Source of the DNA: Phycisphaerae bacterium
Lineage (GTDB): Bacteria > Planctomycetota > Phycisphaerae > UBA1845 > Fen-1342
Length of the DNA: 64,000 nt
Direction: 5' to 3'
Assembly: GCA_963675745.2 (NCBI GenBank)
Contig: CAXXWX010000006.1
Coordinates: 226,183 to 290,182, forward strand
Shown: positions 1-64,000 of the stretch, one piece after another
Position numbering within the stretch: position 1 is the stretch's first letter
How the letters are laid out: each line of letters starts with the position of its first letter
Notes under the pieces: generated by a model
What the model saw: only the letters and a program-made list of their open reading frames with translations
What the model was told of the DNA's origin: nothing
Databases searched by the model: none
Made by a program: the position numbers and the translations under genes

Positions 1-2
1 AC

Positions 3-227
3 ACGCTCGAAGCGATCAACTGCGGCGTCGTGTATGGCACGCTGGGGGCCCTGCGCGAAATCGTGGAAAGATTCGCCACCGAGCTGAGTGAGTGGCCGCG
101 CCTGGTGGTCACCGGCGGTAACGCCCCCGTCATAAGCCGGCTTTCGGATTTCGTCGACGCGGTCGTGCCGAACTTGTGCCTGATCGGTATCGCACTAACA
201 CACCGCCGCGCATCAGATCAGCGATGA
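3..227 (+). CDS. coaX: Type III pantothenate kinase, C-terminal part (5' truncated by window edge)
   Basis: Frame reads TLEAINCGVVYGTLGALREIVERF...VVTGGNA...VVPNLCLIGI, the typical Pan_kinase C-terminus; stop overlaps next ATG (ATGA). Confidence 0.8.
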   Translation, partial: TLEAINCGVVYGTLGALREIVERFATELSEWPRLVVTGGNAPVISRLSDFVDAVVPNLCLIGIALTHRRASDQR

Positions 228-1393
228 GCAGCCCGGAATCACAGCCAACCAGCTTCTTCCAGCGTCTGACAGCCCCCGGACCAGCGGCGATCGCGGTCGT
301 GCGCATGTGCGGTCCGGCGGTGAGCTTGTTTGTCCGCGACCGGCTGTGCCTGCGCCGTGAGTTGGCGGCGGCCACGCATCCGCCGGGCAGTGTCGTTCGT
401 GGGCGGTTGCTCGACGAGACGCGTGAGCCGATCGACGAGATTCTGCTATCGGTACACGCCGTCGAACCGGCGTGGGACATCCGCTTGCACCTGCACGGGA
501 GCCCGTTTCTTGTGCGTCGTTGCGAGGAGCTGTTGTGCGCGGCCGGCTTTCGGAGCGCGCCTCCCGCGGAGGCCGATCTCTGGCAGGCGGATGATCTCAT
601 CACGTCCGAGGCCTACGCCCTGCTGGCCGAGATGCCGACTGAGCGGGGCTGCTGTTGGCTGTTGGGGCAGGTGGCGCGGCTGCGCAACACGCTGGGGGAA
701 TTGGGCGTTCAATCGTCGTTCGACGCAGCGCGAGCCGAGTGCCGGGAGATCGCGGCGCGGATCTACCGTGTCGGTTGGTTTACAACGCCGTTGCGGGTCG
801 CACTGGTTGGCCCGCCCAACTCCGGCAAGAGCACGCTTGCGAACGCGCTGGCCGATCATCCGGTGAGCCTGGTCTCGCCGCAGGCGGGCACGACGCGCGA
901 TTGGGTGGAAGTCCCCGGCGAGGCCGCGGGTTATCCGCTGACGTGGCTCGATACCGCCGGCCTGCGCAGTACGGCGGACTCGATCGAGTCGGAGGGCGTG
1001 GCCCGCACGCTGCGCCTGATGGAGCAAGTTGACGCCGTCGTCATCGTGCTGGACCGCTCGGCCCCGGCGGCGGTGAATCAGGAGGCCCTGCGATTGTGCG
1101 GCGCGAGCTCCGCCGACACGGCCCTGATCGCGTGGAACAAGTCAGACATCGGCGGTTCCGCGGGCGACGGACTGAGTATTGACCTGACCGGGGTCGAAGT
1201 ATCCGCCGTTAACCGCACCGGGCTGGATGAGCTGGCGGACCGGCTACTGGAGAAGGTGGGGCGTTCGGGGGAGGCGCTTGACAGCGCGACGGCGTTTACA
1301 GCGCGGCAGGCCGCGCTGCTGGAGGGTGCAGCCGGGGCCGCCGATCGAGAGCGCTTCCGGGCCGGGCTGGCCGCCTGCTTGGGCCCGGCGTAG
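224..1393 (+). CDS. mnmE: MnmE/TrmE-like tRNA modification GTPase (short form)
   Basis: N-terminal TAPGPAAIAVVRMCG and LHGSP motifs; G1 GPPNSGKST, G2 GTTRD, G3 DTAGLR, G4 NKSD. Confidence 0.75.
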   Translation: MSSPESQPTSFFQRLTAPGPAAIAVVRMCGPAVSLFVRDRLCLRRELAAATHPPGSVVRGRLLDETREPIDEILLSVHAVEPAWDIRLHLHGSPFLVRRCEELLCAAGFRSAPPAEADLWQADDLITSEAYALLAEMPTERGCCWLLGQVARLRNTLGELGVQSSFDAARAECREIAARIYRVGWFTTPLRVALVGPPNSGKSTLANALADHPVSLVSPQAGTTRDWVEVPGEAAGYPLTWLDTAGLRSTADSIESEGVARTLRLMEQVDAVVIVLDRSAPAAVNQEALRLCGASSADTALIAWNKSDIGGSAGDGLSIDLTGVEVSAVNRTGLDELADRLLEKVGRSGEALDSATAFTARQAALLEGAAGAADRERFRAGLAACLGPA

Positions 1394-1416
1394 CCGTACG
1401 CCTCCCGAATTGCGCC

Positions 1417-2802
1417 TTGTCCGCGGGCCCTGACCGCCGATATAGTGGTGTGGCACGTATGCCCCAAGGCAGACGAGGTGTGTACCCGCCGACGCCTGGG
1501 AAGCTGGAGACTCCACCGTTGTACGCACTGCTCGGGGGTTTGGCCGGGCTGGCCATTCTGAGCCTCTACGCCTCCACGCTCACCAACATACTCCGGTCGT
1601 ATTCGCGGGCGCGGCTTTCTGACTGTCTGGGTTCGGACAAGCAACGGCACTGGCTCGATTGGCTCGATCACCACGAGGGACCGCTCATCGTCGGGATGAG
1701 CTTCTTTCGAGTTGCCTGCAACCTGGCCATCGTCGTCCTGATTATCGGGTGGTATGTCACGCCCGCCGACGCCACCCCGCGCTGGCTGGATCTGCTTATC
1801 CCGACCCTGCTGGCGCTGGTGTTACTGACCCTGCTGAACATCGGTCTCGGGCACGCTCTCGCCGTGCATGTTGGTGAGTATCTGTTGGCGCGCAGTTTGC
1901 CCGTCCTCGCCGCACTGCGACTTGCGCTCTGGCCGGTTGCACAGGTGTTGATGGGGTTTGAATTTGTGGTGCGGCGGCTGCTGGGCAAGAGCGAGTCAAC
2001 TCCGGAGCAGGCCAGCGAGCGTGTTGAGGAGGAGATTCTTGACGCCGTGTCCGAGGGCAAGGCCGCCGGCGCGGTTGATGAAGAGCAGGAGGACATGATT
2101 GAAGCCGTGTTTGCCCTGCACGACACGGCCACCAGTGCGATCATGACACCGCGCACCGACATTATTGCATTTGAAGCCGATGCGTCGCTCGATGAGATCC
2201 GCAAGCTGGTCGTCGGTGCGGGGCACTCGCGCATCCCGGTGATTGAAGATTCGCTCGACGAGATCATCGGAATTCTATATGTCAAAGACCTGGTTTCGCT
2301 GTTGCCGGACGAGGCCTTTGATGCGCGCAAGCTGATGCGCCCCGTGCTGTACGTACCGGAGGCCAAGACGATCAATGAGCTGCTGCGCGAGTTTCGGCAG
2401 AAGAAAGTGCATATGGCGGTCGTGCTCGATGAGTATGGCGGAACGGCGGGGTTGGTGACGATCGAGGATATCCTGGAGGAGCTCGTCGGCGAGATTGACG
2501 ACGAATACGACGCGTCCACGCCGCCACCGATCAGCCGCATAGACGCCAACACGCTCGAAGTCGACGCGCGCGTACACGTCTCTGAGGTCAACGATGAGCT
2601 CGAAGACCTTGAAGTGGAACTACCCGAGGATGGTGACTACGAGACTATCGGCGGGTTCATTTTCGCCGCACTCGGCAAGATACCGGCCGTCGGTGAGGAA
2701 GTCGCACACGAGAACATCCACATCAAGGTGGTATCCGCCGAACAGCGCAAGATCAACCGCGTACGAATCCACGTGATCAACACGGAACGCCAGTCGGCGT
2801 AA
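1417..2802 (+). CDS. Hemolysin/CNNM family protein (DUF21 TM + 2 CBS + CorC_HlyC); true start probably near 1519
   Basis: TM N-terminus, IMTPRTDI, GHSRIPV, VVLDEYGGTAGLVTIEDILEELVGEI, YETIGGFI. Confidence 0.9.
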   Translation: MSAGPDRRYSGVARMPQGRRGVYPPTPGKLETPPLYALLGGLAGLAILSLYASTLTNILRSYSRARLSDCLGSDKQRHWLDWLDHHEGPLIVGMSFFRVACNLAIVVLIIGWYVTPADATPRWLDLLIPTLLALVLLTLLNIGLGHALAVHVGEYLLARSLPVLAALRLALWPVAQVLMGFEFVVRRLLGKSESTPEQASERVEEEILDAVSEGKAAGAVDEEQEDMIEAVFALHDTATSAIMTPRTDIIAFEADASLDEIRKLVVGAGHSRIPVIEDSLDEIIGILYVKDLVSLLPDEAFDARKLMRPVLYVPEAKTINELLREFRQKKVHMAVVLDEYGGTAGLVTIEDILEELVGEIDDEYDASTPPPISRIDANTLEVDARVHVSEVNDELEDLEVELPEDGDYETIGGFIFAALGKIPAVGEEVAHENIHIKVVSAEQRKINRVRIHVINTERQSA

Positions 2803-2847
2803 CCGCCGTACACACCGATCAATCTCCGCGCCAGTCGAGGCCGCACT

Positions 2848-5232
2848 CTACGGCGCGTTCAACAACTCGACAAACGCGTCAATGTCACCGTTGTTAATTG
2901 CACCGTCGTCGTTGCAGTCGGCGAGCCAGCGGTCGCAGTCTGGGTACGCGATCAGATAGCCGAGTGGGCTGGTGATAGCCAGCACGAAGGGGTCGATGTC
3001 GCCGTTGTTGACCAGGTCGTCGCAATTGAGATCGCCGAGTAGCACTACGGGGCACTGGTTCAGCAGCACCGAGATGTAGTCGTCGTAACCACCGTCAGCG
3101 ACAACCAGATCGGCTGCCTCGTCACCGTTCAGGTCACCAATCGCGACGGAGGAGGCTGAGCCGGCACTGGCGTAATTCAGCGCGTCGGCGAACGTTCCAT
3201 CGCCGACACCCAGCAGCACCGAAACACTGCCGCCCCCCGCCACGGCCAGGTCGGGCACTTCGTCACCGTCCAGGTCGCCGATCGCGACGGACTCGGGCCA
3301 ATAGCCGCTGGCGTAGTTCACCGCCCCGCCGAACGTGCCATCGCCAAGACCCAGCAGCACCGAGACGCTGTCGCCGCGGTTGTTCGCAACGGCCAGGTCG
3401 GGCACCTCGTCGCCGTCCAGGTTGCCGATTGCGACGGAGCAGGGTCGATCGCTGGTGGCATAGTTGACCGCCCCGCCGAACGCCCCGCCGCCGAGACCCA
3501 GCAGCACCGAAACGCTGTCGTCCCACGCGTTCGCGACGACCAGGTCGGGCACCTCGTCAGCGTCCAGGTCACCGATCGCGACGGAGTACGCGCCATCACC
3601 GGCACCGTAGTTCACCGCGCCCGCAAACGTCCCGTCGCCGACGCCCAGCAGCACCGAGACGTTATCGTCGGCCGCGTTCGCTACGGCCAGGTCGGGCACT
3701 TCGTCTTCGTCGAGGTTACCGATCGTCACGGAGCGGGAATCGCCACCAGCGGGGTATTGCGTCGCGGCGAAAAAGAGGCCGTTGCCGGCGCCGAGCAGCA
3801 CCGAGACGCCTCCTGTGATGTCTGGGTAGTAATTGGGATCCGACTCGGCGACAGCCAAATCGGGAATCTGGTCGCCGTTCAGGTCGCCGATCGCGACCGA
3901 GTGCGGGTACTCGCAGGCGGCCCAGTCCAGCGCGCCAAGAAACGTCCCGTCGCCCGCCCCCAGCAACACCGAGACGCTGTCGCTCTCGTTGTTCGCGACG
4001 GCGAGGTCGGGCACCTCGTCGCCATCCAGGTCGCCGATCGCCACGGCTTGGGGGTATTCGCCGACGCCGTTGTGCAGCGCCGCGACGAACGCTCCGTCGC
4101 CGACCCCCCGCAGCACCGTGACGGCGTCGGAGGATATGTTCGCGACGACCAATTCGGGCGCCTCGTCGCCATCCAGGTCACCGATCGCCACCGACTCAGG
4201 CCCGGCGCCGGCGCCGTAGTTCACGGCACCGGCGAAAGTCCCGTCACCGACGCCCCGCAGCACCGAGACGCTGTTGCTGGACCCGTTCGACACGGCCAGG
4301 TCGGGCACCTCGTCACCGTCGAGGTCGCCGATCGCCACGAATCCGGCGTACTTGTCGCTCGCGTAGTTCGCCGCCGCGACGAACGTCCCGTCGCCGATCC
4401 CCAGCAACACCGAGACGCAGTCGTCATATGCTGGGAACGTGCCGAAGTTGGCGGTGGCCAGGTCGGGAACCTCATCGCCGTTCAGGTCGGCGATCGCCAC
4501 AGAGGCGGGTGATTGGCCCACGCCGTAGTCGACGGCCGCGATGAACGTCCCGTCACCGACACCCAGCAGTACGGACACATTGTCGTCACCGTTGTTCGCC
4601 ACGACCAGGTCGGGTACCTCGTCGGCATCCAGGTTGGCGATCGCGACGGACTCGGGCCATTGACCGGTACCGTAGTCCACCGCCGCGCCGAACGTGCCGT
4701 CACCAATGCCCAGCAGCACCGAGACGTCGCCGTCGAGCCAGTTCGCCACGACCAGGTCGGGCGCTTGGTCGCCGTTCAAGTCGCCGATCGCGACTGAGTA
4801 CGCGCCACCACCAGCGTCGTAGTTCACGGCGTTGGCAAAGGTGCCGTCGCCGATGCCCAGCAGCACCGAGACGTTACCGCCGTAATTCGCCACGGCCAGG
4901 TCTGGCACCTCATCGCCGTTCAGGTCGCCGAGCGCCACGGCGTTCGGAGACGAACCGGCGTCATATCGAACCGGCGCGCCAAACGTGCCGTCGCCGGCGC
5001 CCAGCAGCACCGAGACGCCCTCGTCGTATGTCGGGTACCCGCCGGTGTTGGCTGCGGCCAGGTCGAGCAGCTCGTCGCCGTTCAGGTCGCCGATCGCGAT
5101 GGAGCGTGGATAATCGCCGGCGGCGAATTGCCGGCCGGGAAACAGCGTACAGTCGCCCAGCGCCAGGTTGCTCCAGATCAACCCCAGCGCCACTGACATG
5201 CCGATACGAAGTCGTAGGTAGTGAGTGAACAT
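2848..5232 (-). CDS. Secreted FG-GAP/VCBS repeat protein (14 repeats, probably two 7-blade propellers) with C-terminal dockerin-like module
   Basis: GGAGG upstream of ATG 5232; signal peptide; 14 (G/A)(D/N)L(N/D)xDxxx(D/E)L...VSVLLGxGDGTF repeats; C-terminal GDLNCDDLVNNGDIDPFVLAI. Confidence 0.9.
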   Translation of the reverse strand: MFTHYLRLRIGMSVALGLIWSNLALGDCTLFPGRQFAAGDYPRSIAIGDLNGDELLDLAAANTGGYPTYDEGVSVLLGAGDGTFGAPVRYDAGSSPNAVALGDLNGDEVPDLAVANYGGNVSVLLGIGDGTFANAVNYDAGGGAYSVAIGDLNGDQAPDLVVANWLDGDVSVLLGIGDGTFGAAVDYGTGQWPESVAIANLDADEVPDLVVANNGDDNVSVLLGVGDGTFIAAVDYGVGQSPASVAIADLNGDEVPDLATANFGTFPAYDDCVSVLLGIGDGTFVAAANYASDKYAGFVAIGDLDGDEVPDLAVSNGSSNSVSVLRGVGDGTFAGAVNYGAGAGPESVAIGDLDGDEAPELVVANISSDAVTVLRGVGDGAFVAALHNGVGEYPQAVAIGDLDGDEVPDLAVANNESDSVSVLLGAGDGTFLGALDWAACEYPHSVAIGDLNGDQIPDLAVAESDPNYYPDITGGVSVLLGAGNGLFFAATQYPAGGDSRSVTIGNLDEDEVPDLAVANAADDNVSVLLGVGDGTFAGAVNYGAGDGAYSVAIGDLDADEVPDLVVANAWDDSVSVLLGLGGGAFGGAVNYATSDRPCSVAIGNLDGDEVPDLAVANNRGDSVSVLLGLGDGTFGGAVNYASGYWPESVAIGDLDGDEVPDLAVAGGGSVSVLLGVGDGTFADALNYASAGSASSVAIGDLNGDEAADLVVADGGYDDYISVLLNQCPVVLLGDLNCDDLVNNGDIDPFVLAITSPLGYLIAYPDCDRWLADCNDDGAINNGDIDAFVELLNAP

Positions 5233-5421
5233 CGCCAATCCTCCCTTGACGTGTGCGCGGATGCGCTCTACCCACCATGATAACCTCTGGGAGATGCGGG
5301 AGAACAAAAACTCTTGACAGAGAGCTCTGCGCGACGACCGATTGGCGGTCATCCAACAGCGCATCGCAGGTGCCATGGATCGCGCCCGACCGTTATTTTC
5401 TTAACTACAATCCTTGCATCG

Positions 5422-5437
5422 CCGACAGACATGTAGT
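5422..5437. promoter_or_regulatory. Possible BlaI-type operator (imperfect CGACA-N4-TGTAG palindrome)
   Basis: Lies in the AT-rich divergent spacer just upstream of the blaI-like gene; resembles TACA/TGTA half-sites of BlaI/MecI/CopY boxes. Confidence 0.35.
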
Positions 5438-5467
5438 ATTTGTTAATATGTTAACGTAAGGAGTGGC

Positions 5468-5842
5468 ATGCCGCGTAACCGCAGCGAAGCGCTGACAGAC
5501 CGTGAAGCCCAGATCATGGCCGTGCTCTGGGAGCAGGGGCCGTCCACGGCTGACGTGATCCGCGAGGCCTTGGCCGCCGAACTCCACGATTCCACCGTGC
5601 GCACACTGCTAAGGGTTTTGGAATCAAAGGGTTACGTGCGACACGTCGCTCGGGGCAAGGCCTACGTCTATCGCGCCGTCGTCAAGCGCGCAAAGGCCGA
5701 ACGCAAGGCCGTGCGCAGCATGTTGCAGCGGTTTTTCGGCGGATCGGTTGAGGCGCTCGTCCTACGCTTGATGGAAGACGAGCAACTCACACCGGAGCGT
5801 ATTGAGGAGCTGAAAAAGCGGCTGCCTGACGATCGATCGTAG
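5468..5842 (+). CDS. BlaI/MecI/CopY family transcriptional repressor
   Basis: LTDREAQIMAVLW...STVRTLLRVLESKGYV...FFGGS; AAGGAG RBS. Confidence 0.92.
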   Translation: MPRNRSEALTDREAQIMAVLWEQGPSTADVIREALAAELHDSTVRTLLRVLESKGYVRHVARGKAYVYRAVVKRAKAERKAVRSMLQRFFGGSVEALVLRLMEDEQLTPERIEELKKRLPDDRS

Positions 5843-5981
5843 CCGGTAGCAAGGACGGCGTCGGCCCCTGCGGCCGGCGTGGATTGCCGACACCGCCTCG
5901 AAATCCGACGTCCGCCACCGGGGGCGGACGCGACGTTTTGCTTTGCGGCGGACTGCCAAGCGGTGTCTTGTTGAGGGAGCC

Positions 5982-7697
5982 ATGGCCGGGCTGCCTGCGT
6001 TTGAATTGCCCACCCTCTCCAGCGCGGCGCTGGCCGCGCTGGACATTGCGCTCAAATCAACGCTGCTGATTCTCATTGCACTGGTGCTGAATCGTCTGTG
6101 GTCGCGTCCGGTGTACGTCCTGGCGCGAGCGACGATGTGGAACGCGCTGCTGATCGGGCTGCTGGTGATGCCGCTCATCACCGTCGCGTTTCCACCACTG
6201 AGAGTTCCGTGTTTATCCTCTGCACCGGGCGGGGCGACGACCGACGATGCGCGGTTGGTTGCGTCCGCGGATACCGAGACGATCGACTGGGCGCAGACTC
6301 CGGCGACGCTGCGCGCGCTCAGTCCGCGACAGCGCGCGATCCTGGCGGGGGATGCCGAGTTTGCGTGGCTGCCGAGTGCGACCGCGCAGGAGGACGAAAC
6401 GGCCCCACCGCCTCTTTGGCAATTGGACTTGGGGATGTTCGCATTGGCCGTGTATGTCGGCGGCGTGGTATTCCTGATGCTTCGGCTGCTGGCCTCGCTG
6501 GTCGCCGTGGGGATTTTGCGCCGCGCGGTTGTCCCGCTGCGTGATCCATTCTGGACCGACGCGGTGGACGGATGGCGGCGCGTGCTGGGCATTCGTCGTC
6601 CGGTGGCCGTCGCGGAGGGAAGCCGGCTGAGCGTGCCGATCACGGTTGGCGCGCTGCGCCCCACAATCATCATTCCAAGCGCCATGGTCGAGGCGGCCGA
6701 TGGCAGTGATCGCGACGCGGTTGTGCTGCACGAGTTGTCGCACATCCGCCGGGGCGACTATGGCTGGCAATTGCTCTCGGCGCTCGTACAGGCGCTGTAC
6801 TGGGCGCATCCGCTGGTCTGGCTGACTCGCCGCGTGATTGGCGTCACGCGCGAGCAGGCATGCGATCAACTCTGCGTCCACTACCTCGGGGGCCCGGGCT
6901 ACTACTGCCGGACACTGCTCGACGTCGTCGAGTCGCTGATCAGACGCCACCGGGCGCCAGCCGCGCGCGGGCTGACAATGGCGCGCTCTTCAATGATCGA
7001 ACAACGCCTTGACTGGATCGAACGCGGACACCGCCGGGCCGACTGTGTGCCGCACTGGGCGCTGCGTATCACTGTCGGCTTGTGCGTGTTCATCGCGACC
7101 GGGCTTTTGGCGTCAATCCAGCTCAGCTATGTGGCCGGCGTGCGTGAGGCACAGGCAAGTTCGCGCTTGCAGCGCTGGTCGCGCGCACTGGCGGCGCTGA
7201 ACCGGGCCGAGCTGACGCGTGAGCTGAGCTCCGCCGAGCTCGAGCGACTGTCGCGCGCGGGAGTACCCGCCCAGCGCGTCGGCGCCGATTTCCTGGCGGC
7301 GCTCGGCCGCGGGGACCAGCGCGCGATTGACGCTCTGGTCGTCGGCCGGCTCGCTGGATACCCGCCAGATGCGTGGGAGTCGGCTTTGAGCGACGTCCAC
7401 GACGCTTACGGAAGCCGCCTGGCACAATCAGATGGCGAGATGAGCTGTCTGCGCGCGGCCGATCACATGGTGCTGCGCGGTGGCGTGCTCTCGAACGCCA
7501 GTGGACAACCGCCGCACGCGCTTGCGCTCGTGCTGACGATGCAGGACACCGGCAAGTGGCGTGTCATCGCGCTCGATGAGGTCTCGCCCGATGCCGAGTT
7601 GGAGTCCGTACTACATGACGGGCTGGAATGGGCCGCGGGGCAGGCCGCCGACGGCAGGATTCTGTCCGTGCGTACCAGCATTCACATCGGAACGTAG
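5982..7697 (+). CDS. BlaR1-like M56 family metallopeptidase/sensor with non-penicillin-binding C-terminal domain
   Basis: VVLHELSHIRRGD, YWAHPLVW, REQACD, IEQRL motifs; directly downstream of blaI-like gene. Confidence 0.9.
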   Translation: MAGLPAFELPTLSSAALAALDIALKSTLLILIALVLNRLWSRPVYVLARATMWNALLIGLLVMPLITVAFPPLRVPCLSSAPGGATTDDARLVASADTETIDWAQTPATLRALSPRQRAILAGDAEFAWLPSATAQEDETAPPPLWQLDLGMFALAVYVGGVVFLMLRLLASLVAVGILRRAVVPLRDPFWTDAVDGWRRVLGIRRPVAVAEGSRLSVPITVGALRPTIIIPSAMVEAADGSDRDAVVLHELSHIRRGDYGWQLLSALVQALYWAHPLVWLTRRVIGVTREQACDQLCVHYLGGPGYYCRTLLDVVESLIRRHRAPAARGLTMARSSMIEQRLDWIERGHRRADCVPHWALRITVGLCVFIATGLLASIQLSYVAGVREAQASSRLQRWSRALAALNRAELTRELSSAELERLSRAGVPAQRVGADFLAALGRGDQRAIDALVVGRLAGYPPDAWESALSDVHDAYGSRLAQSDGEMSCLRAADHMVLRGGVLSNASGQPPHALALVLTMQDTGKWRVIALDEVSPDAELESVLHDGLEWAAGQAADGRILSVRTSIHIGT

Positions 7698-7779
7698 CAC
7701 CGTTTGCGCCATAACGGCCGTGGCAAGCGGAAATCGCCGTTTTGCACCGACGGTCCACGGGACGCCGGCACATCTGTGA

Positions 7780-8568
7780 TCACTTGCCGGCGGGTCCGGG
7801 CCGGGTCTTCCTGATTCCAGACGCACTTCGCGGAACGGTCCCCTCGACACTGACGGCGTCAGCCGGTAGTTCGCCGGTATGAGCGGGGCCGACTGTTGTG
7901 CCCGTGACGGCGCGTCCCTCGCGGTACGCGTCGCTGATGGAGGCGACGGCCAGGTCGACATCGTCGGTGACCGTGAACAGGTCGAGGTCTTCCGGCGAGA
8001 TGTTGGCGTGGATCGCGAGCATATTGTCCCGCAGCCACGCGATGAGGGGGTTCCAGAATCGCGTGCCCACGAGCACCATGTGCATGGGCGGCACACGCTG
8101 CGTCTGGATCAGCGTCACCGTTTCAAAGAACTCGTCCATCGTGCCGAACCCGCCCGGGAAGCAGACCACGGCCAGTGCGTACTTCAGAAACATGACCTTG
8201 CGCACGAAGAAGTAGTTGAATTCGATCGCGATGTTCTGATACGGGTTGGCGTCTTGCTCCATCGGCAGCCATATGTTCAGACCGACACTCTTGCCGCCGG
8301 CCTCGGCGGCCCCGCGGTTGGCGGCCTCCATGATGCCCGGACCGCCACCCGTGATGACCGCGAAGCCCTCGTGTGAGAGCTTGGCGGAAAGCTCGAAGGC
8401 TTGTTGGTAATAGACGTCTTCGGGCGGTGTGCGCGCAGAGCCGAAGACCGTGACGGCCGGTCCGACCGTTGACATGACCTCGATGCCGTCGACGAACTCG
8501 GCCATGATGCGGAAAAGCCGCCAGGTCTCCTCTGCCGCCGCCCGGGGCGTGAACTCGCCATTGCTCAT
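7780..8568 (-). CDS. LOG family (TIGR00730 Rossmann-fold) phosphoribohydrolase
   Basis: VFGSAR, ITGGGPGIMEAANRGA, YFFVRKVMF, PGGFGTMDE. Confidence 0.92.
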   Translation of the reverse strand: MSNGEFTPRAAAEETWRLFRIMAEFVDGIEVMSTVGPAVTVFGSARTPPEDVYYQQAFELSAKLSHEGFAVITGGGPGIMEAANRGAAEAGGKSVGLNIWLPMEQDANPYQNIAIEFNYFFVRKVMFLKYALAVVCFPGGFGTMDEFFETVTLIQTQRVPPMHMVLVGTRFWNPLIAWLRDNMLAIHANISPEDLDLFTVTDDVDLAVASISDAYREGRAVTGTTVGPAHTGELPADAVSVEGTVPRSASGIRKTRPGPAGK

Positions 8569-8658
8569 CGGGTATGTCTCCTGTGTTGCTGGGTGCGTCG
8601 GGCCGTGGCGGTCTGCGCCTCGCCGACCGTCGCCGCCAAGCAGCATTCGCAGTCATCA

Positions 8659-8684
8659 ACGGCCGGCGGGGCGCCGGCCGCTAC
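8659..8684. repeat. GTAG-type REP-like hairpin
   Basis: ACGGCCGGCG-GGG-CGCCGGCCG-CTAC; 25/26 identical to the copy at 15556. Confidence 0.7.
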
Positions 8685-8813
8685 TGATCATGGGCGTCCG
8701 CAACATCTGTGGGACCGGCTTCCAGCCGGTCAGACTGCCGGCCGGAGCGCCCACCGCCACGGCGCCCGGCGCCGGGCCGTCCGCCACCGTCGGCGATCTG
8801 TGCCGGGGGGCGG

Positions 8814-9206
8814 CTATGCGCCCTGGAACAGCGAGATCACGGCGCCGGTCGGATCAGCGATCACGCAGAATCGCCCGACCGTCGGAATGTCCATCGGCGG
8901 GACCTTCACGGTGCCTCCCAGCTCGACGCACTTCTTCGCCCGATCGTCAATGTCGTTGACGGCGATATAGGGCATCCAGTGTGACGGAAGGCCTTCCCAC
9001 TGCGGGCCGTCCATCGCCATCATGCCACCCACGGAGCATTTCTGCCCCGGTATCTTCAGGACTGTGTATTTCCCCTCACCAATGTCGGATTCTTCAGTCT
9101 CCCAGCCGATCAGCTCTGTATAGAACTTCTTGGCGGCCTCGACATCACGCGTAGCCAACTCGGTCCAGCAGAACGTCCCCGGTGTAATTGCGCACTCATC
9201 GCCCAT
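8814..9206 (-). CDS. VOC/glyoxalase family protein
   Basis: PGTFCWTELATRDVEAAKKFY, WMPYIAVNDID, DIPTVGRFCVIADPTGA. Confidence 0.9.
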   Translation of the reverse strand: MGDECAITPGTFCWTELATRDVEAAKKFYTELIGWETEESDIGEGKYTVLKIPGQKCSVGGMMAMDGPQWEGLPSHWMPYIAVNDIDDRAKKCVELGGTVKVPPMDIPTVGRFCVIADPTGAVISLFQGA

Positions 9207-9439
9207 GACATCTCCTCTGTCTTCCACGACATGTTTACCCGTCCGGCCCACGAATGGCGGGATCCAGTGGCGCAATTGTATTGGGGAACGCTTGTGCCGG
9301 ACAGGGGCCGCGGAGAACACTGGACGCGTCGGGCGTCAAAAGCCGCTGAGGGAGGCGCGTCGCACTGGTCGCGGCGCTCGTACGCCGGACTGACGCGCCT
9401 CCTATATGCATAGGACGCGCGCCTGGGGTCCGTGAACCA

Positions 9440-10399
9440 TCAACTCACCGAGGATTGTGAGCCTGGGCCTACTGGAACGCGCGCGGCGATTGCGCGCAGG
9501 CGGCTGATGTTTACCTCGTCCCAGTCGCGGCCGCGGTCGTCCTGGCCCTTGGGCGTCTCCAGGATCATCGGCACGTCGCGAAAACGGGGATCTGCCAGCA
9601 GGTTGCGGAATCCCGCCATCCCGATATGGCCCCGACCGATGTGTGCATGTCGATCGCGGTGTGAGCCCAATTCGCGAAGGCTGTCATTGAGATGCCAGCA
9701 GCGGATGCGGCGTGACCCCACCCCGCGCTCGGCCTCGGAGATCATCTGCGCATAGGCCTCTGGCCGCCGAATGTCATAACCCGCGGCGAAGACATGGCAG
9801 GTGTCAACACACACGCCGACGCGCTCGGGTTGGGCGAGCTTATCAAGGATCGCGCCCAACTCATCAAACGAGCGGCCGAGCGTCGTGCCCTGGCCGGCCG
9901 TGGTTTCCAGCAGCGGCATGGTGCGCAGCCGCGGATGGCGCTTGAAGATCTGGTCGAGCGCCTTGGCGACGCGCGCGGTCGCCTTGTTAACCGGCGCCGT
10001 CCCAGCGGCCCCAGGGTGCACGACCAGGTATGGGATGCCCAGCAGGTCACAGCGCGCGAGCTCGTCGGCGAAAGCGTCGCGGCTCCTGGTCCTTAGCTCC
10101 CGGTTCTCCGAAGCGAGATTAATCAGGTAGGACGCATGCGCGACCGTGGGGCCAAAGCCCGGCGTGGCGATCAGCTCGCGCCACCGCGCGACATCATCCT
10201 CGCGCAGCGGCGGCGCACGCCACTGGCGCTGGTTCTTCACGAATATCTGGACGGTGTCGAATCCAGCTTGTAGTGCCGATTCGGCGGCGTGGTGAATGCC
10301 GCCCGCGACCGACAAGTGAGCCCCAAGCCGGTGTCGCGGTCTCGCGGCGCATGACTTACGCGATTTTCGCCGATTTGTAACTGCCGAACGGGTCATCAC
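9440..10399 (-). CDS. nfo: Endonuclease IV
   Basis: LGAHLSVAGG, HASYLINL, VVHPG, LLETTAGQG, CVDTCH, HLNDS, DRHAHIG, ILETP. Confidence 0.93.
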   Translation of the reverse strand: MMTRSAVTNRRKSRKSCAARPRHRLGAHLSVAGGIHHAAESALQAGFDTVQIFVKNQRQWRAPPLREDDVARWRELIATPGFGPTVAHASYLINLASENRELRTRSRDAFADELARCDLLGIPYLVVHPGAAGTAPVNKATARVAKALDQIFKRHPRLRTMPLLETTAGQGTTLGRSFDELGAILDKLAQPERVGVCVDTCHVFAAGYDIRRPEAYAQMISEAERGVGSRRIRCWHLNDSLRELGSHRDRHAHIGRGHIGMAGFRNLLADPRFRDVPMILETPKGQDDRGRDWDEVNISRLRAIAARVPVGPGSQSSVS

Positions 10400-10435
10400 C
10401 GGTTACGGTATAGGGCGCGGGCGGGAAATCAACCA

Positions 10436-11110
10436 ATGCCCGGAACGGAGTCCGGCCGCGCGAAAGCCCCGCACACGGAGCAGGTTGTGAGTGACGGAAT
10501 GCTGATACTAGCGTCAGCCAGTCCCCAGCGGCGAATGCTGCTGGCGGAGCTGGGCGTTCCGTTCGAGGTGCGCCCCAGCGACCTGGCCGAGCCGACCCGC
10601 CGCGCCGCGCACGTGCCGCCCGTGAATTGGGCCGAGGCCCTGGCCTACTTCAAGGCCCGGGAGGGCGCGATGCGACAGCCGGGGAGTTGGGTGCTCGGCG
10701 CCGACACCGTGGTTGCTTGTGCAGGTGAGTTGCTGGGCAAGCCGGTGGACGAAGCCGACGCGCGACGCATGCTGCTGGCGCAGGCGGGTCGCCGTTGCGA
10801 CGTGATCACGGGGCTGGCTCTGGTGCGCTATGACGCTGAGGTGCTGCGGCATATTCGACACGCGATTACCCGCGTGTGGCTGCGCGATGATGCGGACGCC
10901 ATCGATGACTATCTGGCCGGGGGCGAATGGCGCGGTAAGGCCGGCGCATACGGCATTCAGGACGTCCATGACCGATTGATCGAACGGATCGACGGCAGCT
11001 TCTCAAACGTTGTCGGTTTGCCGGTCGGCTTGACTCGCGAGCTGCTGATCATGGCGGGATTTCGGCCTCTATCTCCCGGACGACCGACAGAACCCGTGCC
11101 CGCCGCGTGA
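10436..11110 (+). CDS. maf: Maf family nucleoside triphosphate pyrophosphatase
   Basis: LILASASPQRR, LGADTVV, LGKP, KAGAYGIQD, NVVGLP. Confidence 0.92.
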   Translation: MPGTESGRAKAPHTEQVVSDGMLILASASPQRRMLLAELGVPFEVRPSDLAEPTRRAAHVPPVNWAEALAYFKAREGAMRQPGSWVLGADTVVACAGELLGKPVDEADARRMLLAQAGRRCDVITGLALVRYDAEVLRHIRHAITRVWLRDDADAIDDYLAGGEWRGKAGAYGIQDVHDRLIERIDGSFSNVVGLPVGLTRELLIMAGFRPLSPGRPTEPVPAA

Positions 11111-11313
11111 TCGGACTTGGCGTGTCGGCATCGGGGGCGAAAGCGTGATAAGTTGTGGAATCACGGGCGGCCGGGGGATATAGTGTGTTTGCGCTGAATG
11201 CGCGGCGTTCGATCGTCGATACCAGTTTAGTGTCGAAGCTAATGCACGCGGTTATTAGCGGACCGCCTATGTGGGCCGTTGCTGTGCCGTAGTTACAGAA
11301 GGTAGTGATCCAT

Positions 11314-12207
11314 ATGGCTGGCAAGGCTGATCCGGGCCTGGGGGATTACCTGAAGCAGATCAAAGATTACGATTTGCTGACGGCGGAACAGGAACGCGAA
11401 CTGGGTACGAAGATTCGCGCCGCGGCGGAGTCGCGCGAAAAGCTCGCCAGCCGCGAAATCACGATCGAGGACTACAACCGGATCCAACGCGAGGCGGCTG
11501 ACGCGCGCAGTCAGATGATCACGGCGAACCTCAGGCTGGTGATCAGCGTCGCCAAGCACTTCCGCGACCGCGGGCTGCAAATGGAGGATCTGGTCAACGA
11601 GGGAAACGTCGGGCTGGTCAATGCCGTTGACCGCTTTGACCCGAGTGTCGGCTCGCGTTTCAGCACGTATGCGAGCTACTGGATTGACCAGGCGATTCGC
11701 CGGGCTATTCAGAGCGCCACGCAGATGATCCACATTCCCAGCTACCTGATGGAGCAGATCAGTCAGATGCGTCTGGCTATGCGCGAGCTGAGTGAGAAAC
11801 TGGGGCGTCATCCGTCGATGAAAGAGCTCGCCGACCACCTGGAGATTACGCCGCGCCGCGCGCAGGCAATCTCCAAAGCGATCAAGGCCTGCACCTGTCC
11901 GACCCAGGCCGGCAACCCTGACGATGAGATGTCGATCACCGATTCGTTGCCCGATACGCGCACGCCACAACCGTTTGAGACGATGTTCTCCGAGTCCGAT
12001 GCGGACTTCGTTAGCCAGATGCTGTCGCGCATCACGGAGCGCGAGGCAATGGTTCTCAAGCTGCGGTATGGACTGCGCAACAAGAAGGGCAAGCAGATGA
12101 CGCTCAAGGAGATCGGTGAGACGGTGGGGCTGACCCGCGAACGCGTGCGTCAGATTGAGAAGCAAGCCAAGAACAAGCTGGAAGAGTACGTCAAAGAGTA
12201 TCTCTAG
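11314..12207 (+). CDS. Sigma-70 family factor, RpoD/RpoS-like, lacking region 1.1
   Basis: YLKQI...LLTAEQE (1.2), ANLRLVISVAK, RFSTYASYWIDQAIRRA, TLKEIG...TRERVRQIE. Confidence 0.92.
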   Translation: MAGKADPGLGDYLKQIKDYDLLTAEQERELGTKIRAAAESREKLASREITIEDYNRIQREAADARSQMITANLRLVISVAKHFRDRGLQMEDLVNEGNVGLVNAVDRFDPSVGSRFSTYASYWIDQAIRRAIQSATQMIHIPSYLMEQISQMRLAMRELSEKLGRHPSMKELADHLEITPRRAQAISKAIKACTCPTQAGNPDDEMSITDSLPDTRTPQPFETMFSESDADFVSQMLSRITEREAMVLKLRYGLRNKKGKQMTLKEIGETVGLTRERVRQIEKQAKNKLEEYVKEYL

Positions 12208-12460
12208 CCGGACTGCGTGGATTCATAACGGCCGCCTGCGGGTAACATATGGCGGACACGCAATGTCGGTCTTGTGTGCAGCGGTTGCTGGCGGGCATTG
12301 CGACCCACCGCCGCGTGACTCTTGTATCCGGTTGTAACTGATCGCAGGCCAGCGACTGCCGGACATCTCCCGCATAACGAACTCCCCCGCGATACGAGCA
12401 ACGTGTGTGCGGGGTGGTATCAGTCCGGCCTGGTGCCGGCAGCGCGTAGCGTGCGGTTAA

Positions 12461-12472
12461 TGAACCGATTGC
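12461..12472. promoter_or_regulatory. Putative upstream LacI-type operator (TGAACCGATTGC)
   Basis: Matches palindromes at 12615 and 43071; AAnCGnTT core. Confidence 0.4.
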
Positions 12473-12609
12473 TTAACACGAGTTGACTCGCTGGTTGGAC
12501 GGCAGATCCCGCCGAAAATTCCGGCGGGCGCGCAGGCAGAGCCCGATAATGGCTAGCTTCGTGCACCATGAATCGCGTGGTTCACTTATCAGTTAGGTAA
12601 TTATCCGTA

Positions 12610-12639
12610 TTGAGTGAGCCGGTTCATTAAGGCTATCAT
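12610..12639 (+). promoter_or_regulatory. Putative sigma70 promoter TTGAGT-N18-TATCAT overlapped by operator TGAGCCGGTTCA (12615-12626)
   Basis: Near-consensus hexamers in an AT-rich patch; palindrome sits at the -35/spacer. Confidence 0.5.
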
Positions 12640-12658
12640 GTAGGGGCAGTACTCTTAG

Positions 12659-14246
12659 CCCGGATTATTCACGGTTGAGTTGAAAGAGCGGCCTTCGTGT
12701 GGTCTAACTGGTTTTGACCAAACAAGTTGGACCGAGCACGGAGGCCGCCGATGTTTGAACAGACTGAAGCTCAGTTGTTCTTCTCGTTTTTCGCCGATCG
12801 CAAGCTGATTGTCCAGCGTCACGCCGGACAAATTTCCTCGGACGCCGGGCTGTTGCCGATTCGGCAGTTGGACCAGCGGCTGCGTTTTACCGCGCGGCTG
12901 GTCGCCGGCCTGAGCGATGACCGTCACGAACCGCGGCACACGCAACTCGAGATGCTGCGGCAGCGGCTCTACGGGGTGCTGGCCGACTATGAGGACTGCA
13001 ATGATCACGACACGCTTCGCGACGATCCGATCTTCAAGATTGTTGCGGATCGGTTGCCCGAAGACGATCCGCTCGCCAGCCAGCCCACGCTATCGCGTTT
13101 CGAGAACGCCGTCACGATCGACACGCTGTGGCAAACGCTCGACTTCCTGGTCGCGACCGGGATCGAGCGGCTGCGGGAGAAGAACGAGGGCCAAATGCCC
13201 GATCGCCTCACGCTCGATCTCGACGCCACCGACGATCCGGCGCACGGGCAGCAGCAATTGGCGTTGTTCCACGGCTACTACGAGCAACACCAATACTTCC
13301 CGATCGTGATCAGCGAGCCGACCACGCAGCACGTGTTCTACGCCGCCCTGCGGCCGGGCAGTGTGCACGCCGCTCACGGTGCCGACGATGACCTGGAATT
13401 CGTGGTCGAGCGTCTGCACGCCGCCCGCGGCGACCTTGCGATTCACGTTCGCGGCGACAGCGGCTTCGGCGTGCCATCGATGTACAAAATCTGCGAGAAA
13501 AACCGACTGACGTACACGTTCGGCATCGGCGCCAACAAACGGCTGCAGGCCCTGGCCCAGCCGTTACTCGACCGAGCCGTCGCCGAATACGAACGCACCG
13601 GCGAGAAGCAACGCCTGTTCATGCACTTCAACTACCAGGCCGGCTCGTGGGATCGGCCACGCGCCGTGATCGCCAAGGCCGAGTGCCAGGCGGCCGGCAC
13701 GAACCTGCGTTTCGTGGTCACCAATCTACAGGTGAACTCCGACGCCGACGCGCAGCGTGTTTACGACGACTACATCCAGCGTGGTGCCAGCGAACAACGC
13801 TTCGATGAACTCAAGAACGGTCTGCACGCCGACCGGCTGAGTTGTCATCGCTTCGTGGCCAACTTCTGGCGTCTGCTGCTGCACACGGCGGCGTTCAACC
13901 TGTTGAACTGGTTGCGTGATGACGAGCAGGTGCCGGAGACGTTGCGTACCGCCCAGCCGGCCACGTGGCGGAGTCGCGTGATCAAAGTGGCGGCAACGGT
14001 CATCCAGTCGGCTCGGCGGGTGGTCGTGGCGATTGCTGGCCAGTGGCCACACTGGTCGACTCTTCACACCGTCGCCGTCCGCAGTGGTGCCATCCCCGCA
14101 GGCCCGTAACCCCGCCGACAACGTGTTTGCTCGTGGGGGTAAGGGGGAATTGCGCGCGTCCTGCATCCGAGAACGTCATCAGCCCCTTGCAAAACCGCGA
14201 CGAACAACAAAAACCCGAACGGCACCCTACCCGTGAATAATCCGGG
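12659..14246 (+). mobile_element. Complete IS1380-family insertion sequence (1588 bp)
   Basis: Perfect 16-bp terminal IRs CCCGGATTATTCACGG / CCGTGAATAATCCGGG; 4-bp TTAG direct repeats at 12655-12658 and 14247-14250; single transposase ORF. Confidence 0.95.
12751..14109 (+). CDS. IS1380 family DDE transposase
   Basis: ISSDAGLL, YEDCNDHDTLRDDP, LASQPTLSRFEN, LDLDATDD, VRGDSGF, YIQRGASEQRFDELK. Confidence 0.93.
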   Translation: MFEQTEAQLFFSFFADRKLIVQRHAGQISSDAGLLPIRQLDQRLRFTARLVAGLSDDRHEPRHTQLEMLRQRLYGVLADYEDCNDHDTLRDDPIFKIVADRLPEDDPLASQPTLSRFENAVTIDTLWQTLDFLVATGIERLREKNEGQMPDRLTLDLDATDDPAHGQQQLALFHGYYEQHQYFPIVISEPTTQHVFYAALRPGSVHAAHGADDDLEFVVERLHAARGDLAIHVRGDSGFGVPSMYKICEKNRLTYTFGIGANKRLQALAQPLLDRAVAEYERTGEKQRLFMHFNYQAGSWDRPRAVIAKAECQAAGTNLRFVVTNLQVNSDADAQRVYDDYIQRGASEQRFDELKNGLHADRLSCHRFVANFWRLLLHTAAFNLLNWLRDDEQVPETLRTAQPATWRSRVIKVAATVIQSARRVVVAIAGQWPHWSTLHTVAVRSGAIPAGP

Positions 14247-14351
14247 TTAGGCTGGCATCGATTGGCCGATCCAGTTCCCCGCATGGGCTGTTGCCCGCTA
14301 CCAAGCGGGCACGTACTGACAGGCATGTCTCACTTTAGGAGGTACGAAGGG

Positions 14352-14969
14352 ATGAAATATCTAATTGTCTTGTTTGCCATCTGTGCCGTGCCGCTGGCGA
14401 CGGCGGACTATCTGGACGAGGATCTGAACTCGACAAACGCAAACGTTTCATTTTCGGGCAATACCGGGTTTGCCGTCGACGACCAACTGGGCGTCGAAGT
14501 CGTCGAACGCTTCGGCGATTTTGCCGGCTGGGTATGGCCTGCCATGACGATCACGTTCCCGGATACCGTCATTGAGGCGGGCGCCTCGCTCGATCTCCAC
14601 GGACGTTATCACCAGGAAGAGTACACCTGGGACCACGACGCCGACCCGAACACGCCGGACTACACGCGCTATCCATACAGCGACGCGAATGTCTGGTTGA
14701 TCCTGAAGGGTCCCGGCGGCGACATCGATCTGGCCTGGGCCGACAACGACGGCTGGAAGCACATCGGCGACGTGTGGCGGAATGTGATCATGGATCTCAG
14801 CGCCCACGCTGGCGCAACCGTCAACGGTCTCGAGATTCGCAGCACCAACTGGCAGGCGCCGCTTCCCAACAACGACTTCTATCACTTCTCGAATGTCACG
14901 ATTACCCCCGAGCCGACCACGCTGGGTCTGTTCGGTCTCGGCCTGCTCGGCCTGTTGCGCCGCAGGTAG
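14352..14969 (+). CDS. PEP-CTERM sorting domain protein
   Basis: AGGAGG RBS, signal peptide MKYLIVLFAICAVPLATA, C-terminal TPEPTTLGLFGLGLLGLLRRR. Confidence 0.92.
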   Translation: MKYLIVLFAICAVPLATADYLDEDLNSTNANVSFSGNTGFAVDDQLGVEVVERFGDFAGWVWPAMTITFPDTVIEAGASLDLHGRYHQEEYTWDHDADPNTPDYTRYPYSDANVWLILKGPGGDIDLAWADNDGWKHIGDVWRNVIMDLSAHAGATVNGLEIRSTNWQAPLPNNDFYHFSNVTITPEPTTLGLFGLGLLGLLRRR

Positions 14970-15002
14970 AGGAACTGCCTTACAGTATCGGAATTGAAGA
15001 CG

Positions 15003-15044
15003 CGACGCGACCCGCGGCCAACCGCCGCGGGTCGCGTTGTCTTG
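15003..15044 (+). terminator. Strong hairpin, probable terminator between convergent genes
   Basis: CGACGCGACCCGCGGC-CAACC-GCCGCGGGTCGCGTTG followed by TCTTG. Confidence 0.6.
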
Positions 15045-15089
15045 TGGTGCGCCAGCGTTGCCCGTCTGAATCCGAACGCTTATTTGCGG

Positions 15090-17636
15090 TCAATTGTGCT
15101 TGCGCCCTGCTGACAGGATGATTGTTGAGGCGAGCTTGATTGCGGCGAGGAGGCAGGCCGTGGTCGTGATGCCGAAGACCGGTATCAGCAGGATTCCGCA
15201 GGTCAGCGCGCCCAGGCAGGCTCCGGCGTGGTCCGGGCCGACGATGCGCGCAGCTACGACGGCGGGATGCTGGTCCATGTTTCGCCGCAGGTGCCCCGCC
15301 AGCGCGAACGCGGCGCCGCCGAGCACGCCGGTTAGTAGCACCATGATTGAGATGCAGACCTCAACGAGCGCGAAACCGGGCGAGTCGGCATTGAATGCGC
15401 CGAGCGCCATCAGCAGTGGCGACGCCGTGAGGGCGAGGAGCGTTAGAAGCAGGTCGACCACGACTAGCGCATGCCATGATGAGGACCGGCGGGCAGGTGG
15501 TTCGGTGGTTGGTTCGGCGGGCTGGGGTGGGAGATTGTGGGTTTGCTCTACTTCCACGGCCGGCGAGGCGCCGGCCGCTACGTTTTGTGGCGCGGCGCCG
15601 CCTGCTGCATTCGGTGGCGACATGTCGGCTGGCACATTTCGTCGTCGGCCGGCCAGCGCGCAACCTATAACCAGGCCGGCCATGAACAGTGCGATTATCC
15701 AGCCGATGCGCTGATAGACATAGCCGTACAGACTCTGAAAGGCGAAAAGCCAGACCATGCTGAGGGCCATGGTCACAAAGCCGGTGGTGCCCACGGAAAG
15801 CGTGACCGCTCCGGCCGCCCATCCGTCACCCGCTCCGCGTCGCAGGCGCGTCAGCAGTAGCGTTGCGCCGCCGAGAAGAGCCAGTGCAACGGCGACGTGC
15901 CACAGGTGGATTGAGCGCAGGGCCGCAATCGGGCCGGCTGCACTGCGTCCCGGACCGCTGCCCCCACGGGTGATCGATTCCCACAGCACCAGTCGTTGCA
16001 GGTAGATCGCCGGGTGCAGGTCGGTACTGATTTGCACAAGGTCGGCGCGATCAAGATCAGCTCGGCGGCCAGCAATCTTGGATTCATCGAGCCAATCGGT
16101 GCCGCCCTCAAACCACAGCGGGTCAAACAACTCCGCCGCGACATGACGCCGAGTGTAGCGCGCTGCCAGCTCCGCCGGATCGGTGCTGAGCAGTTCCCGA
16201 TCGGTTGCGGCGAGAATCTGGGCCGGGTTGCCCCACCCGATCAGGATCTCGCGGAAATGTCGGGCCAGTGTAGCGCGCAGTCCGGCCAGGTAGTCCCGCG
16301 CCGCGGGTGAGAGCGCGCCCTCAGACGCCGTCGCATTTGTGCAAAACACGGCCCGGGCGGTCATGGCATTGCGCAACTCGGCGAAGAACTCGTCCGTGTA
16401 GAATCGCGCGCGCTGTGCCGACATCGGCTCGGGCAAGCGCGCGATGACGAGGTCGAATTGGGCGCGTTGCGTCTTGATGAAATGGCGCGCGTCGTCGTGG
16501 TGTACCGTGACGCGCGCATCGACGAGCGCCTGCCGGTCGCGGTCGGAAACATAGGGTCGCACCAGCTCGATGAAACGCGGGTCCAGCTCAACGTAGTCCA
16601 CGCGCTCAACCGGGTGCAGCAGAACCTCCGCCAACAGCCCCTCGACGCCTCCGCCGAGAATGAGCACGCGGCGTGGCAGGGGATGCTGACACATCCAGAA
16701 GTGCGCGCGGGGGGCGAATGTAAATGGATCGGGGAAGTCAGCGGCCACTTGCCCGTCACAATAAAGCGTGTATTGCCCGGCCCGGTGCCCGATGGCCAGA
16801 TTTTGATAGCGAGACTCGGCCTCGGCCACCAGCCTGTAGCCGGGGGCGAGCGTTTGCCAGCGGCGTTGCACCAGACGGTGGTCGAGCCGATCGCCGGCCA
16901 GCAGCGCCACGCCGGCGGCGCCGACCGCCAGGCCAATCAAGGCCCAACTCGGTGGCGATGCGTACCACGCGCGGCCCGGCGCGCGGCGTAATAGTACGGC
17001 GCACGACGCGGCCGTGATCGCTCCGCAGAGCAGGGCAATCTGAATCGGGCGCAAAGACTCGACCGCCCAGAAGCTGAAGGCCGCGCCGCCAATCAGGCTG
17101 CCGACACATTCCAGGGCGTAAACACGCGCAAACGAGAGCAGCGGTGTGCGCGGGGCACCGGGCGCTGCGCTGATCCCCCCCGTGTTGCACGCCAGTGGAA
17201 ACGCCATGCCGACCAGCATGCTGGTCGGCGAAACCAGGAGCATGGCCGCGAGTGCCGTGGTCGGCAACGATAGCAACTCGCCGGCCTCAACGCCGAGCCA
17301 CGCGCGGGCGCCCCGAAAGGCCCAGAGCTCGACACACGCGGCGGCACTCAGGGCCAGCAGTACGATCGCCAGGCAGGTTCCCGGCGCGCGCGTGCCGGCG
17401 CCTGTTCTGGCGATGCCCTCACCGATGTACGCACCGACCGCCACGCCCAGCAGCCAGGCGAACAGCACGATCCCCCAGGCGAGTTCGCTTCCGAACATCA
17501 GCACCAGGGCCTCGCGCAGCAATAGCGACTGGGTGACGATCGCCTGCGCCCCCCAGGCCACGACGACCACACTCAGTCCGAACCGGGAGGCGCGCTCGGA
17601 TCGAAGGGCTGCTGGCGTTGGCAGGTGCGCGCACAT
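15090..17636 (-). CDS. Membrane-fused spermidine synthase-like (MFS/aminopropyltransferase) protein
   Basis: GAAGGAG RBS; multiple TMs; ESRYQNL, RVLILGGGVEG, YVELDP, DDARHFI, FYTDEFF, STDLHP. Confidence 0.85.
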   Translation of the reverse strand: MCAHLPTPAALRSERASRFGLSVVVVAWGAQAIVTQSLLLREALVLMFGSELAWGIVLFAWLLGVAVGAYIGEGIARTGAGTRAPGTCLAIVLLALSAAACVELWAFRGARAWLGVEAGELLSLPTTALAAMLLVSPTSMLVGMAFPLACNTGGISAAPGAPRTPLLSFARVYALECVGSLIGGAAFSFWAVESLRPIQIALLCGAITAASCAVLLRRAPGRAWYASPPSWALIGLAVGAAGVALLAGDRLDHRLVQRRWQTLAPGYRLVAEAESRYQNLAIGHRAGQYTLYCDGQVAADFPDPFTFAPRAHFWMCQHPLPRRVLILGGGVEGLLAEVLLHPVERVDYVELDPRFIELVRPYVSDRDRQALVDARVTVHHDDARHFIKTQRAQFDLVIARLPEPMSAQRARFYTDEFFAELRNAMTARAVFCTNATASEGALSPAARDYLAGLRATLARHFREILIGWGNPAQILAATDRELLSTDPAELAARYTRRHVAAELFDPLWFEGGTDWLDESKIAGRRADLDRADLVQISTDLHPAIYLQRLVLWESITRGGSGPGRSAAGPIAALRSIHLWHVAVALALLGGATLLLTRLRRGAGDGWAAGAVTLSVGTTGFVTMALSMVWLFAFQSLYGYVYQRIGWIIALFMAGLVIGCALAGRRRNVPADMSPPNAAGGAAPQNVAAGASPAVEVEQTHNLPPQPAEPTTEPPARRSSSWHALVVVDLLLTLLALTASPLLMALGAFNADSPGFALVEVCISIMVLLTGVLGGAAFALAGHLRRNMDQHPAVVAARIVGPDHAGACLGALTCGILLIPVFGITTTACLLAAIKLASTIILSAGRKHN
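15556..15581. repeat. REP-like hairpin inside the coding sequence
   Basis: ACGGCCGGCGAGGCGCCGGCCGCTAC, same family as intergenic copies at 8659, 34778, 61486. Confidence 0.65.
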
Positions 17637-17749
17637 CCTGGTGCTCCTTCGTCCCGCGCGACAGATTGCGGGCTGCCGGCGTGGCGCGGTCGGGGCCACA
17701 TTCTGCCGCGGGGCGTGTATAGTATGACGAGCAACGGGAGTCGTGCGCC

Positions 17750-18400
17750 ATGCCACGTCTGTTTGCCAAGCAATACATGCGGCCGGTGACGGCGATCAGC
17801 CGTACTGAAAAGGCGGTAGGCGCCGGCATTCTGCTGCTGACGGCGACGATTGTGGCCGCGTTCTTCATCCACGTCGCGACCCGACGAGAAAGCCCGCTGA
17901 GCGCTGACCCGGAGATCTACGGCACCGGGGCCGAAGTTGACCAGACACCGGGATCCCCGCCGGCAGCAACAGCCGAACCGTCCGGCGGTTTCCCGGAATC
18001 AGGTCTGACCGATTGGCAACGACCGTCGCGGCTCGAGCGCTATGCACCCGATGAGCTGTACGTAAAGATCAACGGTCAGGCGGACGCGTATATCGAGAGT
18101 GGCTGTGTGGGATTGACGTTCGGAAGCTACAGCTCCCGGGCGAATGCCGAGGATGCCATCGACGTTTATTGGTACGACATGGGCACTGCGGCGAACGCGT
18201 CGGCGGTATACGAAGACGAGAAGCCGCCGAACGTCGCCGCGATCGAGCTGGGAGGCGCGGCGTACCAGGTTGGCAGCGCGGTGTTTTTCTGGCAAGGCTC
18301 GGGCTATGTGCAGGTAATGCCGACCAGCTTTGACGATTCGCAGGCCGGCGCGGCCCTGGCGATTGCCCGCCGCCTGGCCGATTCTCTCCCCGGTGAATAG
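17750..18400 (+). CDS. DUF6599-like membrane-anchored protein
   Basis: N-terminal TM; YAPDELYVKINGQADAY, VYWYDMGTAANA, FFWQGSGYV; typical neighbour of DUF362. Confidence 0.65.
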   Translation: MPRLFAKQYMRPVTAISRTEKAVGAGILLLTATIVAAFFIHVATRRESPLSADPEIYGTGAEVDQTPGSPPAATAEPSGGFPESGLTDWQRPSRLERYAPDELYVKINGQADAYIESGCVGLTFGSYSSRANAEDAIDVYWYDMGTAANASAVYEDEKPPNVAAIELGGAAYQVGSAVFFWQGSGYVQVMPTSFDDSQAGAALAIARRLADSLPGE

Positions 18401-18442
18401 CAACGTATCACGTGGCGCGACTGAGCGCGCCAGGCACAGGTC

Positions 18443-19542
18443 ATGACGGATAGGCGACTGACACGCAGGGAATATCTCAAACGTGGCGCCGGCGCGGTTT
18501 TAACCGCGGGGGTGGCCGCGGCGGGCGGGTATTTGCTGTGGGATCCCACCGGCGATGCGGGGCGCGCCGGCGCGGCCCAATCCACACCGCTCTGGCAACC
18601 GACGAACTACTTCGCTGATATTGAATTGCCGCCGTCAGCTCCGCGGATCAGCGTCGCAGTTGGTGATGGGCAGCAGATTGACCGGCTGGTTCGTGCGGCG
18701 CTTGAGGCATTGGATCCCGGGGCCGGGCTGGGTCGATTCATCAAAGCCGGCGACGTCGTGCTGCTGAAGCCGAACGTCGGCTTTGACCGGCCGTCGCAGT
18801 TGGGCGCCACAACGCATCCTGAGGTCGTGCGGTCGATGATTCGCTTGTGTCTGGAGGCCGGCGCGCGAGACGTACTGATCACGGATAACCCGATCGAGAC
18901 GCCGCAGGCCTGTTTCTCGCGCAGCGGAATCGCGCGTGTCGCCGATGAGGAGGGGGCGCGCGTGGTGCTGCCGACGGCGCAGCGATTCGAGACGCTGGTG
19001 CTGCGCGATCGTCCGGTTGACCGAGCGCGTGGAGAGGCGCTGGAACGCTGGCCCATCCTGCACGCTCCCCTCTCAGCCGCGACGAAGGTCATCGGCATCG
19101 CGCCGATCAAAGACCACAATCTGTGCAGCGCATCGATGAACCTGAAGAACTGGTATGGCCTGCTTGGCGGGCGCCGAAACCAGTTCCACCAGGTGATTCA
19201 TGAGATCATCAGCGACCTGGGCCTGATGATCAGCCCGACGCTGGTCGTTGCCGACGCAACGCGCGTGATGATGCGCAACGGTCCGACGGGAGGACGGATC
19301 ACCGACGTCCAACCGGGCGGGCAACTGGGCCGGCCGGCGATCATCGCGTCGGCTGACCCGGTGGCCTGCGACGCGTGGTGCTACGAAAACCTGTTGGGGC
19401 GTGATCCCGCCGGGTTGCGCTACCTCGATCTGGCCGGCGACAAAATCGCGGCGCACCGATCGCCGCCGGACAGCAACGGCTCGGCGAGCGTGATTGGCGC
19501 GTATACGATCGCGCCGGGCTCGTTGTAACGACACGTGTGTAG
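18443..19542 (+). CDS. DUF362 domain protein with Tat-like leader; apparent frameshift near 19455 (ORF as read stops at 19528)
   Basis: LTRREYLK leader; GDVVLLKPNVGFDR, TTHPEVV, KDHNL, LKNWYG, SADPVACDA; another frame continues QRLGERDW...RV* to 19542. Confidence 0.8.
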
Positions 19543-19625
19543 AGGCCGACTCCCGAGCCGGCCGTGGCACTCAGGTGAACCCTCGTCGGGCGTGGAGGCC
19601 CGACGCCCCAGCGGAAGAGGCACTG

Positions 19626-21239
19626 ATGGCCGAGCCGGTTGAACGAGTGCGCCCCACGCGGTTCCGTGACTCGTGGCTGAACTGGACGCGTATCACGGTC
19701 GTGCGCGTGATCGTGCAGACGGTCATGTTCGCGCTGTTCAGCGCATTCGTGCTCCTGACGACATTTGCCAGCCTCGATCGCTGGCCGGCTCTGCACTGGT
19801 GGGTCAGCAAAGTGCTCGAGGTCGACCCGCTCATCGCGTTGGCGACCGCGCTCACAACGCACACCGTCTACAAGGGGTTGTTGTGGTCGTTGGTGATCCT
19901 GATCCCGACCCTCTTCCTCGGACGCTTCTTCTGCAACTGGATCTGCCCGTTCGGGGCACTGCACCAGTTCGTCCGCTGGGTGTTCTGGAACGGCAGTGCC
20001 CGCGAGATCATCGCAGGCAACAGCTACCGCCCCATACATGCGGTCAAGTATTACGTGCTGACCGGCCTGCTGCTGGCCGCGGCGGCCGGCAGCCTGCAGA
20101 TCGGCCTGTTGGACCCGATTTGCCTGCTGTATCGTTCGATCACCGGCGTGGCCCTGCCCACGCTGGGGATGGCCGCGCCGGCGCTGGCGGGTGAGACGCG
20201 CTTGTATCAGGGGGCGTGGTTAATCGGCTTGCTCCTGGTTGGCCTGCTGGCCGCCAATCTGGTCATGCCACGTTTCTTCTGCCGCGTGTTGTGCCCGCTG
20301 GGAGCGCTGTTGGGCGTGTTGAGCAGGTTTGCCTGGTGGCGTATCGAGCGCGACCCGTCCGTCTGTCACCAATGCGACCGTTGCCGGCTGCACTGCGAAG
20401 CCGCGTGCGACCCGCACGCCAAGCTGCGCAAGGCCGAGTGCTTCGTATGTCTGAATTGCATCGAGGATTGCCCCGAGGGCGCGCTGGCCCTGCGCTTCGC
20501 ATTCATGCCACCGAAAGAGCACGAGGTGACCGGGCCGGATGTGTCGCGCCGCAAGCTGCTGCTCGCGGGCATGGCGGGGCTGCTGTTTTTCCCGTTCGCG
20601 CGGAGTTCGGGAAAAAGCACGCGTAACTTCTCCAGCTCGGTCGTACGGCCGCCCGGGGCCGTCGAAGAAATCGAGTTTCTCGAACGCTGCATCAAGTGCG
20701 ACCAGTGTGCGCGTATCTGTCCGACAAACGTCATTCAACCCGACTGGTTCGACAGCGGAATCGAAGGACTCTGGACACCAGTTCTTAACTTCCGCATGGG
20801 ATTCTGCCAGTTGCACTGCACGGCGTGCGGGCAGGTGTGCCCGACCGGCGCGCTGCAGCAGATTCCCGTTGCGCAAAAACTCGGGCTCGGCGAATTCTCA
20901 GAGCAAGGCCCGATCCGGCTGGGCACGGCGCACGTGGATCCGTCCCGTTGCCTGCCGCACGCTAATAACATCCCATGCGTGGTCTGCGAGGAAGTCTGCC
21001 CCACGAGCCCCAAGGCCATCTACGGCGAGCGCGTTACGCGCGTGGCCCGGGACGGCACAATGCTGGAGCTGACCGTCCCGCGCGTCGATGTCGATCGCTG
21101 TATCGGTTGCGGAATCTGTGAGCATGAATGTCCGGTAGTCGGCGACCGCCGCGCTATATACGTGACGGCGGAGGGTGAGACGCGTTCGCAATCTCAGCCG
21201 CAGCGCGATCGCAACCGCTCGGTGCGTGCCGTGCCCTGA
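19626..21239 (+). CDS. Membrane polyferredoxin (NapH/MauN-like TM part + MauM/NapG-like 4Fe-4S part)
   Basis: GRFFCNWICPFG, RFFCRVLCPLGA, RPPGA, multiple CxxCxxCxxxCP motifs. Confidence 0.9.
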   Translation: MAEPVERVRPTRFRDSWLNWTRITVVRVIVQTVMFALFSAFVLLTTFASLDRWPALHWWVSKVLEVDPLIALATALTTHTVYKGLLWSLVILIPTLFLGRFFCNWICPFGALHQFVRWVFWNGSAREIIAGNSYRPIHAVKYYVLTGLLLAAAAGSLQIGLLDPICLLYRSITGVALPTLGMAAPALAGETRLYQGAWLIGLLLVGLLAANLVMPRFFCRVLCPLGALLGVLSRFAWWRIERDPSVCHQCDRCRLHCEAACDPHAKLRKAECFVCLNCIEDCPEGALALRFAFMPPKEHEVTGPDVSRRKLLLAGMAGLLFFPFARSSGKSTRNFSSSVVRPPGAVEEIEFLERCIKCDQCARICPTNVIQPDWFDSGIEGLWTPVLNFRMGFCQLHCTACGQVCPTGALQQIPVAQKLGLGEFSEQGPIRLGTAHVDPSRCLPHANNIPCVVCEEVCPTSPKAIYGERVTRVARDGTMLELTVPRVDVDRCIGCGICEHECPVVGDRRAIYVTAEGETRSQSQPQRDRNRSVRAVP

Positions 21240-21312
21240 CATTGACGCCCCCTGATGTAGCGGCCGCCCGTTGTCCGCGACACACCGCCGGCCAATGCGG
21301 TAAGCTGTCCGC

Positions 21313-22101
21313 ATGGAGACGATCTCAGCCAACTGGTACGACTACCCGCATCTCTACGACATCGCCTTCTCGTGGGACGCGTCGCTCGAGATTGACTTTC
21401 TGGTCTCGATGTTTGAGCAATATGCGCACGGGCCGGTTGAACGCGTCTTTGAGCCGTTCTGCGGCACCGGGCGTCTGGCGATCCCGCTGGCGCGGCGCGG
21501 TTATCGCGTTTGTGGTATGGATATCAACTCCAGCGCGATCGCGTTCGCGGAGCAGCGTTGCGCGACAGAGCGCGCCGAGGTTGACCTGAGCGTTGGCGAC
21601 GTTGCCGCCTGGACCACGCGGGAACCTGTCGATGCGGTGGTAACGCTAATCGACAGTTTCCGCCACCTGACCAGCGCCGAGCAGGCGCGGGCGGCGCTGC
21701 GCGCGTTTCATGTCGGCCTGCGGCCCGGTGGCGTATTGGTCATCGGGTTGCAGCTCGGCGATACGCCGATCGAGGCTGATGACAGCAACCACTGGGAAAT
21801 GGAACGAGATGGTACCGTCGTAGAGACGATCGTGGCCGGCTTGCGCAAGGCGGGCCGGACACCCGGAACGACAGTGGTGCGCTCCGTGTTGCGAGTCACC
21901 GAGGCCGGCGGCCGTCAATATGACATAATCACCGACGACGAAATGCGCGAGTACACGCTGGCTTCACTAAAGCAACTGGCGCACCAGTGCGGGCCGTTTG
22001 AGTTTCAGGCCGGCTACAGTTTCGAGGATCTCGGATCGAATCAGATCCTGGACTCGGATGACCCGCAAGGCAACACGGTCGCGGTGTTTGTGCGCCGTTG
22101 A
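21313..22101 (+). CDS. Class I SAM-dependent methyltransferase
   Basis: VFEPFCGTGRL motif I, GMDIN, LRPGGVLV. Confidence 0.88.
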   Translation: METISANWYDYPHLYDIAFSWDASLEIDFLVSMFEQYAHGPVERVFEPFCGTGRLAIPLARRGYRVCGMDINSSAIAFAEQRCATERAEVDLSVGDVAAWTTREPVDAVVTLIDSFRHLTSAEQARAALRAFHVGLRPGGVLVIGLQLGDTPIEADDSNHWEMERDGTVVETIVAGLRKAGRTPGTTVVRSVLRVTEAGGRQYDIITDDEMREYTLASLKQLAHQCGPFEFQAGYSFEDLGSNQILDSDDPQGNTVAVFVRR

Positions 22102-22117
22102 CGAGATACCGAGCATT

Positions 22118-23236
22118 ATGAGAATCCTGGCGCTCGAACCATACTACGGCGGCAGCCATCGCGCGTTTCTCGACGACTGGCGCGCGCACAGCGCCCACGA
22201 CTGGACATTGCTCGGACTGCCTCCGCGGAAATGGAAGTGGCGCATGCGTCACGCGGCCGTTACGTTTGCCGACCAGGTGAGTGCGCTGGTGGCCGAGGGG
22301 GCGCGCTGGGATGCCGTCTTCTGCTCGGACATGCTGAATCTGGCCGAATGGCGCGGCCTGGCGCCCCAGGCCGTGGGCGCGTTGCCGTCGATTGTCTACT
22401 TCCACGAGAATCAACTGACCTATCCGTTCCGCTTCATGGGTGAGCGCGACCTGCACTTCGGGTTCATCAACATGACCACCGCTCTCGCCGCTGAGCGGGT
22501 GTGGTTCAACTCGGCGTTTCATCGCGACGATTTTCTGGGGGCCTTGCAGCGCGGTCTGCGCAAGATGCCGGACTATCGTCTGGATGATGTTGTCGAGCGT
22601 ATCCGCGCCAAGTCAGCGGTTGAGCCGCTCGGCGTTCGCGACATCACGCCGGCCGCCGGCCGTGTTGATGGACCCTTGCGCATTCTGTGGGCGGCGCGGT
22701 GGGAGCACGACAAAGACCCTGACACGTTCTTCGCGGCCATCGACGGTCTGGTTGAACGGGGCGTGGATTTTCGCCTGAACGTGATCGGTGAGCGCTATGC
22801 CGAGGTGCCCGACGCGTTCCCCGCCGCTCGCGCACGTTTCTCCCAGCATATCGACCGCTGGGGCTACCAGCCGGATCGGGCAACGTATGAAGCGGCGCTG
22901 CGCGAGGCCGATGTAGTGGTCTCGACGGCACAGCACGAGTTTTTCGGCGTCAGCGTGATCGAAGCGATCGCGGCGGGTGCGTTTCCGCTATTACCGCGGC
23001 GACTTGCCTATCCGGAAATCCTCAGTGCCGACGTCAGCGCGGAACCAGACGCTTTCTTCTACGACGGAAGCGCCTTGGCTCTCACCGAGCGGCTGGCCGT
23101 TCTCGCCGGTGCGCTTGCCGCCGGCGACCTGTGGGGCGGCGACCCGTTGCGGGCCAGGCGGGCGGCCGAACGTTTCTTCTGGCGAAAGCGCGGCCCCGAC
23201 CTCGACGCGGCGCTATGTCGCGCCACGGGCAACTGA
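22118..23236 (+). CDS. DUF3524 + GT4 glycosyltransferase (GTDC1/QTMAN-like)
   Basis: [50 protein letters not shown]. Confidence 0.85.
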
Positions 23237-23327
23237 CAGCCGGTTTGCCAGCGCTTACACTGTCGCGCCAACACGAACGGCCGTATTTGATCCGCGCGGC
23301 GTGATTGCTGTCGGGCAGGAGCAATGT

Positions 23328-25454
<2,127 letters not shown>

Positions 25455-25488
25455 GGCCGTCAGGGCCGCCATGACCGCTGGCACGCGG

Positions 25489-26292
25489 CTACGGCAGGAA
25501 TCTGGGAGCTGGTCGAGCACCGGATGGCAACGGCGCGGCTTTGGCACGATCGACGTGGCGCACGCGCGGATTGAACGGAATGTCGAGCGGCGCGCGGCGG
25601 ACAACCGGGGCGCTCTCCAACAACGCCCGTAGCTGACCACCCGTCTGCAAAGCCAGCAACCCGATCCATGCGATCGCGATGAAGGCGGCCGTCGCCGCGT
25701 AGTGCCAGCCGTGGCTCTTATGCTGGTCGGGCCGCCACAACGATGGTCCGGTATCCGCGCGGGCAACCGCGGCCGCGGTCCGATTTGCGCGGCCATTGTG
25801 GCACTCGGCTGTTGGCCAATCATCGGGAAACAGGTTCGCGAGAGGAACGTCCGGCTCCGCGGGAACGAGGAGTCCCGCGCGTGTCGGCGGCAATAGCGAA
25901 TGAGGGTGATCGGGGGCATCGTGCGATGCCGGTTGGACGGGTACATCATCGTTGCCGATCGCCGGCCGGCGCAGCGCTGCTTGCGCGAGGATACGCTCGA
26001 CAACGTCGCGCCCCCACTCCCGCTCCGTGGTCCAGACCGGAGTATCACAAGGTTGTCCGACCACCGGTGAGGCGGACATGCCGGCGCCGTTGGAGTTTGA
26101 ATGCTGCAAACTGACGGTTTCGATGACGCCAAGTGGTGCGTAACGGCTCACGACCGCGGCCACCTGTGATTGCGCGTGCTCGTAAGCGTGAAACGTCGTG
26201 GTATCCCAGACAGCACCGCGCTGGCCGACGGTTACAACGAGACGGTATCGCTTACCATTCCGGCGACACAAATGCACAGAACGACCCCTCAA
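25489..26292 (-). CDS. Hypothetical protein with one C-terminal TM segment
   Basis: Longest plausible ORF filling the gap; hydrophobic stretch AATAAFIAIAWIGLLAL; no recognised domain. Confidence 0.4.
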   Translation of the reverse strand: MRGRSVHLCRRNGKRYRLVVTVGQRGAVWDTTTFHAYEHAQSQVAAVVSRYAPLGVIETVSLQHSNSNGAGMSASPVVGQPCDTPVWTTEREWGRDVVERILAQAALRRPAIGNDDVPVQPASHDAPDHPHSLLPPTRAGLLVPAEPDVPLANLFPDDWPTAECHNGRANRTAAAVARADTGPSLWRPDQHKSHGWHYAATAAFIAIAWIGLLALQTGGQLRALLESAPVVRRAPLDIPFNPRVRHVDRAKAAPLPSGARPAPRFLP

Positions 26293-26536
26293 TCGTCCAA
26301 ATGGATCGGAAACATCCCCCGCGCCCTAGCCATTGCGGGAGCAGCCAGTCTATCGCCGAACAAACGACAATGAAAGTGGCCGACGTCACGCGGCAGCCAG
26401 GCCGATCCACCCCCCTTTTTAACGCGTTGGTGAGAAATTGTTTGCATTGTCGGCGCGCGGCGGTACGATGCGCGCGGCCCGTGAGAGGCGGTGACACGCA
26501 CGAAACACATCTGGGCCGAGCATGGGAGCATAAGTC

Positions 26537-26737
26537 ATGTCACAGATCACCGAATTGGATGCCACCACCGCCGCACCCGAGTGCGACCGTGATGTGGACA
26601 TGTCCATAGAACGCCTTGTGCCGCTGCTACGGCAACTGACGGTCGAGGAGATCGAAGCCGCGCGCGTGCGGCTCCAGGCGCTGCTCGACCGCCGTACCGA
26701 TGATGTCGACTGCCGGTGCGGCTGCGGCAGCGTGTAG
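26537..26737 (+). CDS. Small acidic hypothetical protein ending CRCGCGSV
   Basis: GGGAG RBS before ATG; helical core; Cys-rich tail. Confidence 0.5.
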   Translation: MSQITELDATTAAPECDRDVDMSIERLVPLLRQLTVEEIEAARVRLQALLDRRTDDVDCRCGCGSV

Positions 26738-26894
26738 GCGCCATCGGCGTCGCTGTACGGACTTTACCGTATCGCAGCGGGGGTTTTCATCTACTTGAAT
26801 CAGCGCGCCTGAGCTACTAGTGTTCGGCACGGAATTCCGGGCCGACGACGGCGTCGAATTGCCCCAGATAAAGGCGGACCTCCCCGGGCGCTGC

Positions 26895-28208
26895 ATGCGA
26901 GTGTCAAACGTGACCGGCAACGAACCTGAATACGCCGTACCTGGGCCCGCACGGGTGCCGGTGAGTGACTATCCGGCACAGATGGCCCCGATTCCGCCAT
27001 CGCGGATGTTCATCGTCAAGAACTCGCTGAATGCCTTTCGCGAGCGTTTTCCCGAGCGCGAGACATTCAATGCCTCGCAGGGCGATGGTGGCGCCAGCCT
27101 GCCCGGCGTGCCGGCGGAGCTGCTCGAAGCGGCTCACAGAATGCAGGTGGACCACGGGACCGCCTACGATCTGCCAGGCGGCTGCGCTGAGTTCCGGCGG
27201 GCGGTTGTCGAGGACTACTGGCAGGCCACTACCGACACGCGGCTGACGCCCGATAATGTGCTCGACGGCGCCGGCGGCCGCGATGTGCTCGTGAAGGCCT
27301 TCGCTGCGATGCTGAGCCTCGGTGCCGGACGCGTCGGCGACGTTGTCGTCACCAGCCGCGTCCCATGGATCAGCTACAACTGGGGGCCGTATGGCGTCGG
27401 GGCGAACGTCATGCACGCGCCCGGTGACGCCGCCGATGGCTGGGCCCACACGCCTGACGGAATTCAAGCTTGTGTAAACCTGGCGGCGCGCGAGGGCCGA
27501 GAAGTTGCCGGCGTTGTGATCACAAGCCCCGACAATCCCACCGGCAGAACGCTGAGCACGGATGAGCAGGTGGCGCTGGGAAAGGCCGCACTGCGCGCGG
27601 GTGTGCGCTTTGTGCTGTACGACTGGATCTATCACTGGGTCACCGACGATGCCCCGACTGACATAAACGCGTTTTTGCCACAGTTCGACGTTGATGAACG
27701 CCGGCGCATCATGATCATGGACGGCATCACCAAATCGCTCGGCGGCTCGAACATCCGAAACGCGCACCTGATCGCACCCACCGAGGTCGTCCGCTTCATT
27801 CAGAATCGCGCATCCCACGGCGTAATCCCGAGTTTCCACAGCCAGGCGGTTGCCATCGCGGCGTTTCGTGCAGGAATGGCCAAAGCGGCGGCCGGCATCA
27901 TCGAACCCACTAGACAGAGCCGCCAACTTGTCCGAGAGTTCGTGGCGCACCGCGACATGAATGCCATCATTGGCCAGGGGTACTACGCACTGATTGACGT
28001 CACGCGTTGGCTGCGCGCCGCCGGCATGGCCGACAGCGAGGCGCTCGGAGCCCATCTTGCCGAGAACCACGGCGTGGCCGTTGTGCCGGGCGTGTTTTTC
28101 TCGAAGCATGGCAAAGACTGGGTGCGTTTCTCATACGCGATGCCGCCCGACCACACCAAGGGGGCGCTCGAGCGTCTTTGGGAAGGGTTGTGCGCCCTGG
28201 AATCTTAG
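26895..28208 (+). CDS. PLP-dependent aminotransferase class I/II (start uncertain)
   Basis: ITSPDNPTG, YDWIY, DGITKSLGGSNIR, GVAVVPG, VRFSYA. Confidence 0.85.
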   Translation: MRVSNVTGNEPEYAVPGPARVPVSDYPAQMAPIPPSRMFIVKNSLNAFRERFPERETFNASQGDGGASLPGVPAELLEAAHRMQVDHGTAYDLPGGCAEFRRAVVEDYWQATTDTRLTPDNVLDGAGGRDVLVKAFAAMLSLGAGRVGDVVVTSRVPWISYNWGPYGVGANVMHAPGDAADGWAHTPDGIQACVNLAAREGREVAGVVITSPDNPTGRTLSTDEQVALGKAALRAGVRFVLYDWIYHWVTDDAPTDINAFLPQFDVDERRRIMIMDGITKSLGGSNIRNAHLIAPTEVVRFIQNRASHGVIPSFHSQAVAIAAFRAGMAKAAAGIIEPTRQSRQLVREFVAHRDMNAIIGQGYYALIDVTRWLRAAGMADSEALGAHLAENHGVAVVPGVFFSKHGKDWVRFSYAMPPDHTKGALERLWEGLCALES

Positions 28209-28336
28209 ACCAGTTTCAACAGAGGTCGGTCACCTGGCAGCGTGCCACGGCTCTGTGAGCCGTGAGGTTCCACGTTATAAGCGCCCTGCTCATAGAGTAG
28301 TGGCACGCCGGGCCGATTCCGGAGGCGTTCTGGCCG

Positions 28337-30076
28337 CTATTGACGGCGTTTCTTCGACACGAACTCGCGGATTCTGTCGAGCGGCCACGTGTTGAGCACG
28401 TCGGCCGTCCGTAGACCAGCACGGCGGGCGGTCATCACGCCGAACTTCATGTCTTCGAAGTCGTCTGTGTTGTGTGTGTCGGTGTTGACTGAGACAACCG
28501 CACCCAGCTCGTGGGCCAGGCGGGCATGCGTGTCCTTCAGGTCCAGCCGATATGGTGAGGCGTTGATTTCAAGGGCGGTACCGGTGCGGGCGGCTTCCGC
28601 GCAGATGGCCTCGATGTCGAGCGGCATGGCCTCGCGACGATTGAGCAGCCTGCCGCTGGGATGTCCGATGACATTGACATACGGATTCCTCATGGCGGCC
28701 AGCGTGCGCTGCGTGTTGACCGCGACGTCCCGCCCCATGCCGTAGTGGATCGAGGCCACCACAAAGTCAAGCTGGGCCAGCAGATCATCAGGGTAATCAA
28801 GCCGACCCTCGGCCAGGATATCAACCTCGGCGCCGATCAGGACCGTGATCTCAGGGTTCTGGCGATCCGCATCGCGCACGGCGGCGATGTGTTCGCGCAT
28901 GCGCTCGGCCGAGAGACCGTTGGCAATCGTGCTGGACCCGGAGTGGTCGGTGATGCAGATGTATTCATAGCCGCGCCGCCGGGCGGCATCGGCCATCTGC
29001 GCCGGCGTCGCCGTACCATCGCTGGCCGTCGTGTGCATGTGCAGGTCGCCGCGGATGTCTGCCAACGTGAGCAGGTCGGCGGGAATTTCGTCGAGTTCGA
29101 ACTCGAAGCGGTCTTCACGAAACTCGGGCGGGTAGCACGGCAGGCCCAGGGCCGCATAGATGTCGGCCTCGTCGCGCGAGGCGATCACGCGGTCACCTTC
29201 GCTGAGCCCGTACTCGTTCAGCGACCAGCCACGCTTGACGGCTAACTCGCGCAACCGCACGTTGTGCGCCTGGCTCCCGGTGAAATACTGCCATGCCGCC
29301 CCAAACGATTCCTCGGGCACGACGCGCAGGTCAATCTGAATCGTCCGCCGCGGGCGATATTCGTAAAGCACCGAGCCCTTGGTCGCCCCGGCGGCCAGCA
29401 CCTGCGTCACGCCGCTCAGTTCCGTGAAGCGCTTGATGATCGACGCACCATCGTCGCTTGCGCACAACAGGTCCAGGTCGCCGACGGTCTCGCGCCCGCG
29501 ACGCAGCGAACCCGCGTACTCAACGCGCCCCGCGCCGGCGAATCCGCGCGCAGCATCACAGAGCTGTTCCGCCACCCTCCGCGCGGTGCCGATCAAACGA
29601 CGGCCGGCACTGCTTTCGAGAAACGTGATCCCCTGGCGGATCTGTTCGATACTCTTCTTTCCGAAACCCTTGAGGCCGGCCAGGCTGTCCGTGTCGATCG
29701 CGTTTTTCAGGTCGGCTATGGACGATATCCGGCGCTCGCGCCATAGGACGGCGACCTTCTTGGGGCCGACGCCGGGGATCTTCAGCAGCTCCAACAGCGA
29801 TTCGGGGACTTCGTCTATGAGACTCTCGCGCAGTGCCATCCGACCGGTGTCCAGCAGCTCCTGGATCTTCTCGGCCGACGATTTGCCGACGCCGGCAAGC
29901 CCGGCGAGTTCTCCGCGGCCGGCGAGATCGTTGATATCGCCGGCCAGGTCGTCCAGCGTTCGCGCGACGCGGCGATAGGAGTTCACGCGAAAGGCGCTCT
30001 CGCCTTTGATCTCCAGCAAATCCGCGATCTCACTGAAGACGCGCGCCACATCTGCGTTGGTGAATGTCGTGCTCAT
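28337..30076 (-). CDS. polX: DNA polymerase X / PHP exonuclease
   Basis: HhH GVGKS and [48 protein letters not shown]. Confidence 0.95.
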
Positions 30077-30223
30077 CACCGGATGATTGTAGCGGGAGAC
30101 GGCGTCGATGGGTGGTCCGCTACCCGCCGGAACTTCGGCCGGTCTGGCTCGGTGCTCTATAATCACGCGCGGCGATAATCGGGCCGCGGGTATACGCGCA
30201 GATCACCATCCATGAGGATTGCC

Positions 30224-30466
30224 ATGGCTGAACCCAAACACGGCAACGCTCCGATGCCGATAGACGAGACCGCCGGCAAGAAGGCCTATTGCACGTGCGG
30301 GTGGTCCGAGAAGCTGCCCTATTGCGACGGCGCCCACAACCGCCTCGAGACCGGGTGCAAACCGGTGGTTGTGGCGGTAGACCAGCCGGGCAGGAAGTTC
30401 GTCTGTCAGTGTCACCGCAGTGCGAGCGCGCCCTGGTGCGACGGCACGCACCAGACACGCGCCTGA
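30224..30466 (+). CDS. CDGSH iron-sulfur protein with two CDGSH domains
   Basis: YCTCGWSEKLPYCDGAH and VCQCHRSASAPWCDGTH. Confidence 0.9.
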   Translation: MAEPKHGNAPMPIDETAGKKAYCTCGWSEKLPYCDGAHNRLETGCKPVVVAVDQPGRKFVCQCHRSASAPWCDGTHQTRA

Positions 30467-30575
30467 CCCTCCCGTCGCTTACCGGCCCGGGTGATTGCAC
30501 GATATCGGCGTTCGTGCTATGCACGCGCGGCTGGATTGCGCGAGTGCAATCATGGTGCGCGAGAGGAGTGTTCTT

Positions 30576-30986
30576 GTGGCGGAAACCGGGCAGAGCTGTG
30601 AGATTGAGATTCGTGTGCGCTACGCCGAAGTCGACGCGATGGGCTTCCTGCACCACGCGCGCTACTTTGTCTATTTCGAGATGGGGCGGACCGAGTTGTT
30701 GCGGCAGTGCGGGATTCGCTATCGTGACATGGAGCAGCGCCAGCTCTATTACGTTGTCGCCCGGCTGGACTGCCGGTTTCGCGCGCCGGCGCGCTATGAT
30801 GACGTACTGACGCTGCTCACAACGACCACGCGCGTCTCTCCGTTCCGCGTCGACCACAGTTACGAACTCAAACGCGACAGCCGCCTGCTGGCCGAGGCCC
30901 ACACCACCTTGGGACTGATCGGCGCGGATGGTCGCCCAACGCGCCTGCCGGACGATCTTCACGAGTTGCTGGGTGTCAGCTCTTAG
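30576..30986 (+). CDS. YbgC/4HBT-like acyl-CoA thioesterase
   Basis: GAGGAG RBS + GTG; VRYAEVDAMGFLHHARYFVYFEMGRTE, PARYDD. Confidence 0.9.
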   Translation: MAETGQSCEIEIRVRYAEVDAMGFLHHARYFVYFEMGRTELLRQCGIRYRDMEQRQLYYVVARLDCRFRAPARYDDVLTLLTTTTRVSPFRVDHSYELKRDSRLLAEAHTTLGLIGADGRPTRLPDDLHELLGVSS

Positions 30987-30991
30987 TCACT

Positions 30992-31123
30992 AGTTTTCAG
31001 AGTTCAGAGTTCAGTTTTCAGGAGAAGAAACAGCAGGCCGCCACCGAGCCAGAGGATGGTTGGCCGCTTACCGTTCCCTGAGTGTTGTTGTTCCTGAAAA
31101 CTGAACACTGGAAACTGAAAACT
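30992..31123. repeat. Inverted pair of heptamer tandem arrays
   Basis: AGTTTTC AGAGTTC AGAGTTC AGTTTTC AG (30992-31021) versus CTGAAAA CTGAACA CTGGAAA CTGAAAA CT (31094-31123). Confidence 0.8.
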
Positions 31124-31151
31124 TCCTGCGCGGCGCATCCCCCGGTTCTGC

Positions 31152-32453
31152 TCAGTCCTTTGCAGCTTCGCGTTGCGCCCGGGTGGGTATGCGGTCGAGC
31201 CGGCTTTTGAGCTGCTCGAAGATCTTGTCCACCGCGGCCGTCTGGTGATCTTCGAGCTTTTTGACCTCCTTGGCCATGGCCTCCGAGTCTTTACTCATCC
31301 GTGACTTGACGTTGTCGATTTGAAGGCCGTAACGTTTGCGCACCTGGTCGGCGCGAGATTCCATCGCGTGGTGCAGGCGCCAGGCCGTCGCTTCCTGGTC
31401 CTTGTTGAGCTTGAACTTCGCGATGAACTCACGCACGTACTTGGCCCACGGACCTTCCTTCTCCGGCGCGGGCTTGGCTGTTTCAGCCGCCGGTGGTGGC
31501 ACCGGCACGGGGTGCCGCGCCCCTGGCGTCGGCGTGAGCCGCGCACGATCCTCAGGGCGAGGTGACCTTGGTGTACTTGCTCCGGGACGTGGCGCGGTTG
31601 GCGTTCGCGTCACTGGTGCAGCCGTAGCCGGCTTGGCCGCCGCGGCCTCTGCCGTCGCACGCTCCTCTGCCACCGCACGCAACTCCGCCAGGCGCTGTTC
31701 ACCGGCCATTTGAATCGGGTCGGTGTCGAGCCCCCAATCGCTGGCCTCCCACCCGCCGCGCATCCAGCGGTCGGTCATCGCCTCTACCGTGTCGGCGCGC
31801 GCGCGTCCGGCATCCAGGTCGCGGCGCGCAAGCTCCTGTTGGTCCGGTCGCAGCGTGGCGATAAACTCCTCGGCCGCTGCCTCGAACTTCGACCGCGAAT
31901 CGTCAAACACCGGGCGTGCCAGCTTGGCCCACTGAGCGACCTTTTCGGGTGTGAACGGTTCGCCGGCGGTGCGCGTTCGAATCGCATCCAACGCGTACTG
32001 CATGATCCGCGGGGCGTTACGTTGAAACACGCCGTTCGCCTCGCGCGCCACGGTAACGCGCAAGCGCTGCTCCTGCTCTTCGTCCAGGGCATAGCGCTCG
32101 CCGAGCATGCCGATCATCGTGTCAAAGCGATCGCGCATCTGCCACGGCGGAATGGCCGCCACATTGCGGATCATCTCCAGCGAAAACTGGTCGGATTCAG
32201 ATACCCAGCCGTTGTTGTCGTAGACCTTCTCGGTCGCATCCATGATGTAGCCGTAGTGTTCATCCCACGGCCCCATGCTGCGAAACCCGTCCATCAGATC
32301 ACGCACGTTCTTGAGAAACCCGCTGGAGGGCTGACCCGGCTGAAGACCTCGGCGCGCACGGCGGGGTGGCGCGTCGTTCGGATCGTCAACGGGCTGGGCG
32401 TGCGCCTGCGCAGACAGCACCGCGCTGAGCGCCAGCAATATCAGCATTCTCAC
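31152..32453 (-). CDS. Secreted helical hypothetical protein with Pro/Ala-rich linker
   Basis: AAAGGAGG RBS + GTG; signal peptide ending AQAHA. Confidence 0.7.
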   Translation of the reverse strand: MRMLILLALSAVLSAQAHAQPVDDPNDAPPRRARRGLQPGQPSSGFLKNVRDLMDGFRSMGPWDEHYGYIMDATEKVYDNNGWVSESDQFSLEMIRNVAAIPPWQMRDRFDTMIGMLGERYALDEEQEQRLRVTVAREANGVFQRNAPRIMQYALDAIRTRTAGEPFTPEKVAQWAKLARPVFDDSRSKFEAAAEEFIATLRPDQQELARRDLDAGRARADTVEAMTDRWMRGGWEASDWGLDTDPIQMAGEQRLAELRAVAEERATAEAAAAKPATAAPVTRTPTAPRPGASTPRSPRPEDRARLTPTPGARHPVPVPPPAAETAKPAPEKEGPWAKYVREFIAKFKLNKDQEATAWRLHHAMESRADQVRKRYGLQIDNVKSRMSKDSEAMAKEVKKLEDHQTAAVDKIFEQLKSRLDRIPTRAQREAAKD

Positions 32454-32705
32454 GGGATGCCTCCTTTCAGGGTCGCGGTCGTCCCTGAGCCGAACATCGC
32501 GCCGTGCCAAGCGGCCTGAGACCCGTTACATTGTAACCGTACGAGGACCGTCGGGCTGCGGTTCACCGAGAGGATTCGCCAGCCGATGTAGCACTGCAGG
32601 TATCCCGGCACGCGTGTGCCGCACCGGCGCCGGTCTCGAACCGGCTCAGCGCGCCTTGTCCGGCAGGTGAGTTCCATCACACAGCGGATACGAAAACGAC
32701 AGACC

Positions 32706-33485
32706 ATGGCTGATGTTCGCGTGATGATTCTGCGGGCCGCCGGCACCAATTGTGACGGCGAAACCCGCTATGCCTGGGAGACCGCGGGAGCGGGCGCCGA
32801 AATCGTGCACGTGCGTCGGTTGATCGAATCCCCGAAGCTGCTCGACGGCTTCCAGGTGCTGACGTTGCCAGGCGGCTTCAGTTATGGAGACGACATCGCC
32901 GCGGGCCGGATATTCGCGCGACAGATCGAGCGGCATCTGCTTGAACGCGTGCGCGAGTTCGTCGAGCGCGGCGGTCTGGTGCTCGGCATCTGCAACGGCT
33001 TCCAGGTCTTGGTACGTTGCGGCCTGCTGCCCGCCGCCCCCGCCGACGGAAACCGCGCGTGCTCAATCACACACAATAGCCCGCCCGGTTTTCAAGATCG
33101 CTGGGTCTGGCTGGAGGCCGGTGACGGCCCGTGCGTGTTCCTCGAGGGCGGCCGGCGCTATGAAATGCCGATCGCGCATGGCGAAGGGCGTGTGGTGTTC
33201 GCGGATGACCAGGGCGATGGCGGCGTGTCGACAAGCGCGCACGATGCCCTGCGTTACATCGCGCCGCCGGACGGCTCGACCTCCGCTGGGTTACCGGCGA
33301 ACCCAAACGGCAGCGCGCGTGACATCGCCGGGCTGTGTGACATCACCGGGCGCGTGCTCGGGCTGATGCCGCATCCGGAGCGCTTCATTACCTGGACACA
33401 ACATCCGGCATGGACCTCGCGCCCGCGGCGCGATGCGGGTGACGGCCTGGCGCTATTCCAACGAGCGGTGGACTACTTTGCGTAG
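32706..33485 (+). CDS. purQ: Phosphoribosylformylglycinamidine synthase glutaminase subunit
   Basis: GTNCD, PGGFSYGD, GICNGFQ, PIAHGEG, NPNGS, GLMPHPER. Confidence 0.95.
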   Translation: MADVRVMILRAAGTNCDGETRYAWETAGAGAEIVHVRRLIESPKLLDGFQVLTLPGGFSYGDDIAAGRIFARQIERHLLERVREFVERGGLVLGICNGFQVLVRCGLLPAAPADGNRACSITHNSPPGFQDRWVWLEAGDGPCVFLEGGRRYEMPIAHGEGRVVFADDQGDGGVSTSAHDALRYIAPPDGSTSAGLPANPNGSARDIAGLCDITGRVLGLMPHPERFITWTQHPAWTSRPRRDAGDGLALFQRAVDYFA

Positions 33486-33494
33486 TGGTATGGC

Positions 33495-34640
33495 ATGATG
33501 ACGGGAACAGGGAACGGGGAACAGGGAACGGGTGACCAGGCGTTGTGCTGGCTCAGCGCGCTGGCCGGTGTTCCGCTACTGGCGCTGTTGTGTGGCTGCC
33601 CGCCGCGCGAGACATTCTCCCCGCCGGGGAGCCTGGCGGATTTTAATGTGGGCGTGCCTGTGCCGATTGAGATCGCCGGCGACCCGGTGTACCACGACGA
33701 GCCCTTGTTCGAGAGCATACCCGGCAAGGCGGGCAGCCATGCGGCCACGATCACCGCGCTGCCGGATGGAGAGCTGTTGGCGGCGTGGTACTCCTACGAT
33801 GGACCACATGAGCTGGACGGGGCCGCCATCTACCACGCGCGTCGCCCCGCCGGCGGCGCAACGTGGTCTCTGCCGCAGCTTCTTGTGGATCGCCCCGAGG
33901 CTGACGGCAACCCGGTGTTGTACAGTGAGGGAGAACACGTCTGGCTGTTTCAATCCGTCGTGCCCTTCGGCTGGAGCACCGCCCACATCGAGGTGCAAAC
34001 CTCCGAGGATCGCGGCTACACATGGTCAAACCCGCGCGTGATCACGGGGCCGATCGGTACCAACACGCGCTATCCGCCTATCCGCCGCGCTGATGGTGGG
34101 CTGCTCCTGCCGGCCTATGACGATCTGCTGACCAGCTCGCACTTCTTCGAGTCTCACGATGGTCAGAGCTGGCGGCTGCTGTCGACCGTCACATCCCCGC
34201 TGCCCGCACAGATCATTCAGCCTTCGGTGGTGGAGCTAAGCGACCAGAGCCTGGTCTCGGTGATGCGCGGCACGGCGGGCTGGTTGTGGGTCACGCGGTC
34301 ATCCGACGGTGGCGACACCTGGACGGCCGCGCGTGACAGCGGTTTTCCAAATCCCGGCAGCTCGTCGCAGATTCTGCGTCTGGCCAGTGGTAACCTGCTG
34401 CTGGTCTTCAACGACGACACCACGTTTCGCAAGGAGCTGACTGTAGCGCTATCGGCCGACGACGGATACAGTTGGTCCCACCAGCGTCAGTTCATCCAGA
34501 GTGAGTCGGACGTCATCTACCCGTCGGCCGTACAGTCGGCGGACGGCCTGATCCACATCGTGTACTCGTATGGCCGCGACCAGATTCACCACACGACGTT
34601 CAATGAGGCGTGGATTGTCGCTGGCGAGCAATCGGAGTGA
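33495..34640 (+). CDS. BNR-repeat sialidase-family lipoprotein (start uncertain)
   Basis: Lipobox-like LLCGC; Asp-boxes SEDRGYTWS, SHDGQSW, SSDGGDTWT, SADDGYSWS; YPS...DGLIHIVYS. Confidence 0.8.
   Translation: MMTGTGNGEQGTGDQALCWLSALAGVPLLALLCGCPPRETFSPPGSLADFNVGVPVPIEIAGDPVYHDEPLFESIPGKAGSHAATITALPDGELLAAWYSYDGPHELDGAAIYHARRPAGGATWSLPQLLVDRPEADGNPVLYSEGEHVWLFQSVVPFGWSTAHIEVQTSEDRGYTWSNPRVITGPIGTNTRYPPIRRADGGLLLPAYDDLLTSSHFFESHDGQSWRLLSTVTSPLPAQIIQPSVVELSDQSLVSVMRGTAGWLWVTRSSDGGDTWTAARDSGFPNPGSSSQILRLASGNLLLVFNDDTTFRKELTVALSADDGYSWSHQRQFIQSESDVIYPSAVQSADGLIHIVYSYGRDQIHHTTFNEAWIVAGEQSE
33502..33531 (+). repeat. GGGAAC(A/G) heptamer tandem array
   Basis: GGGAACA GGGAACG GGGAACA GGGAACG GG. 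Confidence 0.75.
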
Positions 34641-34777
34641 TACGCGCCGCCGGTCATTTGGCCGGGCGAGTGCCGTCTCAACCAACGAAGTTCTGCGAAT
34701 CGCTCGACGCTTCCGCGTGGAGGGCAAAGGCCGGCGCCGCGCCGGCCGCCGAGCGTCTAAAACGCCGTTTAACGCCG

Positions 34778-34803
34778 ACGGCCTGCGAGGCGCAGGCCGT
34801 TAC
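34778..34803. repeat. REP-like hairpin (compensatory variant)
   Basis: ACGGCCTGCG-AGG-CGCAGGCCGT-TAC; exact reverse complement at 61486-61511. Confidence 0.75.
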
Positions 34804-34992
34804 AGCGCTGTACGCACGAAACAGCCGAGCTGGAAACTGCGTTTCGTTCCTTCGCGATGATGGGCTCGTCCCGCGCAAAGAAGACGACGCCAGCGACGGC
34901 AATTGTCGCTGGCGTCTTGAGGGCCGAGGAATCTGATCTGGCATCAGCGGGGCCGTGGTGCTTTACGCGCCCGCTATCGAATGCCCGTTTGT

Positions 34993-35178
34993 TTAACCCG
35001 GTACGGCTTGGTCAATGCTGTCATAAATGCCCTGCATGCTGCGGCCAATTCCGGCGACCGTGCCCATGGCGACAAGTACCAGTAGGGCGAGCAGGATTGC
35101 GTATTCGGTCGCTGATACACCCGCATCCTCCAGGGCAAATCGACGCCACCACGTGGCGCTGCCCGAGGTTCCGCGCAT
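34993..35178 (-). CDS. Flp/Fap type IVb pilin
   Basis: RFALEDAG-VSATEYAILLALL Flp motif (G cleavage site, then EY) followed by hydrophobic helix. Confidence 0.85.
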   Translation of the reverse strand: MRGTSGSATWWRRFALEDAGVSATEYAILLALLVLVAMGTVAGIGRSMQGIYDSIDQAVPG

Positions 35179-35446
35179 TGTCACACCTGTCCTTGCGTGG
35201 CCGCGTGTCCCATTCATACCAAGTGTGGTAAGTAAACGACGCTAACGGCAAATCAACGTCGGCTTCAGATCGCGCATTTGCCACGCGCAGGCCTTATCGG
35301 TCACGAGAAAGCCAGACGGACCCGCCACCCTGCGGTTGCCGGCCGTCACGCCGCATTTGCACACCGGCGGCATCCGACTACAATTGCCCGACTTGGCCGC
35401 GAACGCGGCACAGCTATTGTCACTGGCAAACCCAGGGAGCGTCGTC

Positions 35447-36496
35447 TTGGCATTGAATATCGGCGTTGCGGGCTACGGCGCGATGGGCCGTTGGCACACG
35501 GAGGCGATTCAGCGCACGCCCGGGCTTGGCCTGCGCAGCGTGTTCGATATTACGCCCGCCTGTCGGCGCGACGCCGCCAAGCGCTATGGTTGTGCCGTCC
35601 ATGATGAGCTTGGTTCCTTCATCGCCGACGAACGGCTCGATGCCGTCGTCGTGGCCACGCCGTCACACGCGCACGTGGAACCCACGCTGGCGGCGCTGCG
35701 GTCCGGTAAGCACGTCATGTGCGAGAAGCCGCTGGTGCGCAGCGAACGCGAGGCCAAGCGGCTTTTTGCGGCGGCTGAGAAAGCCGGCCGCTGCCTGATG
35801 ACCTTTCAGAATCGACGCTTCGACGGCCCGTATCTCACGACGCGCAAGGCCCTCGCCGCGGGCGGGCTCGGCGAGTTGCAGGATATTCGTTTCACCGAGT
35901 GGTGGTACACCGACGCCATGCGGACCTTCGGCGTCAAGCACTATCGCCCCGCTTGGCGCACAGAGGCCGCCTACGGCGGCGGTGCGCTGTACGACTTCGG
36001 CCCGCACTTCGTCGATCAACTTCTGCTTTTAGCGCCCAATCCGGTCGAGAGCGTGTACGCCATCCTGAATCACCGGCGCTGGACGACCGATGCGGACGAC
36101 CAGTTCATCCTGACGCTGCGGTTCGCCGGCGGATTGGTGGCCACCGTCGAAGCGGCTCTTGCCGCGCAGACCGGATTGTCCGTGACCTGGGCCGTTAACG
36201 GCGCGACCGGCGGCTATCGCTTTGTGGATGATCAGGGCCGGCTGTCCACGCGCAGCGCGAGTGGCAAAGAGCGCGTGCGCATGCTTCGACGCGAGAAGGA
36301 CAACTGGGACGTGTTGTATCGCAACTTCCGAGACGTGATCCGCGCCAAGGCCGAGCCGCTGGTAAAACCTCGTGAGACGCTGCGGCTGATGCGTGTATTG
36401 GACGCCGCGCGGCGCTCGGCCGAGTCCGGTCGCGTCATCGCGATCAAGGATGAGTATGCGGCCACACCGCCTCGTGGCGGCGGCCGCCGCAAGTAG
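35447..36496 (+). CDS. Gfo/Idh/MocA family oxidoreductase
   Basis: IGVAGYGAMG, VVVATP, GKHVMCEKP, FQNRRFD, GGGALYDFGPH. Confidence 0.9.
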   Translation: MALNIGVAGYGAMGRWHTEAIQRTPGLGLRSVFDITPACRRDAAKRYGCAVHDELGSFIADERLDAVVVATPSHAHVEPTLAALRSGKHVMCEKPLVRSEREAKRLFAAAEKAGRCLMTFQNRRFDGPYLTTRKALAAGGLGELQDIRFTEWWYTDAMRTFGVKHYRPAWRTEAAYGGGALYDFGPHFVDQLLLLAPNPVESVYAILNHRRWTTDADDQFILTLRFAGGLVATVEAALAAQTGLSVTWAVNGATGGYRFVDDQGRLSTRSASGKERVRMLRREKDNWDVLYRNFRDVIRAKAEPLVKPRETLRLMRVLDAARRSAESGRVIAIKDEYAATPPRGGGRRK

Positions 36497-36502
36497 GAGA
36501 TC

Positions 36503-38668
36503 ATGGAAACCCGTCGACTCATAGTTGCGATGATCGCCGCCCTGACGGTGTTCTTCGCGTATAACTTCGTCCGCGCCCGGTTCTTTCCACCCAAACCGGT
36601 GCAGCCGACGGCGGCGGCGCCCCAGCCCGCGGCGCCGATCCCGGCCGTCAGTGCAACTCAGCCGGCATCAGGACCGACCACCAATGCCGTTGCTCTGGGG
36701 CCCGAGTACGTATTCACGCAGGGCCCGAGCGTGGACAACGTCACGCTGGGCGGCGGTCCGCGCGACAAGCTCACCGCGACCTTGTCGCCCGTCGGGGCGG
36801 CCATGGAGAGTCTGTGTCTGACCGAGCGGGTCAAGCCGGAGGCGACAGCCCGGTATCGCTATCGCGCCGCGCCCCGCAAGCCCGAGCCATACCAGTTGCT
36901 CTATTCCGTCGAAGACCCGGTCTTACGGCGGACCAGGCGCTCATACGAGACCCCCCGCATCTGGATCGGCGACCAGCCACGCTCGCTGGAGAGCCTCACG
37001 TGGCGGATGTTGCCGAGCGACCCGGAGAGCCCGGATCAGAAGGTCGCGTTCCAGACCACGCTCCAGGCCGCCGAAGATCCCGGCGCCGCCGTGTTGCGCA
37101 TAACCAAGACGTATACGCTGATACCCGATCAGCCGCTGATCGACCTGTCGCTGGAAGTCGAGAACCTCGGCGAAAGCCCGATTGCCGTGGCCCTGGAACA
37201 GGATGGCCCGCTCGGAATTCCGCGCGAGCAGATGCAGTACGACATGCGGCGGTTGATGACGGCGTTCGACGATGGTGAAGTGGTTACGCTGGCCCACGTC
37301 AAAACTCGCGCCAACCTCGCCGTCGGGGAGCCGGTGAAACTCCCGCCCAAAACGAGTACACAGCGCTTCATGTGGGCACTGCTATCGAACCGGTACTTCG
37401 GCGTCTTCACCAGACCTCTGCCCGAGGAAGGTGAGTCGCAGCAGACATTTGTCTTGTCGGTGTCCGGCACCGTCGTTGTACCCGGCCCCGCGGACCACAC
37501 AGGTGATGGCGACCTCATCTCACAGATTGTCACAACGGCGCTGATGATCAACCCGCGTGACGCGAAGCGAATCTCTTTTGAGATCTACGCCGGATCAAAG
37601 AACGCGGACGACCTTGCACTGGTGAACCCGGCTTATGCCGACGAAACCAAGCTCGGCTATGGCATCGCCCAGTTCGCCGACCGCACGTGCATGTGTACCT
37701 TCGGCTGGCTCACCCAGGGGATGTCGTGGCTGCTGCACGGAATCCACGCGGTGGTGCGCAACTACGGCGTGGCCATCATCATTCTGGTCATCATCATCCG
37801 CACGTTGCTGCATCCGCTGACCGTCTTTCAGCAGAAGTCGATGTTCCGCACCCAGGAAGGCATGTCGCGAATCCAGCCCAAGATGCAGGCCATCAAGGAG
37901 AAATACGCCAACGACAAGGCCAAACAGAACCAGGAGACCATGAAGCTCTTCAGCGAGGAAGGCGTCAACCCGATGGCGAGCTTCGTTTCCATGATCCCGA
38001 TGTTCATCCAGATGCCCATCCTGGTGGCGATGTGGATCTCGCTCAACGGCGACGTGGCCCTGCGCCATCAGCCGTTTGTCTTTTGGATGAGGGATCTATC
38101 CTCGCCGGACGCGCTGATAACCTTCGGCGGTGCGGGCTTCACCATTCCCATCCTCGGGCAGATTCTGCCCTCGTGGTTTGCGCACATACCGATGCTCAAC
38201 GTGTTGCCGATTCTGATGGGCGTCAGCATGTACGTGCAGCAGAAGTACATGCCCAAGCCCGGCCAACAGGCCCGCCGTGATCAGGCCCGCAAGAGCGCAG
38301 AGTCTGGCGGCAATGTCTCGCAGTTCGAAGCCCAGATGAAGCAGCAGCACATGATCGCGGTCATGATGAGCTTCATGTTCCCGCTGTTCTTTTACTACAT
38401 GCCATCGGGGCTCAATCTGTATTGGATGTCGACGAACGTGTTCGGCATTTTTGAAACGCTGGTGATCCGGCGACAGCTCGAAGCCGAGAAACAGCGGAAG
38501 AAGGACAAACCGCCACCAGACAAGCCGCGGAAGAAAGGGCCCCTCGCGCGTTTCTTCAGCCACCTAGCCGAGCAGGCTGAGGAGATTCAGAAGAAGGCCG
38601 ATCAGGCCACCAAGCTCGAATCCGGCCGCAAAGGCAAGGATGGCAAGGATGGCAAGAAGGGCAAGTGA
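36503..38668 (+). CDS. yidC: Membrane protein insertase YidC
   Basis: N-terminal TM, large periplasmic domain, NYGVAIIIL, QPKMQAIKEKY, GVNP, QMPI, PSGLNLYW. Confidence 0.93.
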   Translation: METRRLIVAMIAALTVFFAYNFVRARFFPPKPVQPTAAAPQPAAPIPAVSATQPASGPTTNAVALGPEYVFTQGPSVDNVTLGGGPRDKLTATLSPVGAAMESLCLTERVKPEATARYRYRAAPRKPEPYQLLYSVEDPVLRRTRRSYETPRIWIGDQPRSLESLTWRMLPSDPESPDQKVAFQTTLQAAEDPGAAVLRITKTYTLIPDQPLIDLSLEVENLGESPIAVALEQDGPLGIPREQMQYDMRRLMTAFDDGEVVTLAHVKTRANLAVGEPVKLPPKTSTQRFMWALLSNRYFGVFTRPLPEEGESQQTFVLSVSGTVVVPGPADHTGDGDLISQIVTTALMINPRDAKRISFEIYAGSKNADDLALVNPAYADETKLGYGIAQFADRTCMCTFGWLTQGMSWLLHGIHAVVRNYGVAIIILVIIIRTLLHPLTVFQQKSMFRTQEGMSRIQPKMQAIKEKYANDKAKQNQETMKLFSEEGVNPMASFVSMIPMFIQMPILVAMWISLNGDVALRHQPFVFWMRDLSSPDALITFGGAGFTIPILGQILPSWFAHIPMLNVLPILMGVSMYVQQKYMPKPGQQARRDQARKSAESGGNVSQFEAQMKQQHMIAVMMSFMFPLFFYYMPSGLNLYWMSTNVFGIFETLVIRRQLEAEKQRKKDKPPPDKPRKKGPLARFFSHLAEQAEEIQKKADQATKLESGRKGKDGKDGKKGK

Positions 38669-39495
38669 ACGGCACCGCCAACGAAACGCGTAGCAACACC
38701 GACCTGTCGGCTCTCCGTGTGCTGGCCGCGCGCGCCGCGCGCGCTGGCGGCCGGATCGCCCGGGAGCGCCACGCCGGCACGCTTGATGCGCGCCTCAAGC
38801 CTGACCGCAGTGAGGTCACTGACGCGGACGAGGCTGCCCAGGCGGCGGTGATCGCGGTCATACACGAGGCGCGCCCGGATGACGCGGTGATCGCAGAAGA
38901 GCAGCTCGCGCTCGAGCCAGCGCTGCCGCCCCCGTCGAACAGCAGCCCCTGCTGGGTCATCGACCCAATCGACGGCACGCGCAACTACGTCCGGCGAATG
39001 GGCGATTACTGCACGAGTGTGGGCGTGCTGCTGGAAGGTGTGCCGGTGGCGGGGGCTATTTATGACCCGCAGCGCGACGTGCTCTATTCTGCGTGCGCCG
39101 GCGGGACGCTATTGCGCAATGATCAGACCCTGCCGGCGGCCGACGGCGACGCGCCGCCAAACCGCAGCCTGGTCGTGGGGATTCCAAGCACCGCCGCCGG
39201 TCCGGTGCGCGACTACGTGCTAGACTGGTTTGACCGCTGCATCACGCGCAATTTCGGATCAACGGCGATCCACCTCGCGCTGGTCGCCACCGGCCAGCTC
39301 GACGGGGCCATCGCCGACAATCCAAAACTCTGGGACCTGGCCGCCGGTTGGGTGCTGATCACGGCGGTTGGCGGGCAAGTGACCGGCCCGGACGGCGCAG
39401 CCTTGTTCCCGATCGATGTTGGCGCATACCGGTGCGAGGAGATGCCCCTGGTCGCCACACATCGCAGAGCCGGCCAGCGCCTCAGACACCTCTGA
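38665..39495 (+). CDS. Inositol monophosphatase family protein
   Basis: VTDADEAAQ, IAEE, WVIDPIDGTRNY, WDLAAG. Confidence 0.9.
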   Translation: MNGTANETRSNTDLSALRVLAARAARAGGRIARERHAGTLDARLKPDRSEVTDADEAAQAAVIAVIHEARPDDAVIAEEQLALEPALPPPSNSSPCWVIDPIDGTRNYVRRMGDYCTSVGVLLEGVPVAGAIYDPQRDVLYSACAGGTLLRNDQTLPAADGDAPPNRSLVVGIPSTAAGPVRDYVLDWFDRCITRNFGSTAIHLALVATGQLDGAIADNPKLWDLAAGWVLITAVGGQVTGPDGAALFPIDVGAYRCEEMPLVATHRRAGQRLRHL

Positions 39496-39507
39496 ATGCC
39501 GTCGTCC

Positions 39508-39557
39508 TGTTCCCCGTTCCCTGTTCCCCGCTCCCTGTTCCCCGTTCCCCGTTCCCT
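39508..39557 (-). repeat. GGGAAC(A/G) heptamer tandem array
   Basis: About seven GTTCCC(C/T)-type units on + strand. Confidence 0.8.
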
Positions 39558-39597
39558 AAACAAAGACCCCCGACGCGTTGAGCAGACGCGTCGGGGG
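39558..39597 (-). terminator. Intrinsic terminator of PEP-CTERM gene A
   Basis: Minus strand CCCCCGACGCGT-CTGCTCA-ACGCGTCGGGGG-TCTTTGTTT. Confidence 0.85.
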
Positions 39598-39653
39598 ATT
39601 GTGAGCAGTCAGGGTTGCCAGGCGGCACGTCCCGGCAGTCTTTTGAGAATCGA

Positions 39654-40526
39654 CTAGCGACGGCGAATCAACGTCGCCAGCGGGAGCAGCAGCAACAGCG
39701 TGCTGGGCTCCGGCACTCCGCTCAGACGGAACGCCATATCGACTGAATCCCAGCCCGCCGGCAGCAGACCTTCATAAATGTCGGTGCCATAAGGAATGCC
39801 ATTGGGGTCAAGGTTGTTGTTGTAACCCCAATGCGCCCACGGAGCGAAGCCGAAGGTGTCGGATTGGAACGCCGCGTCGTCGCCCCAGTTCAGGCCATAG
39901 TTACGGAATCCCCAATAGAAGTAATCGCCGTAGCCATCGTCGACCATGACGCCCTGGATGCTGAGCCAGAGCACCTGCTCCGTCAGACCCTGGTCAAACC
40001 ACTGATCTTGAGGCAGGTTGATCTTGTACCCTGAGGTGAAGTCAACGCCGTTCGTGTGGTAGAAGTCGATCGCCTGCCAACCGATGCCGTTCTGGTCTGC
40101 CGGTTCCACGTCGTACTGGTACAGCAACGTGCCGGGCATGCTCTCGCTGACGCCCGGCACCGCCGGCACGTCGGTGTAGAACGAAACGCGGATCTTGTCC
40201 AGGTATGTATCACCGTAGTACGAGAACCCGGGGAACTCGATGTCGGTGATGAACTGCTCGCTGGGCAGTCCGCTGCACAGGAAGTCGTCAACTGTCTGGG
40301 CATCACTGGGCGTGTCGTTGTCGATCCAGCTTGCGGCTGAATTACCACTGAGATCAAACTCGCCCTGCTCCCACTTGATATCGTGGGGCCAGTCTCTCGG
40401 CTGTGGCGACGTCCCGAAGGCGCTGTTCTGCGCAAACATGCCTTGCGGCACGGCGCCGGGTGGTCCTGCCAAGGCGGGCGCTGCCACCACGGCCAAGACC
40501 AATGACATTAAAGCCAATCTCCTCAT
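39654..40526 (-). CDS. PEP-CTERM sorting domain protein A
   Basis: GGAGGAG RBS; signal peptide MRRLALMSLVLAVVAAPALA; C-terminal VPEPSTLLLLLPLATLIRRR. Confidence 0.92.
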   Translation of the reverse strand: MRRLALMSLVLAVVAAPALAGPPGAVPQGMFAQNSAFGTSPQPRDWPHDIKWEQGEFDLSGNSAASWIDNDTPSDAQTVDDFLCSGLPSEQFITDIEFPGFSYYGDTYLDKIRVSFYTDVPAVPGVSESMPGTLLYQYDVEPADQNGIGWQAIDFYHTNGVDFTSGYKINLPQDQWFDQGLTEQVLWLSIQGVMVDDGYGDYFYWGFRNYGLNWGDDAAFQSDTFGFAPWAHWGYNNNLDPNGIPYGTDIYEGLLPAGWDSVDMAFRLSGVPEPSTLLLLLPLATLIRRR

Positions 40527-40676
40527 CACGTTCTCCTCCATCTGACTGTGGTGGGATGCGGGCTTTGCGCCGACAGTGGAATGTCGTGTGTCATTCCCTG
40601 TACGGCTGCGTTAGCCCCCAGCCCAGACCCTCTCCCGAAGCACACGACCGTGCGAGAACGCCCCGCAGATTTTCAG

Positions 40677-40903
40677 GCTCGCGGCTTCGCCTCTTCACCT
40701 CTCTACTACAGCGCGCCCATGTCCCTGAAACCAAACCCGCGACCACCACTTGGTCGTCGCGATCTACACAGCCTCCATTTGGCCAACGGCAATAGCGACC
40801 CGATCGCGCAGGCGCGCCTCCTCTCCGTACGTCCAGCATCCCTGGTTTATGCGATCACGCCGATATGGAATTGGCCCCATGGAAGGCATCCACCACCTCC
40901 TCC
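40677..40903 (-). ncRNA. Candidate structured 5' leader RNA, copy A
   Basis: Colinear homology with 41989-42213 and conserved hairpins with compensatory changes; lies between a sigma70 promoter and a PEP-CTERM gene. Confidence 0.55.
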
Positions 40904-40924
40904 CACTCTATGCCCATAAGCACG

Positions 40925-40954
40925 ATGATAGGCCTGCGTAGGCCGAAATGTCAA
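40925..40954 (-). promoter_or_regulatory. Sigma70 promoter TTGACA-N18-TATCAT
   Basis: Consensus -35 preceded by an A-tract; positionally conserved with 42232-42261. Confidence 0.7.
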
Positions 40955-41037
40955 GATTTTTTCAGCCGCCACGAAGTGTCGACAATATACGGGACATCGT
41001 GCAGAATTGCCCACGAAGTCCATCGCCAATTCGCGCT

Positions 41038-41074
41038 CCGTTCCCCGTTCCCCGTTCCCCGTTCCCTGTTCCCT
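41038..41074 (-). repeat. GGGAAC(A/G) heptamer tandem array
   Basis: About five GTTCCC(C/T) units. Confidence 0.8.
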
Positions 41075-41116
41075 AAAAAAAGGACCCCCGACGCGTTGAG
41101 CAGACGCGTCAGGGGG
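41075..41116 (-). terminator. Intrinsic terminator of PEP-CTERM gene B
   Basis: Near-identical to 39558-39597; minus strand stem followed by TCCTTTTTTT. Confidence 0.85.
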
Positions 41117-41169
41117 TTGTGAGCAGTCAGGGTTGCCAGGCGGCACTTCCTGGCAATTCTATTAAGAGT

Positions 41170-41916
41170 CTAGCGACGGCGAATCAGCGCCGCGCCGAGA
41201 ACCAGCAGCAAGAACGAGGCCGGCTCGGGAACCAACTCATACTCCCAGAACAGGGCCATTTCGTTGTAGTCGAACCCACCAATGTCCGCACCACCAAGGC
41301 CTATGACGCCAACACCGCCGAGTTCGTTGGTCGCGTACGGGCCTTCGAGCGTAAGGGGGAATGTGCCGAGCAAGCCGGTGCTGTCCCAGGCGGCCTGGCC
41401 ACTCTGCAGCACGTTAATGCCGGTGAACCCGGTCAGATCCGGCGCGAGCGTGTCGACGCCGGCTCCCTGAATGCCCACGTCCATTCGCCAACTGTTGTAC
41501 ACGACGCCATTCGGGCTGAGCGCACCGACCGGCACCCACGGACTGCCGTCGACAGTGTAGATGTTGGCCTGCACAAAATAGGTGTTCGGGGCGGTCATGG
41601 TTTCGGTGAACGCAATCTCCATATCTGCAGCGGTTATCAGATTCGCGCCGTTGTCCGTCGAGGTGCCGGCCACAAACTGGAAGTTGTCCGGATAGTCGTC
41701 GAGCCAAAACGCGTTGATCCCATCCTGCACCATGGCAACCGCGTCAAACGTGTCACCCTCAACCGAGCGACCCACATTGCCGGACATCTCCGAGGCGCGG
41801 ACCAGTGCCGCCGGTGGCGCAATCCCGTCGCCCATATCCTGTGCCGTGAGTGGCGGGAGCGCCAACGCCTGCGTGGCGATGGTGAGCACGCCAACCAATA
41901 CGAGTGCTTTCCTCAT
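41170..41916 (-). CDS. PEP-CTERM sorting domain protein B
   Basis: AGGAG RBS; signal peptide MRKALVLVGVLTIATQALA; C-terminal VPEPASFLLLVLGAALIRRR. Confidence 0.92.
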   Translation of the reverse strand: MRKALVLVGVLTIATQALALPPLTAQDMGDGIAPPAALVRASEMSGNVGRSVEGDTFDAVAMVQDGINAFWLDDYPDNFQFVAGTSTDNGANLITAADMEIAFTETMTAPNTYFVQANIYTVDGSPWVPVGALSPNGVVYNSWRMDVGIQGAGVDTLAPDLTGFTGINVLQSGQAAWDSTGLLGTFPLTLEGPYATNELGGVGVIGLGGADIGGFDYNEMALFWEYELVPEPASFLLLVLGAALIRRR

Positions 41917-41988
41917 CTCCTACTCCTCTTTCTCCATAATGTGAACCCTCGAGCCGCGCCGCGGGACCATCCCGCGTTTTCTTCCCGA

Positions 41989-42213
41989 GCTCGTGGCTTC
42001 GCTGTTTCTCCACGCAGCGCACCGCACCTGGGCCGAACAGCAAAACCACGGCACCCTCCTCGGTGCCATGATCCAGACGTCCTCCATTCGACCAACGGCA
42101 GTAGCGGTCCGGCCGCGCCGGCGCGCCTCCTTTCTGCACGTCCAGATTTCCTGGTCTGTGCGATCTAGCCCACGTGGAATTGGACAATGGGAAGGGACGT
42201 CCCTTCCTCCTCC
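41989..42213 (-). ncRNA. Candidate structured 5' leader RNA, copy B
   Basis: Homologous to 40677-40903 with covarying stems. Confidence 0.55.
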
Positions 42214-42231
42214 GCTTCAACTACAAACTCG

Positions 42232-42261
42232 ATTTTAGGCATCGGCGTGTCGGAATGTCAA
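42232..42261 (-). promoter_or_regulatory. Sigma70 promoter TTGACA-N18-TAAAAT
   Basis: Consensus -35 and 5/6 -10; same spacer length and position as copy A. Confidence 0.7.
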
Positions 42262-42335
42262 CGCATTTTTCACGCGGAAAAGCCCGTATTCGGCGAATCG
42301 ACATCGCTTACGGGACCGCTTGCGAATATCGTCTG

Positions 42336-42758
42336 CTAGCCGCGGCCGATAACCTTGATCAGAAGCCGCTTACGACGCCCGCCGTCAAACTCGCCGTAGA
42401 AGATCTGCTCCCAGGGCCCCAGATCGAGTCGCCCCGCCGTCACCGCCACGACAACTTCACGCCCCATGACTTGACGCTTGAGATGGGCGTCGGCGTTGTC
42501 CTCGCCTGTCAGATTGTGCCGGTACTGCGAGGTCGGTGCATGCGGCGCGAGCTGCTCAAGCCATTTCTCGTAGTCAGCATGCAGACCTGGTTCGTCGTCA
42601 TTGATGAACACGCTGGCCGTTATGTGCATCGCATTCACCAGCACCAGGCCCTCCTGAACGCCACTATCGGCGATGGCCTGCTGCACCTGCGGCGTGATAT
42701 TGACGAATCCCCGGCGCCCGGGGACGTTGAACCAAAGCTCCTTGCGGTGTGATTCCAT
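42336..42758 (-). CDS. yjbQ: YjbQ/UPF0047 family protein
   Basis: [44 protein letters not shown]. Confidence 0.92.
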
Positions 42759-42805
42759 GGCTGCCTCGCGGTTTGGGTGGCGTTGAATGGTAGCGGTATA
42801 GCGGC

Positions 42806-43002
42806 GAGCTGTCAGCGGTCAGCATTCAGCGGTCGGCGGCCAGCTATTGGCTGTCAGCGATCGGTGCCGGGTTTTCAGTGTTCAGAGATCAGTTTTCAGC
42901 CGAAGCGAAGAAAGCCGTCAGCGACGGGCACCGACGTTCGGCAGTCCGTTTCTGCTCCTGGAAACTGAACACTGAACACTGAATACCGGAAACAGCAAAC
43001 TG
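42806..43002. repeat. Heptamer arrays: CAGCGGT-type run, then an inverted pair of TTTTCAG/CTGAAC-type arrays
   Basis: GTTTTCAGTGTTCAGAGATCAGTTTTCAG (42871-42899) versus CTGGAAACTGAACACTGAACACTGAATAC... (42958-43002). Confidence 0.75.
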
Positions 43003-43024
43003 GCGTCAACGACGTGAGTTTTTG

Positions 43025-43082
43025 TTGTATCGCCCTCGGCACGGTTGTAGGATTACAATAGTAAACGGCTTGAACCGGTTCA
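43025..43082 (+). promoter_or_regulatory. Putative promoter TTGTAT-N17-TAGGAT with downstream perfect palindrome TGAACCGGTTCA (43071-43082)
   Basis: Perfect 12-bp palindrome matching the sites at 12461 and 12615. Confidence 0.5.
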
Positions 43083-43141
43083 TTGCACATGGGCGTTGCA
43101 ACCGGCTTCTGGCCGGCGGCGACGCTCTGTGGAGATTTCGC

Positions 43142-45511
43142 ATGCACCGTGCCCATCGCTCGGCCGTCATCGTGGCGCTCACGCTACTGCTGTACCCCTC
43201 GCTCACGCTCGCCCAGCCGGCAACCAGACGTTGTCCACGTATGTACACCATCAACTACGACCCCTGGATCGAGGCTCAAAGCAAACGGCTCCACGCGAAC
43301 AACATCGCACCGTGGAACGACCCGGTCTGGCTCAACGGCGAATACGTCGCCGACCTGCAAGCCTCCAGCCACGAGCTGGTCAACTTCCGGCAGACCGTCG
43401 AGCTCAGCGTCGATGAGTATCCGCTCCAGGAGGATGGGTTCCGCTACGACGACGTTGTTTACATGAACTGCGTCTCGACGTGGAGCGGCTGGCACACCGG
43501 GACCATGGTCAACTACAAGTACATCACGCGCAATTTCGATCTCGCGCGCCGTGTCGACATCGGCGAGATCGATGAGGTCAACAATAACTGCGCCCCCTAC
43601 TTCGGCTACTGGGAAACCACCATGTGCGGCTATGGGGGATACTGGTGCAACTCTGGAGCGCAACAGCGCATCCCCAGCGAGAACGTCTTTGTTATTCTGG
43701 GTTTCAACTATGAGCGCGGCGTGGCGGAGATGCTGCACAGCAATTGCCACCGCGACGAGTCCATCATGCGCCAGGTGTACGGATCCTGGAGCATGACCAA
43801 CCCCCAGCACCTGTGGGATCGCTACACGCTGAACATCGGCGTCTCCGGCTCAGCGGGGCACACGGTCTTCGGCATCGGCAACTGCCATTTCCCGGCAAAC
43901 GGTGACTCCGATTACGACTACGCGAATACCCAGGAAGTGCAAAGCACGGCAGGTCTGTGGCTGACCATGGATCCCAACGACCCCGATGATTTCCCGGATC
44001 TGACCGGTGCGCCGCAGACTGTCTCGCGCGCCACGTGGGGTGGCCCTGATTATCACCGCACTTACATGAACTGGTACTACTGGCACCACCCGCACTTTGA
44101 CGGAACAAACTCGCAGGACGGCCGTACGCGGCTCAACAACTGGTGGGAGTATATTTTCAACTTCAATGCCCACTACGACAGCAACGGCCACGACAACACG
44201 GTCAACGGCGCGCCGCCGGCCGCACAGCCGTACGCCGGCCCCAGCGGCAACATCAGCAATAACGGGACCGACGACTGGCGCCCGGGGATAAACGCCGCCG
44301 GTCGCGTGGTCTGGGCGGGGCTGGACGGCTTTGGTGGGATGACGATCTGGTCATCCAACGCCGACGGCAGCGATCTGACCGACGTGTCCAACTTCACGTT
44401 GTTTGTCAACGAGCTGCCGCAGATCAACGCTGTCGGGCAGGTCGTCTGGCAGCTTTTCGACGGCAAGACATTCTGGGTTCTGACCGGCTCGGCCGACGGT
44501 TCGGGCTCGCAGAGCTACTTCAAGGAAGGGCCGGGCCATAATTGGCACGCCGACATTAACGACAGCGGCCGAATCGTCTGGGAAGCCTGGGATGGCGAGG
44601 ACTACGAGATCTACAGCGCCAACGCCGACGGCACGGACATTACGCGCCTGACGGACAACACTCACGGTGGTAGTGGCAAGCCGCGCGATGACATGTGGCC
44701 ACGGATCAACAACGCCGGCCGCGTGGTGTGGATGGGCTATGACGGGGTCAACTGGGAGATATTCGCGGCGGACGCCGACGATCCGGGCTCGGTCATCAAC
44801 ATCTCGAACAACAGCTATGAGAACGAGTACCCGCAGATCGGCGCGGGAGGCAAGGTGGTCTGGCAGGCCTGGATCAGCAGCACCAACGCTGAGGTCTATT
44901 CCGCCAACGCCAACGGCACCGGCGTCCAGCGTCTGACGTCGAATGCGGTGATGGACTGGTGGCCGCGCGTCAACACGGCGGGCGACGTTGTCTGGCAGCA
45001 ACGCAACACGGATTGGGAGATCGTGCTGAACGGCACACCCATTACCGCCAACGCAACCCACGACATGCACCCGGTTATTGATGATGACGGGCGCATCGTG
45101 TGGTTTGCCTGGGACGGCACGGACTGGGAGATTTACAGCTACGAAGGCGGCACGATCTACCAGATCACCGACAACGACTACGATGACCGCGCGCCCGACA
45201 TCGCCGCCGGCCAGCCAATCGCCTGGCACGGCGAGAGTGAGCTCGGCGATCCGAACGAACCCGGATACGTGGGCCCCACCACAGAGATTTTCACGACGGC
45301 GTCGATGGCGTTCGCGCCGGGAGATGTTAACTGCGACGGCTTTGTGAACAACGCCGACATCGACCCGTTTGTCCTCGCGCTGTCGAACCACGGCGGCCCG
45401 GGCGGCTATCTGGAGACGTACCCCGGATGTGACAACGCGGACGTGAACGGTGATGAAGCAGTCAATAACGCGGACATTGATCCGTTTGTGGCATTGCTGG
45501 CGGGCGAGTAG
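43142..45511 (+). CDS. Secreted protein: uncharacterised N-terminal domain + TolB-like beta-propeller repeats + dockerin-like C-terminus
   Basis: Signal peptide; NYERGVAEMLHSNCHRDES; repeated PxINxxGRVVW...DG...EI; GDVNCDGFVNNADIDPFVLAL. Confidence 0.85.
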   Translation: MHRAHRSAVIVALTLLLYPSLTLAQPATRRCPRMYTINYDPWIEAQSKRLHANNIAPWNDPVWLNGEYVADLQASSHELVNFRQTVELSVDEYPLQEDGFRYDDVVYMNCVSTWSGWHTGTMVNYKYITRNFDLARRVDIGEIDEVNNNCAPYFGYWETTMCGYGGYWCNSGAQQRIPSENVFVILGFNYERGVAEMLHSNCHRDESIMRQVYGSWSMTNPQHLWDRYTLNIGVSGSAGHTVFGIGNCHFPANGDSDYDYANTQEVQSTAGLWLTMDPNDPDDFPDLTGAPQTVSRATWGGPDYHRTYMNWYYWHHPHFDGTNSQDGRTRLNNWWEYIFNFNAHYDSNGHDNTVNGAPPAAQPYAGPSGNISNNGTDDWRPGINAAGRVVWAGLDGFGGMTIWSSNADGSDLTDVSNFTLFVNELPQINAVGQVVWQLFDGKTFWVLTGSADGSGSQSYFKEGPGHNWHADINDSGRIVWEAWDGEDYEIYSANADGTDITRLTDNTHGGSGKPRDDMWPRINNAGRVVWMGYDGVNWEIFAADADDPGSVINISNNSYENEYPQIGAGGKVVWQAWISSTNAEVYSANANGTGVQRLTSNAVMDWWPRVNTAGDVVWQQRNTDWEIVLNGTPITANATHDMHPVIDDDGRIVWFAWDGTDWEIYSYEGGTIYQITDNDYDDRAPDIAAGQPIAWHGESELGDPNEPGYVGPTTEIFTTASMAFAPGDVNCDGFVNNADIDPFVLALSNHGGPGGYLETYPGCDNADVNGDEAVNNADIDPFVALLAGE

Positions 45512-45545
45512 CAGCACTTCAGGAGTGTGCGAGAGGAGCCTTGGC

Positions 45546-48500
45546 ATGATTCGATGGAATTGGGCAGCGTTGGGCGTGGCGAGCTTTGTGATATGCGGCG
45601 TCGCAAGGGCCCAGCCGGCGGTGAAGCAGTATCCGCGTTTCACGACGATCAGTTACAACCCGATCCTGACAAGCCAGGGCAATCAGCGCCTGCACGAGTT
45701 CTGGAATTGGTGGAACCCGCGCACCGAAGTGGACGCGTTTATCGAAGGCATGCAGATCGGCTCGCACGAGCGTGTAAACATGCGCCTTACGTATTACCTC
45801 GAGATGGACTTCTGGCCCATCAAGGAGGATGGGTTCCAGTACACGGAGGCCGAATACCTCTCTGGCAATTGGCACATGCCTGATGGCGTTGATTATGCCG
45901 CCATCATACGTAACTACGACCTTGCCCGACGCGTTGATCGCGGTGAAATCGACGAGACGGCGATCTACGGTGCGCCGTATTTCGGCTATTGGGAAACGAC
46001 GATGGCCGGCTACAACGGGTTTTACTGCAATTCCGGCCCGCGTCCGTATGTCGCCTCGTCGCAGATTTTCTGCGTAACCGGGTGGAACTACGAGCGTGTG
46101 GTCTCGTTGCATGCGACCGGCCATCGCGCCGAGTCGACCATCGAGCTTGTTTACAACGGCTGGGACGTCAACGGCAACCGCACGATCTTTGATCGCTTCG
46201 GCTGGAACATCGGCCAGACGACCATCTCGTCGGTCTACGGCATCGGATCGGCACACCTGCCCGCGAATGGCGACGACCACTACGACTACGCCAATCCGCA
46301 AACAGTCGACAGCTACGCCCCGCAGTGGGCCACCATGGATCAATACGTCGGCAACGCATCTTTCCCCGACCCCAATGGGCCCATCGAGCAGGTAAACCGC
46401 CAGACCTGGGGGCTCGGCGAAAGCGGCAATTACGAATTCGAGTACTTCAAGTGGTGGTACGGTCACATGCCCCACTTCGACGGCACCAACAACTTCGACG
46501 GCTATAGCCGCCTGAACAACTGGTGGGAGTATCTCTATAACTTCAACCAGCATTCCGAGAGCAACGGCGACTTTGAGCGCGGCGCCCCCGCGCCGCCGGC
46601 GGTGCCCTACGGCGTGACGCCCGTCACCATCACAAGCAACAACGTCGATGACTGGACCCCGCGCGTAAACGACAACGGCCGCATGGTCTGGAAGGCCGAT
46701 GACGGTTTCGGCGGGCGCGTCATCTGGTCGGCCAACACCGACGGCACGGATATCACCAACGTGTCCAACTTGACGCTCTACCTCAACGACGCGCCGCAAA
46801 TCAACAATTCAGGGCGGATCGTCTGGCAGCTTTTCGACGGCAAGCGCTTCTGGGTGGTCACCGGCAACAGCGACGGCAGCCTCACCGGTCAGGCCTTCCT
46901 GTCCGAAGGCGACGGTAATAACTGGCACCCGGATATCAATGACAGCGGACGGATCGTCTGGGATGCCTGGGACGGCGAGGACTACGAGGTCTTCAGCGCC
47001 AATGCCGACGGCACGGATATTGTCCAGATCACCAATAACGTCTACAGCGGCACGGGCAAGCGCCCCGACGACTGTTGGCCGCGGATCAACAATGATGGCC
47101 GGGTCGTCTGGATGGCCTACGACGGCTACAACTTCGAGATCCACAGTGCCAACTATGACGGCAGCGACTTCCAGCAGATCACCAGCGGCAGCTACCACAA
47201 CGAGTATCCGCAGATCAGCGATTCGGGCAAGGTAGTCTGGCACGCCTGGCACTCGACCACCAACGGCGAGGTCTACTCGGCCACTCGCGCCGGTGCCGGT
47301 ACCAGCTACACGGTCACCCGCCTGAGCAACAACGCCGTGAACGACTGGTGGCCCCAGGTCAACGATGCCGGGGATGTCGTCTGGATGCAGCGCGACGGCA
47401 ATGACTGGGAGGTATTGCTGAACGGCGCCTACATCACCACGAACAACACGCATGACCAGTATCCGGCGATCGACAACAACGGCCGTATTACGTGGCAGGG
47501 GCTCGATGGCGAGGACTGGGAGATCTACGTTTACGACGATGGCACGATTTACCAGCTCACCGACAACGACTACGACGACTGGGCGCCGCAGCCGATGACC
47601 GGCGGTGTGATTGTCTGGCACGGTGAGAGCGTGTTTGGCGACCCGAACGATCCCGGCTACACCGGACCGACCACCGAGATCTTCAGCGCGGTAACCGAAG
47701 ACCTGTTGCCGCCGACGGTCGAATCCGCCGCCTCGGTCGGAGATGCGACGCGCGTCACCGTGATATTCTCGGAGGCCCTCGACCAGGTTACGGCCGAGGA
47801 TCAATTGAACTACGCTGTCGACAATGGCATCGGCGTCAGTGCGGCATCGCTCGCACCGGACCAGCGCACCGTGAGCCTGACGACGTCCGAGCTATCGATG
47901 GGTGTGACCTACACGCTGACGATCAACGATGTCGAAGATCTGGCCGGCAACCCGATCGCGCCGGGCACACAGCAGACGTTTGATCATCAGGGCGCGCAGC
48001 GGGTCACCGATGGACTTGTCGTCCTCTACGATTTTGCCGAGGGTGCCGGCACAACCGTGCATGATGTGTCGGGCGTCGGTTCGCCGATGGACCTCGAGAT
48101 CAGCGACCTGGGTGCGGTCACGTGGACCGAGGACGGCCTGCGCTTCGACTCCGCCGCCCGCGCGGAAACACTGGGTGCCGCCACCAAGGTTATTGACGCC
48201 TGCCAGGCCACCAACGAGATCACGCTTGAAGCCTGGATCATGCCGACACAGGCCACGCAGTCCGGGCCGGGCCGCATCATCACCATCGCGCGCACGGCGA
48301 ATACGCGCAACGTCACGCTGGGCCACGGCTTTGACGCCGGCTCCGCGGGAGATTGCTACGCCGCCATGATCCGTACCTCGGCGGATATCGACGGTCTGCC
48401 CGGGCTCGTCACCGCACTGGGCACGGCGACGACGAATCTGCAACATGTCGCCTTCACGCGCGACGGCATCGGCACCACCGCGATCTACATCGACGGGGAC

Positions 48501-48899
48501 CAGTCAATCACCGGATACGCCGGTGGTGATTTCTCCAATTGGCTGGATACCAGCAACGACCGCTTCATGCTCGGCAATGAGTACACGCTGTCCAGGCCCT
48601 GGTATGGCGAGTACCGGCTGGTTGCCGCATATGATCGCGCACTGAATCCAACCGAGGTGCAGCAGAATTTCCAGGCCGGCCTTGGCGAGGCGCCGACGTA
48701 CGATCCCGGAGACACCAACTGCGACGGGGCCGTAAACAACGGTGACATCGATCCGTTTGTTCTGGCGCTGTCGAACTACGACGGCCCGGGCGGATATCTC
48801 GAAGCGTACCCCGGCTGCAACAATGCCGACGTGGATGGTGACGGCCTGATCAACAACGGCGACATCGACCCCTTCGTCGCCATCCTGACAACCAAGTAA
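45546..48899 (+). CDS. Secreted paralog: same N-domain + propeller + Ig-like + LamG/concanavalin-like + dockerin-like C-terminus
   Basis: GAGGAG RBS; NYERVVSLHATGHRAES; VTVIFSEALD...VEDLAGN (Ig-like); LYDFAEGAG...TLEAWI...HVAFT...YDRAL (LamG); GDTNCDGAVNNGDIDPFV. Confidence 0.88.
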   Translation: MIRWNWAALGVASFVICGVARAQPAVKQYPRFTTISYNPILTSQGNQRLHEFWNWWNPRTEVDAFIEGMQIGSHERVNMRLTYYLEMDFWPIKEDGFQYTEAEYLSGNWHMPDGVDYAAIIRNYDLARRVDRGEIDETAIYGAPYFGYWETTMAGYNGFYCNSGPRPYVASSQIFCVTGWNYERVVSLHATGHRAESTIELVYNGWDVNGNRTIFDRFGWNIGQTTISSVYGIGSAHLPANGDDHYDYANPQTVDSYAPQWATMDQYVGNASFPDPNGPIEQVNRQTWGLGESGNYEFEYFKWWYGHMPHFDGTNNFDGYSRLNNWWEYLYNFNQHSESNGDFERGAPAPPAVPYGVTPVTITSNNVDDWTPRVNDNGRMVWKADDGFGGRVIWSANTDGTDITNVSNLTLYLNDAPQINNSGRIVWQLFDGKRFWVVTGNSDGSLTGQAFLSEGDGNNWHPDINDSGRIVWDAWDGEDYEVFSANADGTDIVQITNNVYSGTGKRPDDCWPRINNDGRVVWMAYDGYNFEIHSANYDGSDFQQITSGSYHNEYPQISDSGKVVWHAWHSTTNGEVYSATRAGAGTSYTVTRLSNNAVNDWWPQVNDAGDVVWMQRDGNDWEVLLNGAYITTNNTHDQYPAIDNNGRITWQGLDGEDWEIYVYDDGTIYQLTDNDYDDWAPQPMTGGVIVWHGESVFGDPNDPGYTGPTTEIFSAVTEDLLPPTVESAASVGDATRVTVIFSEALDQVTAEDQLNYAVDNGIGVSAASLAPDQRTVSLTTSELSMGVTYTLTINDVEDLAGNPIAPGTQQTFDHQGAQRVTDGLVVLYDFAEGAGTTVHDVSGVGSPMDLEISDLGAVTWTEDGLRFDSAARAETLGAATKVIDACQATNEITLEAWIMPTQATQSGPGRIITIARTANTRNVTLGHGFDAGSAGDCYAAMIRTSADIDGLPGLVTALGTATTNLQHVAFTRDGIGTTAIYIDGDQSITGYAGGDFSNWLDTSNDRFMLGNEYTLSRPWYGEYRLVAAYDRALNPTEVQQNFQAGLGEAPTYDPGDTNCDGAVNNGDIDPFVLALSNYDGPGGYLEAYPGCNNADVDGDGLINNGDIDPFVAILTTK

Positions 48900-48907
48900 G
48901 ACGCTTG

Positions 48908-48934
48908 CGTAGCGGCCGACCCGCGAGTCGGCCG
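48908..48934. repeat. GTAG-type REP-like hairpin
   Basis: GTAG-CGGCCGAC-CCGCGA-GTCGGCCG-T between convergent genes. Confidence 0.55.
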
Positions 48935-48951
48935 TTGTCGCTTCACAACCC

Positions 48952-49839
48952 CTATTGCCCGGCCAGTTCCGGCGATACGAATACCAGGATCATCGGCCGC
49001 GCGTTGAAGAGCGCGTGGATCAGCACGCACACGGTCAATGATCTGTACCGCAGGCGGATGTAGCCGAGCACCAGGCCGAAAGTGCACAGTGGCAACACGC
49101 TGGGCAGAACGCCCAGGTGCATGAACCCGAAGGCCAACGCTGATGTGATAACCGCCACCCACGCCTGCCCCGTGATTCGCCAGACAAGTTGGAGCAGGAT
49201 GCCGCGGAACATCAGCTCTTCCCAGAGCGGCGCAATGACCACCGGCGAGACGATCAGCCACACGCGCCCCCAGTCCCCCCAGGCCGATTCGTTATACGCC
49301 TCGAAGACGGGATGGACCGCCTTGGCGTTGCCCGCCCATTCCCAAAGCCGGTTGGTGAACTCGAGTTGCAGCAGGCACACAGTCGTAACGGCCATAGTTC
49401 CGACAAACACGACACCCGCCAGCGCGACCACGTTGGCGCGGCGCTCTAACGCTGGAAACGCCGGCGTCTTCCACAGGATCACAACCATCAGCGCCGCGGA
49501 TATCACCTTTCCCAGCGCGGCGGCCACGCCGGCCACGTGCCACGCGTGTGATCCGGGAGTCGCCAGCTCCGCTTGATCGGTGGTTGACAGCATGAGCGGA
49601 AGAACGGCCGCCGGTACGAGCAGGTACAGCGCCACCGGCGCCATGATCTCGAACAAGGCGGCTTCAGGCAGCACGCGCACCAGCCGTGGATGCACGCCCG
49701 ACAACGGATTGCGCCAACGTCCGTTCAGCACGAGCCAGGCCACGTAGCCGGCGGCGCACAGCCCGCCGGCAACCAATAGCGCCGTGTTCGCGGCGCTGAA
49801 GATCGCGGGTTGCGACACACTCTCAAAAGCGGCTAGCAT
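48952..49839 (-). CDS. CPBP (Abi/CAAX) intramembrane glutamic protease
   Basis: APLWEELMFRG, FGFMH, HALFN motifs; multiple TMs. Confidence 0.9.
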   Translation of the reverse strand: MLAAFESVSQPAIFSAANTALLVAGGLCAAGYVAWLVLNGRWRNPLSGVHPRLVRVLPEAALFEIMAPVALYLLVPAAVLPLMLSTTDQAELATPGSHAWHVAGVAAALGKVISAALMVVILWKTPAFPALERRANVVALAGVVFVGTMAVTTVCLLQLEFTNRLWEWAGNAKAVHPVFEAYNESAWGDWGRVWLIVSPVVIAPLWEELMFRGILLQLVWRITGQAWVAVITSALAFGFMHLGVLPSVLPLCTFGLVLGYIRLRYRSLTVCVLIHALFNARPMILVFVSPELAGQ

Positions 49840-49887
49840 GTGGCTGATCAGGTTCCCTAAACGTACGGCGATTGGAGAGCATCACAC

Positions 49888-50691
49888 TTGTCCGACATCC
49901 TTGACGAGATTCTGGCCAATAAGCGCGTGGAAGTCGAGCGGGACCGGCAATACCGCACGGTGGAGCAACTCCGCGCACGCCCCGCTTTTGCGGCGCCGAC
50001 GCGCAACTTCTATGGCGCGATTGCGGCACCGGTACACAGGCGTCCCAATCTGATCGCCGAAATCAAGCTGCGCAGCCCGTCGGCCGGTTTGATCGTCGCG
50101 GATTTTGATCCGCCCCGGATCGCCAGGATGTATGCCGGGGCCGGCGCCGCCGCGCTCAGCGTGCTCACCGATGAAACGTATTTCGGCGGACGACCGGAGT
50201 ATATCGAGCAGGTCAAGGCGGCGGTCGATCTGCCCGTGTTGCGCAAGGACTTCATCGTCGATGAGTACCAGATCCACGAAAGCCGCGCATTCGGCGCCGA
50301 CGCGATTCTGTTGATATGCGAAGCACTGACCGGCGAACAACTGACCGTGTACACGACAACTGCACGCCGACTTGGCTTGTGTGTGCTGGTCGAGGTGCAC
50401 ACCCGCGCGGCGCTGATGAAGTTCATCGCCGCGGTGCCTGAGCCGCTTCGCGATCACGTGCTGCTGGGCATCAACAACCGCAATCTCAAAATCCAGCAGG
50501 TGGACCTGGCGACAACCGAACAGGTCGCCGAGGTCGTGCCGCCCGGCCTGCCGATCGTGTCAGAGAGCGGGATCAAGACGCGCAAGGATGTGGAACGGAT
50601 GCACAAAGCCGGCGCGCGCGGGCTGTTGATCGGCGAGACACTGCTGCGTGCCGACGATCCGGGCGCGAAAATAAAGGAGCTGTTCGGCTAA
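49888..50691 (+). CDS. trpC: Indole-3-glycerol phosphate synthase
   Basis: IAEIKLRSPSAG, LSVLTDETYFGG, LRKDFI, GINNRNL, VSESGI, LIGETL. Confidence 0.95.
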   Translation: MSDILDEILANKRVEVERDRQYRTVEQLRARPAFAAPTRNFYGAIAAPVHRRPNLIAEIKLRSPSAGLIVADFDPPRIARMYAGAGAAALSVLTDETYFGGRPEYIEQVKAAVDLPVLRKDFIVDEYQIHESRAFGADAILLICEALTGEQLTVYTTTARRLGLCVLVEVHTRAALMKFIAAVPEPLRDHVLLGINNRNLKIQQVDLATTEQVAEVVPPGLPIVSESGIKTRKDVERMHKAGARGLLIGETLLRADDPGAKIKELFG

Positions 50692-50708
50692 ACGTATGCG
50701 GTAGTGCG

Positions 50709-51305
50709 TCAGATCACACGTGCCAGCGCCTCATTCACCGCCGGCCGCAGAGCTTCGGGTATCGTGTCAAGCATCTCGCGCAGGGCTTCCGGGCCTTCGG
50801 TGAACTTCAGTTGGGCGGCAAGCCCGCGGAAGTGCGCGTCGCGCTCGGCGCGGAATGCCGCGAAGGCCACCCCCAACTCATCGCGATTCCAGTGTGACAA
50901 CGGATCGGCGACCCCCGACTGTCGCCGGGCCCAGGTGACGAGCGCGGCTGGTTCATCAGTGTACGCATATAGCGGCAAGACCGCGGCCAGACGATCGCGC
51001 AGCGTCCCGAGCACGTCCGTCGCTGATTCGGGCAGTCCGCGCAATACGTCGTCAAGCGTGGAGTGACCGAGTTGGTCGAGCCAGCCGGCTTGCCGCTGTT
51101 GCTCTTCACCGGGAAATGAAAGCCTGGCCGGCGGCACCAGCATTGTTTTATGTCCCACGGCGAATTGAATCGACACCCGATGCGCGCGGTTGCCGGCGTG
51201 TGACACCTCCTGCACGCGCAGCACCTCGCCCGCGCCCCACTCCGGGCGGGCCGCGTTGCACACTCGCTTGCCCACCAGTTCCGAATTGACTTGCACTTCC
51301 GACAT
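50709..51305 (-). CDS. DUF3553-like hypothetical protein
   Basis: GKRVCNAARPEWGAGEV SH3-like N-terminus; DPLSHWNRDEL. Confidence 0.6.
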   Translation of the reverse strand: MSEVQVNSELVGKRVCNAARPEWGAGEVLRVQEVSHAGNRAHRVSIQFAVGHKTMLVPPARLSFPGEEQQRQAGWLDQLGHSTLDDVLRGLPESATDVLGTLRDRLAAVLPLYAYTDEPAALVTWARRQSGVADPLSHWNRDELGVAFAAFRAERDAHFRGLAAQLKFTEGPEALREMLDTIPEALRPAVNEALARVI

Positions 51306-51729
51306 GCCGCGACTGTAACCCGGCCGCGCGGGCCGTTCAAACATGAGGTTAGCGGACGCACAATGGGGACGCCGGTCCGTTGGGCGGTCGCACGAGTCCG
51401 CCACGCCGAGCTATCGGCGCGAGGGGCTCCTTTAGTGCGGCTCCAAAACTCCACGCGGCGATGCGCGGCACACCTGATATCCGTGGCTGGCAAAAACGGA
51501 CGCTGGAACGCGATGTTAGACCGCTGAGCCGGCTGTCTACGGTTGTCGTGGCCCTGCGGCCGGTATTACCGGCACCGTTGTATGACCGCGTCACGAGGAT
51601 CTCGGCGTGTCAAATCTAAACCGCGTGTAGTGTGACTATATGGGCGCGTATTAGTTGTTTCTGGTGAGACAAGCTTTGACTACTTATTACTTGAGGTAGT
51701 GGTTTCGCCAATGGAACGAGGGTCAGGAG

Positions 51730-52413
51730 ATGCAACAGGACATAACAGCAGCCTCCGATAACAAGCGACCGCATCGGCGGAGGCAACTCGTCATTAGTGC
51801 CAGCCTTCAGTGGAAGTCCGCGGCTTGGCTGATGATGGTCGTATTCGCCGCTTGCGCAACACTCGGTGTGCTGTTGCTTTGCATCCTGCAGCCGTTCGTG
51901 CGGGCGGGGATTATGGACCCGGCGGGCCACCACTTGTTGAAGGCGGTACTTGTTCTCATCGCGTTCGCAATCGGCTTTGCGGCAGTGGCGGCGACGTCGT
52001 TTGGCGTTTGGGGCGCCATGACGACGCAACGAATCTGCGGACCGCTGCGCGTCATCAGCGGCCACCTTAGTGAACTCCGCGCGGGACGGTTTCCGCAATG
52101 CCGCCCGTTGCAGCGCACGGATGAGTTAAAGGAGTTTTACGACGAATTCAGCCAGACGGTGGCTGCCCTGCAAGCACGCAACACCGAACTGCTGACCGCG
52201 CTCCAGTCGGTTCTTGTGCAGGCCTCGGCCAGTGCGAAGGACAACGCCGAGGAAGCCGGAAACGCCAAGCGTGTTTCCGACAGCGTCGCCGCATTGTGCG
52301 ACGAACTCGCGAAAGCCGACCTGTCCGCATTGCAGGCGCGGCAGATGTGCGATGAAGGCCTGTCAAACGGAGCGTGGAGGTGCGCAGCCTACATTTCGGA
52401 TGCGCAGTCTTGA
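51730..52413 (+). CDS. Two-TM protein with HAMP-like domain
   Basis: RRRQLVISASLQWK, two TMs, TQRICGPLRVI...LQRTDELKEF. Confidence 0.65.
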   Translation: MQQDITAASDNKRPHRRRQLVISASLQWKSAAWLMMVVFAACATLGVLLLCILQPFVRAGIMDPAGHHLLKAVLVLIAFAIGFAAVAATSFGVWGAMTTQRICGPLRVISGHLSELRAGRFPQCRPLQRTDELKEFYDEFSQTVAALQARNTELLTALQSVLVQASASAKDNAEEAGNAKRVSDSVAALCDELAKADLSALQARQMCDEGLSNGAWRCAAYISDAQS

Positions 52414-52427
52414 AGGATGCGACAGCT

Positions 52428-53605
52428 ATGAACGGGGCGCGTGTAATGCGATCACAACGACGCGGTGCCGTCGCCATATTCGTGATGGTCTCGCTGGTGT
52501 TGTTCATGGGGTTTGCCGCGATATCCATTGACCTGGGCCGCTATTACCTGGCGCGAACGGAGTTGCAGAGGGCGGCCGATCTGGCGGCACTGGCCAGTGT
52601 ATCCGCGTACTTCACGGACACAGGTCTGTCCCAGGAGTATGACCAGATTCGGGATATCGCGTATTCACGCGGCGCGGAAGTCGCAAGCCGCAACTTGAGC
52701 CTGAACGCCGCGGTGATACTCGCGGAAGAGGATCTGGCCTTGGGGACGCACTACTGGGAGTATCCCTGGACAGACCTCGACACAACCGGCATCGACCCGT
52801 TCAACGCCGCCGAGGTTGAACTGAGCTACGGGCCGGACAGCCCAAATGGCAGTGTCCCGTTCTGGTTCGCCGCTGCCTTTGGCACGTTTAATGGCGGCAC
52901 CACGGTCCGCGCGCGAGCCGCCATCCTGGACAGATTCTCCGGGCTCAGCCTCGAAGAACTGAATTTCCCCGATCTGATTCCGTTCACAATGCACGTAGAC
53001 CAGTACGAGCAACAGTTTGCGTCCGGCGACGATAACTACTCGTATGATCGATTGGACGAGTGTGTCAGCTCGGCATCGGACGGTGTGCGCGAGGTCATTC
53101 TCTTTCCGGAAAAAGCGAAGACGAAGAAACCAGATAAAGGTGGTGACGAGAGCGAGTCTGACGGAGCCGGCAATTTCGGCTGCTTGTCCATCGGCGCGTT
53201 CAGTGTGCCTGAGTTAAGACCTCAAATTGAGGGCGGCATCTCGCTGGATGATCTCCGGAGTTTCTTCGGCGCAGATGAAATCACGTACGCTGACGAAAGT
53301 GGCAATCCCATCACCTACGCCACCCCTGGTCGTCCCGGGCTCGTGCGGCACTGGAACCTTCGGTTGAGAGCCGCGTCGGGGATGTGGTCGGGTTCTTCCT
53401 GCACGACAGTGTTTCTGAAGAGGGGTCCAACGCCGTGTTCCGGAACGTGGGCCTGCGATTCGGACGCGTGATGGCCGTCGAGCTTAATGGTGGAGATAAG
53501 CGCATCACCATACAGCCGGTCGCGTATACCGGGGCGGCGATCATTGTAAACCCGTGGGCCCCATCAACGTCAGGGCAGCTCGCACGCACCGCACTTGTGC
53601 GCTGA
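52428..53605 (+). CDS. TadG-like (Tad N-terminal) pseudopilin; apparent frameshift near 53342
   Basis: RRGAVAIFV...IDLGRYYLARTELQRAADLAALA; GNFG motif; after PGL another frame continues AALEPSVESRVGDVVGFFL...LVR*. Confidence 0.75.
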
Positions 53606-53655
53606 GCGGCGACATGACGACCGTAGAGCCCGCGGCCCGAAAGCCACCGCGGGTC

Positions 53656-54657
53656 TCAGGCGAGCAGCTCGGCAATCTGGACGGCGTTGAGCGCGGCCCC
53701 TTTGCGAAGCTGATCGCCGCTTACGAACAAATCGATTCCGCGGCCATCGGGCTGCGATAAGTCCCGCCGGATGCGACCAACAAGAATGTCATCGATGCCG
53801 CTGGCCTCGATCGGCGTCGGGAAATGTTGGGGTTCGACCTGATCAACCAGGCGCACGCCGGGAGCCTGCGCAAGTATCTCGCGCACCTCGTCAGGGCTGA
53901 TCGGGCTTTCAAATGTGAGGTTGATGGACTCGCTGTGGGCGCGCAGCACAGGCACGCGAATGCACGTCGCGGTCACCCGCATCGAGTCGTCGTGAAAGAT
54001 CTTGCGGGTCTCATCGACCATTTTGCGTTCTTCGGCGTTGTAGCCCGTCTCGTCGATACTCGAGTTGTGTGAGAACAGGTTGAAGGCGCACTGCACCGGG
54101 AAAGCCTCGGGACGCGGGGGCTGGCCATTCAGCACATCCTGCGTCTGCGTCTCCAACTCGCGCATGGCGCGCATGCCGGCGCCACTCACCGCCTGATACG
54201 TGCTGACCACGACTCGGCGCACGGGGTTCACGCGGTGCAGTGGCCAGACAGGGGTCACCATGATGATGGTCGAGCAGTTGGGGTTGGCGATGATGCCCTG
54301 GTGCCGGCGGGCGTCGTCCGGGTTGATCTCGGGAACAACCAGCGGAACATCGCGGTTCATGCGGTACGCCGAGGAGTTGTCCACCACAATCGCCCCGGCC
54401 GCGACGGCATGTGGCGCGTACTTGAGACTCTTATCTCCCCCCGCCGAGAACAACGCCAGGTCGACTCCCTTGAAGGAATCCTCGGTCAGTTCTTCGACCG
54501 GATAGTCCCGTCCCGCCAGGCGCAGCTTACGTCCGGCGCTGCGGGCGGAAGCCAGCATGACGTGCCGCCGCGCTTTCCAGCCGCGCTGCTCGATCAGCGC
54601 GAGGAATTCACTGCCCACGGCGCCGGTTGCTCCAACAATTGCCACCGCGTCAAACAT
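53656..54657 (-). CDS. asd: Aspartate-semialdehyde dehydrogenase
   Basis: VGATGAVG, DNSSAYRM, IANPNCST, STYQAVSGAG, ATCIRVPV, LRKGAALNAVQIAE. Confidence 0.95.
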   Translation of the reverse strand: MFDAVAIVGATGAVGSEFLALIEQRGWKARRHVMLASARSAGRKLRLAGRDYPVEELTEDSFKGVDLALFSAGGDKSLKYAPHAVAAGAIVVDNSSAYRMNRDVPLVVPEINPDDARRHQGIIANPNCSTIIMVTPVWPLHRVNPVRRVVVSTYQAVSGAGMRAMRELETQTQDVLNGQPPRPEAFPVQCAFNLFSHNSSIDETGYNAEERKMVDETRKIFHDDSMRVTATCIRVPVLRAHSESINLTFESPISPDEVREILAQAPGVRLVDQVEPQHFPTPIEASGIDDILVGRIRRDLSQPDGRGIDLFVSGDQLRKGAALNAVQIAELLA

Positions 54658-54708
54658 GACCATTCCACACCGAAGAATCCCCGAAGTTCTGACAACACTA
54701 TCGGCGAA

Positions 54709-56061
54709 TCAGCCGTCCAGGCCAAACTCGGTGTGCAGTGCCTGCACCGCGTCGGCCGATGCGTCCGCATGGACCACAAAGCAAACGCTCAACTCCGACG
54801 ACCCCTGCGCGATCGCCATCACGTTAATGTCCCGGGCGGCGACCGCGCCGAAGATCCGGGCGGCGATGCCCGGCACGCCGGCCATCCCGGCACCGACCAC
54901 CGCCACGACGTCGGCGTCGGCCTGAATGTCGACACTCCTGGCAATACCGGTGCGCACCAGGTTCCTTTCCAGCGCGGCACGTCCCCGATCCAACTGCGCC
55001 TGTGGGATCACCATGGAGATGCCGGCCTCGGAGACGCTCTGCGAGATCACCTGGATGTTCACGCCAACATCAGCCAGCGCCTGAAACACGCGCGCCGCCG
55101 TGCCGGCGTGGCCGATCATCGCGGCGCCGGCGATCGTCACCAGGGCCGACCCGCGCAGCCGCAGGACCGACCGCACCGTTTCACCATCGGGCGTCCCCGT
55201 CGTGATAAGCGTGCCGGGCGACTCGGGGTTGAACGTGTTACGCATGCGAACCGGGACGGCGTACTCCGCCGCCGGCTCCAGCGCGCGCGGGTGCATCGAC
55301 TTGGCGCCGAACTGACCCATCTCGATCGCCTCGGCGAATGTGACATGGTCGAGCAGATGTGCCGCCGGCACAATCCGCGGATCAGCACTCATCAGACCAT
55401 CCACGTCACTCCAGATCCAGACCTCATCGGCCGGCAGGGCCGCGCCCAGCAGCGTCGCGGTCAGATCCGAGCCGCCGCGCCCGATCGTGGTGATCACATC
55501 GTGTTGAGTCGCCGCGATAAACCCGGTTACGACGATGCGTTCACCACGCTCCAAACGCGGCAGCAGGTTCTCTTTCACCTGGTGGAGCGAGAGCTTCATC
55601 AGCGGGTTGGCTTCCGTGTGATGGTCGTCGGTCACGATACCGACTTCGTGGCCGGTCATCGCGTGCCCCTCGAGAGCCGCCGCCGTGATGGTCGCACACA
55701 TCCGTTCGCCGAAAGACAACACGGCATCACGAGAGCGCGGCGTCAACTCACCGACCGCGCCGATGCCGGCGATGAGCGTGTCGAGCTGGCCCAGCAGCGG
55801 CGCGATAGCCTCCTCGGCGCCGAAGCTGTGTGCGGCCTGTTCGTGCTTATCGTGCAGTTTGCCCAACAGTGTATGGACGCGCATGCGTGTGCCGGACGTC
55901 GCCGCCTCACTCAGCTCTATCAGCATGTCCGTGACGCCCCCCATGGCCGAGACGACCACCGCCACGCGCTGGGCGTCATGCGCGCGAACGATAGCGGCAC
56001 AGCGGCTGATCGACTCCGCATCGGCCAGCGAAGAACCGCCGAACTTCATGATGACCGTCAC
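54709..56061 (-). CDS. lysC: Monofunctional aspartate kinase with two ACT domains
   Basis: MKFGGSS, VVSAMGGVTD, SFGER, TTIGRGGSD, WSDVDGLMSADPR, HPRAL. Confidence 0.92.
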   Translation of the reverse strand: MTVIMKFGGSSLADAESISRCAAIVRAHDAQRVAVVVSAMGGVTDMLIELSEAATSGTRMRVHTLLGKLHDKHEQAAHSFGAEEAIAPLLGQLDTLIAGIGAVGELTPRSRDAVLSFGERMCATITAAALEGHAMTGHEVGIVTDDHHTEANPLMKLSLHQVKENLLPRLERGERIVVTGFIAATQHDVITTIGRGGSDLTATLLGAALPADEVWIWSDVDGLMSADPRIVPAAHLLDHVTFAEAIEMGQFGAKSMHPRALEPAAEYAVPVRMRNTFNPESPGTLITTGTPDGETVRSVLRLRGSALVTIAGAAMIGHAGTAARVFQALADVGVNIQVISQSVSEAGISMVIPQAQLDRGRAALERNLVRTGIARSVDIQADADVVAVVGAGMAGVPGIAARIFGAVAARDINVMAIAQGSSELSVCFVVHADASADAVQALHTEFGLDG

Positions 56062-57077
56062 GAGCGTTCTCCAATCGTGTGCCAGATATCCAACAAGTCG
56101 CGTAGCACCGCCGTGGCGGTCTCGACCCCGCCGGCGCCGCGGCCGATCAGTGTTACATCACCGGCCTGACGAAGCGACAGGCTGATGGCGTTGAGGTTGG
56201 CGGAGACATCGAGCGGGCCGTGAGCATCAACTTCGCCCGGGAATACACGCAACTGATCACCGATCTCGCCCAACAGCTTGACGCGTTTGCCCTGTTTGGC
56301 GGCCTCGGAAATCCGGGTTGCGGGCAACCCTCGAATGCCCTCAATCTCCACATCCGACAACGTCACCGCCCGACCGAGGATGACATTGGCGAAAATCACC
56401 ACCTTGATGGCTGTGTCGATCCCGTCAATGTCGGCGCTCGGGTCCGTCTCCGCATAACCGAGGCGTACGGCCTCGGCCAGCGCATCGTCGAAACTATCGG
56501 CGGCCTGGCCCATTCGCCAGAGGATGAAGTTGGTCGTGCCGTTCAAGATAGCGCGCACGCCGCGGATTTCGTCACCCCGCGCGCATTGTGCCGCCAGGGC
56601 CAGTATTGGCGTTCCGGCACCAACGGTTCCGCTGAACCTGAACAGAACCCGGTTGTGCTCAGCCAGTTCACGCAGAGCCGGCAGGGCAACCGCCAATGGC
56701 ACCTTGTTTACGGTTACCACGTGCGCGCCATGGCCGAAGGCGGCCTTGAGATGCTGTATCGCGGTGTCAGGCTCGCCAAGCGAGCTGGGAGTGGCTTCCA
56801 CCAGCACGTCCGCCTGCACCTCGCTGATCATTCGCTCGGCGGCAACACCGGCGTGTCCGTGCTCGGCGATGGCCGCCACACTGCCCTCCGACTCCTTGGC
56901 GCGCAACAACGCGGGGATATCCAGACCTTTGTCGCATAATGCGGCCCCGGCTGAGTCGGCAATGCCGACAACGCGTGGCGCAAATCCGTGGCGCGCGTAG
57001 AGCCCTGCGCGGTTTTCATCGATGAGGCGCAGAAACGCCTGGCCGACGACCCCGCAACCAGCGATTAAAATTCGCAT
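56058..57077 (-). CDS. hom: Homoserine dehydrogenase (short, no ACT)
   Basis: GCGVVG, HVVTVNK, TVGAGTP, ILNGTTNFIL, LGYAETDPSADIDG, GRGAG...TA. Confidence 0.92.
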   Translation of the reverse strand: MRILIAGCGVVGQAFLRLIDENRAGLYARHGFAPRVVGIADSAGAALCDKGLDIPALLRAKESEGSVAAIAEHGHAGVAAERMISEVQADVLVEATPSSLGEPDTAIQHLKAAFGHGAHVVTVNKVPLAVALPALRELAEHNRVLFRFSGTVGAGTPILALAAQCARGDEIRGVRAILNGTTNFILWRMGQAADSFDDALAEAVRLGYAETDPSADIDGIDTAIKVVIFANVILGRAVTLSDVEIEGIRGLPATRISEAAKQGKRVKLLGEIGDQLRVFPGEVDAHGPLDVSANLNAISLSLRQAGDVTLIGRGAGGVETATAVLRDLLDIWHTIGERS

Positions 57078-57147
57078 AACATCTCCCACATGCCGCAGAT
57101 ACAGGCCCGCGACCACGAGCATACTCGCGCACGCGACCTGCGCGAAG

Positions 57148-57207
57148 TGCCCCCGTTGCCCAGCGCCCTGCCCCCGTTCCGTTCACTGTGCCCCGGTCCC
57201 CGGTCTT
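57148..57207. repeat. Degenerate C-rich heptamer-like array
   Basis: GTGCCCCCGTTGCCCAGCGCCCTGCCCCCGTTCCGTTCACTGTGCCCCGGTCCCCGGTC. Confidence 0.4.
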
Positions 57208-57544
57208 CCAGACTTTTCCATAATTCTCTGTCAGAAAAGAACAACGCCGGGAGTATGTACCCATAGGAGCACGCGCCAAGCGTACGACGCAGCGCCGCCG
57301 GTTGTCCCGTACCGCGCCACGCGACGCCGGCGGGAGACGGTTCCATTCAGTGCGGCGTCGCTTGATGCTGTTCCAGCCGGTACTTATAATCGGGCCTGCT
57401 TGTTGCGGGCTGATCGACAACAGAGCTACCCTCGCACGGTGGTGGCATTTTGACGGGTGGATGCTGCCTGCCGGGGGCGGTTCGGCAGAAGAACCAACTC
57501 TAGGGATCCCAAATCATGTTTTGGACCAGAACAGGAGGATCAGT

Positions 57545-58588
57545 ATGACACGCAAGGCGACCACACTTGGAACACTCCTCATCCTACCGGCGCTGATGCT
57601 GCTCGTTGCGGGGTGCCCCACGGGTACCATCCAGTTGCCGGATGTTCAGGGTGGGGACATCACACAGGGACAGTTGTTGAACCCACCCGAGGCCGACGCC
57701 GGTTTCGACAAGAGCGCGCGCGTGGGCGACACCGTGGCGTTGAGCGGGCGCGGCAGTTCAGACCCCGACGGCGACCCGCTGTCGTACCAGTGGGCGTTTA
57801 ACTCCGGGCCGGTGACCCCCGAAATCCGCAACTTCAATCAGGAGACCGCCACCTTCGTGCCCGAGGCCGTCGGCGACTACATCTTCGTGCTGACCGTCGA
57901 TGACGGCAACGGTAACACCGACGACGACACAGTCCGTATCTCGGTCGGCGAATTCGTCGCGGATGAAGGTGGTGGGGCCATTCCAGACACTGATGAGCTC
58001 GGCAAGGACGACGATCTCGATCCCTCCGATGACTTCGGCGAAGATATCCTCGACGATATCGACCAGGTGCTCGAAGACAACGAGGATCTCGAAAACCCCT
58101 TTGACCCGAATTACGGGGATGTTTCCGACGACATACAGGGTGATTGGTGGGGCGAGGCCGACCTCAACCAGATGCTGTACAACGAGTACGGCAACCTCGT
58201 ATCCGACGAGACCGCGCCGTCTGAGTTTGGCATGTCCTTCGCCGGCCAGGTCATCACGTATTGGATCAACGGCGAACCGTATACGTACACCGCGGTCGGT
58301 GACGTCCTGTACGTTGATATGGGAGACGGCGCCGAGGGTTGGTTCGAGGTGCTCTACATGGAGGTCGGCTTTGACTATGCTTATCTCGAGCTCTCTTACA
58401 TTGTCGACTACGGCATACTCGAGGAAGTCGGTGTGACCGAGGCCTACATGGAAGTTTACGGCGACCTGATGCTCTACTCTGAGTACGGGCTTTCAGACAT
58501 CTACAATTACACGCCCGGTGGTCTGAACGGCTACCAGGAAAGCTACACCGAAGGTGTGCTCGTCCGCCTCGAGGACGGAGGCGTGTAG
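57545..58588 (+). CDS. Highly acidic lipoprotein with PKD/Ig-like domain
   Basis: AGGAGG RBS; lipobox LVAGC; PPEADAG...VALSGRGSSDPDGDPLSYQW...FVLTVDDG. Confidence 0.8.
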   Translation: MTRKATTLGTLLILPALMLLVAGCPTGTIQLPDVQGGDITQGQLLNPPEADAGFDKSARVGDTVALSGRGSSDPDGDPLSYQWAFNSGPVTPEIRNFNQETATFVPEAVGDYIFVLTVDDGNGNTDDDTVRISVGEFVADEGGGAIPDTDELGKDDDLDPSDDFGEDILDDIDQVLEDNEDLENPFDPNYGDVSDDIQGDWWGEADLNQMLYNEYGNLVSDETAPSEFGMSFAGQVITYWINGEPYTYTAVGDVLYVDMGDGAEGWFEVLYMEVGFDYAYLELSYIVDYGILEEVGVTEAYMEVYGDLMLYSEYGLSDIYNYTPGGLNGYQESYTEGVLVRLEDGGV

Positions 58589-58629
58589 TACTCCGCGTCT
58601 GTTTGCCGGAATGGTGGACCGAACCGGCC

Positions 58630-58662
58630 GGCCCCGTCTTCGTGAACCACGGAGACGGGGCC
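58630..58662. terminator. 15-bp hairpin between convergent genes
   Basis: GGCCCCGTCTTCGTG-AAC-CACGGAGACGGGGCC. Confidence 0.55.
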
Positions 58663-58675
58663 GTGCCATGCGCGC

Positions 58676-59083
58676 TCAGAACAGCAGGTGCAGGAGATAG
58701 TCCAGCCGACCGCGCAGAACCATGCGGATGCCGGCGTATTTCATCACGGCCCGAATCTCTTCACGGTAGTGCGGCGCATAGCAATGTGTCGGGCAACGCT
58801 TGCACATGGGCTTGGGGTCAAGTGGGCAACTGGCGCGCTTGACGAACGCATGCGCGATGAGCTTCGTGCACGCTTGGCACAGCTGCGGACAGCGGATTCC
58901 CAGCGCGGCGACATCATGCGTGCGCAACGCCAGTGGGGCCTTCTCAGCGGTGGCGTGGCGGCCGGCGCAGTAGATGCCCACGAAGCGCGCCAGCAACCGC
59001 AGATCCTTGCGGAGCTTGCGATCCGTGACGATGGCACGCCGCCGATCGTTCGCGCGACTTTGTTTGTCGATCGCACCGGCCAT
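58676..59083 (-). CDS. YgbA / nitrous oxide-stimulated promoter family protein
   Basis: IYCAGRH, LCQAC, CPLDPKPMCKRCPTHCYAP, IRAVMKYAG; downstream of hcp. Confidence 0.85.
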   Translation of the reverse strand: MAGAIDKQSRANDRRRAIVTDRKLRKDLRLLARFVGIYCAGRHATAEKAPLALRTHDVAALGIRCPQLCQACTKLIAHAFVKRASCPLDPKPMCKRCPTHCYAPHYREEIRAVMKYAGIRMVLRGRLDYLLHLLF

Positions 59084-59097
59084 GCTCGATCCAGTGG

Positions 59098-59209
59098 TGA
59101 ATGTGGAATGCAGAATGATGAATGCAGAATGAGGACATCCCGGCGCTTGTGCAGCCGAGACACGGCTGCGGCGTTTTCCTCATTCCTCATTCTGCATTCA
59201 TCATTCCAC
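59098..59209. repeat. Inverted pair of GAATG-core heptamer arrays
   Basis: TGAATGTGGAATGCAGAATGATGAATGCAGAATGAGGA versus TCCTCATTCCTCATTCTGCATTCATCATTCCAC. Confidence 0.8.
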
Positions 59210-59221
59210 GCGGTGCCTGCT

Positions 59222-60532
59222 TCAGGCCGTGGGCGCCAGCGCCGCTTTCAGATCTTCCTGCGGGCTGCCACCCGTCAGCTTGAGATCATACTTGTCCTGC
59301 AGGATTTTGAACACGTTGGGCGAGACGAAGGCCGGCGGGTTCGGGCCGATACGTATGCCTTTCACACCGAGGTGCAGCAGCGTCAGCAGGACCGCAACAG
59401 CCTTCTGCTCAAACCACGAGAGCACGATGGTTAGCGGTAGCTCGTTAACCGAGCAATTGAACGCGCCGGCCAGCCCGACCGCGACCTGGATGGCGCCGTA
59501 CGCATCGTTGCACTGCCCCATGTCGAGCAAACGCGGAATCTCGCCCACGCCGTCGAGCTCGATCGTGCCGAAATCCTCATCGCGAATCCGGTACTTGCCG
59601 CAACCCAGCGTGAGCACTACCGAATCCTTCGGCGTATCGGCCGCGAACTGCGTGAAGTAGTTGCGGCCCTTCTCGGCGCCGTCACAGCCGCCGATGACGA
59701 AGAAGTGGTTGAGGTTTCCAGCCTGGACAGCGGCCACGATCTTGTCCGCCAATCCGAGCAACACATTGTGGTGGAAGCCGATCGTTGTCTCGCGCACCGG
59801 CTGGTGAGGCAGCGGCCCGCACTGTTTGGCACACTCGATGACCGCCGAGAAGTCGTTGGTGGTCAGCCGTTTGCCACCGGGCACAGCCGTAACACGCGTG
59901 GTGAAGAGTCGGTCCTTGTAGACTTCGCGCGGGATCAGGACGCAATTGGTCGTGGCGAGAACGGGTCCGGTGAATTCGGCGAACTCGCGTTTCTGCTCCT
60001 GCCACGCGCCGCCGTAGTTGCCGGCCAGGTGGTCGTACTTGCGCAGCTCAGGGTACATGTGAGCCGGGAGCATCTCGCCGTGCGTGTAGATATTGATGCC
60101 CGTGCCCTTGGTCTGTTCCAGCAGATCGTACAGATCGACCATGTCGTGTCCGGTCACCAGGATGCCGGGGCCGGCCTTGGTGCCCTCGAACACGGTTGTC
60201 GGCGAAGGTGTGCCAAAACGCCGGGCGTGTCCCTCGTCCAGCATCTGCATCACGCGCAGGTTGTGCTTGCCGCACTCCAGCACGAGCTCGAACAACGTGT
60301 CCAGGTCGAAGTTGACGTTCGTGACCGTGGCGAAAAGCGCGTCTTCGATAAACGCGCTGACTTCCTCGTCAACCACGCCCAGACGCCGGGCGTGATGGGC
60401 GTACGAGGCCATGCCCTTGAGGCCGTACAGCAGGATCTCCTGCAACGATTGCATGTCCGGGTCCTTGCCGCACACACCGACGTCGACACACGCGACCCCC
60501 TTGAATACCTGCTCACATTGGTTGCAATGCAT
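59222..60532 (-). CDS. hcp: Hybrid cluster protein (hydroxylamine/NO reductase), short form
   Basis: MHCNQCEQ...C...GVCGK, TNVNFD, VTGHD, YTHGEMLP, TTNC, GGCDG, LGCGK, GQCNDAY, SWFEQKAV. Confidence 0.95.
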   Translation of the reverse strand: MHCNQCEQVFKGVACVDVGVCGKDPDMQSLQEILLYGLKGMASYAHHARRLGVVDEEVSAFIEDALFATVTNVNFDLDTLFELVLECGKHNLRVMQMLDEGHARRFGTPSPTTVFEGTKAGPGILVTGHDMVDLYDLLEQTKGTGINIYTHGEMLPAHMYPELRKYDHLAGNYGGAWQEQKREFAEFTGPVLATTNCVLIPREVYKDRLFTTRVTAVPGGKRLTTNDFSAVIECAKQCGPLPHQPVRETTIGFHHNVLLGLADKIVAAVQAGNLNHFFVIGGCDGAEKGRNYFTQFAADTPKDSVVLTLGCGKYRIRDEDFGTIELDGVGEIPRLLDMGQCNDAYGAIQVAVGLAGAFNCSVNELPLTIVLSWFEQKAVAVLLTLLHLGVKGIRIGPNPPAFVSPNVFKILQDKYDLKLTGGSPQEDLKAALAPTA

Positions 60533-60582
60533 TGGTTCTCCTTTGGACAAGATCCCTCGAGCTCGGATCGTGAGTTCACAAT

Positions 60583-61408
60583 CTAAACGGTGATGTCGGC
60601 GGGGATTTGGCGCTGTGCGAGTACGCTTCCCTGTGTGCCGATGACGATTTCGCTGATTGGTACGTCTACGCCGCTGCGCCGCCGCGCCTCCAGCGTGGCG
60701 GACAGAATGCCCATGCAACAGGGCACCTCCATCCGCGCGACGGCGATCTCCCGAAGTTGGTTGATGCGGATCATTTCCGCCAGCCGCTCAACGTACGTGG
60801 GCAGGTCGTCAAACTTGGGGCATCCGATCACAACCGTTCGGCCGCGCAAGAGCTCGCTGTGAAAGCCCGCATAGGCAACCGGCACGCAGTCGGCGGCGAT
60901 CAGCAGGCGCGCTTCACGCAGCACGGGAGCCCCGGGCGGCAGCAGGCCGAGTTGAACCGGCCAGTGGGTCAGCTCGGAGTCAGGCACCTGCGTATCCTGA
61001 TCGCCGGACGTCTCGGAGCGAGCTACGGCGCGATCGAATCTCATCATGCGGCTGCCGGGACAGCCACCGGCCGGCGGACCTGACGCCGGCGCTGTCGGAC
61101 ATGCTGGGTCCCCCACCCCATGGGGTGGGGGACTGAGTGTGGCCGATGTCGAACACGCCGCCGAAGCGTCCGCCCGACGCTGCGCATCGACGGCGTCTTG
61201 GTCAAACGCTTCCACGTCGCGCTTCTCAACCGTGATCGCGCCGCGCGGGCAGTGACCCAGGCAGGCGCCCAGCCCGTCGCACAGGCGATCGGCGATCACC
61301 CGCGCCTTGCCGTCAACCAGCTTCAACGCCCCCCTCGTGGCATGACGGTATGCACTCACCACAGCCGTCGCACAGCTCTTCATCAATCGTGACAATCTCA
61401 CGGATCAT
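60583..61408 (-). CDS. 4Fe-4S dicluster protein (hcp-associated); one extra G in a homopolymer near 61330
   Basis: MIREIVTIDEELCDGCGECIPSCHEG | ALKLVDGKA...CDGLGACLGHCP, GGCPGS, LTHWPVQL, AADC, IGCPKFD, MEVPCC. Confidence 0.85.
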
Positions 61409-61485
61409 GCATCAGCTCCAATAGTCGGGCCTGACTGTGGCGGCCGGCATCTGCGTCGACCGTTGACGCCAAACGACGACTTCCT

Positions 61486-61511
61486 GTAACGGCCTGCGCC
61501 TCGCAGGCCGT
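61486..61511. repeat. REP-like hairpin
   Basis: GTAACGGCCTGCGCCTCGCAGGCCGT, reverse complement of 34778-34803. Confidence 0.75.
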
Positions 61512-61618
61512 CGGTGTAGGACGGCTCCTCCGGCATGCCGTGGCCGCCACGGCGGCCGCACGTCCGTCCGGCGCTTGCCCGCCGCGCCCCAATGTCGGAC
61601 AATTGCGGGCGAATGGCC

Positions 61619-61632
61619 TTGATGTGGATCAA
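61619..61632. promoter_or_regulatory. FNR/DNR-type binding site
   Basis: Perfect TTGAT-GTGG-ATCAA between the divergent Crp/Fnr regulator and the hcp operon. Confidence 0.85.
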
Positions 61633-61650
61633 GCCGCGGAGATTAATTAG

Positions 61651-62367
61651 GTGTACGCGCAACCAGCAACCGTCCGGCAGGCCGCGGACATTCTCCGTAA
61701 GTGCGGTCTGTTCAGTGGGTTATCGAGCGAGTGGCTGGAGCGGCTCGCGCGTGAAGCCCTGATCCGTCGCTTCAAAAAAGGCGGGATTATCCTTCGGCAG
61801 GGCGAGGAATGCCCCGGGCTGTATTGCGTCGGCAGCGGCCTCGTGCGCGTTTTCAAGATCGCCCCCTCGGGAAAAGACCACGTGCTGCACTTCGCCGAGC
61901 CGGGCAAGACGTTTGCGGAGATCGCGGCGATTGGCGGTTTCTCGTGCCCGGCGCACGCCGAGGCTACCGAAGATACGGTCTGCGCGCTGTTGCCCGCCGA
62001 CCGCATCCGCCAGTTGCTGCGCGACCATCACGATTTCTGTCTGCAACTGCTCACCGGCATGTCGCTTTGGGTCCGGCAACTGATCGGGCTGCTGGAAGAC
62101 CTCGTCTTGCGCGACGCCTGCGGCCGCGTTGCACGCCACATTCTGGCCGCCGACTCGACCGGCGGTTCAGGCGCCTTCACGCTGCCGATGCTCAAGCGCG
62201 ACCTGGCCAGCCACCTCAACCTGACCAGTGAAACGCTCTCACGCACGCTGCGGCGGCTAGCGGAGAGCGGCCTGATTGAGCAGACCGGCGGACAGAAGTT
62301 GCGGATCGTCAACGCCCACGCGCTGCGCGACGTCGCCGACGGAATGCTTCCGGCGGAGTTTGACTGA
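61651..62367 (+). CDS. Crp/Fnr family regulator (HcpR/DNR-like)
   Basis: cNMP-like domain LFSGL...GLVRVFKIAPSGKD...FAE; HTH KRDLASHLNLTSETLSRTL. Confidence 0.9.
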   Translation: MYAQPATVRQAADILRKCGLFSGLSSEWLERLAREALIRRFKKGGIILRQGEECPGLYCVGSGLVRVFKIAPSGKDHVLHFAEPGKTFAEIAAIGGFSCPAHAEATEDTVCALLPADRIRQLLRDHHDFCLQLLTGMSLWVRQLIGLLEDLVLRDACGRVARHILAADSTGGSGAFTLPMLKRDLASHLNLTSETLSRTLRRLAESGLIEQTGGQKLRIVNAHALRDVADGMLPAEFD

Positions 62368-62378
62368 GCCGAAAGGGG

Positions 62379-62945
62379 GTGATCGTGTCGGGACAGCTCG
62401 GACCGCTGTTTGACAGGAAGGACTACGCCGGCTTCTGGCGGCGATCACTGGCGCTGCTGATTGACCTGGTGTTGTGGAACGCGTTTGTCCTGGTCGAGAT
62501 GTTGGCTCTGGCCGGCTTGTACGTGCCGGAGTCTGCGGTGCCGGCGGTTGAGGCGGTTGCCTCCATGGTCGCCTTTCTCGTCCTCGTCGCCTACAACCTC
62601 GCGTTCCGCATGACGACGCGCGGCACGTTGGGCTATCGAATCGTCCGTATCGAATACCGTTTCGTGCTGGATCGCCCCGCGCCGGGCTACATGCGGGCAT
62701 ATCGTGCGTTTATCGCCGTGTGGCTGATGATGATCTTTGGGCTGGATCATCTGTGGATCCTCCTCGACCCGAAGAAGCAAGCCTGGCACGACAAGGTCAG
62801 CGGTTTCTACGTCGTCAAGCGCGGCGCGCAGCCGGTTGGGCGGCAACACGTCAGCCAGCGGGTCGTCAACTTCATGGGATTCACGTTCTTCGTCTGGGAC
62901 CCGACCGGTGAGCCCGAATCGGTATCCGCGACGGAAGAGGTGTGA
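62379..62945 (+). CDS. RDD family membrane protein
   Basis: YAGFWRRSLALLID, TLGYRIVRI, QAWHDKVSG. Confidence 0.85.
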   Translation: MIVSGQLGPLFDRKDYAGFWRRSLALLIDLVLWNAFVLVEMLALAGLYVPESAVPAVEAVASMVAFLVLVAYNLAFRMTTRGTLGYRIVRIEYRFVLDRPAPGYMRAYRAFIAVWLMMIFGLDHLWILLDPKKQAWHDKVSGFYVVKRGAQPVGRQHVSQRVVNFMGFTFFVWDPTGEPESVSATEEV

Positions 62946-63059
62946 GGGGTGACAATTCCGGTGTGCCGCGCTGCTACCCCTTGATCCGCCCATGTTGTAC
63001 CGCACAATGATGGGTGGCGCACAGCACTGAACTCGATACGCCATCCGGATACTGCGCAG

Positions 63060-64000
63060 ATGTTTCGCCAACACAACCAGCTCATGCTCTCGTTTCTGGT
63101 GCTCGCCGACGCGCTGGCCGTCACGTGCGCCTGGCTGGCGAGCTATTGGCTGCGATTCACGTTCCTGCACGTCGACCCGACCAAGGGCACGCCGGCCATC
63201 ACCGACGCTTTCCTGCCCATGCTGCCGTTCGTCGTCGTCGCCCACCTGGTGATCTTCTGGCGTATCGGGCTGTATCAGCCGCGGCGGATCAACTCGATCT
63301 GGGCCGAAATTCGCGACGTCTTCAAGGCCTTCGTTGTCGCCATCGTGGCGGTGGTCGTGATCGACTACGCCTTTCCCGCCTCCAGCAAAACGTCCCGGCG
63401 GTTCGTGCTCACGTACGCGATCACCGGCTCGACCTGCTTTGTCATGTTTCGCGTTACCGCCAGGTTGCTGCTGCGGACGTTGCGGCGACGGGGGCTCAAC
63501 CAGCGCACCGCGGCCATCATCGGCAGCGGGCGGACGGCGCAACGGCTGCTGCACGCCCTGCGCCGGCACACCTGGACGGGGATCGAAGTCGCCTACTTCG
63601 TGGACGATCGCCCGCGCACACAAACCGGCCGTCTGCGCGGCGTCCCCGTGCATGGACGCTCGATGCGTTCAGCGAGATCTTTGCGCGGCAACCCGTGGAC
63701 TCGGTGTTCATCGCCTTGCCCGGCGAGCAGGCCCAGCGCACCAACGCGCTGCTGCGCGACCTCGAAACCAGCATGTCCGACGTGCGCATCGTGCCCGAGA
63801 TGAATCCGTACTACGCCATGCGCCCCACCGTCGGCGAACTCGACGGCGTGCCAATCCTCTCGCTGCGCCAGACGCCGCTGCACGGCTGGAACGCCATCCT
63901 CAAACGCGGCTTCGATCTGACCATCGGCTCGCTTTGCCTCCTGGTGGCGGCCGTCCCGATGTTGCTGATCGCGGCGGCGATCAAGCTGACCAGCCCCGGG
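63060..64000 (+). CDS. Undecaprenyl-phosphate glucose phosphotransferase (WcaJ-like), 3' truncated; apparent frameshift near 63656
   Basis: Four TMs, AAIIGSG CoA-binding-like region; shifted frame continues LDAFSEIFARQPVDSVFIALP...LKRGFDL...IAAAIKLTSPG. Confidence 0.85.

Follow-up and report, generated by a model that had tools for sequence, protein, structure and literature searches.

Two tandem PEP-CTERM genes and their leaders

Within the window, a 64,000-nucleotide stretch of a contig from a Phycisphaerae bacterium, two genes that we call B (41916-41170) and A (40526-39654) lie in tandem on the minus strand, each with a separate terminator. Their PEP-CTERM-like tails scored 15.7 (B) and 13.8 (A) against TIGR02595, narrowly missing the cut-off of 16. 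A homolog search recovered three other proteins for gene B and 69 for gene A, the majority of the latter carrying PF25470, which we take to be DUF7901; two gene A homologs bear the source label Phycisphaerae. The host genome comprises 5.2 Mb and is 91% complete. Contigs from two sequencing runs of one sample, possibly the source sample, cover both leaders, with no variant letters listed. The locus contains:

42336..42758, minus strand: upstream neighbour, UPF0047 protein (Pfam PF01894, E 5.5e-38), outside the duplicated frame
42232..42261, minus strand: predicted promoter B, TTGACA-N18-TAAAAT, 11/12 consensus matches
41917..42225, minus strand: leader B, about 309 nt, with a start predicted by the position of the -10 box
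41989..42002, minus strand: GCGAAGCCRCGAGC block of B; clear A/B similarity stops shortly past it
41170..41916, minus strand: PEP-CTERM gene B, 248 aa, rare family, body unrelated to A
41076..41155, minus strand: 3' UTR element of B (scan and alignment), with a small hairpin, a CTGACTGCTCACAA linker and an intrinsic terminator at 41115-41085
40925..40954, minus strand: predicted promoter A, TTGACA-N18-TATCAT, 11/12 consensus matches
40527..40918, minus strand: leader A, about 392 nt, with a start predicted by the promoter; a 41-codon ORF, absent in B, lies behind GGAGG box 1
40677..40690, minus strand: GCGAAGCCRCGAGC block of A, from sequence comparison with B
39654..40526, minus strand: PEP-CTERM gene A, 290 aa, PF25470 on most homologs
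39558..39638, minus strand: 3' UTR element of A, 74/81 positions identical to B, terminator at 39597-39567
38665..39495, plus strand: convergent inositol monophosphatase-family gene, marker of the syntenic slot

A preliminary description of this DNA proposed that both genes have TTGACA-N18 promoters, that these imply leaders of about 390 and 310 nt, and that a core of about 230 nt aligns between the leaders. All three proposals held: our promoter scan returned five promoter-like sites, compared to 1.0 +- 0.9 in shuffled sequence, the implied leaders are 392 nt (A) and 309 nt (B), and the cores are 71.8% identical over 209 nt (E 5e-20). The 179 gap-free columns of the core contain 58 differences, which are clustered rather than evenly spread (P about 0.03). 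The GCGAAGCCRCGAGC motif, also described previously as conserved downstream, occurs exactly twice in the genome. No third copy of the core was found in the 5.2-Mb host genome, which thus contains exactly two.

Past both terminators (39510-39560 and 41030-41075) are short tandem repeats of the GGGAACGG type, with similar arrays on many host contigs. At 43022-48899 the window encodes a tandem pair of large secreted proteins that, by eye, resemble each other in their N-terminal and repeat regions and have a dockerin-like tail; for the first of them, Pfam gave no match at E <= 0.001. Elsewhere in the host genome, two PEP-CTERM genes occur, together with the DNA upstream of them, in duplicate copies that are about 100% identical (C22:4424-6194 and C2:110735-112505), which reflects either a duplication of recent date or a binning artefact.

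Predicted fold and Shine-Dalgarno-like boxes of the leader core

The elements of the core, all on the minus strand, are:

42206..42213: GGAGG box 1 of B, GGAGGAGG, predicted to pair with CCUUCC at 42195-42190
42195-42190: CCUUCC anti-box of B, paired with GGAGG box 1 in the predicted ensemble
42142..42154: stem (i) of B, CCAG-N5-CUGG (helix model)
42126..42134: GGAGG box 2 of B, GAAAGGAGG, complementary over 9 nt to the host 16S 3' end and not followed by a start codon
42090..42109: stem (ii) of B, with the CUAYUGCCGU loop (helix model)
42081..42085: GGAGG box 3 of B (motif count)
42036..42072: hairpin (iii) of B, tail UUUGCUGUU, -18.6 kcal/mol, weak terminator-like
40896..40903: GGAGG box 1 of A (motif count), with the 41-codon ORF behind it
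40881..40886: CCUUCC anti-box of A, predicted to pair with box 3
40833..40845: stem (i) of A (helix model), displaying GGA in its loop
40817..40821: GGAGG box 2 of A (motif count)
40781..40800: stem (ii) of A (helix model)
40772..40776: GGAGG box 3 of A (motif count)
40729..40761: hairpin (iii) of A, tail GGUUUGGUU, -15.6 kcal/mol, weak U-rich tail

Stems (i) and (ii) are as originally described, the latter with one compensatory and one one-sided change. Hairpin (iii) does occupy a common position in both leaders, but the claim that its sequence is almost entirely different was not upheld: a 7-bp common helix contains four invariant pairs, two compensatory changes and one one-sided change. In the long-range pairing (iv), which was proposed to covary, the shared part, CCUUCC/GGAGG, is invariant and the extensions are out of register. 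The proposed competition between (iv) and a 5' local hairpin is possible in both copies, but the preferred partner differs: the predicted ensemble favors the long-range pairing in A (pair probability 0.8) and the 5' hairpin in B (about 1.0).

Hairpin (iii) resembles a weak terminator. Its U scores are 3.5 (A) and 4.4 (B), compared to 4.9-5.1 for the genes' own terminators, which have energies of about -23 to -25 kcal/mol; among the elements behind the 57 PEP-CTERM-like ORFs of the host, its U tail ranks from the median to just above the 75th percentile. A consensus terminator scan of the region did not call it. A candidate antiterminator helix was at chance level (P 0.3-0.5), and the longest match between the 3' UTR and the leader was 6-7 nt, not above shuffled sequences.

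The four-helix model contains 21 pairs, 95% of which are paired in both copies, with three compensatory and two one-sided changes. With two copies, this does not exceed chance, as 62 of 500 shuffles reached the observed count; the compensatory count was also ordinary in 300 simulations (P 0.27-0.33), and for hairpin (iii) P was 0.09-0.17. On the 179 gap-free columns, the consensus energy was -50.7 and the structure conservation index (SCI) 0.70. Among 300 simulations for each null, the fractions that reached these values (energy/SCI) were 0/0 when differences fell at random positions, 0.033/0.047 when they fell at the same positions and 0.003/0.007 after column shuffling. The signal is borderline, with P 0.03-0.05 under the strictest null for a segment chosen after the fact, and was absent in all five tests of other leader pairs (P 0.27-0.77). 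As energy and SCI beat the nulls while the compensatory counts are ordinary, the data give modest support to a shared fold but not to covariation.

The first 195 nt of both leaders are rich in GGAGG, with four occurrences in A and five in B compared to 0.7 expected (P 0.003 and 0.001), and none on the opposite strand. Three of these Shine-Dalgarno-like boxes align between A and B, and none has a conserved start codon. No start codon follows at a distance of 4-12 nt from boxes 2 and 3 of A or from boxes 1 and 2 of B. The host 16S 3' end is complementary to GAAAGGAGGUG. In the predicted ensemble, boxes 1-3 are mostly paired (unpaired probability 0.07-0.48), which would limit access by 30S subunits.

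Such boxes also occur in front of related genes. In 17 family-A leaders (24 hand-picked non-redundant homolog loci, minus nine that had no promoter or met the contig start, plus A and B), we counted 16 internal AGGAGG sequences, ribosome-binding sites excluded, compared to 2.7 +- 1.7 expected; they were present in 10 of the 17 leaders, and five of the 16 came from A and B. Internal GGAGG was absent from five of the 15 other leaders. In the host genome, AGGAGG occurs in 8 of 44 PEP-CTERM upstream regions compared to 61 of 1375 others, counts that derive from crude gene calls, include two identical duplicates among the eight and may contain mis-set starts.

The family-A leaders have other features. 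A GCGTTCYG motif recurs in those of loci L008, L010, L011, L012, L020 and L029, and GCGTTCC is present in 5 of 17 compared to 0.6 expected; leader A contains a variant at about 40655-40661, and leader B is without the motif. At about +45 to +100, the L013 leader contains a long hairpin followed by a U run that, by eye, is more clearly terminator-like than hairpin (iii). Nine loci (L008, L010, L011, L012, L014, L018, L019, L021 and L029) are contigs of 1.0-1.2 kb that consist of one family-A gene and 200-480 nt upstream, a shape that would fit a single transcript.

Shared 3' ends and the search for further copies

The preliminary description overlooked that A and B also share their 3' ends, which are 82% identical over about 190 nt. 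Identity is 46/63 in the coding tail, 6/15 in the spacer and 74/81 in the 3' UTR element and terminator. A blastp comparison of the two proteins detected similarity limited to the last 35 residues. Among the 57 PEP-CTERM-like ORFs of the host, A and B are the sole pair that shares both ends without protein similarity. Conservation is thus higher in the 3' UTR element (74/81 identical) than in the leader core, and CTGCTCA occurs in both the single-stranded linker and the terminator loop of this element, possibly as a protein-binding site or as a trace of recent gene conversion.

Two other genomes of the family contain tandem PEP-CTERM pairs with a shared promoter, leader and 3' frame, so that this design was present in two of 14 loci examined:

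L105, 6352-7748 and 7854-9250: pair in genome G252
L107, 4429-5656: pair in genome G433

In G252, identity between the genes is 80% across 692 nt on the upstream side and 92% across 135 nt on the downstream side, and the bodies are 31% identical over 113 aa. In G433, identity is 69% across 342 nt upstream and 77% across 91 nt downstream, and blastp found no match between the bodies. These leaders are unrelated in sequence to the A/B core, and R2, a covariance model built on the two core copies and 21 pairs (one pair is unpaired in both), did not match them. For the G252 pair, 22 of 24 windows are 0.63-0.93 alike; this similarity extends upstream of the promoter, and there is no structure signal. 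The 455-nt leader of the G252 type has relatives in L022 and L030, with double changes in 8 of 131 predicted pairs.

In the congeneric genome G001, the slot behind the monophosphatase gene contains one PEP-CTERM gene with a third, unrelated body. Its 3' UTR retains CTGACT(G)CTCACAA immediately ahead of a terminator whose sequence differs (L177, near 2479-2491); 2 of 54 controls gave a higher alignment score. The last 110 nt of its leader resemble those of B, with 0 of 54 controls scoring as high. The leader core was not found in this slot, and G002 and G003 have no PEP-CTERM gene there. Taken together, the shared 3' ends, the recurrence of the design and the G001 slot indicate that the similarity between A and B is first of all homology of the frame. 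Neutral duplication had been named at the outset as an alternative source of the leader conservation; since A and B share their 3' ends and the shared-frame design recurs in two other genomes, duplication applies.

The statement that the core belongs to no known RNA family stood up: the window has no Rfam 15 match at the gathering threshold, and the conserved cores have none at E <= 10; a single match on the other strand, in the distal part of leader A, is at chance level (E 8). Resemblances by eye to c-di-GMP-I, c-di-AMP, glmS and lysine RNAs were not supported by Rfam. The covariance-model search that had been proposed found no homolog in 71 family genomes. At E <= 0.2, R2 gave 15 weak matches in 13 of these genomes compared to about 14 expected (best 0.0014), and all 13 matches that were inspected lie in long ORFs. 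Blastn detected the core in 0 of 40 relatives. A pattern of the core allowing three mismatches matched 1 of 278 order genomes (a control pattern matched four), and the exact pattern gave 35 matches in 185,579 genomes, near the chance estimate, of which none is titled planctomycete, none extends and the best reaches 12 bits with R2. No match was present in viral contigs. Five other family genomes encode full-length close homologs of A (E below 1e-90), with upstream regions that do not contain the core. The nearest genomes are distant (50-57% amino acid identity in a neighbour gene), many are incomplete, and in the genome search only first-look candidates are scored. Across 48 loci with homologs of A or B, the best R2 match (9.3 bits, E 0.5) was on the opposite strand of the L020 leader. 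A palindromic operator, GTSSAATTSSAC, prompted by this match, was discarded, as it has one intergenic site in the genome and no enrichment before PEP-CTERM genes.

Interpretation and comparison with known systems

These data support the view that the core is a folded, non-coding mRNA leader with no Rfam match. The resemblance between the leaders comes mainly from copying of a promoter-leader-terminator frame that was given a different surface-protein gene. The core is best filed as a real, genome-restricted leader: a long structured surface-protein leader inside a reusable expression frame. By analogy with the leaders discussed below, we put about even weight on its being a lineage-specific structured leader that would serve mRNA stability or translation, and the leaders most likely stabilize or tune their messages rather than sense a small molecule.

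A and B would each be a copy of a single PEP-CTERM frame, which runs from a sigma-70 promoter through a long leader, the sorting signal and the 3' UTR to a terminator, and would have arisen by tandem duplication. Between the shared ends, the now unrelated protein body was presumably exchanged or diverged beyond recognition, and the core would be a lineage-specific folded 5' UTR under moderate selection. It would most likely act without a ligand, its hairpins and start-less GGAGG boxes binding 30S subunits or a GGAGG-binding protein. Bound boxes might shield the message from decay or hold ribosomes near, so that the mRNA of an abundant surface protein would persist for long and be translated well. 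Output may in addition be tuned by the CCUUCC segment and by the weak hairpin (iii). Points against this role are the mostly paired state predicted for the boxes, the missing RNase J match in the host and the absence of a structure signal from the other leader pairs.

A neutral relic, in which the leaders match as remnants of the duplication and the core is a tolerated spacer with no special function, is an unlikely alternative that nonetheless deserves weight. Compensatory counts at chance level, the lack of a third copy in the genomes searched and the G252 pair, alike in most windows with no structure signal, are what such a relic would leave. It does not predict that consensus energy and SCI beat three nulls, that differences cluster (P 0.03), that three GGAGG boxes are kept in place or that 179 columns are free of indels.

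We consider it rather improbable that the core is an attenuator- or riboswitch-like switch controlled by a ligand or protein, in which CCUUCC would switch partners between box 1 and box 3 (or the true ribosome-binding site) and hairpin (iii) would stop transcription near +190 as long as no ligand, protein or ribosome changes the fold. Both alternative pairings can form in both copies, the pairing of hairpin (iii) survives two compensatory changes and its U-rich tail is within the genome's range. However, the consensus scan did not call this hairpin, the antiterminator helix is at chance, the upstream ORF exists in A only and the ground state differs between the copies. The attenuator-like element first proposed has in its favor the weak U-rich tail present in both copies; conservation of an antiterminator or leader peptide was not seen. 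Aptamers usually span families. The lack of an Rfam match and of homologs in the 71 family and 278 order genomes, several of which contain gene A homologs, therefore argues against a riboswitch aptamer, and only a small part of the probability of this alternative falls to a small-molecule riboswitch. The proposal of a new riboswitch-like motif is unsupported because no third copy was found in the genomes searched, covariation is at chance level and duplication applies.

Another reading, which we regard as quite unlikely, is a lineage-restricted RNA switch with three decoy Shine-Dalgarno boxes and one anti-box, where a ribosome or protein on a decoy would decide the fate of the weak terminator and the switch would travel in a reusable cassette whose surface-protein bodies are swapped by recombination at the conserved ends. 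If true, it would be a new ribosome-sensing attenuator.

It is doubtful that the leader is controlled by CsrA, or that a separate small RNA of about 190 nt, from the promoter to hairpin (iii), sponges CsrA or 30S subunits. The host genome encodes csrA, the loop of stem (i) of A displays GGA, and GGA is enriched in B (12 compared to 6.2, P 0.001). Against this, csrA is clustered with fliW and flagellin, an arrangement dedicated to flagellin; GGA by itself shows no enrichment in A (P 0.17), nor does ANGGA within the first 195 nt of A or B (P 0.10 and 0.12), and the enrichment is one of GGAGG. Conservation of the core as a leader peptide or small protein, which had also been raised as a possible source of the similarity, is very improbable: the 41-codon ORF of A does have a well-placed Shine-Dalgarno sequence and a stop just before hairpin (iii), but B has GTC in place of its ATG, its frame contains three synonymous and 35 changed codons, and none of the six frames shows third-position bias or any other coding pattern.

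For these bacteria, our results suggest that the long regions upstream of PEP-CTERM genes are transcribed as leaders with many decoy ribosome-binding boxes, and that reuse of a promoter-to-terminator frame is how surface proteins diversify. They also call for caution, as two-copy "motifs" before unrelated PEP-CTERM genes can stem from the duplication of a frame and need not mark a shared regulatory family. Literature searches gave no description of such leaders in planctomycete PEP-CTERM genes.

Like the riboswitches and attenuators in Rfam 15, the core combines alternative pairings with a terminator-like hairpin in a 5' leader; unlike them, it matches no family, is conserved within one genome and shows no significant covariation. 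CsrB/RsmZ-type RNAs and CsrA-bound leaders are GGA-rich and carry GGA in hairpin loops. The core is likewise GGA-rich, with one GGA in a hairpin loop and about 190 nt to a hairpin with a U tail, but GGAGG rather than loop ANGGA is enriched, and csrA lies beside fliW and flagellin.

Agaisse and Lereclus reportedly described in 1996 the STAB-SD of Bacillus thuringiensis cryIIIA, a strong Shine-Dalgarno sequence located in the 5' UTR with no start codon. Such a start-less strong sequence is present within the 5' UTR here (GAAAGGAGG in B), with the differences that there are three boxes, mostly paired in our predictions, and that the host encodes RNase E/G while its 91% complete genome has no RNase J match over the TIGR00649 cut-off. 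In Bacillus, RNase J is reported to be blocked by ribosome-bound Shine-Dalgarno boxes (PMC5737220). Two further papers offer stabilizing precedents: the slpA 5' UTR of Lactobacillus, with a stem-loop and a 15-min half-life (PMC10221546), and the aprE leader of Bacillus together with STAB-SD (PMC11805744). As with slpA and aprE, a long folded leader precedes an exported protein; a sequence relation to the A/B core is not expected.

A parallel for the frame itself is in Haft et al. (2006; PMC1569441), who describe PEP-CTERM genes as single-gene units with >200 nt of non-coding DNA upstream, and a modular spread of the sorting domain, which is more similar within than between species, as for a module of recent expansion. 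They also note that long regions for which no regulatory element is known lie upstream of many non-proteobacterial PEP-CTERM genes, and that more motifs await discovery outside the class. Their PrsR-type site, a DNA enhancer plus sigma-54 motif with a TTTACA-type motif 1, is confined to Proteobacteria. Here the predicted promoter is of the sigma-70 type, which implies that the upstream region is a transcribed leader, and the shared module, unlike the one described there, comprises promoter, leader, 3' UTR and terminator.
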